Notes under the pieces: generated by a model | Seen by the model: the letters and a program-made list of their open reading frames with translations, nothing else | The model's database searches: none | What the model was told of the DNA's origin: nothing | From: a virus | Taxonomy: Duplodnaviria; Heunggongvirae; Uroviricota; Caudoviricetes | Virus record (IMG/VR): IMGVR_UViG_3300029498_000126 | DNA length: 8,691 bases | Direction: 5' to 3' (one strand) | In this document: piece after piece, positions 1 through 8,691 of the stretch | How the letters are laid out: every line of letters begins with the position of its first letter | Numbering within the stretch: the stretch's first letter is position 1 | Program-made: the position numbers and the translations under genes

Positions 1-435
1 ATGAAAAAAGAAAACCGCCCCGGACAGCAGGCGGCTAACATAGATATTCGCGGATCTGATGTTACGCCACCAGCGCCCACCACACAAGCGCCACGCCGCA
101 CACCGAAGAAGCACCGCGCCCGCGTCTATATGCTACGCACTGGGGTAGAGGGATGGACAGAAAACGACATTCTGCGCTACTGCCGCCTTTCGTCTGGAAG
201 GAACTACGCCAGCGAGTTAGAACGCAGGCTTGATATTCAGTTAGAGCGTATCGACGAAAAGAATCCCGACGGGATCGGGTCACATTTACGCTATCGCTTT
301 ACCGGGCGCGGTGACGTTCTAAAAGTTATTCGGCTTGTGAACCATAACGCCGACGCTGGGGGCTATCAGGGACTTTCTCAGCCTGAAATTGCCGACATTC
401 TCAATCTATACCCGGACAATCTCACCGCCGCCTAA
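1..435 (+). CDS. hypothetical protein (144 aa), basic/Pro-rich N-terminus; possible DNA-binding regulator
   Basis: Complete ORF from ATG at position 1 to TAA at 433-435. N-terminal stretch is basic and proline-rich (PRRTPKKHRAR). Followed 12 bp later by the next gene with a GGAG RBS in between, suggesting co-transcription. No family recognised by eye. Confidence 0.45.
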   Translation: MKKENRPGQQAANIDIRGSDVTPPAPTTQAPRRTPKKHRARVYMLRTGVEGWTENDILRYCRLSSGRNYASELERRLDIQLERIDEKNPDGIGSHLRYRFTGRGDVLKVIRLVNHNADAGGYQGLSQPEIADILNLYPDNLTAA

Positions 436-447
436 CGGAGACTGAAA

Positions 448-1281
448 ATGAACATCGAAAAAAGCAGATTAATTTCTGAGGCCGCCCCTCATCTGAACGC
501 CTATCAGGGCACAATTAACGGTAATGAATTTGCCGCAATTGTCCCGGTTATTCCTGGTCATATCGGTGGGCGTGAAACCAATATTGTTAGCGCAAAAGCG
601 TTACACAAAGCGTTGGGCGTGGGAAAAGACTTCTCTACATGGATCACTGATCGCATCTCTGAATATGACTTCACCATTGGGCACGATTACTCAGTCCATA
701 AAACTATTTCCCCAAATTTGGGGAAAAGCCCGAATGGCGCGGCTTACAGCAAGATTAAGCACTCTGGCAGACCCGGCAAAGACTATCTGTTAAGTGTCGG
801 AATGGCGAAAGAACTGGCAATGATCGAACGCACCGAACAGGGCCGCGCTATCCGCCGTTATTTCATCCAGTGCGAGGAAGAATTACAGCGTAGCGTGCCT
901 GAAATCGCCGCCCGCTATCGTCGCCAGCTAAAAGCCCGTATCAGTGCCGCAAACAACTTTAAGCCGATGTGCGATGCGCTGAATATGGCCCGTGCCGAGA
1001 TGGGTAAAACGACGCAGCAACACCACTACACAAACGAGAGCAATATGATTTCTCGTATCGTTCTTGGTGGGCTAACTGCTAAGCAGTGGGCGCGGATAAA
1101 TGGCTATTCTGGCGAACCTCGCGACCATATGAACGCAGAACAGCTTGAGCACCTCTCATATCTCGAAAGCACCAATATCACGTTAATTGATATGGGCATG
1201 GAATATGAGCAGCGCAAAGGAGAACTCACCCGCCTGTCGCAACGCTGGCTCGCTAAACGTCTGGAGGTAAACCATGCGTAA
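448..1281 (+). CDS. phage antirepressor-like protein (AntA/KilAC-type N-terminal domain)
   Basis: 277-aa ORF with GGAG 6-9 nt upstream of ATG 448. N-terminal half carries motifs I recall as typical of AntA/Bro-type antirepressor domains (SAKALHKALGVGKDFSTWITDRISEYDFTIGHDY ... RPGKDYLLSVGMAKELAMIERTEQGRAIRRYFIQCEEEL). C-terminal half resembles antirepressor C-terminal regions. Assignment from memory of the family consensus, not a search. Confidence 0.6.
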   Translation: MNIEKSRLISEAAPHLNAYQGTINGNEFAAIVPVIPGHIGGRETNIVSAKALHKALGVGKDFSTWITDRISEYDFTIGHDYSVHKTISPNLGKSPNGAAYSKIKHSGRPGKDYLLSVGMAKELAMIERTEQGRAIRRYFIQCEEELQRSVPEIAARYRRQLKARISAANNFKPMCDALNMARAEMGKTTQQHHYTNESNMISRIVLGGLTAKQWARINGYSGEPRDHMNAEQLEHLSYLESTNITLIDMGMEYEQRKGELTRLSQRWLAKRLEVNHA

Positions 1282-1456
1282 CCATAATCCGATGCCGGGA
1301 AGCCGTTACAAGGATTCGCACGGGGCTGTAGTGACCGTACAGCGCGTCGAGCATAACCGAGTGACCTTTTACCGCGAGGGCTATCAGTCGCCATGTGTTC
1401 AGCCTTTGGAGAGATTCGTTAATGAGTTCGTGGAGGTGCGCCGTGATACTGAATGA
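1274..1456 (+). CDS. hypothetical small protein (60 aa), translationally coupled to the antirepressor-like gene
   Basis: ATG at 1274 overlaps the upstream stop (ATGCGTAA arrangement). The upstream gene's last codons contain GGAGG (1263-1267) as a coupling RBS. Protein composition is plausible (MRNHNPMPGSRYKDSHGAVVTVQRVEHNRVTFYREGYQSPC...). Confidence 0.4.
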   Translation: MRNHNPMPGSRYKDSHGAVVTVQRVEHNRVTFYREGYQSPCVQPLERFVNEFVEVRRDTE

Positions 1457-1972
1457 ACCTGCCGCCCAGAAAGAAGCCTTTAATCTGGCTAGCCTGTTAA
1501 CAAATGTTAACCCTTACAACCTGTCAAAACCTGACATTCATCGCCGCGCCGTTGCGACAAATGACGACATTTTAGAGGCGTTTTCTGGGCTGAGAATTGG
1601 GCTGCGAATCCTAATAAATCCTAAGTTTTTTTCGAGTTTTGCGACCAGTACGCGCACGCGCGAAGGTGAGTTTTGCGAGTCCATAAAAAAGAGCTTGCCG
1701 TTATGCGGCAACACGGTTTATGGTTATAAGGCACCTCATAAAACGGGTGCCGGGATTAGGACCCCGCAGGCAATCGAGGCGATACATGACGCGCCAGCGT
1801 CTTTTTTTGTATCGGCGCACACGCACACCTTATCAATGGTGGGCTGTATGGGGCTGACTTCGGTCAGGCTGGTTTCCTTGATTGCCAGTAGTCCTAACCC
1901 TGTACAGTCCACCGCCAGCGAGCTTAGGACCTCCGGCGGTGGCTATAAACCATCAATCAAGGAGGCTGCCAC
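1457..1972 (+). promoter_or_regulatory. long untranslated leader with repeats and stem-loops upstream of the primase operon; candidate promoter/operator and RNA regulatory region
   Basis: No convincing ORF on either strand. Contains direct repeats TGTTAAC x2 (1495-1501, 1505-1511) and GAGTTTTGCGA x2 (1634-1644, 1668-1678), and perfect stems TTGCCG/CGGCAA (1695-1700/1706-1711), GGCACC/GGTGCC (1730-1735/1746-1751), CTGAC-TTCG-GTCAG (1854-1867) and CCACCGCC/GGCGGTGG (1909-1916/1935-1942), the last just 5' of the RBS of the first operon gene. Confidence 0.4.
1788..1810 (+). terminator. candidate rho-independent terminator within the leader
   Basis: GC-rich hairpin GACGC-gcca-GCGTC (1788-1801) followed directly by TTTTTTTGT (1802-1810). 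The stem is short (5 bp), so confidence is moderate. Confidence 0.4.
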
Positions 1973-2167
1973 ATGCTGGCTACTACCCCTACCCAAAAAC
2001 CGCAATTTATCTGGATTATCGCCGCAGTTCGCCGCGATTGCCCGACAATTACCGCCAAAATTCATCATATTGCTGCCGAGTCTGAACGCGATGCTCGCCG
2101 TTCTCTGGTGCGCGATCACGTCTGCTTTTTTGCTGGTCGTATCCGCATGGAGGTGGCACATGATTAA
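1973..2167 (+). CDS. hypothetical small protein (64 aa), first gene of the primase operon
   Basis: Strong RBS AGGAGG (1960-1965) 7 nt upstream of ATG 1973. Stop overlaps the next start (ATGATTAA). Confidence 0.5.
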   Translation: MLATTPTQKPQFIWIIAAVRRDCPTITAKIHHIAAESERDARRSLVRDHVCFFAGRIRMEVAHD

Positions 2168-2378
2168 AACCTACGATGTGCATATGGGTCCCCTCGAACG
2201 CACAAGCCAGATCATCACACTGACAGAAGTGATTAACGACATTCTGGTGAGCAACTCTCCCTCACGAGACGAAAGACTGAAGGCGTTACTCGCGATATTG
2301 GATCTCGCCGTTCGTGACGTTCATTTCCTGCTGGAAGGTGGCGAAATGCCAGTAAAAACGGGGGCAACCAATGAATAA
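2160..2378 (+). CDS. hypothetical small protein (72 aa)
   Basis: ATG 2160 preceded by GGAGGTGG. This is the in-frame 3' part of the long 1395..2378 ORF, but that ORF's 5' part runs through the non-coding leader and terminator. Stop overlaps the next start (ATGAATAA at 2371-2378). Confidence 0.5.
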   Translation: MIKTYDVHMGPLERTSQIITLTEVINDILVSNSPSRDERLKALLAILDLAVRDVHFLLEGGEMPVKTGATNE

Positions 2379-2565
2379 CTCAATTAATACCCCTCGCCTT
2401 ACGTCCGCACTTCAATTAATCGAGCAAGCAGCGGCTGTCCTGGTTGCTGTCAGTCTTTCGGCTGAAGAAATGGACGCTACTGATGTCGTGGATGCGATTA
2501 AAGCGTGCTCATCTTTGGTTAACGATGCCCGTGCAGAGCTGGTAATTCTTGGGGGTGAAAAATGA
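2371..2565 (+). CDS. hypothetical small protein (64 aa)
   Basis: Start overlaps upstream stop. 3' end overlaps the next start by ATGA (2562-2565). Ala/Val-rich acidic protein. Confidence 0.5.
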   Translation: MNNSINTPRLTSALQLIEQAAAVLVAVSLSAEEMDATDVVDAIKACSSLVNDARAELVILGGEK

Positions 2566-2825
2566 ATATCAACTTAATTTATCGTCATCCGTGTGAGCTG
2601 GAAATTGAATCATTGCTGAGCCGTGAAGAGCCATATCCAGACACATTCACTCTTGCAGATCGCACGACTGAACGGCTTACCAGAGCGCGCACAGGTCTGG
2701 TTCATGTGATGAATGAGATTCTTCCATCGGTGGGAGGGGAACAGGCGACAGTAATCACTAGCTGGCTACAAAAAGTTACCTCTCTGATAGATATCAGTTT
2801 AATCGATGCGGAGAGTGCGAAATGA
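2562..2825 (+). CDS. hypothetical small protein (87 aa)
   Basis: ATG 2562 preceded by GGGGGTGA. ATGA overlap with the next gene at 2822-2825. Confidence 0.5.
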   Translation: MNINLIYRHPCELEIESLLSREEPYPDTFTLADRTTERLTRARTGLVHVMNEILPSVGGEQATVITSWLQKVTSLIDISLIDAESAK

Positions 2826-3043
2826 CCAACATCCAGCTCATTGAAGCGCAATGTCGCATCGAACAGGTTCAGACTGTTTTAGGGTTCTGGCTTGAAGGGG
2901 CCAGCCCCAGCAACAGAGACAAGTTAATGATTGGCGCGGTTATGTCACTGCTCAATGGCGTACCAGAAGCTATTCAGGAAGCAGACGAATTGTTGGGCAA
3001 ATATGAGTTACAGAATCATTCAGGCGAGGCGAAACATGAATAA
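2822..3043 (+). CDS. hypothetical small protein (73 aa)
   Basis: ATG 2822 preceded by GGAGAG. Stop overlaps the next start (ATGAATAA at 3036-3043). Confidence 0.5.
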   Translation: MTNIQLIEAQCRIEQVQTVLGFWLEGASPSNRDKLMIGAVMSLLNGVPEAIQEADELLGKYELQNHSGEAKHE

Positions 3044-3638
3044 TTTCTTAACTTTCCATGCAGAAGCAACGCCTGACGGCGTAAACATCATGCACCGCAG
3101 CAACGATGGCATGACAGAACGCGTTGAGACCGTCTCATATATTGATGCCGTAAATCGTCTGGATGCCGGGGATTATGACGATAAACCAGATGAAGGTATG
3201 TCAATACATCTCGCTATAGCCGATGGCGGCAACCAGGGATATTTCGATTACACATCACAGCATAACGTCATTATGTGGAGATGGCTGATCGCAACAGTAT
3301 TCATGCTGGAAATGAGAGAGGAAAACGGCACTGTCAGCATCATTGATGATACTGGCAATCCTTCCGAAGTGGCTGTTTATTCCAACGGCATCGTCGCCAT
3401 GCCGCTGTATCCAGTAGCAGAGCGCCTCGCTATGGCAAACAACATTGAGGGAGCGATGATAGAACGTTTTGGCATCGAGTCTGGCACAGAACGCTCCATC
3501 ATTTTCTACAGAGCCATGATGGATGTGGAACAAGGAGCACTGACTCCATTTGGTCGTGAAACGCTTGCTGAACTTCACAACAGCTTTATAGCTGAACTGA
3601 ATGAAAACGGCATGCCATCGGAACCAGTGACGCACTGA
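3036..3638 (+). CDS. hypothetical protein (200 aa)
   Basis: Track ORF 2931..3638 trimmed to the in-frame ATG at 3036, which overlaps the upstream stop and is preceded by GAGG. The 5' extension would overlap the previous gene by 113 bp. No family recognised. Confidence 0.5.
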   Translation: MNNFLTFHAEATPDGVNIMHRSNDGMTERVETVSYIDAVNRLDAGDYDDKPDEGMSIHLAIADGGNQGYFDYTSQHNVIMWRWLIATVFMLEMREENGTVSIIDDTGNPSEVAVYSNGIVAMPLYPVAERLAMANNIEGAMIERFGIESGTERSIIFYRAMMDVEQGALTPFGRETLAELHNSFIAELNENGMPSEPVTH

Positions 3639-3648
3639 GGATGGAACC

Positions 3649-3990
3649 ATGATTACTAAAAATTTCCGACTGAATGCGCTGGCGAATAAGTATGCGTCGG
3701 CACTGTATAACCACATTACCTCCACCAGCGGCGGGGACTATTTCATGGTTGATGCGGACGGCCTCGCCGTCCGTGTGGAAATCGTCAATGGAGTAAAAGG
3801 CGTTCGCAGCCTGATCGATAGCTACACACTGGCAGCCATGAAAGTGTTCTACCCGCAGTGGGAAACCGTGGGGATCGAGCTTCTTGATCGTTGCGTCACT
3901 AAGGACGGATTGACTGACGTCGGGCGCGAGATATGGCAAAGCATGATTAATGATATGGGCGCGACCGTGGCAGGAGGCAACCATGCGTAA
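3649..3990 (+). CDS. hypothetical protein (113 aa), translationally coupled to the primase
   Basis: RBS GAGGATGG upstream of ATG 3649. Stop TAA 3988-3990 overlaps the primase start (ATGCGTAA). Confidence 0.5.
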   Translation: MITKNFRLNALANKYASALYNHITSTSGGDYFMVDADGLAVRVEIVNGVKGVRSLIDSYTLAAMKVFYPQWETVGIELLDRCVTKDGLTDVGREIWQSMINDMGATVAGGNHA

Positions 3991-6742
3991 TATCGACCTT
4001 ATCCGCGAAGTGACCAGCGCCGCAGCAGGGCGCTGGCCTTATGTGCTGGCTGGATTGTCTATCGACGTGCCTGATTCATCGCGCCGCCATTCTCCATGCC
4101 CTGCATGTGGTGGAAAAGACCGTTTCAGATTCGACGACAACGGGCGCGGTAGCTTTATCTGCAACCAGTGTGGCGCTGGTGACGGGCTGGATTTAATCAA
4201 GCGGGTTAACAACTGCGACACTACGGAGGCGGCACAGCTTGCCGCTGACGTGCTGGGTATTGATTACCGGGCAGCGCAAACCGACCCGGTGGCAGCGAGC
4301 CATAGAAGAGAGCAACTGGAAGCTGACCGCCAGCAGCGTGAGCAGGAGCGCCAGAAACAGGCAGCAGAGGACGCAGAGCAGCGAAGGGCTACGTTTGCCC
4401 GTCTGTATGCCGGAATGCGCCAGAGTGTCACACAGGGCGAATCTGATTACCTGCAATCAAAAGGGCTGACCGGGTTTAATTACCCGGTTATGTCTGATGG
4501 TTCGCTACTCCTGCCGCTGGTGGATGAATCCGGCGCAGTAGTGGCGGCGCAGACCATCACGCCGCAGGGAGATAAACGACTCCTGACAGGTTCAGCAAAG
4601 CGCGGGGCATATCACGCCGTAAACGCGCCAGAATCGCCGCAGAGCGTTTTAATTGCCGAGGGGCTGGCGACGGCCCTTTCAGTTCACCTGATGCGCCCGG
4701 ACGCGCTGGCAGTGGCAGCAATTGACGCGGGCAACCTGCTACCCGTTGCCGAAGTGATGCGCCGGAAGTATCCACAGGCACAAATAATCATCGCCGCAGA
4801 CAACGACCACCACCAAAACGGAGAAGCCAATACAGGCAGGGAGGCCGCAGAGAAAGCCGCCTTGTCCGTGGCTGGATGGGTGGCACTGCCGCCGACAGAC
4901 TACAAAGCCGACTGGAACGACCACCACCAGCAAAACGGGCTGGAAGTCGCTACGGCTGCGTTTAACGACTCGATGTACCAGATTCAAGGGGAAGCCGTTA
5001 AACCACGATTGCAGGCCATTGAGGGCGGTAAAACTGACCATCCAGAGAAAGACCCACTAAAACCCCACATTGAGAGCCGAAAAGATGTCGTTTTCTGGGT
5101 AACGCCGAAGGTGGACAAGGAAAGCGGGGAGATCATCAACGCTGAAAGCTGGTTATGTTCACCGTTGGAGGTTATCGGCACGGGACGCGACGACAAAGAT
5201 CAGTATCTTATTATCTCATGGCTGGCATTTGGTGCAGGCATACCGACAACAGCGGCTATCCCGCTGGCTGATATTGGCGAGCGTGAAGGCTGGCGCACCC
5301 TGAAAGCTGGTGGCGTCAACGTCACAACGAAAAACAGCCTACGGGCGATTCTTGCCGACTGGTTACAGCGAAGCGGCTCGCGTGAATTGTGGCGCGTTGC
5401 TCATGCTACAGGCTGGCAGTGTGGGGCATACATCATGCCGGACGGGGAAATCATCGGCACACCTCAGCGGCCTGTTTTGTTCAGCGGGCGCAGTTCAGCC
5501 GCTGCCGGGTATACCGTAGCAGGAACGCCTGAAAGCTGGCTTAACAGTGTTGCGCGGCTGGCATACGGCAACTACGCGATGATGACAGGCATCGCCGCAG
5601 CACTGGCAGCGCCATTAATCGGGGTGGCAGATCGTGACGGATTCGGGATTCATTTTTATGAGCAATCGAGCGCCGGGAAAACAACCACGCAGAACGTGGC
5701 GAGCAGTCTTTACGGCAACCCTGATGCCTTGCGCCTGACGTGGTATGGGACGGCGCTGGGGCTGATAAACGAGGCCGCCGCCCACAATGACGGGCTGATG
5801 CCGCTGGATGAAGTCGGACAGGGCGCAGACCCGATAAGCGTTTCTCAGTCTGCCTATGCCCTGTTTAACGGCGTGGGGAAATTGCAGGGAGCAAAGGAAG
5901 GAGGCAACCGGGATCTGAAACGCTGGCGCACCGTGGCAATCAGCACCGGGGAAATGGATTTAGAAACGTTCATCGCCACCGCAGGACGCAAGACAAAAGC
6001 GGGGCAACTGGTGCGACTGCTGAATATCCCGCTGAGTAAGGCGGTGCGCTTTCATGAGCACCAGACAGGGAAAGATCACGCCGACGCGCTGAAAGACGCT
6101 TACCAGCACCATCATGGCGCTGCCGGGCGGGAGTGGATTAGATGGCTTTCAGACCACCAGCAGCAGGCGATTGATGCCGTTCGTGAGTGTGAAGCCCGAT
6201 GGCGAAGTCTAATCCCTGCTGACTATGGGGAACAGGTTCACCGTGTAGGGGCGAGGTTCGCCATTCTGGAGGCCGCTTTACTGCTGGGTGGCGTGGTTAC
6301 TGGCTGGGATGCTCAAACGTGCCGGGATGCGATACAGCACACCTATAACGCATGGCTGAAAGAGTTCGGCACGGGGAACAAAGAGCACCAGCAGATCATC
6401 GAGCAGACGGAGGCGTTTTTAAATGCCTATGGGCTGAGTAGATTCGCGCCGCTGGGTTATGACCCGCGCGATTTACCCATCCGTGATTTAGCCGGGTACA
6501 GGAAGAAGGGGAACCACGACGGCGACCCGATAATTTTCTACACCTTCCCGGCAACATTTGAGCAGGAGATCGCACGGGGTTTTAATGTCAGGCAGTTTGC
6601 CGAAGTTCTCAAGAATGCAGGAATGCTAACACCACCAACGAGCGGGCGAGGTTATCAGGGGCGGGTAAGGGAAGGAGGGCGGCAAATTCGCGTTTATGTG
6701 CTCAACTTCATGGATGAGGAAAGCAGCCAGCCAGAAGAATAA
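3983..6742 (+). CDS. P4-alpha-like DNA primase/helicase (zinc finger + Toprim primase + P-loop helicase/ori-binding C-terminus)
   Basis: 919 aa from ATG 3983 with AGGAGG 7 nt upstream (the track ORF begins 11 codons earlier at 3950). Cys motifs CPACGG...FICNQCG at about 4097-4175. Charged Q/E/R-rich linker. Toprim-like acidic motifs (LIAEGLATALS; IIIAADNDHHQNGEANTGREAAEKAA). Walker A SSAGKTT (~5671-5690) and Walker B LMPLDEVG (~5800-5820). Architecture matches satellite-phage P4 alpha-type primase-helicases. Confidence 0.9.
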   Translation: MRNIDLIREVTSAAAGRWPYVLAGLSIDVPDSSRRHSPCPACGGKDRFRFDDNGRGSFICNQCGAGDGLDLIKRVNNCDTTEAAQLAADVLGIDYRAAQTDPVAASHRREQLEADRQQREQERQKQAAEDAEQRRATFARLYAGMRQSVTQGESDYLQSKGLTGFNYPVMSDGSLLLPLVDESGAVVAAQTITPQGDKRLLTGSAKRGAYHAVNAPESPQSVLIAEGLATALSVHLMRPDALAVAAIDAGNLLPVAEVMRRKYPQAQIIIAADNDHHQNGEANTGREAAEKAALSVAGWVALPPTDYKADWNDHHQQNGLEVATAAFNDSMYQIQGEAVKPRLQAIEGGKTDHPEKDPLKPHIESRKDVVFWVTPKVDKESGEIINAESWLCSPLEVIGTGRDDKDQYLIISWLAFGAGIPTTAAIPLADIGEREGWRTLKAGGVNVTTKNSLRAILADWLQRSGSRELWRVAHATGWQCGAYIMPDGEIIGTPQRPVLFSGRSSAAAGYTVAGTPESWLNSVARLAYGNYAMMTGIAAALAAPLIGVADRDGFGIHFYEQSSAGKTTTQNVASSLYGNPDALRLTWYGTALGLINEAAAHNDGLMPLDEVGQGADPISVSQSAYALFNGVGKLQGAKEGGNRDLKRWRTVAISTGEMDLETFIATAGRKTKAGQLVRLLNIPLSKAVRFHEHQTGKDHADALKDAYQHHHGAAGREWIRWLSDHQQQAIDAVRECEARWRSLIPADYGEQVHRVGARFAILEAALLLGGVVTGWDAQTCRDAIQHTYNAWLKEFGTGNKEHQQIIEQTEAFLNAYGLSRFAPLGYDPRDLPIRDLAGYRKKGNHDGDPIIFYTFPATFEQEIARGFNVRQFAEVLKNAGMLTPPTSGRGYQGRVREGGRQIRVYVLNFMDEESSQPEE

Positions 6743-6766
6743 TCTTTTTTCACATACGTAGTTTTA

Positions 6767-7027
6767 GTGTTGTCTCAGTTGTCTTTGTTGTCTCATTTTG
6801 TAAGTTACATTGATTTATAAGGATTTTATTTTAATTTCTGAGACAACATTGAGACAACATTTAGCCATTTTGAGACAACAGGGCGAACGTGTGTTTTTAG
6901 TCCGGCAGGCAGTGAGACAACATTTATGCCGGGTGAGACAACACGAAATTGCAAATGTTGTCTCAGCAAAACCCAGACGTGGCGCGGCCTGTAGAGCCGT
7001 GAGACAACAAAGACAACAGAGACAACA
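6767..7027. repeat. iteron array (TGAGACAACA / TGTTGTCTCA), probable origin of replication
   Basis: Core GAGACAAC on + at 6840-6847, 6851-6858, 6872-6879, 6914-6921, 6935-6942, 7001-7008, 7019-7026 (plus AGACAAC 7011-7017). Reverse complement GTTGTCTC at 6769-6776, 6787-6794, 6957-6964 (plus GTTGTCTT 6778-6785). Spacings of 11, 21, 42, 21 and 9 bp suggest helical phasing. Lies just 3' of the primase/helicase gene. Confidence 0.75.
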
Positions 7028-7057
7028 CTATTTTTGTTTATATACAAAAAAATCTGG
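7028..7057. other. AT-rich tract adjacent to the iterons, candidate DNA unwinding element
   Basis: ctatttttgtttatatacaaaaaaatctgg is strongly AT-rich and abuts the last iteron. Confidence 0.4.
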
Positions 7058-7130
7058 CGAAGGTGTCCCACAATAAGACGGTGCCGGGCAATCTTCATTA
7101 GCAAAACTAATAATTCGAGGTATTCGCAAA

Positions 7131-7592
7131 ATGACAGCACAGATATCAGCCTACGGGCGGCTGGTGGCAGATCCCCAGACCAGAACGACAAACAGCGGCG
7201 GCAGCATGACAATGGGGCGTTTAGCGGTGGCACTGCCTTGCCATGCAGCAGAGGGCGGAGAGGTTACTTTCTGGCTGGGCGTGGTGGCATTCGGCAAACA
7301 GGCCGACGCACTGGCAGGACACGTTAAAGGCGATTTAGTCAGTGTTGCCGGAGCGATGCAGGTCAATCAGTGGGCGGGCAAGGATGGCGGTACACAGCAG
7401 GGGTATCAGGTAGTAGCCGACAGCGTGATCAGCGCCAGAACGGTACGCCCCGGCGGGAAGCGGGCCGAGTCAGTCAAAGCAAGTGGAGCCAGCAGGGGCC
7501 ACAAAACGCAATCCGCGCCGGGATGGGAGCTATATAACACCCCTGATGATTTTGACCAGCGCCCACCATTCGACGATGAAACGCCATTCTGA
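7131..7592 (+). CDS. ssb: single-stranded DNA-binding protein (SSB family, OB fold) with acidic C-terminal tail
   Basis: 153 aa. N-terminal region follows the SSB pattern seen in E. coli SSB (G.L..DP..R...GG...; W..VV.FGK.A....KG..V...G......W). C-terminus ...DDFDQRPPFDDETPF closely resembles the E. coli SSB tail ...DFDDDIPF. GAGG about 11 nt upstream of the ATG. Confidence 0.8.
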   Translation: MTAQISAYGRLVADPQTRTTNSGGSMTMGRLAVALPCHAAEGGEVTFWLGVVAFGKQADALAGHVKGDLVSVAGAMQVNQWAGKDGGTQQGYQVVADSVISARTVRPGGKRAESVKASGASRGHKTQSAPGWELYNTPDDFDQRPPFDDETPF

Positions 7593-7603
7593 GGGGGGTG
7601 AAC

Positions 7604-7915
7604 ATGGTAAACGACAGCAAAGCTGAGGATCTGGAAGCAAAAGGGCTGTACCGACGCGCCGCCGCGCGATGGATGGAAGTCATGCTGTTATGCACCGAGG
7701 ACGATGATCGGGAATGGATAAAGCGCCGCCGTGAAACGTGTCTGGAGAACGTGAAGCGCCCGCCCGTGAAGGTTGAGGACTTTGGCGACCTGCATAAAGC
7801 TGTCACCGAAACTCAGCACCGCATGGGGATAGCGCAACCGAACGGTAACGCCTTCCGGTTAAATGGCGGCAAGAGGCAACGGCAGACCACCAGCGGGGGC
7901 GATGGTTCGCAGTAA
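7604..7915 (+). CDS. small regulator, PerC-like (103 aa)
   Basis: ATG 7604 with GAGGGGGG RBS directly upstream (the track ORF starts at a GTG at 7598). N-terminus MVNDSKAEDLEAKGLYRRAAARWMEVM...REWIKRRRETCL resembles what I recall of PerC-family activators, which are common in enterobacterial prophages and satellites. From memory, not a search. Confidence 0.45.
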   Translation: MVNDSKAEDLEAKGLYRRAAARWMEVMLLCTEDDDREWIKRRRETCLENVKRPPVKVEDFGDLHKAVTETQHRMGIAQPNGNAFRLNGGKRQRQTTSGGDGSQ

Positions 7916-7930
7916 GTTTCGCACCCAAAC

Positions 7931-8299
7931 GGCGGAAAATTTAGTACTGTTTAGTACGGATTTAAAACCCTAGCCGCGCCAGTAGCGGGCTGGAAGCCAA
8001 ATCCTGATTCAGGACGTCCTAAATATCTGGTTCGTTCCACTGGTACGCAGTCAGGTGCGCAGCAAAACTGCGCATTCAACGTGCGTACTACCTGACGAAT
8101 GCTAACGGTGGTATTGCGTACAGAAATTGCGAATTCGCAGTAATTTCTAAGCGCGAATTGCTCATTCGAAAAATAGCGGAGATGCCTGTTATTGCTGGCT
8201 TGGGCGCTATCCGTTCGCAGTAGATGGCGGAAGTTAGATATACAGTTTTATTAAGGTATTGTTAGGGTTTGTTAAGGTTTTTGCGCACAAAAATGCGCA
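7931..8299. promoter_or_regulatory. dyad-symmetry-rich intergenic region: candidate operator/promoter and/or packaging (cos/pac-like) site
   Basis: Direct repeats TTTAGTAC x2 (7931-7938, 7941-7948). Interleaved inverted repeats GTACGCA (8043-8049)/TGCGTAC (8082-8088) and GTCAGGT (8050-8056)/ACCTGAC (8090-8096) around TGCGCA-N7-TGCGCA (8056-8074). Near-perfect palindrome GAAATTGCGAATTCGCAGTAATTTC (8123-8147). Tandem ~10-bp T-phased repeats (8251-8280). Second TGCGCA-N6-TGCGCA site (8282-8299) 15 bp upstream of the ATG at 8314. Confidence 0.45.
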
Positions 8300-8313
8300 C
8301 AGTGAGCCGTTAA

Positions 8314-8691
8314 ATGAAAAAAAATAGCCAACAATCAAGATCGGGATGGGGTGGCAAGCGGAAAGGCGCAGGCGCACCATTGGGCAATACTAATGCCGTC
8401 AAACATGGCGAACGCAGTCGGCGGGCATTCTTCCCATTTGAGGGGGGAGAGGCGCTTTCTCCGCTGGTGCGAAATCGTGCAAGAAACCTCATGCTGGCTG
8501 AGAGATACGGGCTATTACTGGCGAATAATCCGACGCCGGGAACAGAAGAATGGCGCGAGATGACATTGATTAACGGACTCATGGGGCTACATGCCGACAG
8601 AATCGCACGGCTTGAGCTGAGATTAGCGAGAGCCGTTTCAATGCAAGCAAGGCGGGATCTGCGAAGGGTTAAAAAAAGCGGCGCATGTTAG
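8314..8691 (+). CDS. hypothetical basic protein (125 aa); possible small-terminase-like or packaging-associated DNA-binding protein
   Basis: Complete ORF ending with TAG at the window edge. Basic glycine-rich N-terminus GWGGKRKGAGAPLGNTNAVKHG is reminiscent of DNA-binding N-termini seen in some phage small terminase subunits. Helical Arg-rich C-terminal half. Functional call rests on that motif and the position after the dyad-rich region, so it is tentative. Confidence 0.4.
   Translation: MKKNSQQSRSGWGGKRKGAGAPLGNTNAVKHGERSRRAFFPFEGGEALSPLVRNRARNLMLAERYGLLLANNPTPGTEEWREMTLINGLMGLHADRIARLELRLARAVSMQARRDLRRVKKSGAC

Follow-up and report, generated by a model that had tools for sequence, protein, structure and literature searches.

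The segment at positions 1443-2167 of the window, the whole stretch of 8,691 nucleotides analysed here, is very likely the immunity region of a phage-satellite island of the PICI-like kind, and we hold with equally high confidence that every part of it is homologous to the eta/seqA/cI/seqC/kil region of satellite P4 and to the c4-icd region of immI in phage P1. The IsrK/C4 immunity system is a known one with entries in Rfam; what the window carries is thus a real but ordinary example of it, and no new principle is involved. The initial annotation had described 1457-1972 as a structured leader of ~515 bp upstream of the primase operon, and had suggested that the operon is governed by RNA immunity of the P4 CI kind through premature termination. 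The central idea of P4-like RNA immunity proved right, with premature termination as its probable means. The fallback, some different RNA-level control, was wrong: the C4 and isrK models of Rfam score alike on the window and on P4, placing the element in the same family as P4 CI. The features of the region, together with the primase gene further downstream, are as follows.

1443-2378, plus strand: eta-like open frame, with GTG at 1443, a Shine-Dalgarno sequence GGAGG at 1432-1436, and a start overlapping the DUF4222 stop at 1454-1456
1457-1694, plus strand: unstructured spacer forming the 5' part of the eta-like frame, with small tandem and direct repeats at 1586-1609, 1607-1624 and 1634/1668
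1695-1724, plus strand: putative constitutive promoter (equivalent of PLE/P51b), with -35 TTGCCG at 1695-1700, an 18-nt spacer and -10 TATGGT at 1719-1724
1731-1808, plus strand: IsrK-type small RNA (P4 seqA region), Rfam RF01394, 63 bits
1731-1750 and 1751-1766, plus strand: hairpins 1 and 2 of isrK, hairpin 2 holding target a1 (1753-1762) in its loop; target b1 follows at 1769-1779
1788-1808, plus strand: intrinsic terminator of isrK, with its stem at 1788-1801 and T-run at 1802-1808
1832-1919, plus strand: C4/CI-type antisense RNA, Rfam RF01695, 80.2 bits
1837-1853 / 1898-1914, plus strand: 17-bp closing stem of C4, around a TTCG hairpin at 1854-1867 and a second hairpin at 1868-1889
1873-1886 and 1890-1900, plus strand: C4 recognition elements b' (loop of the hairpin 1868-1889) and a' (single-stranded)
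1909-1916 / 1935-1942, plus strand: alternative hairpin of the unprocessed transcript, using the 3' strand of the C4 stem and holding a2 in its loop
1923-1965, plus strand: downstream targets (equivalent of P4 seqC or P1 a2/b2), with a2 at 1924-1930 and b2 at 1954-1965
1973-2167, plus strand: icd/kil homologue of 64 aa, NCBIfam NF033153 phage_ICD_like, 71.7 bits; 44% identical to P4 Kil (E = 4e-11)
3983-6742, plus strand: primase-helicase, distal gene of the operon, with the Pfam domains Zn_Ribbon_Prim, Toprim_3 and DUF927

A scan of the whole window against Rfam placed two families above their gathering scores inside the segment. The isrK model matched 1731-1807 with 63 bits (gathering score 50, E = 5.5e-12), and the C4 model matched 1832-1919 over its full length (model positions 1-87) with 80.2 bits (gathering score 45, E = 5.7e-15). 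The expected architecture accompanies both matches. The isrK region consists of two 5' hairpins followed by an intrinsic terminator, and the C4 region of a long closing stem around two hairpins, supported by covariation, whose exposed segments match targets both upstream and downstream in the same transcript, one of them over a ribosome-binding site. The stretch 1731-1975 folds far better than shuffled sequences (z = -4.03), as does C4 alone (z = -4.42), for which the minimum-free-energy (MFE) structure reproduces that of the Rfam model. Several elements pointed out by the initial annotation find their place in this scheme. The TTCG-tetraloop hairpin (1854-1867) and the 8-bp GC-rich stem 5' of the ribosome-binding site (1909-1916 / 1935-1942) are both present, and the hairpin with a T-run in the middle of the segment (1788-1808) is the intrinsic terminator of isrK, which is the only plus-strand site resembling an intrinsic terminator in the 8.7-kb window.

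The structured leader is nevertheless confined to the right-hand part, 1731-1972, of what had been proposed. The left-hand part, 1457-1730, is not more stably folded than its shuffled versions (plus strand, z = -0.57; minus strand, z = +0.16), and a separate structured RNA there was rejected on these values, on the lack of any Rfam match at E <= 1 and on the lack of a phage homologue. The leader would begin at an internal promoter around 1695-1724, instead of at 1457, with the first 240 nt being unstructured. The direct repeats noted in the left half do exist (1586-1609, 1634/1668, 1607/1617) and are above chance: five local repeats were observed in 1457-1730 against 0.15 expected, a number reached in one of 500 shuffles. 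UMNK88-type islands have unrelated sequence in place of this spacer. Searches for a phage homologue of the spacer found none, and a pattern scan of IMG/VR for the conserved block 1518-1640 found nothing. We also considered an upstream antiterminator, in which 1546-1566 would pair with 1798-1818 (18 of 21 pairs, including G-U), and rejected it on comparison with the island of Escherichia coli D5, where the 1546-1566 arm is the same and the terminator region has changed so that it does not fit this arm any more.

The putative promoter matches eight of 12 consensus positions. It lies below the threshold of the consensus scanner, which did not call it, and we therefore class it as inferred. Sequences at the same position, just 5' of isrK, are TTGCCT-18-TATAGT in P4 and TTGCGC-18-TATGCT in a P1-like phage, and the hexamers are retained in the D5 island while the spacer differs. 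Transcription would start near G1731. The perfect hairpin at 1695-1711 does not stand as a feature, since it runs into the putative -35 box and is no longer perfect in D5; as a terminator it was rejected also for its lack of a plus-strand T-run. A promoter-like site on the minus strand (1596-1569) was discarded as well, as such sites are no commoner than in shuffles and neither a minus-strand gene nor a terminator accompanies it.

The recognition elements of C4 tie the parts of the segment together. Its b' and a' are complementary to b1 and a1 inside isrK and to b2 and a2 downstream, with a perfect 10-nt complementarity between 1875-1884 and 1954-1963, and b2 covers the Shine-Dalgarno sequence AAGGAGG (1959-1965) of icd/kil. 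The predicted duplex energies are -38.9 kcal/mol for C4 with isrK (-22.4 +/- 3.9 for shuffled targets) and -35.4 kcal/mol for C4 with the downstream target (-20.4 +/- 3.6 for shuffled targets), so that the cognate energies lie about four standard deviations under those of shuffled targets. A pattern scan of IMG/VR yielded 71 homologous loci, from which 28 distinct modules were aligned. Across these 28 modules the intramolecular stems reach 91.6% pairing and include 15 pairs in which both partners have changed, whereas sliding the partners by one to three columns as a control left 33-51% paired. The isrK hairpins are 98-100% paired with five covarying pairs, and the C4 stems 99-100% paired with eight pairs in which both sides changed. 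The alternative hairpin at 1909-1942 is 93.6% paired, two of its pairs having changed on both sides. The pairings of C4 with its targets covary too: a1:a' and b1:b' together are 79.9% paired (14 of 21 pairs covary) and a2:a' and b2:b' together 85.5% (13 of 19). Taken alone, a2:a' is 99.5% paired with five of seven pairs covarying, and eight of 12 pairs covary in b2:b'. For the isrK terminator, pairing by alignment amounted to 24%, owing to a 1-nt misalignment, and each sequence was therefore folded separately; the hairpin and T-run were found in this way in 26 of the 28 homologues, with differing stem sequences. The clearest single case of covariation is the E. coli D5 island, which is 100% identical to the window over 1440-1691, covering the spacer. 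Beyond that point D5 has another specificity cassette, with concerted changes in a1, b1, b', a', a2 and b2. An absence of compensatory covariation, by which the initial annotation would have let its idea fall, is thus decisively contradicted by the abundance of such changes.

Upstream in the window lie genes for a 144-aa protein, an AntA antirepressor (448-1281) and a DUF4222 protein. The first translated gene after the putative promoter is icd/kil, which at its stop overlaps with the start of the following gene (ATG at 2160); several small ORFs, the Zn-ribbon/Toprim/DUF927 primase, a single-stranded DNA-binding protein (SSB) and a PerC-like regulator follow. Ten GAGACAAC iterons were found 3' of the primase gene, against 0.19 expected. 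In related E. coli genomes the island adjoins yicC and carries an integrase and an HTH regulator. Neither the window nor the annotated islands of D5 and UMNK88 showed any of the P4 hallmark genes sid, psu, delta and epsilon. The primase resembles P4 alpha in its N-terminal 331 aa (35% identity, E = 6e-45) and differs in its C-terminal half, which is of the DUF927 type instead of the D5-type helicase of alpha. Owing to the missing hallmark genes and the different helicase half, we classify the element as PICI-like rather than P4-like; the gene set of integrase, HTH regulator, AntA, primase, SSB and PerC is also that of PICI-like elements (compare PMC11773190). EcCIMP1, a similar island, was described with a conserved "Ash family protein" and with the RNAs unmentioned (PMC11773190).

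The closest overall match in layout is P4 (NC_001609). Its CI RNA region (8507-8420, minus strand) matches the C4 model with 74.9 bits and its seqA/terminator region (8692-8615) the isrK model with 60.8 bits, so that both families occupy equivalent positions and the order of the parts is identical. The internal promoter of P4, like the putative one of the window, lies within a long ORF whose start is placed where the preceding gene ends. The P4 ORF, 8168-8767 on the minus strand and beginning with three consecutive Met codons, is eta; it extends from the end of vis through PLE, seqA, cI and seqC, and its last part is the 65-aa Kil. The frame at 1443-2378 is its counterpart. A Kil homologue as the first translated gene (44% identity), a primase operon behind it, the homologous N-terminal domain of the primase (35%) and an iteron-rich origin next to the primase gene complete the P4-type arrangement. 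There are differences too. The recognition sequences are unlike those of P4, implying a different immunity specificity; the distance from terminator to C4 is ~24 nt in the window vs ~110 nt in P4; and three extra genes, including that of the AntA antirepressor, stand between the AlpA-like regulator and the module. The eta-like frame is moreover in the +1 frame relative to kil, unlike in P4 and in the D5 island, where the two are in frame, an observation that counts against our best explanation, as does the absence of P4 hallmark genes from the part of the element seen. Matches to the C4 and isrK families of Rfam have been noted in Gram-negative PICIs (PMC10111431), and IsrK and C4 have been equated with P4 seqA and CI RNA (PMC3632133); the pair is thus already reported for both P4-like satellites and Gram-negative PICIs.

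The P1-like phage shares 79% DNA identity with the window over isrK, c4 and the start of icd. Both matches were found there as well, that of isrK with 49.5 bits being just under the gathering score of 50, and an annotated Icd gene follows. The layout of P1, namely a1 b1, then c4 (b' a'), then a2 b2 with b2 over the icd ribosome-binding site, is that of the window, and the P4 layout of seqA, seqB and seqC equally matches its order of target, C4 and target. As in the heteroimmunity of P1 and P7 (PMC12197685), it is the loop sequences that carry the specificity. The P1 order c4-icd-ant was not found in the window, where small ORFs and the primase come after icd, and the AntA gene lies upstream (448-1281). 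The downstream cargo is accordingly a replication operon vs the antirepressor Ant in P1, and the C1 repressor/operator context of P1 is not present in the window. That the antirepressor is upstream, unlike in P1, is a further point counting against the best explanation. Among the IMG/VR loci, the module is followed by Rha-type antirepressors in lambdoid phages, by Icd-Ant in P1-like phages and by Icd and primase in satellites.

Closest in sequence is the isrK-orf45(STnc1160)-anrP locus of Gifsy-1 and Stx phages, the window being 90% identical to the Stx-phage module. In an Stx2 phage, both Rfam families exceeded their thresholds and are already annotated as ncRNA. The ATGs of orf45 are conserved in the window at 1836 and 1848. 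Lambdoid loci of this type control an Rha/AnrP antirepressor, and they have no eta-like frame that extends to the 5' side of the promoter. IsrK has been described as a structural homologue of P4 SeqA (Hershko-Shalev et al., PMC4825925), and in Gifsy-1 the processed RNA of ~80 nt downstream of IsrK is STnc1160 (PMC4825925).

From the analogy with P4, P1 and Gifsy-1, we propose the following mechanism. The internal constitutive promoter (~1695-1724) would produce a transcript from ~1731, most copies of which would end at the intrinsic terminator 1788-1808 and yield the IsrK-type small RNA. Transcripts that read through would be processed to a stable C4/CI RNA of ~80 nt. In P1 and P4 such an RNA is matured from a longer transcript by RNase P, with the addition of PNPase in P4, and in the window the mature RNA probably spans ~1838-1917, ending in the GCCA motif found at 1914-1917 after the long C4 stem. 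Its b' and a' would then pair with a1/b1 in isrK and with a2/b2 downstream, covering the icd/kil ribosome-binding site and blocking translation. The untranslated RNA would be terminated, probably by Rho, leaving the small genes and the primase off and the island quiescent. As no plus-strand intrinsic terminator was found in the window 3' of C4, or anywhere other than in isrK, the sequence is compatible with Rho-dependent termination, and nothing stronger. When transcription arrives from the antirepressor/DUF4222 operon, on the other hand, ribosomes coupled to DUF4222 may translate the eta-like frame through the RNA elements, from GTG 1443 to 2378, and this translation would prevent termination and switch replication on. 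The precedent is P4. According to the passage of PMC10111431 that summarises Forti et al. (1999), transcripts from the promoter internal to eta are rapidly terminated via interactions of CI and seqA, Kil is translated upon read-through, full-length Eta is produced only from the upstream late promoter, and "Eta translation prevents termination".

The strongest competitor of this proposal, which we consider possible but distinctly the less probable, borrows the mode of action of IsrK in Gifsy-1. The read-through transcript would adopt an inactive fold, which IsrK opens in trans, thereby activating icd and the primase operon, with C4 being mainly a by-product. The MFE fold of 1731-1975 indeed pairs isrK with the C4 loops, in a manner similar to the inactive "structure A" of Gifsy-1 (PMC4825925), conservation extends to the alternative hairpin 1909-1942, the module is highly similar to those of Gifsy/Stx-type lambdoid phages, and the predicted pairing of IsrK with C4 is stronger than that of C4 with its downstream target (-38.9 vs -35.4 kcal/mol). 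Nevertheless, (i) b2 over the icd ribosome-binding site covaries, in keeping with C4 being a direct repressor, as it is in P1 and P4, and (ii) kil/icd, the primase and the eta-like frame make up the genetic context of P4. The two modes use the same parts and are not mutually exclusive. Binding of Hfq and trans-activation of the read-through mRNA by IsrK have been shown for Gifsy-1 only (PMC4825925). Since IsrK of Gifsy-1 is an activator of translation and not just a passive target, a point that counts against our best explanation, IsrK of the island may have an effect of either sign, mainly as a decoy or target as in P4 or as a trans-activator as in Gifsy-1.

The proposed P4-like mechanism leaves room for a further idea. 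The a' of the island is identical, and its b' nearly identical, to those of the Gifsy-1/Stx phages, by which a cross-reaction is predicted with energies of -33.6 to -35.4 kcal/mol; some satellites of the P4-alpha type share the same elements to the same degree. It is conceivable, if rather improbable, that IsrK and C4 of a phage cross-regulate the replication operon of the island, that the RNAs of the island act on the antirepressor of the phage, and that the override of termination is uncoupled from full-length Eta-Kil. If so, cross-regulation by a resident or incoming phage would amount to helper sensing or interference at the RNA level, and the +1 eta-like frame, merged with the next gene, would separate the override from the production of Eta-Kil.

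The eta-like frame itself requires comment, as the statement that the segment has no credible coding capacity was misleading. The frame is uninterrupted for 337 codons, with no stop from before 1395 to 2376. It includes the putative promoter, both RNA genes and the targets. Its overlap with icd/kil is in the +1 frame, and the stop that closes it at 2378 also closes a 72-aa gene. The frame is open across the module in all 11 satellite-type loci, including P4, for at least 291 nt before the C4 ATG and at least 327 nt after it, and is closed inside isrK in all 14 lambdoid loci. It stays open even where the spacer is unrelated, for instance in UMNK88, which fits selection for translation itself, as for eta of P4, and not for a protein sequence.

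That a real protein, of the "Ash family" or the long "Icd-like" kind, is encoded in the region, with the RNA structures being incidental, is by contrast very unlikely. Such a reading can draw on the long open frame with its Shine-Dalgarno sequence and GTG start, and on Pfam PF10554 (Phage_ASH), which matches the translation at ~1719-2006 with 53.8 bits. In PGAP annotation the frame moreover stands as an "ash family protein" of 342 aa in UMNK88 and as an "Icd-like protein" of 241 aa in D5, and all 35 identical copies of the module among the matches listed are annotated as "ash family protein". In addition, orf45 of Gifsy-1, in the same frame and with ATGs equivalent to 1836 and 1848, is translated (PMC4825925). 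However, the span of the Pfam match is precisely that of the two RNA genes, isrK and C4, with the targets, and despite the HMM match comparison revealed no amino-acid-level conservation under PF10554 or the NCBI label. The frame contains stops in 18 of the 28 diverse modules, overall no fewer than a second frame (54 vs 67), the predicted products, of 52-165 aa, are inconsistent in length and have very few members, and the frame persists across unrelated spacers. Of the 16 codons that differ from those of a Klebsiella island, 15 changed non-synonymously, and the substitutions are spread as 12/7/7 over the codon positions, free of third-position bias, while the paired changes obey the rules of RNA base pairing. 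A conserved protein-coding gene, which the initial annotation had foreseen as fatal to its proposal, was therefore not found. The portion of the frame at 1443-1730 was considered separately as a conserved protein and rejected, as it yielded no more than 23 ORFs, which had few members and varied in length.

It is likewise very unlikely that the segment is what remains of an immunity region that has decayed and lost its function in a defective island. Many similar islands are classed as possibly defective (PMC11773190), and the window combines two island types in a mosaic. Against this reading, both RNAs reach the scores of the working copies in P4 and P1, every pairing is intact and cognate, 35 complete genomes among the matches listed carry the module with 100% identity, and the downstream operon is uninterrupted.

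The identification of the segment as an immunity region bears first on annotation. At present RefSeq describes the locus as an "ash family" or "Icd-like" protein of 241-342 aa, a label that in UMNK88 hides the real icd; it should be replaced by isrK and C4 as ncRNA genes together with icd/kil, within an eta-like frame. The comparison with the D5 island, with its breakpoint at 1691/1692, also shows that immunity specificity is swapped as a cassette. For the islands themselves, those with integrase, AntA, primase and PerC are likely held quiescent by RNA immunity in the style of P4.

By sequence comparison, the window is a mosaic of island types, and the mosaic positions fall at three places:

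1438, mosaic position
1666, mosaic position
1691/1692, mosaic position

The D5-type island of E. coli matches window 1-1691, with positions 1440-1691 being identical, and the UMNK88-type island matches 1666-3640 at 96%. Islands of differing specificity swap the immunity cassette as one unit, with the -35 box at one end and the icd start at the other. A repeat block lies upstream of the -35 box:

1518-1640, ~125 nt, tandem-repeat block with three small tandem repeats

The block comprises AACCTGNCA, TGGGCTGNGAAT and AATCCTAA, each present twice, and is nearly identical in a Klebsiella quasipneumoniae island (L076), whose flanking sequences share only about 65-80% identity with those in the window. 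This near-identity could be no more than the trace of a recent cassette transfer. The block carries no structure signal, and a search for a phage homologue of it found none.

All of the genes in the window are on the plus strand, and the isrK terminator (1788-1808) is the sole plus-strand intrinsic-terminator-like site in positions 1-8691. When translated, the isrK and C4 RNA genes (1719-2006) match Pfam PF10554 'Phage_ASH' as well as the family that NCBI names 'ash family protein'. As a consequence of these matches, RefSeq places coding sequences of 241-342 aa over the RNA genes:

UMNK88-type island (L078), 7120-8148, RefSeq CDS over RNA genes
D5 island (L004), 10443-11168, RefSeq CDS over RNA genes

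In the UMNK88-type islands, the ash-type CDS also takes in two further genes, the true icd/kil and the small one that follows it.

Directly 3' of the primase gene, ten copies of GAGACAAC occur in both orientations within 6769-7026 (chance expectation, 0.19). They all fall within an imperfect inverted repeat of 54 nt (6742-6795 / 7000-7053). The array has the look of an iteron-type replication origin and can be compared with ori/crr of P4. Further downstream, a non-coding segment of ~78 nt (7974-8051) has a second copy in the D5 island (L004 17025-17102, 86% identity), which sits ~70 nt past the equivalent of the window's end. The window closes with one further reading frame:

8314-8691, plus strand, 125-aa ORF, N-terminus basic and rich in Gly

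This ORF occupies the expected place of PICI packaging genes; no PHROG family matched it at E <= 0.001.

The C4 recognition segment a' (within 1873-1900) is identical in Stx-type lambdoid phages (L005, L036 and L040, lambdoid loci of the Rha type) as well as in some P4-alpha-type satellites (L015 and L057), and the b' loop is nearly identical between the window C4 and the same phages and satellites. The predicted cross-reaction amounts to -33.6 to -35.4 kcal/mol; a non-cognate cassette gives about -19. RNA cross-immunity between phages and satellites is possible.

Follow-up and report, generated by a model that had tools for sequence, protein, structure and literature searches.

The window, the 8,691-nt stretch of DNA analysed here (IMG/VR record IMGVR_UViG_3300029498_000126), carries seven ORFs that lie head-to-tail on the + strand at positions 1973-3990, and this chain runs into a gene for a primase of 919 aa. 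The initial annotation took the chain to be a real co-translated operon of a P4-like satellite and recognised none of its products. Whether the seven ORFs are genes, what they encode and how their expression is controlled are the questions raised by this locus. We propose that the ORFs and the primase probably form an RNA-gated early (replication) operon of an EcCIMP1-type phage-inducible chromosomal island (PICI), regulated like the P4 left operon and P1 immI.

The gene chain and the element that carries it

1973-2167, + strand: ORF1, 64 aa, basic (pI 9.5), Icd/Kil-like; first gene of the chain
2160-2167, + strand: ORF1/ORF2 junction, overlap ATGATTAA
2160-2378, + strand: ORF2, 72 aa, acidic; doubles as the C-terminal end of the long Ash/Eta-like ORF
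2371-2378, + strand: ORF2/ORF3 junction, overlap ATGAATAA
2371-2565, + strand: ORF3, 64 aa, acidic (pI 4.2)
2562-2565, + strand: ORF3/ORF4 junction, overlap ATGA
2562-2825, + strand: ORF4, 87 aa, acidic
2822-2825, + strand: ORF4/ORF5 junction, overlap ATGA
2822-3043, + strand: ORF5, 73 aa, acidic
3036-3043, + strand: ORF5/ORF6 junction, overlap ATGAATAA
3036-3638, + strand: ORF6, 200 aa, net charge -21; precedes the primase as a conserved core gene
3639-3648, + strand: ORF6/ORF7 junction, 10-nt gap
3649-3990, + strand: ORF7, 113 aa, with a near-invariant N-terminal helix (MITKNFRLNALAN)
3983-3990, + strand: ORF7/primase junction, 8-nt overlap ATGCGTAA
3983-6742, + strand: primase-helicase, 919 aa, with zinc ribbon, Toprim and DUF927; last gene of the chain

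The coordinates and junctions of these ORFs of 64-200 aa are exactly those given in the initial annotation, and a purine-rich, Shine-Dalgarno-like stretch was found within ~15 nt of every ORF start, in keeping with its statement that most of the ORFs have a ribosome-binding site of their own. In close relatives, dN/dS values (Nei-Gojobori) of 0.07-0.27 were obtained across all seven ORFs (ORF1, 0.24; ORF2, 0.21; ORF3, 0.17; ORF4, 0.26; ORF5, 0.07), as compared to 0.17 for the primase. Pooled polymorphisms of ORF2-7 comprised 42 synonymous and 33 non-synonymous changes in the called frames, as compared to 14/61 and 11/64 in the other two frames (Fisher, 4e-6 and 2e-7, respectively); the individual samples were small, with 11 segregating sites in ORF2 and 7 in ORF3. 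A chain of small ORFs fills the interval from Icd to the primase in 22 of 22 related loci, which represent more than 12 genera of Enterobacterales. Start/stop overlaps were found at 98 of the 128 junctions in these loci (55 of -4 and 37 of -8) and gaps of 16 nt or less at 26, counts that arise partly by construction, because the tiling script takes the start nearest to the preceding stop. The overlapping junctions were kept across the 22 loci despite differing gene content. The dN/dS values, the in-frame polymorphism bias and the conserved junctions exceed what chance would give: all seven ORFs are real and under purifying selection. The view of a co-translated operon that feeds the primase is supported.

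The element resembles EcCIMP1, a PICI of E. coli MP1 (NZ_CP139039), which shows 97.4% nucleotide identity to window positions 1867-3977. ORF1, ORF4 and ORF5 are 100% identical in the two elements, ORF2, ORF3, ORF6 and ORF7 are 96-98% identical, and the gene order is the same: alpA, a 144-aa ORF, AntA, DUF4222, Ash, Icd, the chain, the Toprim/DUF927 primase and, later, PerC. EcCIMP1 differs in the loop of the C4 RNA described below (TTGTACG, as compared to TTGATTG in the window), in its primase, which is only 79% identical, in an extra 123-aa ORF between ORF7 and the primase, and in the regions downstream of the primase. EcCIMP1 was excised, circularised and transferred only with the helper phage Kapi1, and alpA was required (Pick, Stadel and Raivio 2025, PMC11773190); this helper dependence was shown for EcCIMP1, to which the window's own element is likened by sequence. 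The RNA module and the chain ORFs were not analysed in that paper.

The window contains AntA, DUF4222, Ash, the primase, an iteron origin, SSB and PerC. The int and alpA genes lie outside it; both are present in EcCIMP1 and in a complete sister island (L001), whose proteins are 92-100% identical to most window ORFs. L001 carries int, alpA, AntA, DUF4222, Ash, Icd, the chain, the primase, the iteron origin, SSB and PerC, and no capsid genes were found in it. A PICI is understood here as an element of ~10-15 kb without phage structural or lysis genes, and a four-zone layout (int/alpA, Bro, replication and late zones) was described for Gram-negative PICIs (PMC10111431). The layout of the present element is that of a Gram-negative PICI, with int/alpA at one end, as judged from L001 and EcCIMP1, and a primase with an adjacent origin. 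The chain occurs in ~480 of 5,426 complete E. coli genomes.

The P4-like identity suggested by the initial annotation had to be abandoned. No sid, psu or delta was found in L001 or EcCIMP1. The epsilon profile PF25738, which matched P4 epsilon itself at 2.9e-50, matched no window ORF at E 0.1 or below, and blastp of the window ORFs against P4 returned no epsilon homologue. A P4-like satellite was therefore rejected in favour of a PICI of the EcCIMP1 type. The same annotation was correct about position: the chain holds the place of the P4 left operon (kil/eta, epsilon, orf151, orf106, alpha).

Products of the chain

The failure of the initial annotation to recognise any product stands for ORF3, ORF4, ORF5 and ORF7, which match no named family, but not for ORF1, which is Icd-like (NF033153; 71.7 bits vs a cut-off of 25, E 3.7e-20). 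In P4, the ORF that takes the place of kil shares 44% identity with ORF1, which was present in 21 of 26 related loci. By sequence, ORF1 falls in the family of Icd/Kil-type small basic proteins, and it presumably has an activity of this type. At the other end of the chain, the primase matched PF08273, PF13362 and PF06048 in Pfam, as well as phrog_1139 (DNA primase, 4.6e-177).

In ~24 of 27 related loci, ORF6 is followed directly by ORF7 or the primase, with everything upstream of it variable. Its predicted structure, a confident model with an N-terminal beta-sheet plus helices and a C-terminal helical domain, matched no known fold. The C-terminal domain appears to be remotely similar to P4 Orf106 (DUF5375), which we take to be Cnr. 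Alignment of the ORF6 family with P4 Orf106 by hhalign gave a probability of 77% (E 2e-5) and a score of 34.3, as compared to a maximum of 18.4 for 200 shuffles, 14.0 for the reversed sequence and 12.4 or less for other P4 proteins. In direct HMM scans, ORF6 and its relatives missed the gathering score of PF17345 (DUF5375), the best member reaching E 0.16. ORF7, for which profile searches gave no named family, showed marginal similarity to ORF6 (hhalign probability 12%) and could be distantly paralogous to the C-terminal domain of that protein.

These data could also be explained if ORF6 and ORF7 were general early phage proteins, their adjacency to the primase resulting from a compact operon and the likeness to Cnr being a helical-bundle coincidence. 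At least 36 phage records do contain homologues that have no primase next to them, among them early-left operons of phiP27/phi467-type phages, away from the primases of those phages, and both the shortfall in the DUF5375 scans and the limited hhalign probabilities are in line with this explanation. We nevertheless consider it rather unlikely, given that the ORF6-Cnr score is far above those of all three kinds of control, that the pre-primase position of ORF6 is maintained behind variable upstream genes, and that P4 Orf106 occupies the same position; phi467, moreover, encodes its zinc-ribbon primase elsewhere. In P4, cnr lies between epsilon and alpha (PMC8628076). Thus, ORF6 and probably ORF7 appear to be Cnr-like acidic partners or regulators of the primase-helicase, and the apparent remote Cnr/Orf106 likeness of ORF6, together with its tie to the primase, points to replication control and not to helper derepression.

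The number of ORFs in the slot between Icd and ORF6 ranges from 1 to 5; they belong to more than 15 small families that are unrelated to one another, and some are duplicated. ORF2, for which profile searches found no family, is confined to the E. coli-type chain. ORF3 gave no significant family match in such searches and occurs only in that chain, apart from weak matches in two loci (L014 and L029). ORF4 is the most widespread member of the slot (17 related loci); its protein clusters number only 31, each of them either without a name or wrongly called 'nicotinic acetylcholine receptor subunit beta', and no phage match to it was found. ORF5 matched phrog_20558, a family of unknown function (2.9e-9), and gave no tblastn match among phage records. 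It is present in 13 loci, sometimes duplicated, and its position is alternately held by an unrelated family of 64-69 aa (f8). ORF3-5 are predicted to be exchangeable small acidic accessory proteins.

Alternatively, at least ORF3-5, and perhaps ORF6 and ORF7, might be undescribed, early-expressed manipulators of the helper phage or the host, for which the candidate roles would be epsilon-like derepressors, host-takeover proteins and anti-defence proteins. The small proteins hold the operon position of P4 epsilon, and the variability and duplications of the slot are what is usually seen with arms-race cargo. The proteins share a small size and an acidic character, with ORF6 as the extreme example, like many phage-encoded inhibitors and DNA mimics; homologues of ORF6 and ORF7 reside in temperate-phage early-left operons, the usual site of host-takeover genes, and no known fold or family was matched that would contradict such a role. 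However, nothing like epsilon (PF25738) and nothing in PADLOC was found among them, and the published induction of EcCIMP1 and other Gram-negative PICIs proceeds via helper-induced alpA, not helper derepression (PMC11773190). The proteins for which there are leads also point elsewhere, ORF1 to cell division or killing and ORF6 to Cnr-like replication control. We consider this alternative unlikely and retain accessory proteins as the reading for ORF3-5.

The upstream RNA module

Directly upstream of the chain lies an isrK and C4 RNA module, which was absent from the initial annotation.

1395..2378, + strand: long Ash/Eta-like ORF, 327-337 codons, with in-frame start candidates GTG 1395, ATG 1422 and GTG 1443
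1695..1724, + strand: candidate sigma-70 promoter (TTGCCG, 18-nt spacer, TATGGT), at a position equivalent to P4 PLE
1731..1807, + strand: isrK/seqA-like leader RNA (Rfam RF01394, 63 bits vs a gathering score of 50)
1771-1779, + strand: upstream (seqA-like) target of the C4 loop, CAATCGAGG, inside isrK
1788-1801 (stem), T-run to 1808, + strand: intrinsic terminator at the isrK end
1832..1919, + strand: C4/CI-type antisense RNA (Rfam RF01695, 80.2 bits vs a gathering score of 45)
1873-1884, + strand: loop of C4 hairpin 2, specificity determinant, TTTCCTTGATTG
1954..1965, + strand: seqC/a2b2-like target, CAATCAAGGAGG, overlapping the ORF1 Shine-Dalgarno (AAGGAGG, 1959-1965)

The C4 match (E 6e-16) covers the full model length, has a predicted fold of -42.4 kcal/mol and ends 54 nt upstream of ORF1 on the same strand. 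Ten contiguous bases of the seqC-like target (1954-1963) are complementary to the C4 loop. When positions 1650-2200 were scanned with C4 hairpin 2, the isrK site (-25.7 kcal/mol) and the ORF1 Shine-Dalgarno (-25.6 kcal/mol) gave the strongest duplexes, the next best being -16.1 kcal/mol; the loop alone paired with the Shine-Dalgarno target at -14.4 kcal/mol. The loop, the upstream target and the Shine-Dalgarno target show three-way co-variation over 10 loop types, P4 included, and cognate loop-target duplexes averaged -13.6 kcal/mol, as compared to -5.3 kcal/mol for non-cognate ones. The elements of C4/CI immunity found here are hence a C4-fold antisense RNA encoded in the leader of the operon downstream, two loop-complementary targets, one in the leader and the other at the ribosome-binding site of the first ORF, and an Icd/Kil-like first ORF, with the next gene starting 8 nt inside ORF1. 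The Rfam C4 and isrK models are known to detect relatives of P4 CI and seqA, with Gram-negative PICIs among the matches (Mageeney et al. 2023, PMC10111431), and IsrK was described as structurally homologous to P4 seqA (Hershko-Shalev et al. 2016, PMC4825925). It appears from these sequence features that the antisense RNA upstream switches the operon off.

The candidate promoter agrees with the consensus at 8 of 12 positions, a level below what the promoter scan reported. Its 3' end is 7 nt upstream of the start of the isrK match; related loci have kept this block, which can be aligned with the PLE region of P4. We infer that it serves as the promoter for the leader RNA.

A different role for the leader would follow if the locus worked as in Gifsy-1, with IsrK activating translation of the first ORF in trans and no P4-type repression by C4; the sRNA would then turn the chain on rather than off. 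The isrK model match above threshold is what would be expected in that case. Yet the co-varying complementarity is between the C4 loop and its two target sites, which is the geometry of P4 seqA/seqB/seqC, and the chain opens with an Icd/Kil-like ORF, like its counterparts in P4 and P1. The two mechanisms are also compatible, as the isrK transcript could titrate C4. We regard a purely activating IsrK as improbable, and repression by C4 as the preferred reading.

The long Ash/Eta-like ORF, whose GTG 1443 start candidate overlaps the end of the DUF4222 gene, crosses isrK and C4 and then ORF1 in the +1 frame, and its stop is that of ORF2. A long ORF spanning C4 was present in 19 of the 19 loci examined, in the Icd frame or in the ORF2 frame, and its stop was always on the start of the next gene. 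The Pfam match to Phage_ASH (PF10554; 1.8e-14) covers approximately nt 1719-2007, and PGAP names the equivalent ORF 'ash family protein' (343-355 aa) in the sister elements L032 and L035-L037. PF10554 serves as an 'epsilon' marker in PMC8628076. Pfam Phage_ASH is a translation of the RNA genes and not P4 epsilon; its use as an epsilon marker is thus an annotation trap.

ORF2 can be a stand-alone product as well, with GGAGG 5 nt before its ATG. That ORF2 and ORF3 especially are non-genes, with frames open by chance or by RNA constraint, is very improbable, for although PGAP annotates ORF2 in some genomes and not in others, and both are restricted to one closely related lineage with few polymorphisms and match no family, their synonymous/non-synonymous counts in frame (6/5 for ORF2 and 5/2 for ORF3) contrast with those out of frame (1/10 and 3/8, and 1/6 and 1/6, respectively), dN/dS is ~0.2, both have a good Shine-Dalgarno and exact start/stop overlaps, and the ORF2 frame is needed for the Ash ORF to finish on the ORF3 start.

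A candidate RNA switch and its relatives

The following mechanism, including its transcription, RNA processing, termination and coupling steps, is proposed from the sequence and from P4 and P1 precedent. In the quiescent state, a weak constitutive promoter at ~1695-1724 would make the leader RNA, and most transcripts would be stopped by the isrK terminator (1788-1808). The C4/CI-like RNA (1832-1919) would be processed from read-through transcripts, and its loop would pair with the leader site (1771-1779) and with the ORF1 Shine-Dalgarno (1954-1963). With the ORF1 ribosome-binding site blocked, no ribosomes would enter the chain there, and because nearly every downstream gene starts on the preceding stop codon, the chain would lose most of its ribosome supply. 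The bare RNA would be terminated early, probably by Rho, and no primase would be made; one RNA contact might in this way silence ~4.8 kb. Most downstream ORFs have Shine-Dalgarno-like sequences of their own, so independent translation is possible and polarity might be weaker than proposed.

In the induced state, by analogy with P4 PLL/eta and with the alpA requirement of EcCIMP1, transcripts would arrive from upstream, through alpA, the 144-aa ORF, AntA and DUF4222. Ribosomes translating the long Ash/Eta-like ORF (1395/1443-2378) would run through isrK, C4 and the region of ORF1, thereby overriding the RNA switch, and would pass at ATGAATAA (2371-2378) to ORF3 and onward to the primase.

This arrangement is shared with P4 in its order (leader and terminator, antisense RNA, target over the Shine-Dalgarno of the first ORF, overlapping small ORFs, primase), in the Icd/Kil-like first ORF with its 44% identity, in a long ORF across the RNA genes, and in an apparent remote similarity of Orf106 to the ORF6 C-terminal domain. 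In contrast to P4, the window element has no homologues of epsilon, orf151, sid, psu or delta; its primase, which belongs to the DUF927 type, shares only ~35% identity with that of P4 over a part of the sequence; and Orf106 is half the size of ORF6. The long ORF of P4 is in frame with kil, whereas that of the window is shifted to +1 with respect to Icd and terminates at the ORF2 stop. Since the long ORF is out of frame with Icd in this lineage, the P4 eta/kil logic may not transfer exactly.

In P1, c4 blocks translation of icd, leading to termination upstream of ant. The window resembles P1/P7 immI and the isrK-orf45-anrP region of Gifsy-1 in that the leader of the controlled operon would itself give rise to the C4-family RNA by processing, the target overlaps the site at which ribosomes bind to a small first ORF, and the downstream genes appear to depend on this ORF through translational coupling, as in the AUGA coupling of orf45 to anrP in Gifsy-1 (PMC4825925). 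An antirepressor is controlled in those phages, whereas seven small proteins and a primase would be controlled here; no Ant domain follows Icd in the window, and its AntA gene lies upstream of the RNA module.

Stx2a phages carry isrK and C4 copies ~90% identical to the window stretch. The C4 loops differ at 1 nt and both targets are the same; duplexes formed across the two elements match the cognate ones in strength. Given this match, RNA-level regulation between the satellite and such phages is conceivable in either direction. If so, the island C4 RNA could silence the Icd-antirepressor gene of the Stx2a phage, or the phage C4 RNA could hold the island replication operon off until the phage is derepressed. 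Such cross-regulation, or a role of ORF3-5 (perhaps ORF6/7) as new inhibitors of helper or host, is a prospect to which we give little weight. Should the inhibitor reading be true, the Icd-to-ORF6 slot would be a hotspot of satellite-borne counter-measures; ORF3-5 are in any case variable cargo worth screening. ORF6 and ORF7 form a conserved, structurally unmatched pair beside the primase, with Cnr-like copy-number control as the hypothesis.

RNA-gated, translationally coupled early operons of the P4/P1 style are already known, and the chain is probably a new member of this group. A single ribosome entry point that controls all that lies downstream would explain mechanistically why the overlapping genes form an unbroken chain. 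Together, these results suggest that a common satellite family of E. coli and other Enterobacterales keeps its entire replication operon under the control of a P4/P1-type antisense RNA, which would exist in many heteroimmune specificities that are swapped independently of the genes behind it.

Coding evidence and identity of the ORF chain

Positions 1973-3990 are tiled without a break by seven + strand ORFs. The initial annotation had described ORFs of 64-200 aa lying head-to-tail on one strand and leading into the primase gene; their coordinates were confirmed, and the junction sequences matched exactly.

ORF chain and the gene into which it runs
1973-2167, + strand: ORF1, 64 aa
2160-2378, + strand: ORF2, 72 aa
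2371-2565, + strand: ORF3, 64 aa
2562-2825, + strand: ORF4, 87 aa
2822-3043, + strand: ORF5, 73 aa
3036-3638, + strand: ORF6, 200 aa
3649-3990, + strand: ORF7, 113 aa
3983-6742, + strand: primase (zinc-ribbon/Toprim/DUF927), 919 aa

Sequence inspection revealed a purine-rich stretch before each ORF start in the chain. Among close relatives, dN/dS values (Nei-Gojobori) were 0.24 for ORF1, 0.21 for ORF2, 0.17 for ORF3, 0.26 for ORF4, 0.07 for ORF5, 0.27 for ORF6 and 0.17 for ORF7, with 0.17 for the primase. In six gap-free, near-identical copies, ORF2-7 contained 42 synonymous and 33 non-synonymous polymorphisms in the called frames, as compared to 14/61 and 11/64 in the two other frames, with few polymorphic sites behind this test for ORF2 (11) and ORF3 (7). 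All seven ORFs are genes under purifying selection. The protein-level conservation on which the initial annotation had made its operon depend was thus found, both as dN/dS of 0.07-0.27 and as a synonymous excess in the called frames. Minus-strand ORFs (e.g. 3255-3725 and 3586-3984) were taken as mechanical: they lie opposite genes that purifying selection maintains, and nothing was found in their support.

The genes upstream of the chain (window 1-1456) are also coupled by overlaps or short gaps: a 144-aa ORF, AntA/AntB (448-1281) and DUF4222 (1274-1456). In L001, a complete sister island of E. coli, this gene set follows alpA via an ATGA overlap, and therefore the coupled chain spans alpA to primase and does not begin only at 1973.

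It had also been stated that none of the products could be recognised. This did not hold for ORF1, which is Icd-like (NF033153 at 3.7e-20) and, by blastp, 44% identical to the P4 ORF that follows the CI RNA, i.e. in the kil position. For ORF2-7, Pfam, NCBIfam, PHROGs and PADLOC offered no name; the PHROG families that take in ORF5, ORF6 and ORF7 have no assigned function. Weak matches of ORF3 to TY-Chap1 (E 0.006) and CARF (E 0.005) were below cut-offs and were dismissed. Beyond the ORF1/kil-position pair, blastp detected no similarity of ORF1-7 to P4 epsilon, Orf151, Orf106 or Orf88, and all-against-all blast detected no paralogy among the seven. The ORF4 protein is called 'nicotinic acetylcholine receptor subunit beta' in some RefSeq/UniRef records, a spurious and propagated name.

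An antisense RNA module and the reading frame that crosses it

The initial annotation had missed a probable RNA switch that lies directly before ORF1. Rfam matches to isrK, a leader RNA (seqA in P4), and to C4, an antisense RNA (CI in P4), both exceeded the gathering scores.

RNA module and long frame
1395/1443-2378, + strand: Ash ORF, an open frame of 327-337 codons
1695-1724: candidate promoter (TTGCCG, 18-nt spacer, TATGGT)
1731-1807, + strand: isrK match, 63 bits
1771-1779: upstream C4-loop target, CAATCGAGG, within isrK
1788-1808: intrinsic terminator that closes isrK
1832-1919, + strand: C4 antisense RNA match, 80.2 bits
1873-1884: loop of C4 hairpin 2, TTTCCTTGATTG, with two complementary sites
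1954-1963: downstream C4-loop target, CAATCAAGGA, overlapping the ORF1 Shine-Dalgarno AAGGAGG

The predicted duplexes of C4 hairpin 2 with the isrK and ORF1 targets have energies of -25.7 and -25.6 kcal/mol, and the next best site in the scanned region (1650-2200) reaches -16.1. In an alignment with related elements and P4, the C4 loop and both targets change together. Across 19 loci we found 10 loop types, and the cognate Shine-Dalgarno duplex averaged -13.6 kcal/mol versus -5.3 kcal/mol for non-cognate pairs; at least four C4 specificities stand in front of virtually one ORF1-7 chain. Judged from the sequence, loop and targets are laid out as in P4 immunity (seqA / CI(seqB) / seqC) and as in P1 c4 (a1b1 / a'b' / a2b2). 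Two papers link the families: according to PMC10111431, P4 CI and seqA have relatives that are picked up by the C4 and isrK models of Rfam, with Gram-negative PICIs (phage-inducible chromosomal islands) among the matches, and PMC4825925 describes IsrK as a structural homologue of P4 seqA. P4 has the same order as the window module and a nearly identical terminator.

We infer a promoter function for 1695-1724, which agrees with the consensus at only 8 of 12 positions, stops 7 nt before isrK begins and lines up with PLE of P4. In elements with a TTGTACG loop, an insertion of ~40 nt separates the isrK terminator from C4 (4740-4790 in the sister element L005; ~23760-23800 in L039, which is EcCIMP1, a published PICI of E. 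coli MP1). This insertion, which the window does not have, holds a perfect TATAAT (…TTCAGTGATG(C/T)GGTTATAATCCGCG…), perhaps part of a promoter from which the C4 RNA is transcribed separately.

From its start at the end of the DUF4222 gene, the Ash ORF runs across isrK and C4 and then, in the +1 frame, across ORF1, and it shares its stop codon with ORF2. As read from the frames, ORF2 is both a small ORF and the in-frame tail of the Ash ORF. Pfam Phage_ASH (PF10554) covers the middle of this ORF, and in several sister elements the whole frame is annotated by PGAP as 'ash family protein' (343-355 aa). Every locus examined has a long ORF across C4. In P4, one Stx2 phage and seven enterobacterial islands it lies in the Icd frame, whereas an island of Klebsiella michiganensis, the window and the E. 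coli relatives of the window have it in the +1 frame, where it terminates on the small ORF that comes next (ORF2 in the window); in both arrangements its stop lies on the start of the following gene. The nesting in the Icd frame (eta/kil) is published and summarised in PMC10111431.

PF10554 matches the frame across the isrK and C4/CI RNA genes, at 1719-2007 in the window and at 8168-8584 in satellite P4. The possibility that PF10554 is P4 epsilon was ruled out, since epsilon is PF25738 and the P4 match to PF10554 falls on the frame over the CI RNA. The 'epsilon' marker used for P4-like satellites in PMC8628076 is PF10554, and for the same reason it tracks the RNA immunity region.

Many Stx2a-converting phages have a segment with ~90% identity to the isrK and C4 stretch (window 1731-1994; 4001-4260 in phage P13771); a single nucleotide separates the C4 loops, and neither target site differs. 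Co-immunity at the RNA level would be expected between the satellite and the matching Stx2a phages. In P13771, the module lies ahead of an Icd-frame ORF of 286 codons, which is annotated 'regulatory protein', and antB and N come next. A search with the isrK-C4 stretch of EcCIMP1 found 189 phage records with isrK-C4 modules; there was no near-identical match among the phage matches listed, nor was Kapi1, the EcCIMP1 helper phage, among them.

Conservation of the chain and a possible remote link of ORF6 to P4

We compared 27 genomic loci retrieved via the ORF6 family, plus the E. coli copies. The layout was constant: Icd, 1-5 small ORFs, an ORF6-family gene, a gap of 6-12 nt, and then an ORF7-family gene or the primase, with any ORF7-family gene overlapping the primase by 8 nt. 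The content varied, as the small ORFs between Icd and the ORF6-family gene belong to more than 15 families.

Occurrence among related loci
ORF6: 26 loci
ORF4: 17 loci
ORF7: 14 loci
ORF5: 13 loci; an unrelated family of 64-69 aa alternates with it
ORF2 and ORF3: E. coli-type chain only

Overlaps formed 98 of the 128 junctions and gaps of ≤16 nt another 26, counts that arise partly by construction, as the script prefers starts that are close by. In E. coli, the block ~1666-3977 is common at up to 98.9% identity and its flanks differ. In some sister elements, among them EcCIMP1, a further ORF of 123 aa, joined by overlaps, separates ORF7 from the primase (L005, 6948-7319; L039; L032 and L033, from 3511); the window has none.

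The ORF6 family comprises 124 representative clusters. ORF6 is very acidic (net charge -21) and its AlphaFold2 model is confident (pLDDT 93.7, pTM 0.88); a PDB profile search with the family found nothing. Residues 127-186 of the family profile align with residues 38-101 of P4 Orf106 (DUF5375) with an hhalign score of 34.3 (E 2e-5, probability 77%), compared to maxima of 18.4 for 200 Orf106 shuffles, 14.0 for the reversed sequence and 12.4 for other P4 proteins. Direct Pfam scans of ORF6 did not reach DUF5375. A DUF5375 profile attempted from viral contigs returned 80 loci, a set useless for a diverse profile because all are 93-100% identical to P4. Orf106 directly precedes alpha in P4, and we take it to be cnr, a regulator of copy number whose product binds the alpha protein. 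The cnr gene lies between epsilon and alpha, and its family occurs in 90% of P4-like elements (PMC8628076).

The ORF7 model is also confident (pLDDT 91.9), and a fold search gave no informative match. ORF7 and the C-terminal half of ORF6 have helices and hairpins in the same order and share an L(T/S)xxGRE motif; their profile-profile score is marginal (24.4 versus a maximum of 21.8 in 100 column shuffles), and hhalign found nothing between the ORF7 family and P4 Orf106. The invariant ORF7 N-terminus was considered as a nucleotide element, which was ruled out: synonymous sites vary there, and the constraint therefore acts on the protein.

Stx phages of the phiP27/phi467 type likewise have homologues of ORF6 and ORF7 in their early-left operons, with the primase elsewhere, and this tempers a replication reading of the two proteins. 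The phiP27-type phages carry an isrK-C4 module beside Ant genes as well; thus several parts of the satellite early region are common to it and one group of temperate phages. Searches of phage records by tblastn gave no match to ORF4 or ORF5.

Element type and proposed operation of the switch

L001 lies between yicC and dinD, and its ORFs match most window ORFs at 92-100% protein identity. Its order is int, a hypothetical gene, alpA, the 144-aa ORF, AntA, DUF4222, Ash, Icd, the ORF chain, primase, SSB, PerC and cargo; it lacks capsid genes as well as sid, psu and delta. By gene order, the window element is of the four-zone PICI layout of PMC10111431. The EcCIMP1 copy of the chain shows 97.4% nucleotide identity to that of the window, and ORF1, ORF4 and ORF5 are identical in the two. 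Its excision, circularisation and transfer occur only with helper phage Kapi1 and alpA is needed; its RNA module and chain ORFs were outside that analysis (PMC11773190).

Window 6742-7053, which is AT-rich and separates the stop of the primase from the SSB gene, contains at least 10 exact copies of the iteron GAGACAAC (TGAGACAACA / TGTTGTCTCA), in both orientations at 6769-7026, where 0.19 would be expected by chance; no copy lies inside the ORF chain. This cluster is probably the replication origin of the island. Window 7598-7915 encodes a PerC-family regulator, and the EcCIMP1 PerC homologue represses LEE in Citrobacter rodentium (PMC11773190). An ORF of at least 125 aa (8314-8691) runs off the window end; it is 100% conserved in L001 and had no family match.

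Seen in the sequence are the RNA genes, a complementarity to the ORF1 Shine-Dalgarno that co-varies, an Icd-like ORF1, the read-across ORF, the conserved overlaps and purifying selection on the seven ORFs; we infer the operation of the switch from P4 and P1 precedent. In the resting island, the leader promoter would supply C4 RNA, which would block the ORF1 ribosome-binding site. The mRNA would then stay bare, because downstream genes would draw ribosomes mainly from the preceding gene, and would be terminated, leaving primase absent. On helper induction, alpA-dependent transcripts from upstream would bring ribosomes over the RNA region in the Ash frame, and these could override the RNA switch and feed the chain from ORF3 onward. 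On this model, the unbroken coupling would be what gives one RNA contact control of 4.8 kb, with ORF6 and ORF7 as putative Cnr-like primase partners and ORF3-5 as exchangeable accessory proteins. Nothing in the analysis spoke in favour of the helper-derepressor, host-takeover or anti-defence role that the initial annotation had suggested, which for ORF3-5 is a possible one.

The finding is real and is not a new kind of system, because the regulatory logic of the operon is that of P1 and P4, the PICI group is published and the proteins are in databases as hypothetical. What appears to be undescribed is the frame-shifted Ash/Icd arrangement, the swapping of many heteroimmune loop types before one chain, the possible remote Cnr link of ORF6, and a C4 specificity in the window identical to that of Stx2a phages.

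Follow-up and report, generated by a model that had tools for sequence, protein, structure and literature searches.

The stretch of 8,691 nucleotides analysed here (the window; Caudoviricetes record IMGVR_UViG_3300029498_000126) contains a long primase gene directly followed by a dense array of short repeats, which raises the question of what kind of replicon the two form. The original prediction regarded them as a P4-alpha-like primase/helicase and its cognate iteron origin. We conclude, with a probability of roughly 85%, that gene and repeats together form the replication module of a Gram-negative phage-inducible chromosomal island (PICI), with a fused Pri-Rep protein and an adjoining iteron origin. 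This reading is based on the domain make-up of the protein, on the array of repeats and its conservation among relatives, on the co-variation of the iterons with residues 885-905 of Pri-Rep, and on the island context; the replication function and the satellite behaviour of the element are proposed by analogy.

The gene and the domains detected in its product are as follows.

3983..6742, plus strand: pri-rep, fused primase and initiator-helicase of 919 aa (ORF, Pfam, PHROG 1139)
4082..4189, plus strand: zinc ribbon, residues 34-69 (PF08273, E 1.4e-15)
4646..4939, plus strand: Toprim primase core (Toprim_3), residues 222-319 (PF13362, E 9e-15)
5114..5917, plus strand: DUF927 ATPase/helicase core, residues 378-645 (PF06048, E 6e-48)

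The start codon of this ORF is identical to that chosen by the NCBI annotation pipeline for the Escherichia coli D5 homologue. Three Pfam domains, namely Zn_Ribbon_Prim, Toprim_3 and DUF927, were identified in the protein, which is matched over its full length by PHROG 1139 ('DNA primase', E 4.6e-177). The zinc ribbon, homologous to the N-terminus of P4 alpha, contains CPAC at residue 39 and CNQC at residue 60, and the Toprim core contains EGLA at 226 and DND at 273. The DUF927 region, matched by PF06048 with 164 bits (cut-off, 22.6), carries a Walker A-like SSAGKTT (562-568) and a Walker B LMPLDE (605-610). The 919-aa protein with a zinc finger, a Toprim core and Walker A/B motifs that had been predicted agrees with the ORF call and with these domains and motifs. 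NCBIfam gave a weak match to Cch1, and sequence matches in the PDB were 8tch (E 1e-7) and 5dgk (E 0.0045). D5_N, DUF5906 and Pox_D5 were absent (Pfam, E ≤ 0.01), and the Pfam and NCBIfam scans returned no plasmid Rep family. Of the domains expected beforehand, Toprim and D5_N/SF3, the HMM search thus recovered the first (Toprim_3), but DUF927 rather than the second. Pri-Rep is a zinc-ribbon/Toprim primase of the P4 alpha type joined to a DUF927 initiator-helicase of the SaPIbov1 Rep/Cch type and a predicted winged helix; initiator-helicases of the latter type are classed as MCM-like SF6 (PMC9371898, PMC7581432). The protein has no more specific database name than 'TOPRIM and DUF927 domain-containing protein'.

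The intergenic region downstream of pri-rep is composed of two origin modules, A and B.

6768..6795, minus strand: module A, left arm, 3 inverted iterons with 9-bp spacing (repeat search)
6796..6838, no strand: AT-rich tract of 43 bp, 16% GC, candidate DNA-unwinding element (composition)
6839..6880, plus strand: module A, right arm, 3 direct iterons with spacings of 11 and 21 bp (repeat search, relatives)
6913..6965, no single strand: module B, 3 phased iterons (+, +, -) with 21-bp spacing (repeat search)
6966..6999, no strand: GC-rich spacer, 68% GC (composition; conserved across iteron classes)
7000..7053, plus strand: module B, direct triplet at 7000-7027 (9-bp spacing) and AT-rich tail (repeat search, composition)

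The sequence TGAGACAACA is present in nine exact copies and one copy with a single mismatch, all located in 6768-7027 (chance expectation, 0.54), and none of 200 shuffles reached 10 copies. Twelve copies of its 7-mer core, AGACAAC, lie in 6769-7026 and a single one elsewhere, whereas chance would give 0.89 in the entire window. Copies on the minus strand are located at 6769, 6778, 6787 and 6957 and those on the plus strand at 6841, 6852, 6873, 6915, 6936, 7002, 7011 and 7020, giving start-to-start spacings of 9, 9, 54, 11, 21, 42, 21, 21, 45, 9 and 9 bp. The first iteron starts 25 bp 3' of the stop codon, as had been anticipated together with the approximate copy number and the two orientations. 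Helical phasing, also part of the original prediction, holds for the central iterons (11, 21 or 42 bp), but both flanking triplets are spaced by 9 bp. Similarly, the AT-rich tract expected after the array exists (7028-7053, 12% GC), but the longer one inside the array (6796-6838) had been overlooked. This internal tract separates the inverted triplet from the direct copies at a conserved position and is flanked by oppositely pointing iterons, and it is this tract and not the tail that has a counterpart in the published origin layout. In addition, a weak hairpin resembling a terminator is present on the minus strand of the GC-rich spacer, and 7000-7053 pairs with 6742-6795 as a 54-nt inverted repeat (78% complementary). 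In PICIs, the origin is located 3' of rep and comprises an AT-rich region with a set of iterons on either side (PMC6092414), and the same arrangement is found here; opposed iterons around an AT-rich tract are the layout of SaPI and PICI origins (PMC9371898, PMC6092414). The order of pri-rep followed by an iteron origin has thus already been published for PICIs, but this allele differs from that of EcCICFT073.

The origin was compared among 65 related sequences (loci of 7-19 kb). In 47 of them, the densest 7-mer cluster of the locus starts 10-87 bp past the stop codon, mostly at 24-37 bp, and in one (L052) the cluster peaks at 153 bp. A further 13 relatives contain 3-6 copies after the gene, and four (L051, L054, L057 and L073) contain none; because L057 has an origin-like cluster 7.6 kb upstream of the gene, adjacency of the origin to pri-rep is not obligatory. 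The positions and orientations of the 12 sites are kept among relatives, but the core varies, changing jointly at every site (AGACAAC, AACCAAC, AACCGAC, TACCCGA, GACACAC, CGGGTTA, TAACCCA and TATCCCA), so that at least eight iteron classes share one scaffold. The left arm of module A keeps its position in relatives of every class, and the triplet and tail of module B are conserved, including in distal copies of this module. In some relatives, modules A and B are separated by 2-7 kb, and the accessory cargo between them includes genes for a Beta_protein, a PemK toxin and an SLT protein. Such a distal module B contains its own inverted copies, an AT-rich spacer and a direct triplet and therefore resembles a second origin unit. 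Because module B is separable and only module A adjoins the primase gene of a 12-kb circular relative, the minimal origin may consist of module A only. The origin is present in 33 complete E. coli genomes at ≥99% identity and is unannotated in all 33.

The Reps of iteron plasmids (pPS10, F, R6K, RK2 and P1) are small proteins that contain two winged-helix domains and recruit host DnaA and DnaB, whereas the initiator in the window itself carries helicase and primase. These plasmids share with the present locus the initiator-site repeats beside an AT-rich unwinding element, and their extra iterons may act in control. By analogy, the repeats, chiefly those of module B (6913-7053), could be bound by Pri-Rep mainly for control, i.e. 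for titration or handcuffing, incompatibility, or ssb-perC autoregulation. The distance of module B from module A in some relatives, its position just upstream of ssb in the window, and the 12-kb circular relative with only module A beside the primase are consistent with such a role. However, we consider it unlikely, given the origin-like composition of distal module B, the lack of a convincing sigma-70 promoter on the plus strand of 6600-7250, and the match of the module A layout to tested SaPI and PICI origins.

The preferred reading, a PICI replication module, also draws on the surrounding genes, one of which lies directly downstream of the origin.

7131..7592, plus strand: ssb, single-strand DNA-binding protein gene of the replication module (PF00436, E 5e-14)

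The island context comprises int, alpA, antA, pri-rep, the origin, ssb and perC at the yicC-dinD site, with an icd-like gene as a further PICI marker between antA and pri-rep, and all domain-bearing ORFs of the window are encoded on the plus strand. In the closest complete E. coli relative (strain D5), a tyrosine integrase gene follows yicC and the island extends for ~12 kb to dinD. A Phage_AlpA match (E 5.6e-8) is located at 11783-12001 of the D5 locus, and the ORF directly after it (12001-12435) is the counterpart of the first ORF of the window (1-435). Thus, alpA is located downstream of int and the genes share one direction of transcription, as is typical of PICIs. The order of pri-rep, origin, ssb and perC is common to EcCICFT073 and this island, and yicC-dinD is a catalogued PICI att site, listed for EcCIRM13514. 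PICIs are further defined as islands of 10-20 kb with an integrase at one end, an att site unused by prophages, no tail or lysis genes, and helper-phage-dependent induction, packaging and high-frequency transfer (PMC6092414). Structural or lysis genes are not annotated in the D5 locus and were not found in the window. The window does not include the island ends, and a search for flanking att repeats found none. The evidence supports a setting in a small island with integrase and AlpA, as in enterobacterial PICIs.

Close relatives deposited as circular 'plasmids' of 12-22 kb, a 12,152-bp E. coli record with int, primase and PerC, and the lack of a recognizable capsid or packaging gene in the window or the D5 island would also fit an element other than a phage satellite, i.e. 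a small integrative plasmid-like element or a prophage remnant whose replicon serves autonomous maintenance. This is quite unlikely: the gene order and markers match those of PICIs shown to be phage-mobilized, the att site is a catalogued one, and the circular records, several of which are frameshift-ridden, may be excised replicating islands captured by assembly.

The relation to P4 is confined to part of the protein. Like P4 alpha, Pri-Rep contains a zinc ribbon and a Toprim primase (PF08273 and PF13362 in both proteins; 35% identity over residues 7-331, E 6e-45) and has primase, helicase and origin binder on one polypeptide. P4 itself has two iteron regions, one of them immediately behind the gene, and the relatives of the window sometimes have two separated modules. 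Matches to the P4-like immunity RNAs isrK and C4 were found in the window. These similarities, including the location of the P4 crr region right after the terminator of alpha, would be expected of a true P4-type replicon, in which an alpha orthologue with Toprim, SF3 D5-like helicase and winged-helix binder acts on ori and crr. Such a replicon is, however, very improbable, because P4 alpha contains D5_N, an SF3 D5-type helicase (DUF5906) and a Pox_D5 C-terminus in place of DUF927, no significant alignment to P4 alpha was obtained beyond residue 331, the crr repeats (such as TGTTCACC / GGTGAACA) differ from the iterons of the window, and sid, delta and psu are absent from what is a PICI context. 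The P4-alpha-like label is therefore appropriate for the N-terminal primase; for the helicase/initiator half, P4-alpha identity was rejected on the basis of the domain scan. In the same way, the comparison of the layout with both P4 and enterobacterial PICIs is valid for the latter, but in P4 the region directly after alpha is crr and the annotated ori lies 4.5 kb from the gene.

The C-terminal part of Pri-Rep contains two further features.

6437..6718, plus strand: predicted C-terminal winged-helix domain, residues about 819-912 (predicted structure)
6635..6697, plus strand: specificity-tracking segment, residues 885-905, PTSGRGYQGRVREGGRQIRVY, running into the wing (co-variation with iteron class)

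The C-terminus is predicted to form a winged-helix DNA-binding domain (pLDDT 83-95) with helices at 856-863 and 869-878 and wing strands at 893-897 and 900-909. The C-terminal ~150 aa had been proposed as a DNA-binding candidate; the predicted fold is in line with this, but its extent is about 95 residues. Structural matches of this domain were TcpK and the C-terminal parts of 8tch and 5dgk, and the best matches of residues 640-919 were SaPIbov1 Rep (8tch) and SCCmec Cch (5dgk), with 11-17% identity in the structural alignments. TcpK is a relaxosome accessory protein whose structure was solved bound to oriT DNA.

Identity in residues 885-905 tracks the iteron class independently of the remaining protein. 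Pairs that are 89-91% identical over residues 1-850 but have different iterons are only 52-71% identical in this segment, whereas pairs that are 54-55% identical over 1-850 and share an iteron are 82-91% identical in it. When each protein is assigned the iteron class of its nearest neighbour, the assignment is correct for 41 of 43 if neighbours are chosen by 885-905 and for 30 of 43 if they are chosen by the primase domain, with phylogeny uncorrected; the test rests on the discordant pairs. A relative with the iteron of the window (L017) is 65-74% identical to the window protein over residues 1-340 and 86% identical in the last 69 residues. As an after-the-fact check, the wing motif of L057 groups with the GAACCGAC class, and the sole iteron cluster in its 18.7-kb locus belongs to that class. 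The co-variation across the 65 related sequences, in line with the earlier view of the repeats as cognate to the primase, supports the notion that they behave as binding sites of Pri-Rep and are probably read by its C-terminal winged helix.

Gram-negative PICIs also carry cos sites and regulators, and four relatives lack repeats after the gene; nevertheless, sites for another protein or process, such as packaging (cos/pac), partition, or AlpA or PerC regulation, that lie beside pri-rep incidentally are highly improbable, since the class of the iterons tracks a 21-residue C-terminal segment of the neighbouring protein rather than other parts of the locus, most relatives have the array beginning 24-37 bp past the stop codon, and opposed iterons around an AT-rich tract are the layout of tested origins (PMC6092414, PMC9371898).

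Among characterized replicons, a close counterpart in organization is EcCICFT073, the prototype of the Gram-negative PICI module of pri-rep followed by ori. In both elements, int, alpA and further genes in one direction lead to pri-rep, the initiator gene is directly followed by an intergenic iteron origin that includes an AT-rich region, and ssb and perC come next. The pri-rep-ori of EcCICFT073 supports plasmid maintenance (PMC6092414). However, the Pri-Rep of EcCICFT073, 584 aa long, contains D5_N, DUF5906 and Pox_D5 but lacks Toprim, no similarity between it and the 919-aa protein was detectable, and the iterons of that island belong to the CTGTCTACC / GGTAGA type. Because this validated Gram-negative replicon has an unrelated Pri-Rep, functional transfer rests on the remote homology to SaPIbov1 Rep and Cch. 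SaPIbov1 Rep, SaPI2 Rep2 and SCCmec Cch share the DUF927 ATPase core and the C-terminal winged helix, predicted here, and SaPI Reps likewise have 6-12 iterons directly after the gene, opposed around an AT-rich tract. SaPI Reps bind these iterons via the winged helix and are self-loading 3'-5' helicases; SaPI Reps and Cch are hexameric and bind and melt origins independently of ATP (PMC9371898). In contrast to the present system, these are Gram-positive proteins of low identity (see above), pri is a separate gene in SaPIbov1 whereas a P4-type Toprim primase is fused in Pri-Rep, and the SaPI iterons are 5-6 bp long and not 7-10 bp; the window's origin further differs in its two modules and terminal 9-bp triplets. 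In the literature collection searched, no study of a Gram-negative Toprim-DUF927 Pri-Rep came up.

Binding, melting, self-loading, polarity and priming by Pri-Rep, as well as the helper dependence of the island, are attributed by analogy with SaPI Reps and EcCICFT073, and replication may proceed as follows. After induction and excision of the island, the winged helix would bind the 12 TGAGACAACA iterons starting 25 bp after the gene, and Pri-Rep on the opposed iterons on either side of 6796-6838 would melt the 43-bp AT-rich tract. The helicase would then load itself without a separate loader and unwind 3' to 5', while the Toprim domain of the same polypeptide would lay primers and the island SSB (7131-7592) would coat the displaced strand.

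A more tentative proposal, which we regard as possible and no better than that, is that specificity is rewritten as a unit on the fixed 12-site scaffold (at least eight iteron alleles, each paired with an 885-905 segment) and, at the same time, that the origin consists of separable units A and B that are split by 2-7 kb of cargo. If so, the pairing of 885-905 with the iteron would be a natural recognition code that determines which co-resident islands cross-activate or exclude replication, and the split origin, much like ori and crr of P4, would double as a cargo-insertion hotspot.

The finding alone is mainly the correct annotation of a so far unannotated origin. In this primase allele of a Gram-negative PICI, a P4-type primase is fused to an initiator-helicase of the staphylococcal type (SaPIbov1 Rep/Cch), and Pri-Rep thereby connects the replication modules of three kinds of mobile element, P4, SaPIs and SCCmec. 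The comparative result consists of matched initiator/iteron pairs, eight classes on one scaffold, and a 21-residue class predictor. This result could guide experiments on DNA reading by winged-helix initiators, the design of orthogonal PICI-based delivery vectors and the prediction of satellite replicon compatibility in Enterobacterales.

The gene at 3983-6742 encodes a 919-aa protein, Pri-Rep, and its start codon is the one given by the NCBI pipeline to the homologue in Escherichia coli D5, the closest complete E. coli relative. An exact look-up of the protein in the assembly index returned no record. The features identified in the gene and its product are as follows.

Pri-Rep gene and domains (domains by Pfam)
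3983-6742, +: Pri-Rep gene, ORF of 919 aa
residues 34-69: primase-helicase zinc ribbon
residues 222-319: Toprim domain
residues 378-645: DUF927
residues 562-568: Walker A-like motif SSAGKTT
residues 605-610: Walker B motif LMPLDE

The protein had been described as a P4-alpha-like primase/helicase, which holds for its N-terminal third: residues 7-331 share 35% identity with P4 alpha (pairwise BLAST, E 6e-45), but no pairwise BLAST alignment to P4 alpha was obtained past residue 331. In P4 alpha, the primase is followed by D5_N, DUF5906, and Pox_D5 domains, whereas DUF927 stands in their place in Pri-Rep. Whole-protein membership of the P4 alpha family was ruled out by these domain scans and alignments, the primase third alone being common to both. 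PHROG 1139 ('DNA primase') matches Pri-Rep end to end, the solved structures nearest to it by sequence are 8tch and 5dgk, and NCBIfam gave a weak match to the SCCmec helicase Cch1. The Reps of SaPIs are self-loading initiator-helicases (Qiao et al. 2022, PMC9371898), the C-terminal winged helix of which binds 6-12 iterons located directly 3' of rep with a central AT-rich region between them, and the Rep2/SaPIbov1 Rep/Cch type is classed as MCM-like (SF6), not SF3 (PMC9371898). Judged by its sequence, Pri-Rep is a P4-type primase fused to a predicted initiator-helicase of the SaPIbov1 Rep/Cch type, inside a phage-inducible chromosomal island (PICI). The mechanism put forward in the original prediction is probably right, while its family label needs correction.

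Residues 640-919 were modelled using an alignment of 56 homologues (32-84% identity). The last 100 residues were predicted with confidence (pLDDT 83-95), and the predicted C-terminal fold contains strands and a pair of helices, at 856-863 and 869-878; residues 893-897 and 900-909 form the wing, a beta-hairpin.

The predicted iteron array was found after the primase gene, starting 25 bp past the stop codon. The iteron, TGAGACAACA, is present in nine exact copies and one copy with a single mismatch (chance expectation across the whole window, 0.54), and its 7-mer core, AGACAAC, occurs 12 times within 6769-7026 (chance expectation across the whole window, 0.89); none of 200 shuffles approached the observed repeat count.

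Organization of the iteron array
6768-6795: three inverted iterons, 9-bp spacing
6796-6838: AT-rich tract, 43 bp, 16% GC
6839-6880: three direct iterons, spacing of 11 and 21 bp
6913-6965: three further iterons, 21-bp spacing, the last one inverted
6966-6999: GC-rich spacer
7000-7027: direct iteron triplet, 9-bp spacing
7028-7053: AT-rich tract, 26 bp, 12% GC

The two ends of the array constitute a 54-nt inverted repeat. The helical phasing claimed for the copies applies to the central ones but not elsewhere in the array, where the triplets are spaced at 9 bp; the AT-rich tract noted after the array is present, but a longer second tract lies inside it (6796-6838). When folded as single-stranded DNA, the origin region gave z = -8, a value that mirrors the inverted iterons and adds nothing to the repeat analysis, and the promoter and terminator scan of this region gave counts no better than chance. 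Two ORFs overlapping the repeats (6810-7076, +; 6826-7233, -) were rejected as genes because the positions of the repeats, rather than the reading frame, are conserved and the spacers contain indels. A DnaA-box-like sequence, TTTTTCACA, is located at 6746-6754, past the stop codon but ahead of the first iteron, and is the sole match to the pattern TTWTNCACA within 6701-7140; the surrounding TCACATACGTAG is retained in the closer relatives (the window and the related loci L005, L008, and L012) and has diverged in others. The spacer at 6966-6999 (68% GC, GCAAAACCCAG..TGGCGCGGCCTGTAG) is kept across iteron classes, whereas other spacers are variable; a weak hairpin resembling a terminator is located on its minus strand.

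Searches yielded 1902 homologues, and a scan with one genome per species identified 76 loci in Enterobacterales and beyond (29-97% protein identity). Repeats were analysed in 65 sequences, including the window, with protein identities of 35-97%; small Klebsiella and Raoultella 'plasmid' records were left out of the protein comparisons on account of their many broken reading frames. In 47 of the 65 sequences, the 7-mer cluster of highest density anywhere in the 7-19 kb locus begins 10-87 bp past the stop codon, mostly 24-37 bp. The cluster peaks 153 bp past the stop codon in L052, 13 further loci contain 3-6 iteron copies after it, and 4 of the 65 sequences contain none there. The positions and orientations of the iterons are near-constant (example offsets: 27-, 36-, 45-, 99+, 110+, 131+, 173+, 194+, 215-, 260+, 269+, and 278+), and the core sequence varies by locus, switching at all sites together.

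Iteron cores in the window and related loci (L-numbers)
AGACAAC: window, L004-L007, L017
AACCAAC: most loci
AACCGAC: L019, L044, L045, L059, L060 (also L043)
CGGGTTA: L018, L027, L037
TACCCGA: L046
GACACAC: L049
TAACCCA: L056
TATCCCA: L061, L067 (weaker: L065, L069)

A Yersinia pekkanenii contig (L034) carries iterons of one class in three clusters (6154-6415, 10736-10997, and 11917-12208), and its protein match spans 3.9 kb, compared with the usual 2.8 kb; the triple clusters may reflect a duplication or an assembly problem.

In these sequence comparisons, iteron class tracks the end of Pri-Rep and not the remainder. L017 has the same iteron as the window, to which it is 65-74% identical in residues 1-340 but 86% identical in the last 69 residues, whereas L008 and L009 share 80-94% over residues 1-850 but 67-70% over the last 69 residues, and their iterons are different (the L008 origin is of the GAACCAAC class). 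Across all pairs, those with different iterons reach up to 91% identity in residues 1-850, yet only 52-71% in residues 885-905, and those with the same iteron go down to 54% in residues 1-850, yet retain 82-91% in residues 885-905. Nearest-neighbour assignment of iteron class was correct for 41 of 43 with residues 885-905 and for 30 of 43 with the primase domain. The C-terminal motifs of the TGAGACAACA and TGAACCAACA classes are RGYQGRV--RE[GD]GRQIRVY and RGYQRKS-PRI[DN]GRQ.NVY, respectively, and in the model the discriminating motif extends over the first strand of the wing and the turn of the hairpin. Because the two iterons differ in the central dinucleotide alone and the motif lies at the wing, we infer that the wing would read the variable bases and the recognition helix the shared TGA..CAAC.

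The Serratia relative L057 provided an after-the-fact check. It contains no iterons past the primase stop codon, and its wing motif places it with the GAACCGAC class. The sole iteron cluster in this 18.7-kb locus, located 7.6 kb upstream of the gene, is of the GAACCGAC class (positions noted in L057: 373-475 and 10706-11126). It resembles module A of the window (below), with two inverted copies, an AT-rich tract, and three direct copies, and no primase C-terminus is found ahead of it.

The origin looks modular in sequence, consisting of module A (6768-6880) and module B (6913-7053). In several relatives, module B of the same class is located 2-7 kb downstream, and in such loci the primase gene is followed by no more than six iterons. 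The distal module B comprises three inverted copies, an AT-rich spacer (in place of the GC-rich one at 6966-6999), three direct copies, and a tail that is AT-rich and aligns with 7000-7053 of the window.

Distal module B in related loci
L058: 17682-17802
L062: 11482-11603
L021: 17954-18065
L036: 15574-15695
L011: 16677-16776

The cargo between the modules includes a Beta_protein (PF14350), an SLT-domain protein, and a PemK toxin. Module A alone is found beside the primase in L082 (NZ_CP148430.1), a 12,152-bp circular 'plasmid' from an E. coli chicken isolate, with six TGAACCAAC iterons after the primase. This record carries genes for an integrase, AntA, DUF4222, an Icd-like protein, a 918-aa TOPRIM/DUF927 primase, and PerC, and looks like the circular form of a related island. 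Comparable 'plasmids' of 17.8-21.8 kb, frameshift-ridden, occur in Raoultella and Klebsiella. Three readings of module B are possible: another unit of the origin, a locus for control, or the counterpart of the ori/crr pair of P4.

The genes of the window match an island of ~12 kb that E. coli D5 carries between yicC and dinD and that contains, in order, an integrase gene, a hypothetical gene, an AlpA regulator gene, antA, and genes for DUF4222, an Icd-like protein, several small proteins, the primase, SSB, and PerC. When the ends of this island were searched for using the published att cores (GAGCAGATTCAA and ATCGAGTAAG) and direct repeats, only the left copy was found. The yicC-dinD interval is the listed site of the PICI EcCIRM13514 (Fillol-Salom et al. 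2018, PMC6092414), the primase allele of which differs from that of the window: this site holds a gene for a 607-aa 'DNA primase family protein' in E. coli RM13514 (L083) and for a 919-aa TOPRIM/DUF927 protein in D5 (L001). The same site thus harbours different primase alleles, indicating that replication modules are exchanged between islands sharing an insertion site.

Within the window, Rfam matches above the gathering score were obtained for isrK (1731-1807, +, 63 bits) and C4 antisense RNA (1832-1919, +, 80 bits), which are P4/P1-type immunity RNA families. Both fall within a long mechanical ORF (1395-2378), the D5 counterpart region of which is annotated 'Icd-like', and 1731-1994 is ~90% identical to many Stx-converting phages. 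The gene after ssb (7598-7915, +) belongs to the PerC family and also weakly matches ANR negative regulators. The last ORF (8314-8691) reaches the final base without a stop codon; no family was found for it, apart from a faint similarity (E 1e-3) to a model of the terminase small subunit.

Gram-negative PICIs have their origin 3' of the initiator gene, with two iteron sets around an AT-rich region (Fillol-Salom et al. 2018, PMC6092414). The pri-rep-ori region of the prototype EcCICFT073 supports plasmid maintenance, and four Pri-Rep alleles have been reported for E. coli (PMC6092414). The order in EcCICFT073 (pri-rep, intergenic iterons, ssb, and perC) is as in the window; its Pri-Rep is a D5_N-type protein unrelated to that of the window, and homology between the two was rejected, none having been found. 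By analogy, the winged helix of Pri-Rep would bind the iterons, and complexes on the opposed iterons flanking 6796-6838 would melt this AT-rich tract. The DUF927 ring would then load itself and unwind 3' to 5', with the fused Toprim domain priming and the island SSB coating the single strands. In this model, SaPI Reps, Cch, and EcCICFT073 supply the basis for binding, melting, polarity, priming, and helper dependence, whereas what is described here for the replicon itself is its anatomy, its conservation and co-variation, the predicted fold, and its context.

Since the PICI pri-rep-origin layout has been published and DUF927 and zinc-ribbon proteins were already counted as PICI primases by another study, this kind of feature is known. 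No experiment on a Gram-negative DUF927 primase was found in the literature, the iteron sequences of the window were not found in the supplements of the PICI paper, and the origin is without annotation in each of the 33 complete E. coli genomes where it is present with no less than 99% identity. As far as the literature found goes, this Pri-Rep allele and its iterons are uncharacterised, although the kind of replicon is well described. The main value of this replicon lies in the clean co-variation between initiator and iterons and in the split-origin variants.

Follow-up and report, generated by a model that had tools for sequence, protein, structure and literature searches.

Positions 6768–7027 of the DNA studied here hold an array of short repeats that, together with the AT-rich tracts around it (approximately 6743–7056), is very probably the vegetative replication origin of an integrative island of the Gram-negative PICI type. 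In the window, by which we mean the whole 8,691-nt stretch analysed, the array fills an intergenic gap that has no annotation in RefSeq. It begins 26 nt past the stop codon (6742) of a primase–helicase gene, which we refer to as Pri-Rep, and ends about 100 nt ahead of two genes on the same strand: ssb (7131–7592, plus strand; PF00436), which encodes a single-strand DNA-binding protein and belongs to the replication module, and a perC-family gene (7598–7915, plus strand; PF06069), an accessory gene typical of Escherichia coli PICIs, some of which encode PerC variants (PMC6092414).

The array consists of 12 copies of TGAGACAACA, nine of which are perfect and three of which are variants (AAAGACAACT, AAAGACAACA and AGAGACAACA). 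Allowing at most one mismatch, GAGACAACA occurs 11 times in the window and every occurrence falls inside 6768–7027; shuffled sequence contains 1.75 ± 1.35 occurrences, and none of 200 shuffles reached 11. The degenerate twelfth copy, AAAGACAACT, lies on the minus strand at 6777–6786. Minus-strand 10-mers start at 6768, 6777, 6786 and 6956 and plus-strand 10-mers at 6839, 6850, 6871, 6913, 6934, 7000, 7009 and 7018, which gives start-to-start distances along the array of 9, 9, 53, 11, 21, 42, 21, 22, 44, 9 and 9. A first-pass annotation of this DNA had described iterons with plus copies 11, 21, 42 and 21 bp apart and 9-bp steps in a tight triplet at the 3′ edge, and had proposed a computational count on both strands; our recount returned the same positions and spacings, far above chance. 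That annotation had further suggested that phasing places the copies on one face of the DNA. This applies to the internal copies, which are separated by near-multiples of the helical turn (11, 21, 42, 21 and 22), and fails for the 9-bp triplets, which have no helical phasing.

The layout of the copies points to two opposed blocks around a region that may open easily. The left triplet (6768–6795, minus strand; copies at 6768, 6777 and 6786 in 9-bp steps) is followed by a 43-bp AT-rich spacer with 16% GC (6796–6838), our proposed DNA-unwinding element, and then by three direct iterons (6839–6880, plus strand; 6839, 6850 and 6871, spaced 11 and 21). Iterons therefore diverge from the spacer on each side. 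The least stable 40-bp duplex of the window lies at 6798–6837, with a nearest-neighbour ΔG of −40.4 kcal/mol against a window mean of −56.8 ± 4.1 kcal/mol, a difference of 4 s.d. above the mean. We propose that the left triplet, the AT tract and the three direct iterons form a ‘short-form’ core origin, to which the right half would be an extension.

This right half opens with two more direct iterons (6913–6943, plus strand; 6913 and 6934, 42 and 21 from the preceding copies) and a lone inverted iteron (6956–6965, minus strand). A spacer with 68% GC (6966–6999) separates these from the right triplet (7000–7027, plus strand; 7000, 7009 and 7018 in 9-bp steps), which is inverted relative to the left one, so that the two triplets face each other, as expected from the earlier suggestion of two opposed binding blocks. 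A second AT-rich tract (7028–7056, 17% GC) with a conserved TTATATA core follows, and the third least stable 40-mer of the window is found at 7015–7054. Both triplets are contained in a 54-nt imperfect inverted repeat (6742–6795 and 7000–7053).

Two open reading frames overlap the array, at 6810–7076 (plus strand, 88 aa) and 6826–7233 (minus strand, 135 aa), and we rejected both as coding because they carry 1-nt indels in relatives that are about 90% identical; in other loci, all repeat words within them are replaced wholesale. Rfam returned no family, only sub-threshold chance matches to miRNAs and lncRNAs that stem from the inverted repeats. No DnaA box with fewer than two mismatches is present in the array, and the two-mismatch matches at its edges (6746 and 7038) are no better than those elsewhere in the window. 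The lack of a DnaA box fits a self-loading initiator, yet it takes away one classical hallmark of an origin.

Just as iteron-plasmid Rep proteins autoregulate through inverted repeats, the array could in principle be mainly a transcriptional operator, through which Pri-Rep or another regulator of the island controls read-through into, or initiation of, ssb–perC, rather than the place where replication begins. The ssb start is 75–130 nt downstream of the right triplet and the conserved TTATATA tract, and ssb begins only about 60 nt after the triplet in some relatives. However, we detected no σ70-like promoter and no terminator-like site on the plus strand of 6600–7250. The scan yielded just a weak promoter-like and a weak terminator-like site, each on the minus strand and in numbers equal to shuffle expectation, which leaves an ssb promoter and a primase terminator unsupported. 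Moreover, SSB and PerC are not tracked by iteron type, short-form arrays occur in a prophage without a downstream ssb, and 12 sites around the least stable duplex exceed the needs of an operator. A mainly regulatory array is thus improbable, and a regulatory role could coexist with origin function.

The candidate initiator is encoded immediately upstream. Pri-Rep (3950–6742, plus strand) is a 930-aa primase–helicase with a Zn-ribbon, a Toprim_3 domain and a DUF927 helicase (Pfam PF08273, PF13362 and PF06048; PHROG 1139, ‘DNA primase’); RefSeq homologues start at the ATG at 3983, which yields 919 aa. The fourth Pri-Rep variant is carried by E. coli ED1a. Residues 18–342 (Zn-ribbon and Toprim) are 35% identical to the P4 α protein (E value of 7e-45), and the helicase region matches in sequence the SaPIbov1 Rep (8tch) and the SCCmec Cch protein (5dgk). 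Pri-Rep is thus a chimaera, in which a P4-α-like primase is joined to a helicase and a predicted winged helix that resemble those of SaPI Rep and Cch.

The P4-type primase domain raises another reading, in which the array is a replication enhancer like P4 crr, bound by the primase–helicase, and initiation takes place at a separate ori. In P4, the iteron cluster directly 3′ of the α gene is crr, with ori about 4.5 kb away. By contrast, we found no second TGAGACAACA cluster in the window, in the approximately 13-kb island or in the full 30-kb locus that contains it in E. coli strain D5, nor did circular copies of related islands contain one; outside the array, the window has a single AGACAAC 7-mer, at 4798. 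The helicase and DNA-binding domains are unrelated to those of P4 α and resemble those of SaPI Rep and Cch, for which the origin is the array 3′ of rep, and the AT-rich candidate for unwinding lies inside the array itself. We consider a crr-like enhancer very unlikely.

Comparison across homologous loci supports the origin. With each species represented by one genome, we scanned for relatives of the primase–helicase and obtained 63 loci (51–97% identity). Where the downstream sequence is intact, a repeat array nearly always lies at most 450 nt from the stop codon, and about 50 homologous loci across the Enterobacterales place the array likewise 3′ of the primase gene, with a common map of copies. 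Measured from the stop codon, the conserved slots are at approximately +27, +36 and +45 (inverted), +99, +110, +131, +173 and +194 (direct), +215 (inverted) and +260, +269 and +278 (direct). This map, seen in Kosakonia, Enterobacter, Klebsiella, Lonsdalea, Erwinia, Tatumella, Pectobacterium, Rouxiella, Serratia and others, does not depend on the word and is shared by loci with entirely different repeats. The three slots of the left triplet are filled in homologous loci too, and those of the lone inverted iteron and the right triplet are conserved. An alignment of 12 origins from different genera stays in register for about 300 nt, with the repeat slots changing together; the AT-rich spacer at 6796–6838 is alignable across genera, the second AT-rich tract is conserved even in distant loci, and a block in the GC-rich spacer (AAAACCCAG...TGGCGCGGCCTG) is conserved among closer relatives. 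The first-pass annotation had staked its iteron reading on the copies being conserved among homologous elements, and the reading survives since their positions are kept.

In many loci, the array is a short form limited to copies one to six with the AT tract. Among these is the common E. coli variant, which occurs in a prophage beside DNA-ejection genes, with no ssb downstream. Only some of the relatives have the extension that makes up the right half (6913–7027 with the second AT tract).

The repeat word itself varies between loci. TGAGACAACA is found in the window, Shimwellia, Kosakonia, two Enterobacter and one further Enterobacterales genome, TGAACCAACA is the word of the majority, and other clade-specific words are TGAACCGAC, AAACCGACC, TACCCGACC, TAACCCGT, TAACCCAC and CTTATCCCA, with TACCCGAC also among the words that differ between loci. 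The word tracks only the last approximately 130 residues of the primase, and in particular a predicted wing. The wing motif YQGRV-RE[GD]GRQ is paired with TGAGACAACA in all six loci and [YF]QRKSPR[IV]xGRQ with TGAACCAACA in 38 of 38; other wing motifs are paired with TGAACCGAC, TACCCGAC, AAACCGAC, TAACCCGT, TAACCCAC and CTTATCCCA, each word having a motif of its own. Between GAGACAAC and GAACCAAC loci, residue sets are disjoint in 7 of 1,010 alignment columns, five of which are residues 904–908 (G/R, R/K, V/S, an inserted P and E/I-V) and belong to one β-strand, the first of the hairpin of the predicted wing. Residues 893–921 separate the types (at least 93% identity within and at most 77% across). 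As a control for linkage, we found no such separation in the two upstream ORFs, the primase N terminus, the helicase, SSB or PerC.

Two loci bear on this pairing. In one, a mosaic (L015), identity to the window protein is 64–82% over the primase and helicase and 86% in the last 130 residues, and the repeats are TGAGACAACA. In another (L044), the last 60 residues are 80% identical to the window protein, yet the repeats are TGAACCAACA. Since the GAGACAAC loci probably form a single lineage, their pairing with the QGRV wing represents one evolutionary event and, in addition, one mosaic (L015); the covariation as a whole amounts to about seven classes and one clear mosaic, rather than about 50 independent events. 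The wing strand is also not the sole determinant: L052 and the loci L016, L025 and L035 have near-identical wing strands and different words (TAACCCAC and TAACCCGT, respectively), which implies that other residues contribute.

Phased short repeats in two blocks are also known from plasmid centromeres, and several uncharacterized DNA-binding proteins (AlpA, Ash-like, AntA and PerC) are encoded nearby; the array might accordingly serve in partition (as a centromere-like site) or in packaging, or be bound by some unrelated protein that the island or a helper phage encodes. The island, however, has no par or terminase genes, the module keeps the same register in different genomic contexts, and the repeat type covaries with the C-terminal domain of Pri-Rep and with none of the neighbouring proteins that we tested, which speaks against the unrelated regulator that the first-pass annotation had named as its alternative. 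Such a site is extremely unlikely. All three alternatives fit the data less well than an origin does, and each could be a secondary role.

The C-terminal domain (residues 780–930; 6287–6739, plus strand) is a predicted winged helix and the putative reader of the iterons. We modelled residues 780–930 with AlphaFold2 from a 37-sequence alignment that was deepened with fragments from a C-terminal protein search. The model has a mean pLDDT of 82, a moderate confidence, and three of the five models were poor (48–55). It contains two long helices, a small sheet, two short helices and a β-hairpin (model residues 125–141, equivalent to residues 904–920; nt 6659–6709, plus strand), which is the wing. 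Among PDB structures, the best Foldseek match is the SaPIbov1 replication initiator (8tch; probability 1.0, with a weak E value of 8e-3), followed by TcpK, a winged-helix protein bound to oriT; the Cch winged helix is matched as well. Sequence identity to the SaPI domains is 13–17%. The first-pass annotation had pointed to the primase C terminus as the binder. The specific covariation of the iteron word with this domain in about 50 loci and the resemblance of the model to the SaPI Rep C-terminal domain agree with that suggestion, and we infer that Pri-Rep reads the iterons through the wing of its C-terminal winged helix.

These observations suggest how replication might begin. On induction, Pri-Rep would recognize the 9–10-bp iterons by the β-hairpin wing. 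The AT-rich tract at 6796–6838 has an iteron set on each side, in opposite orientations, and would melt once helicase rings had assembled on these sets. The DUF927 helicase would load itself, the fused Zn-ribbon/Toprim domain would lay primers, and the SSB of the island, encoded just downstream, would coat the single strands. Copies one to six, with the AT tract, would be the core origin.

A bolder proposal seems to us evenly poised. A patch of four to five wing residues (G904R, R905K, V906S, an inserted P and E908I) could suffice to switch the target of the protein from TGAGACAACA to TGAACCAACA; cassettes of C-terminal domain and ori would then define incompatibility or orthogonality groups, and the right half could be a second loading site or a regulatory site. 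The step from TGAGACAACA to TGAACCAACA alters two bases in each of the 12 sites, and a single S-to-T change accompanies that from TGAACCAAC to TGAACCGAC. If the proposal is correct, nature has provided in these loci a ‘specificity-swap series’ of self-loading winged-helix initiators, several satellites or prophages with the same replicon could share one cell without cross-firing, and the right half would have a role that is undescribed for PICI origins.

We found the array and its surrounding sequence (at least 99% identity) in 33 of 5,426 complete E. coli genomes, and relatives of the 3′ end of the primase gene in 730 of the 5,426. In E. coli strain D5, the island has a length of approximately 13 kb and is inserted at yicC–dinD, a site given for EcCIRM13514 in Table S1 of PMC6092414. 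Its gene order is integrase, a hypothetical gene, an AlpA-family helix–turn–helix protein (PF05930), AntA, DUF4222, an Ash/Icd-like gene, three small ORFs, the primase–helicase, ssb, perC and a few accessory genes, nearly all on one strand. Gram-negative PICIs have int, alpA and pri in one direction, a size of about 10–20 kb and a dedicated att site that prophages do not use; the island agrees with this plan, with integrase, AlpA and Pri-Rep all on the plus strand. We recognized no capsid, terS, rpp or ppi genes in the D5 island. In addition, three closed circular records of 17.8–21.8 kb are whole islands of the same family: one from Raoultella with GAGACAAC repeats, one from Klebsiella with GAACCAAC repeats (CP031370.2) and a second from Klebsiella that was matched by DNA (CP031371.2). 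These records show that the islands occur as episomes, which falls short of proof of autonomous replication.

Origins of the same plan have already been published for SaPIs and Gram-negative PICIs, and our findings do not change the picture of how these work. In the text of the literature, we found no description of TGAGACAACA, of the 12-site long form or of covariation between wing and iteron; the sequences in Fig. 2a of PMC6092414 are an image outside that search and may depict the origin of a TOPRIM/DUF927-type PICI. Querying full texts with the repeat words yielded nothing but unrelated primers and sequences. The present analysis offers a base-precise origin annotation for a replicon module that is widespread in the Enterobacterales. 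The covariation of iteron and wing is a testable prediction of how SaPI-Rep-like initiators read DNA, and it helps to predict which satellites and prophages could cross-activate or exclude each other’s replication. The origin could also be used for a clean specificity-swap experiment.

Among known systems, the origins of iteron plasmids (pSC101, F with RepE, R6K with π and RK2 with TrfA) resemble this one in an origin-specific initiator with winged-helix DNA binding, which is predicted here, and in multiple phased repeats beside an AT-rich region of known or, here, proposed unwinding. Plasmid iterons are direct repeats of 17–22 bp, and the plasmid Rep proteins have neither helicase nor primase and depend on DnaA and DnaB–DnaC. 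We rejected a classical iteron-plasmid origin given the 9–10-bp repeats of mixed orientation, the DnaA search described above and an initiator with its own primase and helicase.

P4 offers a closer parallel, in which one polypeptide combines primase, helicase and origin binding (the last being predicted for Pri-Rep), and short iterons in both orientations lie immediately 3′ of its gene, as crr. The similarity between the proteins is confined to residues 18–342, with none that is significant in the helicase and C-terminal DNA-binding parts, and the helicase here is DUF927 rather than D5-like SF3. 1KA8, which we take to be the P4 α structure, was absent from the results of the PDB sequence search and the fold searches. 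According to the annotation and sequence of the P4 record, from which we took its repeat, ori and crr features, the type-1 repeats are the octamers GGTGAACA and TGTTCACC, in line with the earlier suggestion of a specificity distinct from P4. These octamers occur in two separated cis elements, ori and crr, in contrast to the single TGAGACAACA cluster here, and sid, delta and psu are all missing from the island. We therefore rejected a P4-type replicon: with its homology to α limited to the primase domain and without a bipartite ori and crr, the element is PICI-like, not P4-like.

SaPI Reps are self-loading helicases with a C-terminal winged-helix domain that binds 6–12 penta- or hexanucleotide iterons 3′ of rep, arranged to the left and right of an AT-rich centre (PMC9371898). 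Compared with SaPIbov1 (PDB 8tch), SaPI1 and SaPI5, the system described here would share the self-loading helicase-initiator with a C-terminal winged helix and has iterons directly downstream of the initiator’s own gene, oppositely oriented on each side of an AT-rich centre. Helicase and C-terminal domain are similar in sequence and fold, and some SaPI members also have a primase fused to Rep. It differs in its longer iterons (9–10 bp, compared with 5–6 nt), in the low identity of the C-terminal domains noted above, in the P4-α-type primase domain and in its Gram-negative host.

The nearest match is to Gram-negative PICIs, the origins of which lie immediately 3′ of pri-rep and consist of two iteron sets flanking an AT-rich region; a pri-rep–ori segment of EcCICFT073 drives plasmid replication and is thus a functional origin (PMC6092414). 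DUF927-type PICI primases have also been noted previously, as has the co-location of SSB with the origin (PMC10111431). Using a definition of two iteron sets drawn from these studies of PICIs and SaPIs (at least two copies on each side, in opposite directions; PMC6092414, PMC9371898), we find three minus copies, the 43-bp AT tract and three plus copies, directly after the initiator gene. The reference islands EcCICFT073, EcCIRM13514 and EcCI042 have the order pri/rep, gap, (hypothetical), ssb and perC, with initiators that are ‘DNA primase family’ proteins of 584 aa in EcCICFT073 and 607 aa in EcCIRM13514 and a RepA-family helicase in EcCI042. The island described here shares with this group the unidirectional int–alpA–...–pri–ori–ssb–perC backbone and, with EcCIRM13514, the yicC–dinD site. 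It differs in its 930-aa Zn-ribbon, Toprim_3 and DUF927 initiator, in having no capsid genes and in its iteron word: the gap downstream of the EcCICFT073 primase contains TGTCTACC and GGTAGACA repeats in both orientations, with TGTCTACC as the word there and TGAGACAACA here. The origin follows the PICI/SaPI plan.

Among the homologous loci compared, many relatives, including the commonest E. coli variant, carry only six iterons, arranged as three inverted iterons, an AT tract and three direct iterons. The right half of the 12-iteron array in the window (6913-7027, with the second AT tract) is therefore dispensable or accessory. This short form is seen in E. coli MS1737 (L071:3346-3480) and in the further homologous loci L009, L012, L013, L020, L026 and L031. 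The MS1737 module lies not in an island but inside a prophage, adjoining DNA-ejection and injection genes, and thus the replicon is common to satellites and phages.

Two non-iteron blocks within the array of the window are kept in closer relatives: CTGGCTGG at 6897-6912, directly before the fourth direct copy, and AAAACCCAG...TGGCGCGGCCTG at 6966-6999. Distant loci have AT-rich sequence in place of both. Variation also occurs in the iteron word itself. In Pantoea sp. 1.19 (L017), the wing of the predicted C-terminal winged helix reads QRKTPRIDGRQ, compared with QRKSPRIDGRQ in the GAACCAAC loci, and the iterons are TGAACCGAC rather than the TGAACCAAC of those loci. A one-residue change in the wing may be paired in this locus with a one-base change in specificity.

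For the primase-helicase, the longest open reading frame begins with the ATG at 3950 (MIWARPWQEATM...), and this longer version overlaps ORF 3649-3990 by 41 nt; ATG 3983 corresponds to the annotated start of the RefSeq homologues (MRNIDL..., 919 aa). Primase genes similar to that of the window are present in assemblies with Bacteroidota and Firmicutes labels: one in ‘Chryseobacterium sp. 18061’ (L007, CACSKA010000004.1; 84% identity to the protein of the window) and one on a 394-bp ‘Paenibacillus oleatilyticus’ contig with a coverage of 0.96 (L064; 96% identity). Both hits are most likely explained by contamination or mislabelling.

At the right island junction of E. coli D5 (L001:18759-20760), two dinD genes of 825 nt each lie in tandem and have different protein accessions. 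When it integrates at yicC-dinD, the island apparently brings in or restores a copy of dinD. The dinD gene that flanks the island in RM13514 carries a frameshift.

Upstream of the replication module, the window encodes an Ash-family/Icd-like protein and an AntA-type antirepressor (1395-2378 and 448-1281).

A 260-nt segment (1731-1994) shares about 91% identity with Stx-converting and other lambdoid phages, a similarity that suggests that regulatory genes may have been exchanged with potential helper phages. The origin region of the window is matched by three closed circular records, each labelled as a ‘non-mobilizable plasmid’: NZ_CP146545.1 from Raoultella (L069, 17.8 kb), and CP031370.2 (L070) and CP031371.2 from K. 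pneumoniae (19-22 kb). An integrase-like protein, AlpA, DUF4222, an antirepressor, PerC and pRiA4b-ORF3 are annotated in one or both of L069 and L070, which, judged from this annotation, look like whole islands of the same family as that of the window. The circular records resemble excised or episomal satellites that were deposited as plasmids.

Follow-up and report, generated by a model that had tools for sequence, protein, structure and literature searches.

In the replication zone of PICI satellites, the gene for SSB, a protein that binds single-stranded DNA, colocalises with the primase gene and a mapped origin (Tommasini, Mageeney and Williams 2023, PMC10111431). The origins of Gram-negative PICIs have a layout of two iteron sets and an AT-rich stretch (Fillol-Salom et al. 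2018, PMC6092414), and relatives of the P4 immunity RNA have been reported in these islands (PMC10111431). Some PerC-family regulators were reported as activators of the LEE island (PMC6092414). On plasmids, SsbF of the F plasmid partially complements chromosomal ssb mutants (PMC9849209). We sought a functional study of a PICI SSB in the literature and found none, only a catalogue statement (PMC10111431).

In this study, we analysed an ssb gene located in a stretch of 8,691 nucleotides from a Caudoviricetes record (IMG/VR IMGVR_UViG_3300029498_000126), hereafter called the window. The features of the region are listed in Table 1. RefSeq PGAP gives identical ORF bounds on an E. coli locus that is 99.7% identical (L001, 14389-14850; L numbers designate loci of the genome scan presented below) and names the product, WP_016244018.1, "single-stranded DNA-binding protein". 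Since RefSeq annotates the gene in this way and SSB genes are catalogued in a published satellite survey (PMC10111431), the window ssb is an ordinary gene, known in kind.

Table 1. Position of the ssb gene, its parts and its neighbours in the window
Feature	Position	Strand	Description and basis
Satellite primase-helicase gene (pri/rep)	3950-6742	+	930 aa; Zn-ribbon, Toprim and DUF927 helicase domains (Pfam)
Iteron replication origin	6769-7026	.	10 exact GAGACAAC copies and degenerate copies
Likely ribosome-binding site, GAGG	7117-7120	+	11-14 nt 5' of the ssb ATG; read off the sequence
ssb ORF	7131-7592	+	153 aa, ATG start, C-terminus ...DFDQRPPFDDETPF; ORF list and sequence
SSB OB-fold domain, residues 1-107	7131-7451	+	Pfam SSB, AlphaFold2 strands, Foldseek, aligned aromatics and conservation
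Disordered linker, residues 108-143	7452-7559	+	pLDDT <50; variable outside the GWExYNTPDDFDQ stretch
Acidic tip RPPFDDETPF and stop codon	7560-7592	+	Likeness to the E. coli SSB tip (SSB-Ct)
Tail peptide of the window SSB			WELYNTPDDFDQRPPFDDETPF
perC-family regulator gene	7604-7915	+	Pfam PerC, 2e-29; PGAP gene at L001 14862-15173

The initial annotation had taken the ORF product for an SSB homologue encoded by a satellite. Alignment to family profiles, the check proposed there, gave a match to Pfam SSB (PF00436) over residues 4-99 with 52.6 bits for a cut-off of 26 (E 5e-14). PHROG 44 (single strand DNA binding protein) also matched (E 2e-28), as did the sequences of bacterial SSBs in the PDB (best E 4e-9). 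The Pfam match, the PDB matches, the AlphaFold2 model and the Foldseek search agree, and the window ORF encodes a true SSB-family protein. The full-length ssb model of NCBIfam (TIGR00621) aligned to residues 7-153 with 50.8 bits, under its cut-off of 53.95. This score is only marginally too low, which points to a divergent member of the SSB family and not to a separate family. A protein search returned 739 homologues, and every named one is an SSB. Given these homologues and an OB domain far more conserved than the linker, the ORF does not arise by chance. Three minus-strand ORFs that overlap ssb (7151-7366, 7406-7540 and 7474-7806) were set aside as non-coding.

The structure of the window SSB was modelled with AlphaFold2, using an alignment of 30 homologues as input. 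In the model, beta strands span residues 3-102. The mean confidence of 10-residue blocks is 81-92, except near a low-confidence loop at residues 37-43 (about 62-65) and at residues 81-90 (73). Residues 104-153 have a pLDDT below 50 and are predicted to be disordered. A Foldseek search of the PDB with this model returned only bacterial SSBs among the top 50 matches, including S. aureus SsbB and SsbA and B. subtilis SsbA, with E-values down to 2e-9 and target TM-scores of 0.63-0.81.

We then compared the protein with E. coli SSB, using a sequence identical to PDB 1eqq across 178 residues. BLASTP aligned the two with 24% identity (E 4e-8). Residues W48, F54 and W81 of the window SSB align with W54, F60 and W88 of E. 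coli; in the family alignment, they vary little or not at all. The position of E. coli W40 is occupied by Cys37, which is invariant in the family, so that three of the four ssDNA-stacking aromatics are kept. His55, found at the tetramer interface in E. coli, aligns with Leu49.

Regional conservation was calculated as mean pairwise identity in the 30-sequence alignment. It amounts to 82% in the OB domain (residues 1-107), 32% in the linker (residues 108-131), 46% in the stretch preceding the tip (residues 132-143) and 50% in the tip itself (residues 144-153). Of the 117 homologues that are nearly full-length, 100 (85%) terminate in Phe and 8 in Leu, and the last eight residues include a mean of 2.8 acidic and 0.15 basic ones. 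This three-part pattern, with a conserved OB domain, a variable linker and an acidic tip ending in Phe, is typical for bacterial SSBs. The GWExYNTPDDFDQ stretch lies directly before the tip, where it is conserved and specific to the subfamily of the window SSB; its D142 and Q143 are invariant in the alignment.

The tip of the window SSB reads PPFDDETPF where E. coli SSB has MDFDDDIPF. Counted from the C-terminus, FDDETPF and FDDDIPF are equal at five of seven positions, and the resemblance put forward in the initial annotation therefore stands. The variant is nothing special: the acidic run and the terminal Pro-Phe are both retained, and sister PICI SSBs carry the canonical ends ...GDGIPF and ...GDNIPF. 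Among the matches listed (n=120), the C-terminal dipeptide is PF in 57, DF in 25 and QF in 10, and DDETPF falls inside the range of tips found across the family. In the same matches, the penultimate Pro is absent from roughly a third of the family or more, and about one fifth ends in ...DDDF. This Pro is important in E. coli, where the ssb-113 mutation is P176S. With about a third of the family lacking a residue that matters in E. coli, the range of partners may differ.

The element carrying the gene was identified through its chromosomal relatives. The window segment 6743-7930, comprising ori, ssb and perC, is 99.7% identical to E. coli chromosomes. In NZ_CP092452, it belongs to an island inserted between yicC and dinD. 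Genes of this island are, in order, a tyrosine integrase, a hypothetical protein, AlpA, an AntA/AntB-domain protein, DUF4222, an ash/Icd-like region, small ORFs, the primase-helicase, SSB, PerC, a 125-aa ORF and a pRiA4b-ORF3 protein. Pfam supports the integrase and AlpA (Phage_AlpA, 5.6e-8) of L001, and all island genes but one lie on the same strand. Two 30-nt direct repeats, 93% identical and 11,962 nt apart (L001 5300-5329 and 17262-17291), flank the island and are probably attL and attR. The dinD gene beside the island is annotated by PGAP as a pseudogene with an internal stop.

Rfam detected isrK (63 bits, 1731-1807) and C4 antisense RNA (80 bits, 1832-1919, plus strand) in the window, both relatives of the P4 CI/seqA immunity RNA. 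Many Stx-converting phages match the region 1731-1919 at about 91% identity. A 327-aa ORF at 1395-2378 is probably no gene; it overlies the isrK/C4 RNAs, and PGAP annotates there an ash pseudogene and a small Icd-like gene. The island of about 12 kb with integrase and AlpA, the att repeats and the isrK/C4 RNAs point to the organisation of a Gram-negative PICI. The integrase and AlpA stand at one end, the genes are unidirectional, the size is within 10-20 kb, att repeats flank the element, and pri/rep is followed by an origin whose two sets of iterons flank an AT-rich stretch, which matches the layout described for Gram-negative PICIs (PMC6092414). The attribution of the SSB to a satellite thus agrees with the island at L001, where integrase, AlpA, pri and ori occur in a PICI-like arrangement.

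Several other observations were made on this element. No match to a helper cos or pac site was found in the phage collection for the non-coding segment 7916-8313. Neither Pfam nor PHROG gave a match for the 125-aa ORF (8314-8691, plus strand). Its N-terminal GWGGKRKGAGAPLGNTNAVKHG bears a weak likeness to the beginning of a small terminase subunit (NCBIfam TerS_not_xtmA, E 1e-3, far under the cut-off), and its product may be a packaging-redirection factor. Conservation of the ORF amounts to 97-99% in L002 and L005, and to 50-67% in loci of Rosenbergiella and Serratia. On either side of it lies a direct repeat of 77 nt with 73% identity (window 7937-8013; L001 15980-16056, past the end of the window), which includes a GC-rich inverted repeat, CCCGCGCCAGTAGCGGG. 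The leader TATTCGCAAAATG is common to the sequences around the start codons of the integrase and ssb genes (L001 5385-5400 and 14379-14394, the latter equal to window 7121-7136; 16 nt, 94% identical), a likeness that may be due to chance.

Upstream of ssb, Pfam identified Zn_Ribbon_Prim (1.4e-15), Toprim_3 (9e-15) and DUF927 (6e-48) in the primase-helicase, for which PGAP places the start at 3983 and RefSeq gives the name "TOPRIM and DUF927 domain-containing protein". The gap between pri and ssb measures 388 nt with 39% GC. For the exact iterons, 0.19 copies would be expected, and none of 200 shuffles reached the number observed. A minus-oriented set (6769-6794) is followed by an AT-rich spacer (about 6796-6838) and a mostly plus-oriented set (6840-7026), within which one copy is minus-oriented (6957-6964). 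A distance of 104 nt separates the end of the last copy from the ssb ATG, in line with the earlier description of the gene as located immediately after the origin.

Downstream, 10-11 nt separate the ssb stop from the perC start (window 7592-7604; L053 9411-9422), and the ssb-perC pairing repeats in an O157:H7 PICI and about a dozen related loci. A scan of positions 6600-8400 for promoters and terminators found none between pri and ssb on the plus strand; counts did not exceed those of shuffled sequences, and the scan gave no evidence that ssb has a promoter of its own. Co-transcription of ssb with its neighbours is therefore the simplest reading, and perC is probably on the same transcript. 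With such tight spacing, PerC-family regulators would be co-expressed with satellite replication genes. The pairing suggests that a regulator family linked to virulence is expressed alongside the replication of the satellite.

A genome scan yielded 51 loci. For these, and for two E. coli islands, we recorded the ORF of the SSB and the closest replication gene upstream of it, which was classified by its domains with Pfam checks. In enterobacterial loci where both genes were identified, SSB lies about 80-1400 nt 3' of the replication gene, with a 4-nt overlap in two loci. Most of the pri-ssb gaps examined are rich in iterons, with one 8-mer present 5-12 times at the same position as in the window. 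The motif varies by locus (GAGACAAC, ATCCCTAC, GAACCAAC, ACGGGTTA, GGTAGACA and others).

To see whether the tail binds its own helicase, tail class was then set against the type of neighbouring helicase. PPFDDExPF-type tails occur with DUF927 in 9 loci and with D5-type helicases in 3, and ...DDF tails in 3 and 2 loci, respectively. The ...[IV]PF tails are found beside Toprim-DUF927 in 3 loci, D5_N-DUF927 in 3 and D5-type helicases in 2. No association between tail class and helicase class was detected in the 51 loci and two E. coli islands, which are few and phylogenetically related for such a comparison. That the tail does not track the helicase is weak evidence for a partner that all hosts share, as opposed to the cognate helicase of the satellite.

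In the replication proteins themselves, a Zn-ribbon/Toprim N-terminal half, 70-94% identical, is fused to DUF927 in the window, L001 and L002, and to a D5-type helicase in L003, L005 and L016. The iteron switches with the helicase type (GAGACAAC versus ATCCCTAC), which looks like domain swapping within the satellite replication protein.

We next considered the distribution of the SSB. Homologues are found in Escherichia, Klebsiella, Citrobacter, Enterobacter, Pluralibacter, Raoultella and Pantoea. Among 5,426 complete genomes of E. coli, 1,654 contain a homologue detected by blastn (30%), at up to six places per genome. In O157:H7 strain 86-24, the homologue is located on an island with capsid, protease, portal and terminase genes, in the order DUF927 helicase, small ORF, SSB and PerC, and the protein ends in ...DDPYGDGIPF. 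In Nissle 1917, the homologue adjoins a D5_N/DUF5906/Pox_D5 primase and ends in ...DDPYGDNIPF.

In a phage collection of 50,697 records, no match of at least 60% identity to the window SSB was found. The best matches there are SSBs of Gram-positive phages with 30-37% identity, and the search gave no sign of a recent capture from a known helper phage. Only 49 plasmid records matched, 14 of them at 60-80% identity. With few plasmid matches and no phage match of at least 60%, the SSB lineage looks satellite-associated and old; judged from these sequence comparisons, a recent origin as a copy of a host or helper gene does not seem likely.

In several genomes (L038, L041, L047, L049 and L052), the satellite ssb is truncated or disrupted, which suggests decaying islands. 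More distant relatives are present in alphaproteobacteria (L039-L046 and L048; Sphingomonadales, Rhizobium and Mesorhizobium), with an OB domain 42-52% identical and a length of 114-127 aa without the acidic tip. In L039, L040, L042, L043 and L045, the next ORF overlaps the SSB gene and resembles the Toprim-containing part of the window primase; Pfam confirmed Toprim_3 for the overlapping ORF in L040.

The initial annotation offered the coating of ssDNA and the competition for, or redirection of, host SSB partners as possible functions. Gene context favours a plain replication role for the window SSB. We estimate at about 60% the probability that it is the satellite's own replication SSB, which would coat ssDNA at the origin, recruit host SSB partners through its host-like tip and add to the supply of SSB during helper-induced amplification. 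A helper phage would induce the island, leading to transcription of an AlpA-controlled, one-directional operon. The primase-helicase, as its domains and the layout suggest, would bind the GAGACAAC iterons and open the origin. The OB fold would then coat the exposed ssDNA by means of W48, F54 and W81, while the disordered linker would display the ...PPFDDETPF-COOH tip. This tip could dock in the pockets of host partners that are used by DDDIPF, for instance in Pol III chi, PriA or exonuclease I. The satellite would bring its own supply of SSB at a time when replication of both helper and satellite would deplete the host pool, as is thought for plasmid and phage SSBs. As it stands, the finding only confirms the annotation: the gene encodes a mobile-element SSB of the standard kind, located in the replication zone of E. 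coli satellites that belong to a common family.

Another explanation is that the tail has been adapted to a satellite or helper-phage partner, such as the primase-helicase or a helper recombinase or polymerase, and not to host SSB partners. A precedent exists in gp2.5 of phage T7, whose acidic, Phe-terminated tail binds the T7 polymerase and helicase-primase. The window tip does depart from the invariant host DDDIPF, but it retains F-D-D-x-x-P-F. Many family members end in ...DDDF without the penultimate Pro, whereas sister PICI SSBs retain the canonical ...IPF tip. The conserved GWExYNTPDDFDQ before the tip is an additional feature of the window subfamily, and the lineage is distant both from the host SSB and from the phage records. 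A tail adapted to the satellite helicase sits poorly with tail classes that are independent of helicase class (DUF927 versus D5). We consider this explanation unlikely.

A related and rather improbable proposal, drawn from the sequences compared here, is that tip drift, the extra GWExYNTPDDFDQ stretch and the satellite-restricted lineage could together re-tune the choice of partners, either to a subset of host SSB partners or by capture of a helper-phage recombination or replication protein. If so, replication resources would be biased to the satellite, or the helper would be subject to interference. SSBs of this kind are found in some 30% of complete genomes of E. coli, O157:H7 and Nissle 1917 among them. 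If the divergent tip shifted partner specificity, a satellite SSB redirecting the SSB interaction network of the host, or the recombination of helper phages, would represent a widespread and unstudied layer of conflict between satellite, helper and host.

The SSB might also act as an interference or decoy factor, slowing helper replication or recombination by coating ssDNA or sequestering host partners, or altering a defence that senses SSB. Interference with helpers is common among satellites, and the lineage was found on satellites, with no match of at least 60% identity in the phage records. In a preprint, phage SSB-like proteins are reported to control the activation of a defence reverse transcriptase (bioRxiv 10.64898/2026.04.29.721553). 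However, ssb has a fixed place right behind pri and ori, which belongs to the replication zone and not to the variable accessory zones (PMC10111431), and neither Pfam nor AlphaFold2 indicates an added domain. We consider such a role rather improbable. A decaying or dispensable passenger without a current role is hardly credible despite the truncated copies, as the ORF is intact at most loci, the OB domain is 82% identical between genera and its DNA-binding aromatics are invariant, conservation extends to the tip although the linker varies freely, and homologues persist in nearly a third of complete E. coli genomes.

The replication SSB favoured here can finally be placed among known systems. 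Chromosomal SSB of E. coli (P0AGE0; PDB 1eqq/1eyg) likewise has one N-terminal OB fold, the equivalents W54, F60 and W88, a disordered linker and an acidic tip ending in F-D-D-x-x-P-F-COOH. The window SSB differs from it by its low identity, a shorter L23 loop, Cys in place of W40 and Leu in place of His55. Its linker of about 40 residues (about 60 in E. coli) is not rich in Gly, Gln and Pro, its tip is DDETPF instead of DDDIPF, and its gene is accessory and carried by a satellite. Phage T7 gp2.5 is also an element-encoded ssDNA-binding protein with an acidic, Phe-terminated tail that recruits replication partners. It belongs, however, to another OB-fold family, forms a dimer and has phage-encoded partners, and no sequence similarity to the window SSB was detected.

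Staphylococcal SCC/SCCmec elements are likewise chromosomal islands that carry a DUF927-family Cch helicase and their own OB-fold ssDNA-binding protein (PMC10061031), and the window helicase gives a weak match to NCBIfam SCCmec Cch1. The SCC SSBs discussed there pair with a polymerase via variable C-terminal tails (PMC10061031), whereas the window has a host-like tail and no polymerase gene. SsbF of the F plasmid and its relatives are also mobile-element SSBs present beside an essential host gene, and are thought to supply SSB when ssDNA is abundant. By analogy, F-plasmid SSB is the nearest functional precedent for the window SSB. On plasmids, ssb is a gene of the leading region with early expression in the recipient, whereas the window ssb follows the primase-helicase gene and a vegetative iteron origin. 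The window SSB is a member of the SSB family of Gram-negative PICIs and capsid-forming PICIs (PMC10111431), in which its subclade is distinguished by PPFDDE(T/D/A)PF and GWExYNTPDDFDQ, and the O157 and Nissle copies by the ending DPYGD(G/N)IPF.

Follow-up and report, generated by a model that had tools for sequence, protein, structure and literature searches.

The 398-bp non-coding gap that separates a PerC-family gene from the gene of a 125-aa protein is most likely a packaging signal and not an operator for that protein, because it carries repeats that are also found in or beside the small terminase (terS) genes of helper phages, those inside terS sharing strings of 13–18 nt with it. Our best explanation, which is tentative and to which we give a probability of roughly 0.45 on the basis of sequence comparison, is that the gap would be the cis-acting packaging-recognition region of a satellite island, mimicking as a pac site the repeats of two helper TerS families. 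The window that we analysed is the whole stretch of 8,691 nucleotides in which this gap lies, and the features discussed below are collected in the table.

Judged by its gene content, the 8.7-kb window is a Gram-negative phage-inducible chromosomal island (PICI), i.e. a phage satellite of E. coli. The order in the window is AlpA, AntA, Icd, pri-rep, iteron origin, SSB, PerC, the 398-bp gap and the 125-aa gene; the AlpA-type HTH, AntA, Icd, TOPRIM+DUF927 pri-rep, SSB and PerC were recognised with Pfam and annotated relatives, and the PerC-type gene is labelled PerC family regulator in the relatives from E. coli. The same 12-kb element occurs in 42 genomes of E. coli, where int borders it on one side and the chromosomal flank on the other, with two different att sites among them; annotated relatives are inserted at tRNA-Thr or at yicC/dinD. 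If a size of 10–20 kb and insertion at specific chromosomal sites are counted among the marks of PICIs, the element shows the hallmarks of the class, namely int at one end, an AlpA-like HTH, a TOPRIM+DUF927 pri-rep followed by an origin, and a length of about 12 kb. The origin (6742–7053) has an AT-rich core surrounded by no fewer than 13 TGAGACAACA iterons, and sister islands have an iteron type of their own at the same position after pri-rep. No capsid-size redirection genes were seen in the island. A 211-aa metalloprotease-like gene of the island was considered as a homologue of the phage metallopeptidase that precedes terS and was rejected on comparison.

Features in and around the 398-bp gap (positions are those of the 8,691-nt window)
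Feature	Position	Strand	Basis or remark
PerC-family gene, upstream neighbour of the gap	7598..7915	+	Pfam PF06069, E 2e-29
Two TTCGCA hexamers 12 bp apart, across the PerC stop codon	7906..7923	+	Repeat search
Tandem decamers TTTAGTACTG / TTTAGTACGG, opening module 1	7940..7959	+	Same tandem before DUF2280-type terS genes
Module 1 body, imperfect ~75-bp dyad	7976..8049	.	11 distinct copies aligned
Hexamer array I, core of module 2	8043..8139	.	Holds first TGCGCA site and GAATTC core palindrome
Solitary TTCGCA, context GTTCGCAGTAG	8214..8219	+	Conserved in relatives
Three phased TTRTTARGGT units, 10–11 bp period	8248..8278	+	Repeat search
TGCGCAC-AAAAA-TGCGCA pair, second TGCGCA site	8282..8299	.	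Conserved in islands L018, L021 and L023
Gene of the 125-aa protein	8314..8691 (including stop)	+	ORF call

The gap (7916–8313) is bounded by the PerC stop (7915) and the ATG at 8314. No reading frame is conserved in it, and it varies among relatives by 5-, 11- and 29-bp indels; a hidden coding region was rejected, given that the six-frame translation holds no conserved frame and that its 61-aa open stretch has no PHROG match. By its repeats the gap is built of two modules, module 1 (7937–8042) and module 2 (8043–8300). Its GC content is 0.41–0.51, and an AT-rich unwinding element is lacking. A search of the region for the lambda cosN 12-mer with up to three mismatches found none, with matches elsewhere only at chance level, and neither the whole gap nor module 1 had a significant BLASTN hit among 50,697 phage records; as far as sequence comparison goes, the likeness of the gap to phages is at the level of motifs only.

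The first-pass annotation had described a dense set of independent symmetry elements in this region. Its TGCGCA sites are real, as the only four TGCGCA of the window (8056, 8069, 8282 and 8294) make up the two sites that it reported, TGCGCA-N7-TGCGCA for the first and TGCGCA-N6-TGCGCA for the second. The interleaved inverted repeats around the first site (GTACGCA at 8043 with TGCGTAC at 8082, GTCAGG at 8050 with CCTGAC at 8091) and the phased T-tract repeats (TTRTTARGGT units at 8248, 8259 and 8269) were also recovered. What it took for a 25-bp palindrome at 8123–8147 has a perfect core of 10 bp, GCGAATTCGC (8129–8138), but over the full length just 14 of the 25 positions are self-complementary in register. 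The core is made of the abutting hexamers TGCGAA and TTCGCA, the outer arms being offset by 3 nt, and the seemingly separate symmetry elements are therefore largely one repeated, nearly palindromic hexamer. The proposed overlap of the second site with the likely promoter of the downstream gene found no support, since there is no sigma-70-like promoter in 7850–8400, nor in the equivalent regions of relatives; the site stops 15 nt short of the ATG.

Hexamers of the family TGCG[ACT]A / T[AGT]CGCA occur 11 times in the 398-bp gap, against an expectation of 1.0 ± 0.95 from 2000 dinucleotide-preserving shuffles, none of which reached 11 (the maximum was five), and other 398-nt stretches of the window hold at most three each. 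Their start-to-start spacing is recurrently 12–13 bp. The run begins before the gap proper, the first TTCGCA (7906) falling inside the last codons of the PerC gene. Array I comprises TACGCA (8044), TGCGCA (8056 and 8069), TGCGTA (8082 and 8115), TGCGAA (8128) and TTCGCA (8134), mostly spaced at 12–13 bp with A-rich spacers. Outside such runs the spacing in the island is irregular, and hexamer variants and orientations are mixed. Across relatives the hexamer columns are modestly better conserved than the other columns (0.88 vs 0.80).

The same hexamers form clusters inside terS genes of the PHROG 51/370 type, where five of six diverse genes carry 5–8 of them at gene nt 100–300, that is in the 5' third and directly after the HTH-coding part, with 0–1.5 per 200 nt in the rest of the gene. 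The five array-bearing phages are Klebsiella ST974-OXA48phi18.2, Yersinia vB_YenM_29.18, Escherichia GER2, Providencia PSTCR3 and Escherichia vB_EcoS-611R4. From array I, GCAAAACTGCGCA (8061–8073) recurs in the terS array of vB_EcoS-611R4 and TGCGAATTCGCAG (8128–8140) in that of vB_YenM_29.18, and the second TGCGCA pair is identical at 17 of 18 positions to TGCGCAGAAAAATGCGCA in the terS array of GER2. In the ST974 terS the hexamers start at gene positions 138, 147, 159, 173, 180 and 196, in differing codon phases; the peptides that they encode differ between phages (TAQ, SAN), and in the sixth terS, which comes from an O157 prophage, the same place is taken by another repeat, four copies of CGATCAT phased at 12 bp. 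Together these features point to selection on the terS arrays as DNA rather than as protein, and we infer that they may serve as the pac signals of these phages. Repeated hexamers are a feature of the pac site of phage P1 as well. We found no report that the hexamer arrays inside terS, or the decamers that precede terS (see below), are pac sites in the phages concerned. A terS 5' region of the 611R4 type is present in 890 of 5426 complete E. coli genomes (~16%).

Module 1 leads to a second, DUF2280-type family of terminases. The tandem decamers with which it opens, for which the consensus in relatives is two copies of TyCTGGACnG, stand also in the ~30-nt gap 5' of the DUF2280-type terS genes of phages ZF40, RAH1 and ST899, of E. 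coli prophages and of IMG/VR contigs, and they precede the DUF2280 genes of islands as well. In phages Oslo, ZF40, RAH1 and ST899 and in E. coli prophages the DUF2280 gene lies directly before TerL. The exact decamer pair of the window had no match in a pattern scan of IMG/VR. We considered whether the decamer variants might be helper-specific codes that co-vary with TerS and rejected the idea, as they look more like drift around TyCTGGACnG. In one strain, CFS3246, the island and a DUF2280-type prophage occur together and both share AAATACTGGACTGTA; this is the only strain in which we saw the island plus either helper type in the same genome.

The dyad that forms the body of module 1 has outer arms GCGCCAGTAGCGGGCTGGAA and CTGGTTCGTTCCACTGGTACGC, and its central palindrome ATTCAGGAC/GTCCTAAAT (8007–8024) is an inverted pair of decamer-like units. 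Copies of the module, about two per island and confined to these islands, have a mean column identity of 79% over 11 distinct copies with unrelated flanks. The second, diverged copy is found right downstream of the 125-aa gene; it lies outside the window, which stops at the stop codon of that gene, and had been missed in the first-pass annotation. Sister islands have a DUF2280 gene of their own in TerS position right after the 125-aa gene, with a product that is 60–73% identical to phage proteins in TerS position and whose C-terminal tail matches that of an E. coli prophage. This gene is absent from the present island, either lost or never present.

Remnants of terS were found beside the arrays of sister islands. 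A Serratia island (L013) has a truncated terS of 52 aa (residues 1–49 of PHROG 370/51, E 1e-16) followed by a TGCGAA array, and in the distant island L114 a C-terminal remnant of terS (E 3e-6) stands just before clusters of ACTGCGCA. The TGCGAA variant of the Serratia island is that of the Yersinia and Providencia phages, and the islands of E. coli and Klebsiella have TGCGCA, as do E. coli and Klebsiella phages, mixed with other variants. In all, arrays were found in islands of E. coli, Klebsiella, Atlantibacter, Pectobacterium, Brenneria and Serratia and in L114, and the last two TTRTTARGGT units are kept as TGYTAAGGTTTT in Klebsiella and Pectobacterium islands. The cassette is subject to turnover, as in a natural variant (L120) that has lost about 185 bp of module 2, palindrome and T-tract units included, and in which the second-site pair is down to one hexamer and the gene is intact.

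Under the packaging reading, the induced island would replicate from its own iteron origin into concatemers. A TerS of the PHROG 51/370 type would then bind the phased TGCGCA-like hexamers of module 2, as copies of the array inside its own gene, and a TerS of the DUF2280 type would bind the tandem decamers of module 1, as copies of the sequence just upstream of its own gene. Either bound TerS would recruit TerL, and a cut nearby, presumably within the gap, would start headful packaging of island DNA into helper capsids. Against this reading stand the motif-level likeness to phages, the mixed and irregularly spaced hexamers of the island with their modest extra conservation, the variant L120 with its shortened module 2 and intact gene, the position of both cassette copies before an RBS, and the co-occurrence of island and helper in the one strain mentioned.

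Of the other readings, a regulatory one is possible, although we consider it rather unlikely. Module 1 and the hexamers would here act as an activator-dependent (late or helper-induced) promoter/operator placed before each accessory gene, with the 125-aa gene, a 203-aa ORF and the cargo of Pectobacterium islands as targets, and with PerC or a late activator of the helper as candidate binders. The cassette indeed precedes the 203-aa ORF as well as the 125-aa gene, and each of the two copies per island fills the space between the stop codon of one gene and the RBS of the following one (AGGAGG for the 203-aa ORF), an arrangement that fits a regulatory role equally well. Its TGCGCA pair is 15–32 nt before the ATG, a sigma-70 consensus promoter is missing from every copy, as would be expected of activator-dependent transcription, and a gene for a PerC-family activator is immediately upstream in many islands. 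In Pectobacterium islands the TGCGCA cluster and ATGCTAAGGTTTTTTGCGCAG stand before inserted cargo and not before the 125-aa gene. However, regulation leaves unexplained why the same arrays occur inside the terS coding sequence of phages, in several codon phases, and why terS remnants lie beside the arrays of sister islands. Furthermore, four islands (L118, L119, L122 and L123) carry the cassette without PerC, and there is no terminator between PerC and the 125-aa gene, so that read-through may suffice for expression of the latter. Regulatory and packaging functions are not mutually exclusive.

The terS pseudogene fragments of L013 and L114 might instead suggest that the gap is a functionless relic, a decaying helper terS with its upstream sequence that was captured by recombination and kept either through recency or as recombination joints. 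The frequent turnover by indels and deletions, of which a 28-aa remnant of the 203-aa ORF, a microhomology deletion in L003 and the module 2 deletion of L120 are examples, and the mosaic gene order around the cassette would suit such an origin. We regard it as quite unlikely, in view of the fact that all coding capacity has gone and the hexamers still number 11 per 398 bp (20 in about 700 bp in L122), that the arrays extend across islands of six named genera plus the distant L114, and that module 1 has kept the conservation described above between unrelated flanks.

Further candidates concern the 125-aa protein itself. From its sequence relatives, it is a conserved accessory protein of satellites, with homologues seen only in PICI-like islands of Enterobacterales. 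Residues 7–44 form a nearly invariant, basic and Gly-rich segment, QSxxGWGGxRxGAGAPxGNxNAVKHGERSxxAFFxxxG, which is predicted to be disordered (pLDDT below 50) and is followed in the AF2 model by a helical hairpin (H50–70 and H78–124). The protein has no match among Pfam, PDB or PADLOC families and none by tblastn against phages. Beyond the family, a profile search of 1.8 billion proteins matched 213 others, most of them small and with no assigned function, and in these the match was confined to the short N-terminal motif. Sequence and profile searches of the PDB gave no match either; they covered all PDB entries and should thus include the Rpp structures 6HLK and 6HN7, and given this result and a confident AF2 model without a winged-HTH, identity with Rpp was rejected. 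Identity with TerS was rejected as well, on a score of 18.9 bits against NF040601 (cut-off 120) and the lack of a Pfam or fold match; PHROG 1889 gave E 0.007 over 20 residues, and hhalign against DUF2280 a probability of 0.1, i.e. no similarity.

The first-pass annotation had proposed either a packaging-redirection module or an autoregulated repressor-operator pair, and had suggested comparing the protein with small terminases and HTH repressors. By that comparison it is neither of the two. The packaging idea survives for the DNA, the repeats of which match those associated with helper terS genes, and fails for the protein in so far as this is neither Rpp nor a TerS. In the paired reading, the basic N-terminus of the 125-aa protein would contact the TGCGCA sites, and the protein would control its own gene as a repressor or an activator. 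There are reasons to think of it, since that N-terminus is the most conserved part of the protein, one TGCGCA site abuts the start codon, and clusters of TGCGCA type precede even so distant a homologue as P0129 in L114. We nevertheless hold it to be very unlikely because islands without the 125-aa protein keep the repeats: L119 and L122 have module 1 and hexamer arrays and no such gene. Conversely, at the two Rosenbergiella loci examined the gene is present, with its invariant N-terminus, and no array is nearby, and in Pectobacterium islands the array is 2.3 kb from the 125-aa-type gene. Nor did Pfam, the AF2 model or fold searches reveal an HTH, wHTH, RHH or other DNA-binding fold, the predicted model retrieving generic helical hairpins only and no TerS fold. 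The protein is probably not what recognises the DNA of the gap. Its most likely role, and a view that we hold weakly, may be that of a modulator of the helper terminase, by interference or as an adaptor. A bolder version, which is speculative and in our opinion unlikely, would see in it a novel family of terminase modulators that derive from TerS and lack the HTH, a counterpart of Rpp for pac phages, in which the N-terminal arm and the hairpin engage helper TerS/TerL or the TGCGCA array. Headful packaging would then be drawn to the island copy and away from the intragenic pac array of the phage, and one island would exploit two unrelated TerS families.

Finally, the iteron-like look of short motifs repeated with helical phasing, and the probable transcription of the gap by read-through from PerC, could be taken for a second replication origin or for a structured RNA, respectively, both highly improbable here, given the canonical iteron origin with a different repeat (TGAGACAACA) already at 6742–7053 and a gap of the above GC content with no AT-rich core on the one hand, and on the other no Rfam match at E <= 1 in the gap and compensatory change in none of 25 predicted pairs over 11 copies (covariation term +0.43).

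If the gap is a pac-site mimic, it would give, at sequence level, the packaging signal of a group of Gram-negative PICIs that work without lambda-type cos sites and Rpp, and would hint at the pac signals of two terminase families that are common in enterobacteria and for which none has been mapped so far. By comparing the hexamer or decamer variant of an island with that of the resident prophages, one could then predict helper range from sequence, and likewise the potential for lateral and island-driven transduction. The conserved, satellite-restricted 125-aa family is flagged as a candidate terminase modulator. That satellites carry the packaging sites of their helpers is already established, and the advance here would be a variant with a testable map and not a new concept.

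PICIs with helper cos or pac sites are well documented, and EcCICFT073 has two cos sites (PMC6092414, PMC6739421). The present island belongs to the same class as this Rpp + cos1/cos2 type, with which it shares int, alpA, pri-rep, ori and a 3' accessory region (PMC6092414, PMC6739421, PMC9026076). As in EcCICFT073, a non-coding signal (here a candidate one) stands beside the gene of a small satellite-specific protein; it has two copies per island and is in part copied from the helper and in part specific to the island. Unlike EcCICFT073, it has no lambda-like cosQ or cosN, its repeats copy terS-associated arrays of what would be the pac type (headful) and not cos, and the 125-aa protein lacks both the winged-HTH that defines Rpp and a sequence match in the PDB. 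With SaPIs and other PICIs (PMC6092414) the strategy is shared, either a helper recognition sequence or an own TerS homologue with its own site; the differences are a Gram-negative host, TerS families of the DUF2280 and PHROG 51/370 types, and the apparent combination in one island of signals for two unrelated TerS families. Among TerS proteins, the GAGAPxGNxNAVKHG of the 125-aa protein matches the segment that follows the N-terminal HTH in families NF040601, PHROG 1889 and PHROG 509, and its layout, the motif and then a helical region, resembles a TerS without the HTH, although in contrast to NF040601-type TerS the match extends over just ~25 residues at 17–19 bits, against a curated cut-off of 120. 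The closest parallel for the DNA is intragenic pac as in P22, where pac lies inside gene 3/terS (PMC11260489): the phages copied here likewise have short, roughly helically phased repeats inside terS, and these putative pac arrays vary with the TerS lineage, being TGCGCA, TGCGAA or CGATCAT.

The element in the window has the layout typical of a Gram-negative phage-inducible chromosomal island (PICI; PMC6092414). Forty-two complete E. coli chromosomes match its final 792 bases at 96–99.6% identity; annotated relatives carry an element of about 12 kb that opens with an integrase and an AlpA-like HTH gene, and its insertion site differs between two strains, being tRNA-Thr in one and yicC/dinD in the other. 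Directly past the stop codon of the primase-replicase gene lie at least 13 TGAGACAACA / TGTTGTCTCA iterons, arranged in two inverted groups with imperfect 54-nt arms and an AT-rich core between them (GC 0.28). This origin-like field probably accounts for the replication origin of the island. In sister islands this place is taken by other iterons: GAACCGAC (Pectobacterium), GAGGTAACC (the distant island L114) and a GGTTCA type (the Serratia island L013). From the DUF4222 gene to the small ORFs, the closest annotated relative (L001 7177–7904) has a partial 'ash family' pseudogene and a short Icd-like gene, and strain D5 has a single intact 241-aa Icd-like gene in the equivalent region. Given the intact gene in D5 versus the pseudogene in the closest relative, 1395–2378 of the window is probably a disrupted Icd/Ash region.

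Features of the island and of related loci (positions without a locus handle refer to the window; L handles denote related islands, phages and prophages)
Feature	Position	Strand	Basis or remark
AntA-type protein	before primase-replicase	same as other genes	ORF listing, Pfam
TOPRIM + zinc-ribbon + DUF927 primase-replicase	3950–6742	same	ORF listing, Pfam
Iteron field	6742–7053		origin-like
SSB	7131–7592	same	ORF listing, Pfam
PerC-family protein	7598–7915	same	ORF listing, Pfam
Non-coding gap	7916–8313		PerC stop to ATG of 125-aa gene
Module 1	~7937–8042		alignment of relatives
Module 2	8043–8313		alignment of relatives
125-aa ORF	8314–8691	same	ORF listing; stops exactly at window end
Second module 1 copy + CGCAG array	L002 14805–15145; L120 5832–6443		L002 copy just beyond window end
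PHROG 51/370-type terS arrays	L127 1638–1701; L128 1632–1676; L129 1631–1773; also L210, L211, L212		phage/prophage genes
DUF2280 loci	L021 3436–3909; L018 3439–3849; L027–L030; L124–L126		gene before TerL or sister-PICI copy

Taken together, the separate features that the first-pass annotation had picked out upstream of the 125-aa gene are largely a single thing, near-palindromic hexamers of the form TGCG[ACT]A or its complement. Twelve copies lie within 7906–8299, 11 of them inside the 398-bp gap, against a chance expectation for the gap of 1.0 ± 0.95 (maximum 5; 2000 dinucleotide shuffles) and at most three in each of the other 398-nt stretches of the window; their starts are repeatedly 12–13 bp apart. 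All four TGCGCA hexamers were recovered in place, as were the interleaved inverted repeats that flank the first TGCGCA pair and three TTRTTARGGT units in phase; the 25-bp palindrome is self-complementary in register at 14 of 25 positions and perfect only over the 10-bp GCGAATTCGC. The suggested overlap of the second TGCGCA site with a promoter is unsupported, since no sigma-70-type promoter was detectable in the gap or in the matching regions of relatives.

When the gap was aligned across islands of E. coli, Atlantibacter and Klebsiella and metagenomic relatives, two separable modules emerged. Module 1 starts with tandem decamers (TTTAGTACTG / TTTAGTACGG in the window, consensus TyCTGGACnG, twice, outside it), followed by an imperfect 75-bp dyad with ATTCAGGAC|GTCCTAAAT at its centre. 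It is present in about two copies per island and, within E. coli, is confined to these islands. The second copy begins directly behind the 125-aa stop codon; in the better preserved islands L120 and L123 it precedes a run of CGCAG-type hexamers, a strong AGGAGG and a 203-aa zinc-ribbon ORF with no match in Pfam or PADLOC. In the lineage of the window only 28 codons of this ORF remain, with a hairpin terminator behind them, and where the deletion is joined in the related locus L003, module 1 and the 3' end of the ORF share microhomology. Module 2, made up of the hexamer arrays, the T-tract units and the last TGCGCA pair, occurs without module 1 in L021 and L020. In Pectobacterium and Brenneria islands it adjoins the 3' side of the origin, with the 125-aa gene 2.3 kb downstream; L120 is a natural variant in which about 185 bp of module 2 are gone and the gene is kept. 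Further arrays, of GGTACGCA / TGCGTACC repeats with four to five (A)GTTTCCA(C) copies, were seen upstream of 125-aa homologues in Serratia (L013 9440–9700) and in a Klebsiella-type locus (L024 2600–2830). In Pectobacterium/Brenneria loci (L008, L009, L014 and related; ~9420–9945), the TGCGCA-cluster region is separated from the 125-aa gene by inserted DNA with a RelE/ParE-type toxin-antitoxin pair and a 313-aa gene on the reverse strand, which suggests a cargo hotspot at this position.

Hexamers of this kind recur in phage small terminase (terS) genes of the PHROG 51/370 type. In five of six diverse intact genes (from Klebsiella, Yersinia, Providencia and two Escherichia phages), 5–8 hexamers fall within nt 100–300, right after the HTH-coding part, against 0–1.5 per 200 nt in the remainder of each gene; the sixth, from an O157 prophage, has CGATCAT with an embedded GATC, phased at 12 bp, at the equivalent place. 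The hexamers occupy mixed codon phases inside one gene and the peptides differ between phages (TAQ, SAN). We read these arrays as probably reflecting selection on the DNA repeat and not on the peptide, as a TerS recognition array would look. They are lineage-specific (TGCGCA, TGCGAA, CGATCAT) and look like unmapped pac signals; the pac site of P22 is likewise inside terS (PMC11260489). Our literature search found no paper on pac mapping for phages of this or of the DUF2280 type. Pieces of terS also persist in islands: the 125-aa gene of L013 has upstream of it a 52-codon ORF that encodes the N-terminal HTH portion of a PHROG 370/51 TerS (E 1e-16) and is cut short, with a TGCGAA/TTCGCA array behind it, and in L114 a C-terminal remnant stands just before ACTGCGCA clusters. 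The window has GCAAAACTGCGCA in common with the 611R4 terS array and TGCGAATTCGCAG, which is the GAATTC palindrome, with that of a Yersinia phage; its second site, TGCGCA-N6-TGCGCA, matches GER2 at 17 of 18 positions. Potential helpers are common, since the 611R4-type terS 5' region is found in 890 of 5426 complete E. coli genomes (about 16%).

Module 1 has its counterpart in a different terminase family. Many relatives carry a DUF2280 gene immediately 3' of the 125-aa gene. In phages Oslo, ZF40, RAH1 and ST899-OXA48phi17.1 and in E. coli prophages, whose DUF2280 proteins are 60–73% identical to those of islands, the gene is directly upstream of the large terminase (TerL) gene and so holds the small-terminase position; DUF2280 (PF10045, PHROG 546, 'unknown function'), whose gene adjoins TerL on the upstream side in many temperate phages, is by synteny a predicted small terminase. 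All these phages have the tandem decamers of module 1 in the 30-nt metallopeptidase-terS gap, and in one strain, CFS3246, a co-resident island and DUF2280-type prophage both contain AAATACTGGACTGTA. The C-terminal tails of DUF2280 proteins are modular and fall into discrete types, as would be expected of TerL-binding tails; the tail type of the L021 island protein also occurs in an E. coli prophage protein. Among sister PICI copies, the C-terminus is truncated in L018 and the gene is a pseudogene in L024–L026.

We propose, with a probability of roughly 0.45, that the gap is the packaging-recognition region of the island, a mosaic of two helper-derived signals. Helper small terminases would recognise its repeats on island concatemers and load the large terminase onto them for headful packaging; the phage repeats would be pac signals, TerS would bind the island copies and cutting would start in the gap. 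The proposal builds on sequence comparison: the repeat excess, the motif identity with terS-associated repeats of two phage terminase families and, in sister islands, the terS remnants adjoining arrays and the island-encoded DUF2280 genes. A regulatory cassette is rather unlikely: both copies do run from a stop codon to the RBS of the next gene, a consensus promoter is absent and the PerC gene adjoins the gap, but the intragenic arrays of phages and the terS remnants are left unexplained. Packaging and regulatory roles could, however, coexist. That the gap is a pure relic is improbable, being hard to square with dense hexamers that persist across several genera despite complete coding loss.

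Homologues of the 125-aa protein form 108 clusters at 90% identity, all unnamed Enterobacterales proteins, and among the loci examined all those with flanks long enough to judge are PICI-like. The N-terminus is best conserved (QSxxGWGGxRxGAGAPxGNxNAVKHGERSxxAFF); AlphaFold2 predicts it to be disordered and residues 50–124 to form a confident two-helix hairpin. No match was found in Pfam, PADLOC or PDB sequences, and the sole database echo is that 20–25 residues of the N-terminal motif match, far below the family cut-offs, the stretch that follows the HTH in other TerS families. By the tests available the protein is not a TerS, and it is no Rpp either, having no PDB sequence match and no winged HTH in the model. 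Of the packaging module envisaged at first pass, the repeats do match terS-associated phage repeats, and the protein component falls away. Nor was an HTH repressor borne out by Pfam or by the predicted fold. An exhaustive profile search recovered about 200 small, functionally uncharacterised proteins that carry the N-terminal motif (P0123–P0247). The form GG(K/R)RxGAGAPxGNxNAxKHG(x)xS occurs one to three times per protein in very diverse metagenomes, mostly without family assignment. Islands L119 and L122 lack the 125-aa gene and keep module 1 and dense arrays, and the two Rosenbergiella loci examined have the gene with no array near it; the repeats are thus unlikely to be a private operator of this protein, and the autoregulated protein-operator pair suggested earlier is very improbable. 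A second origin or an RNA, also disfavoured by the tests made, is scarcely credible.

New in the packaging reading is a candidate pac-type signal for Gram-negative PICIs that seems to derive from repeats inside and just before the terS genes of two terminase families. New too are the pac arrays thereby implied for both phage types and an uncharacterised satellite protein family adjoining the signal. Satellites are already known to carry packaging sites of their helpers. EcCICFT073, with two copies of cos next to a small satellite protein (PMC6092414, PMC6739421, PMC9026076), is a close parallel in logic, although every component differs from the present island.
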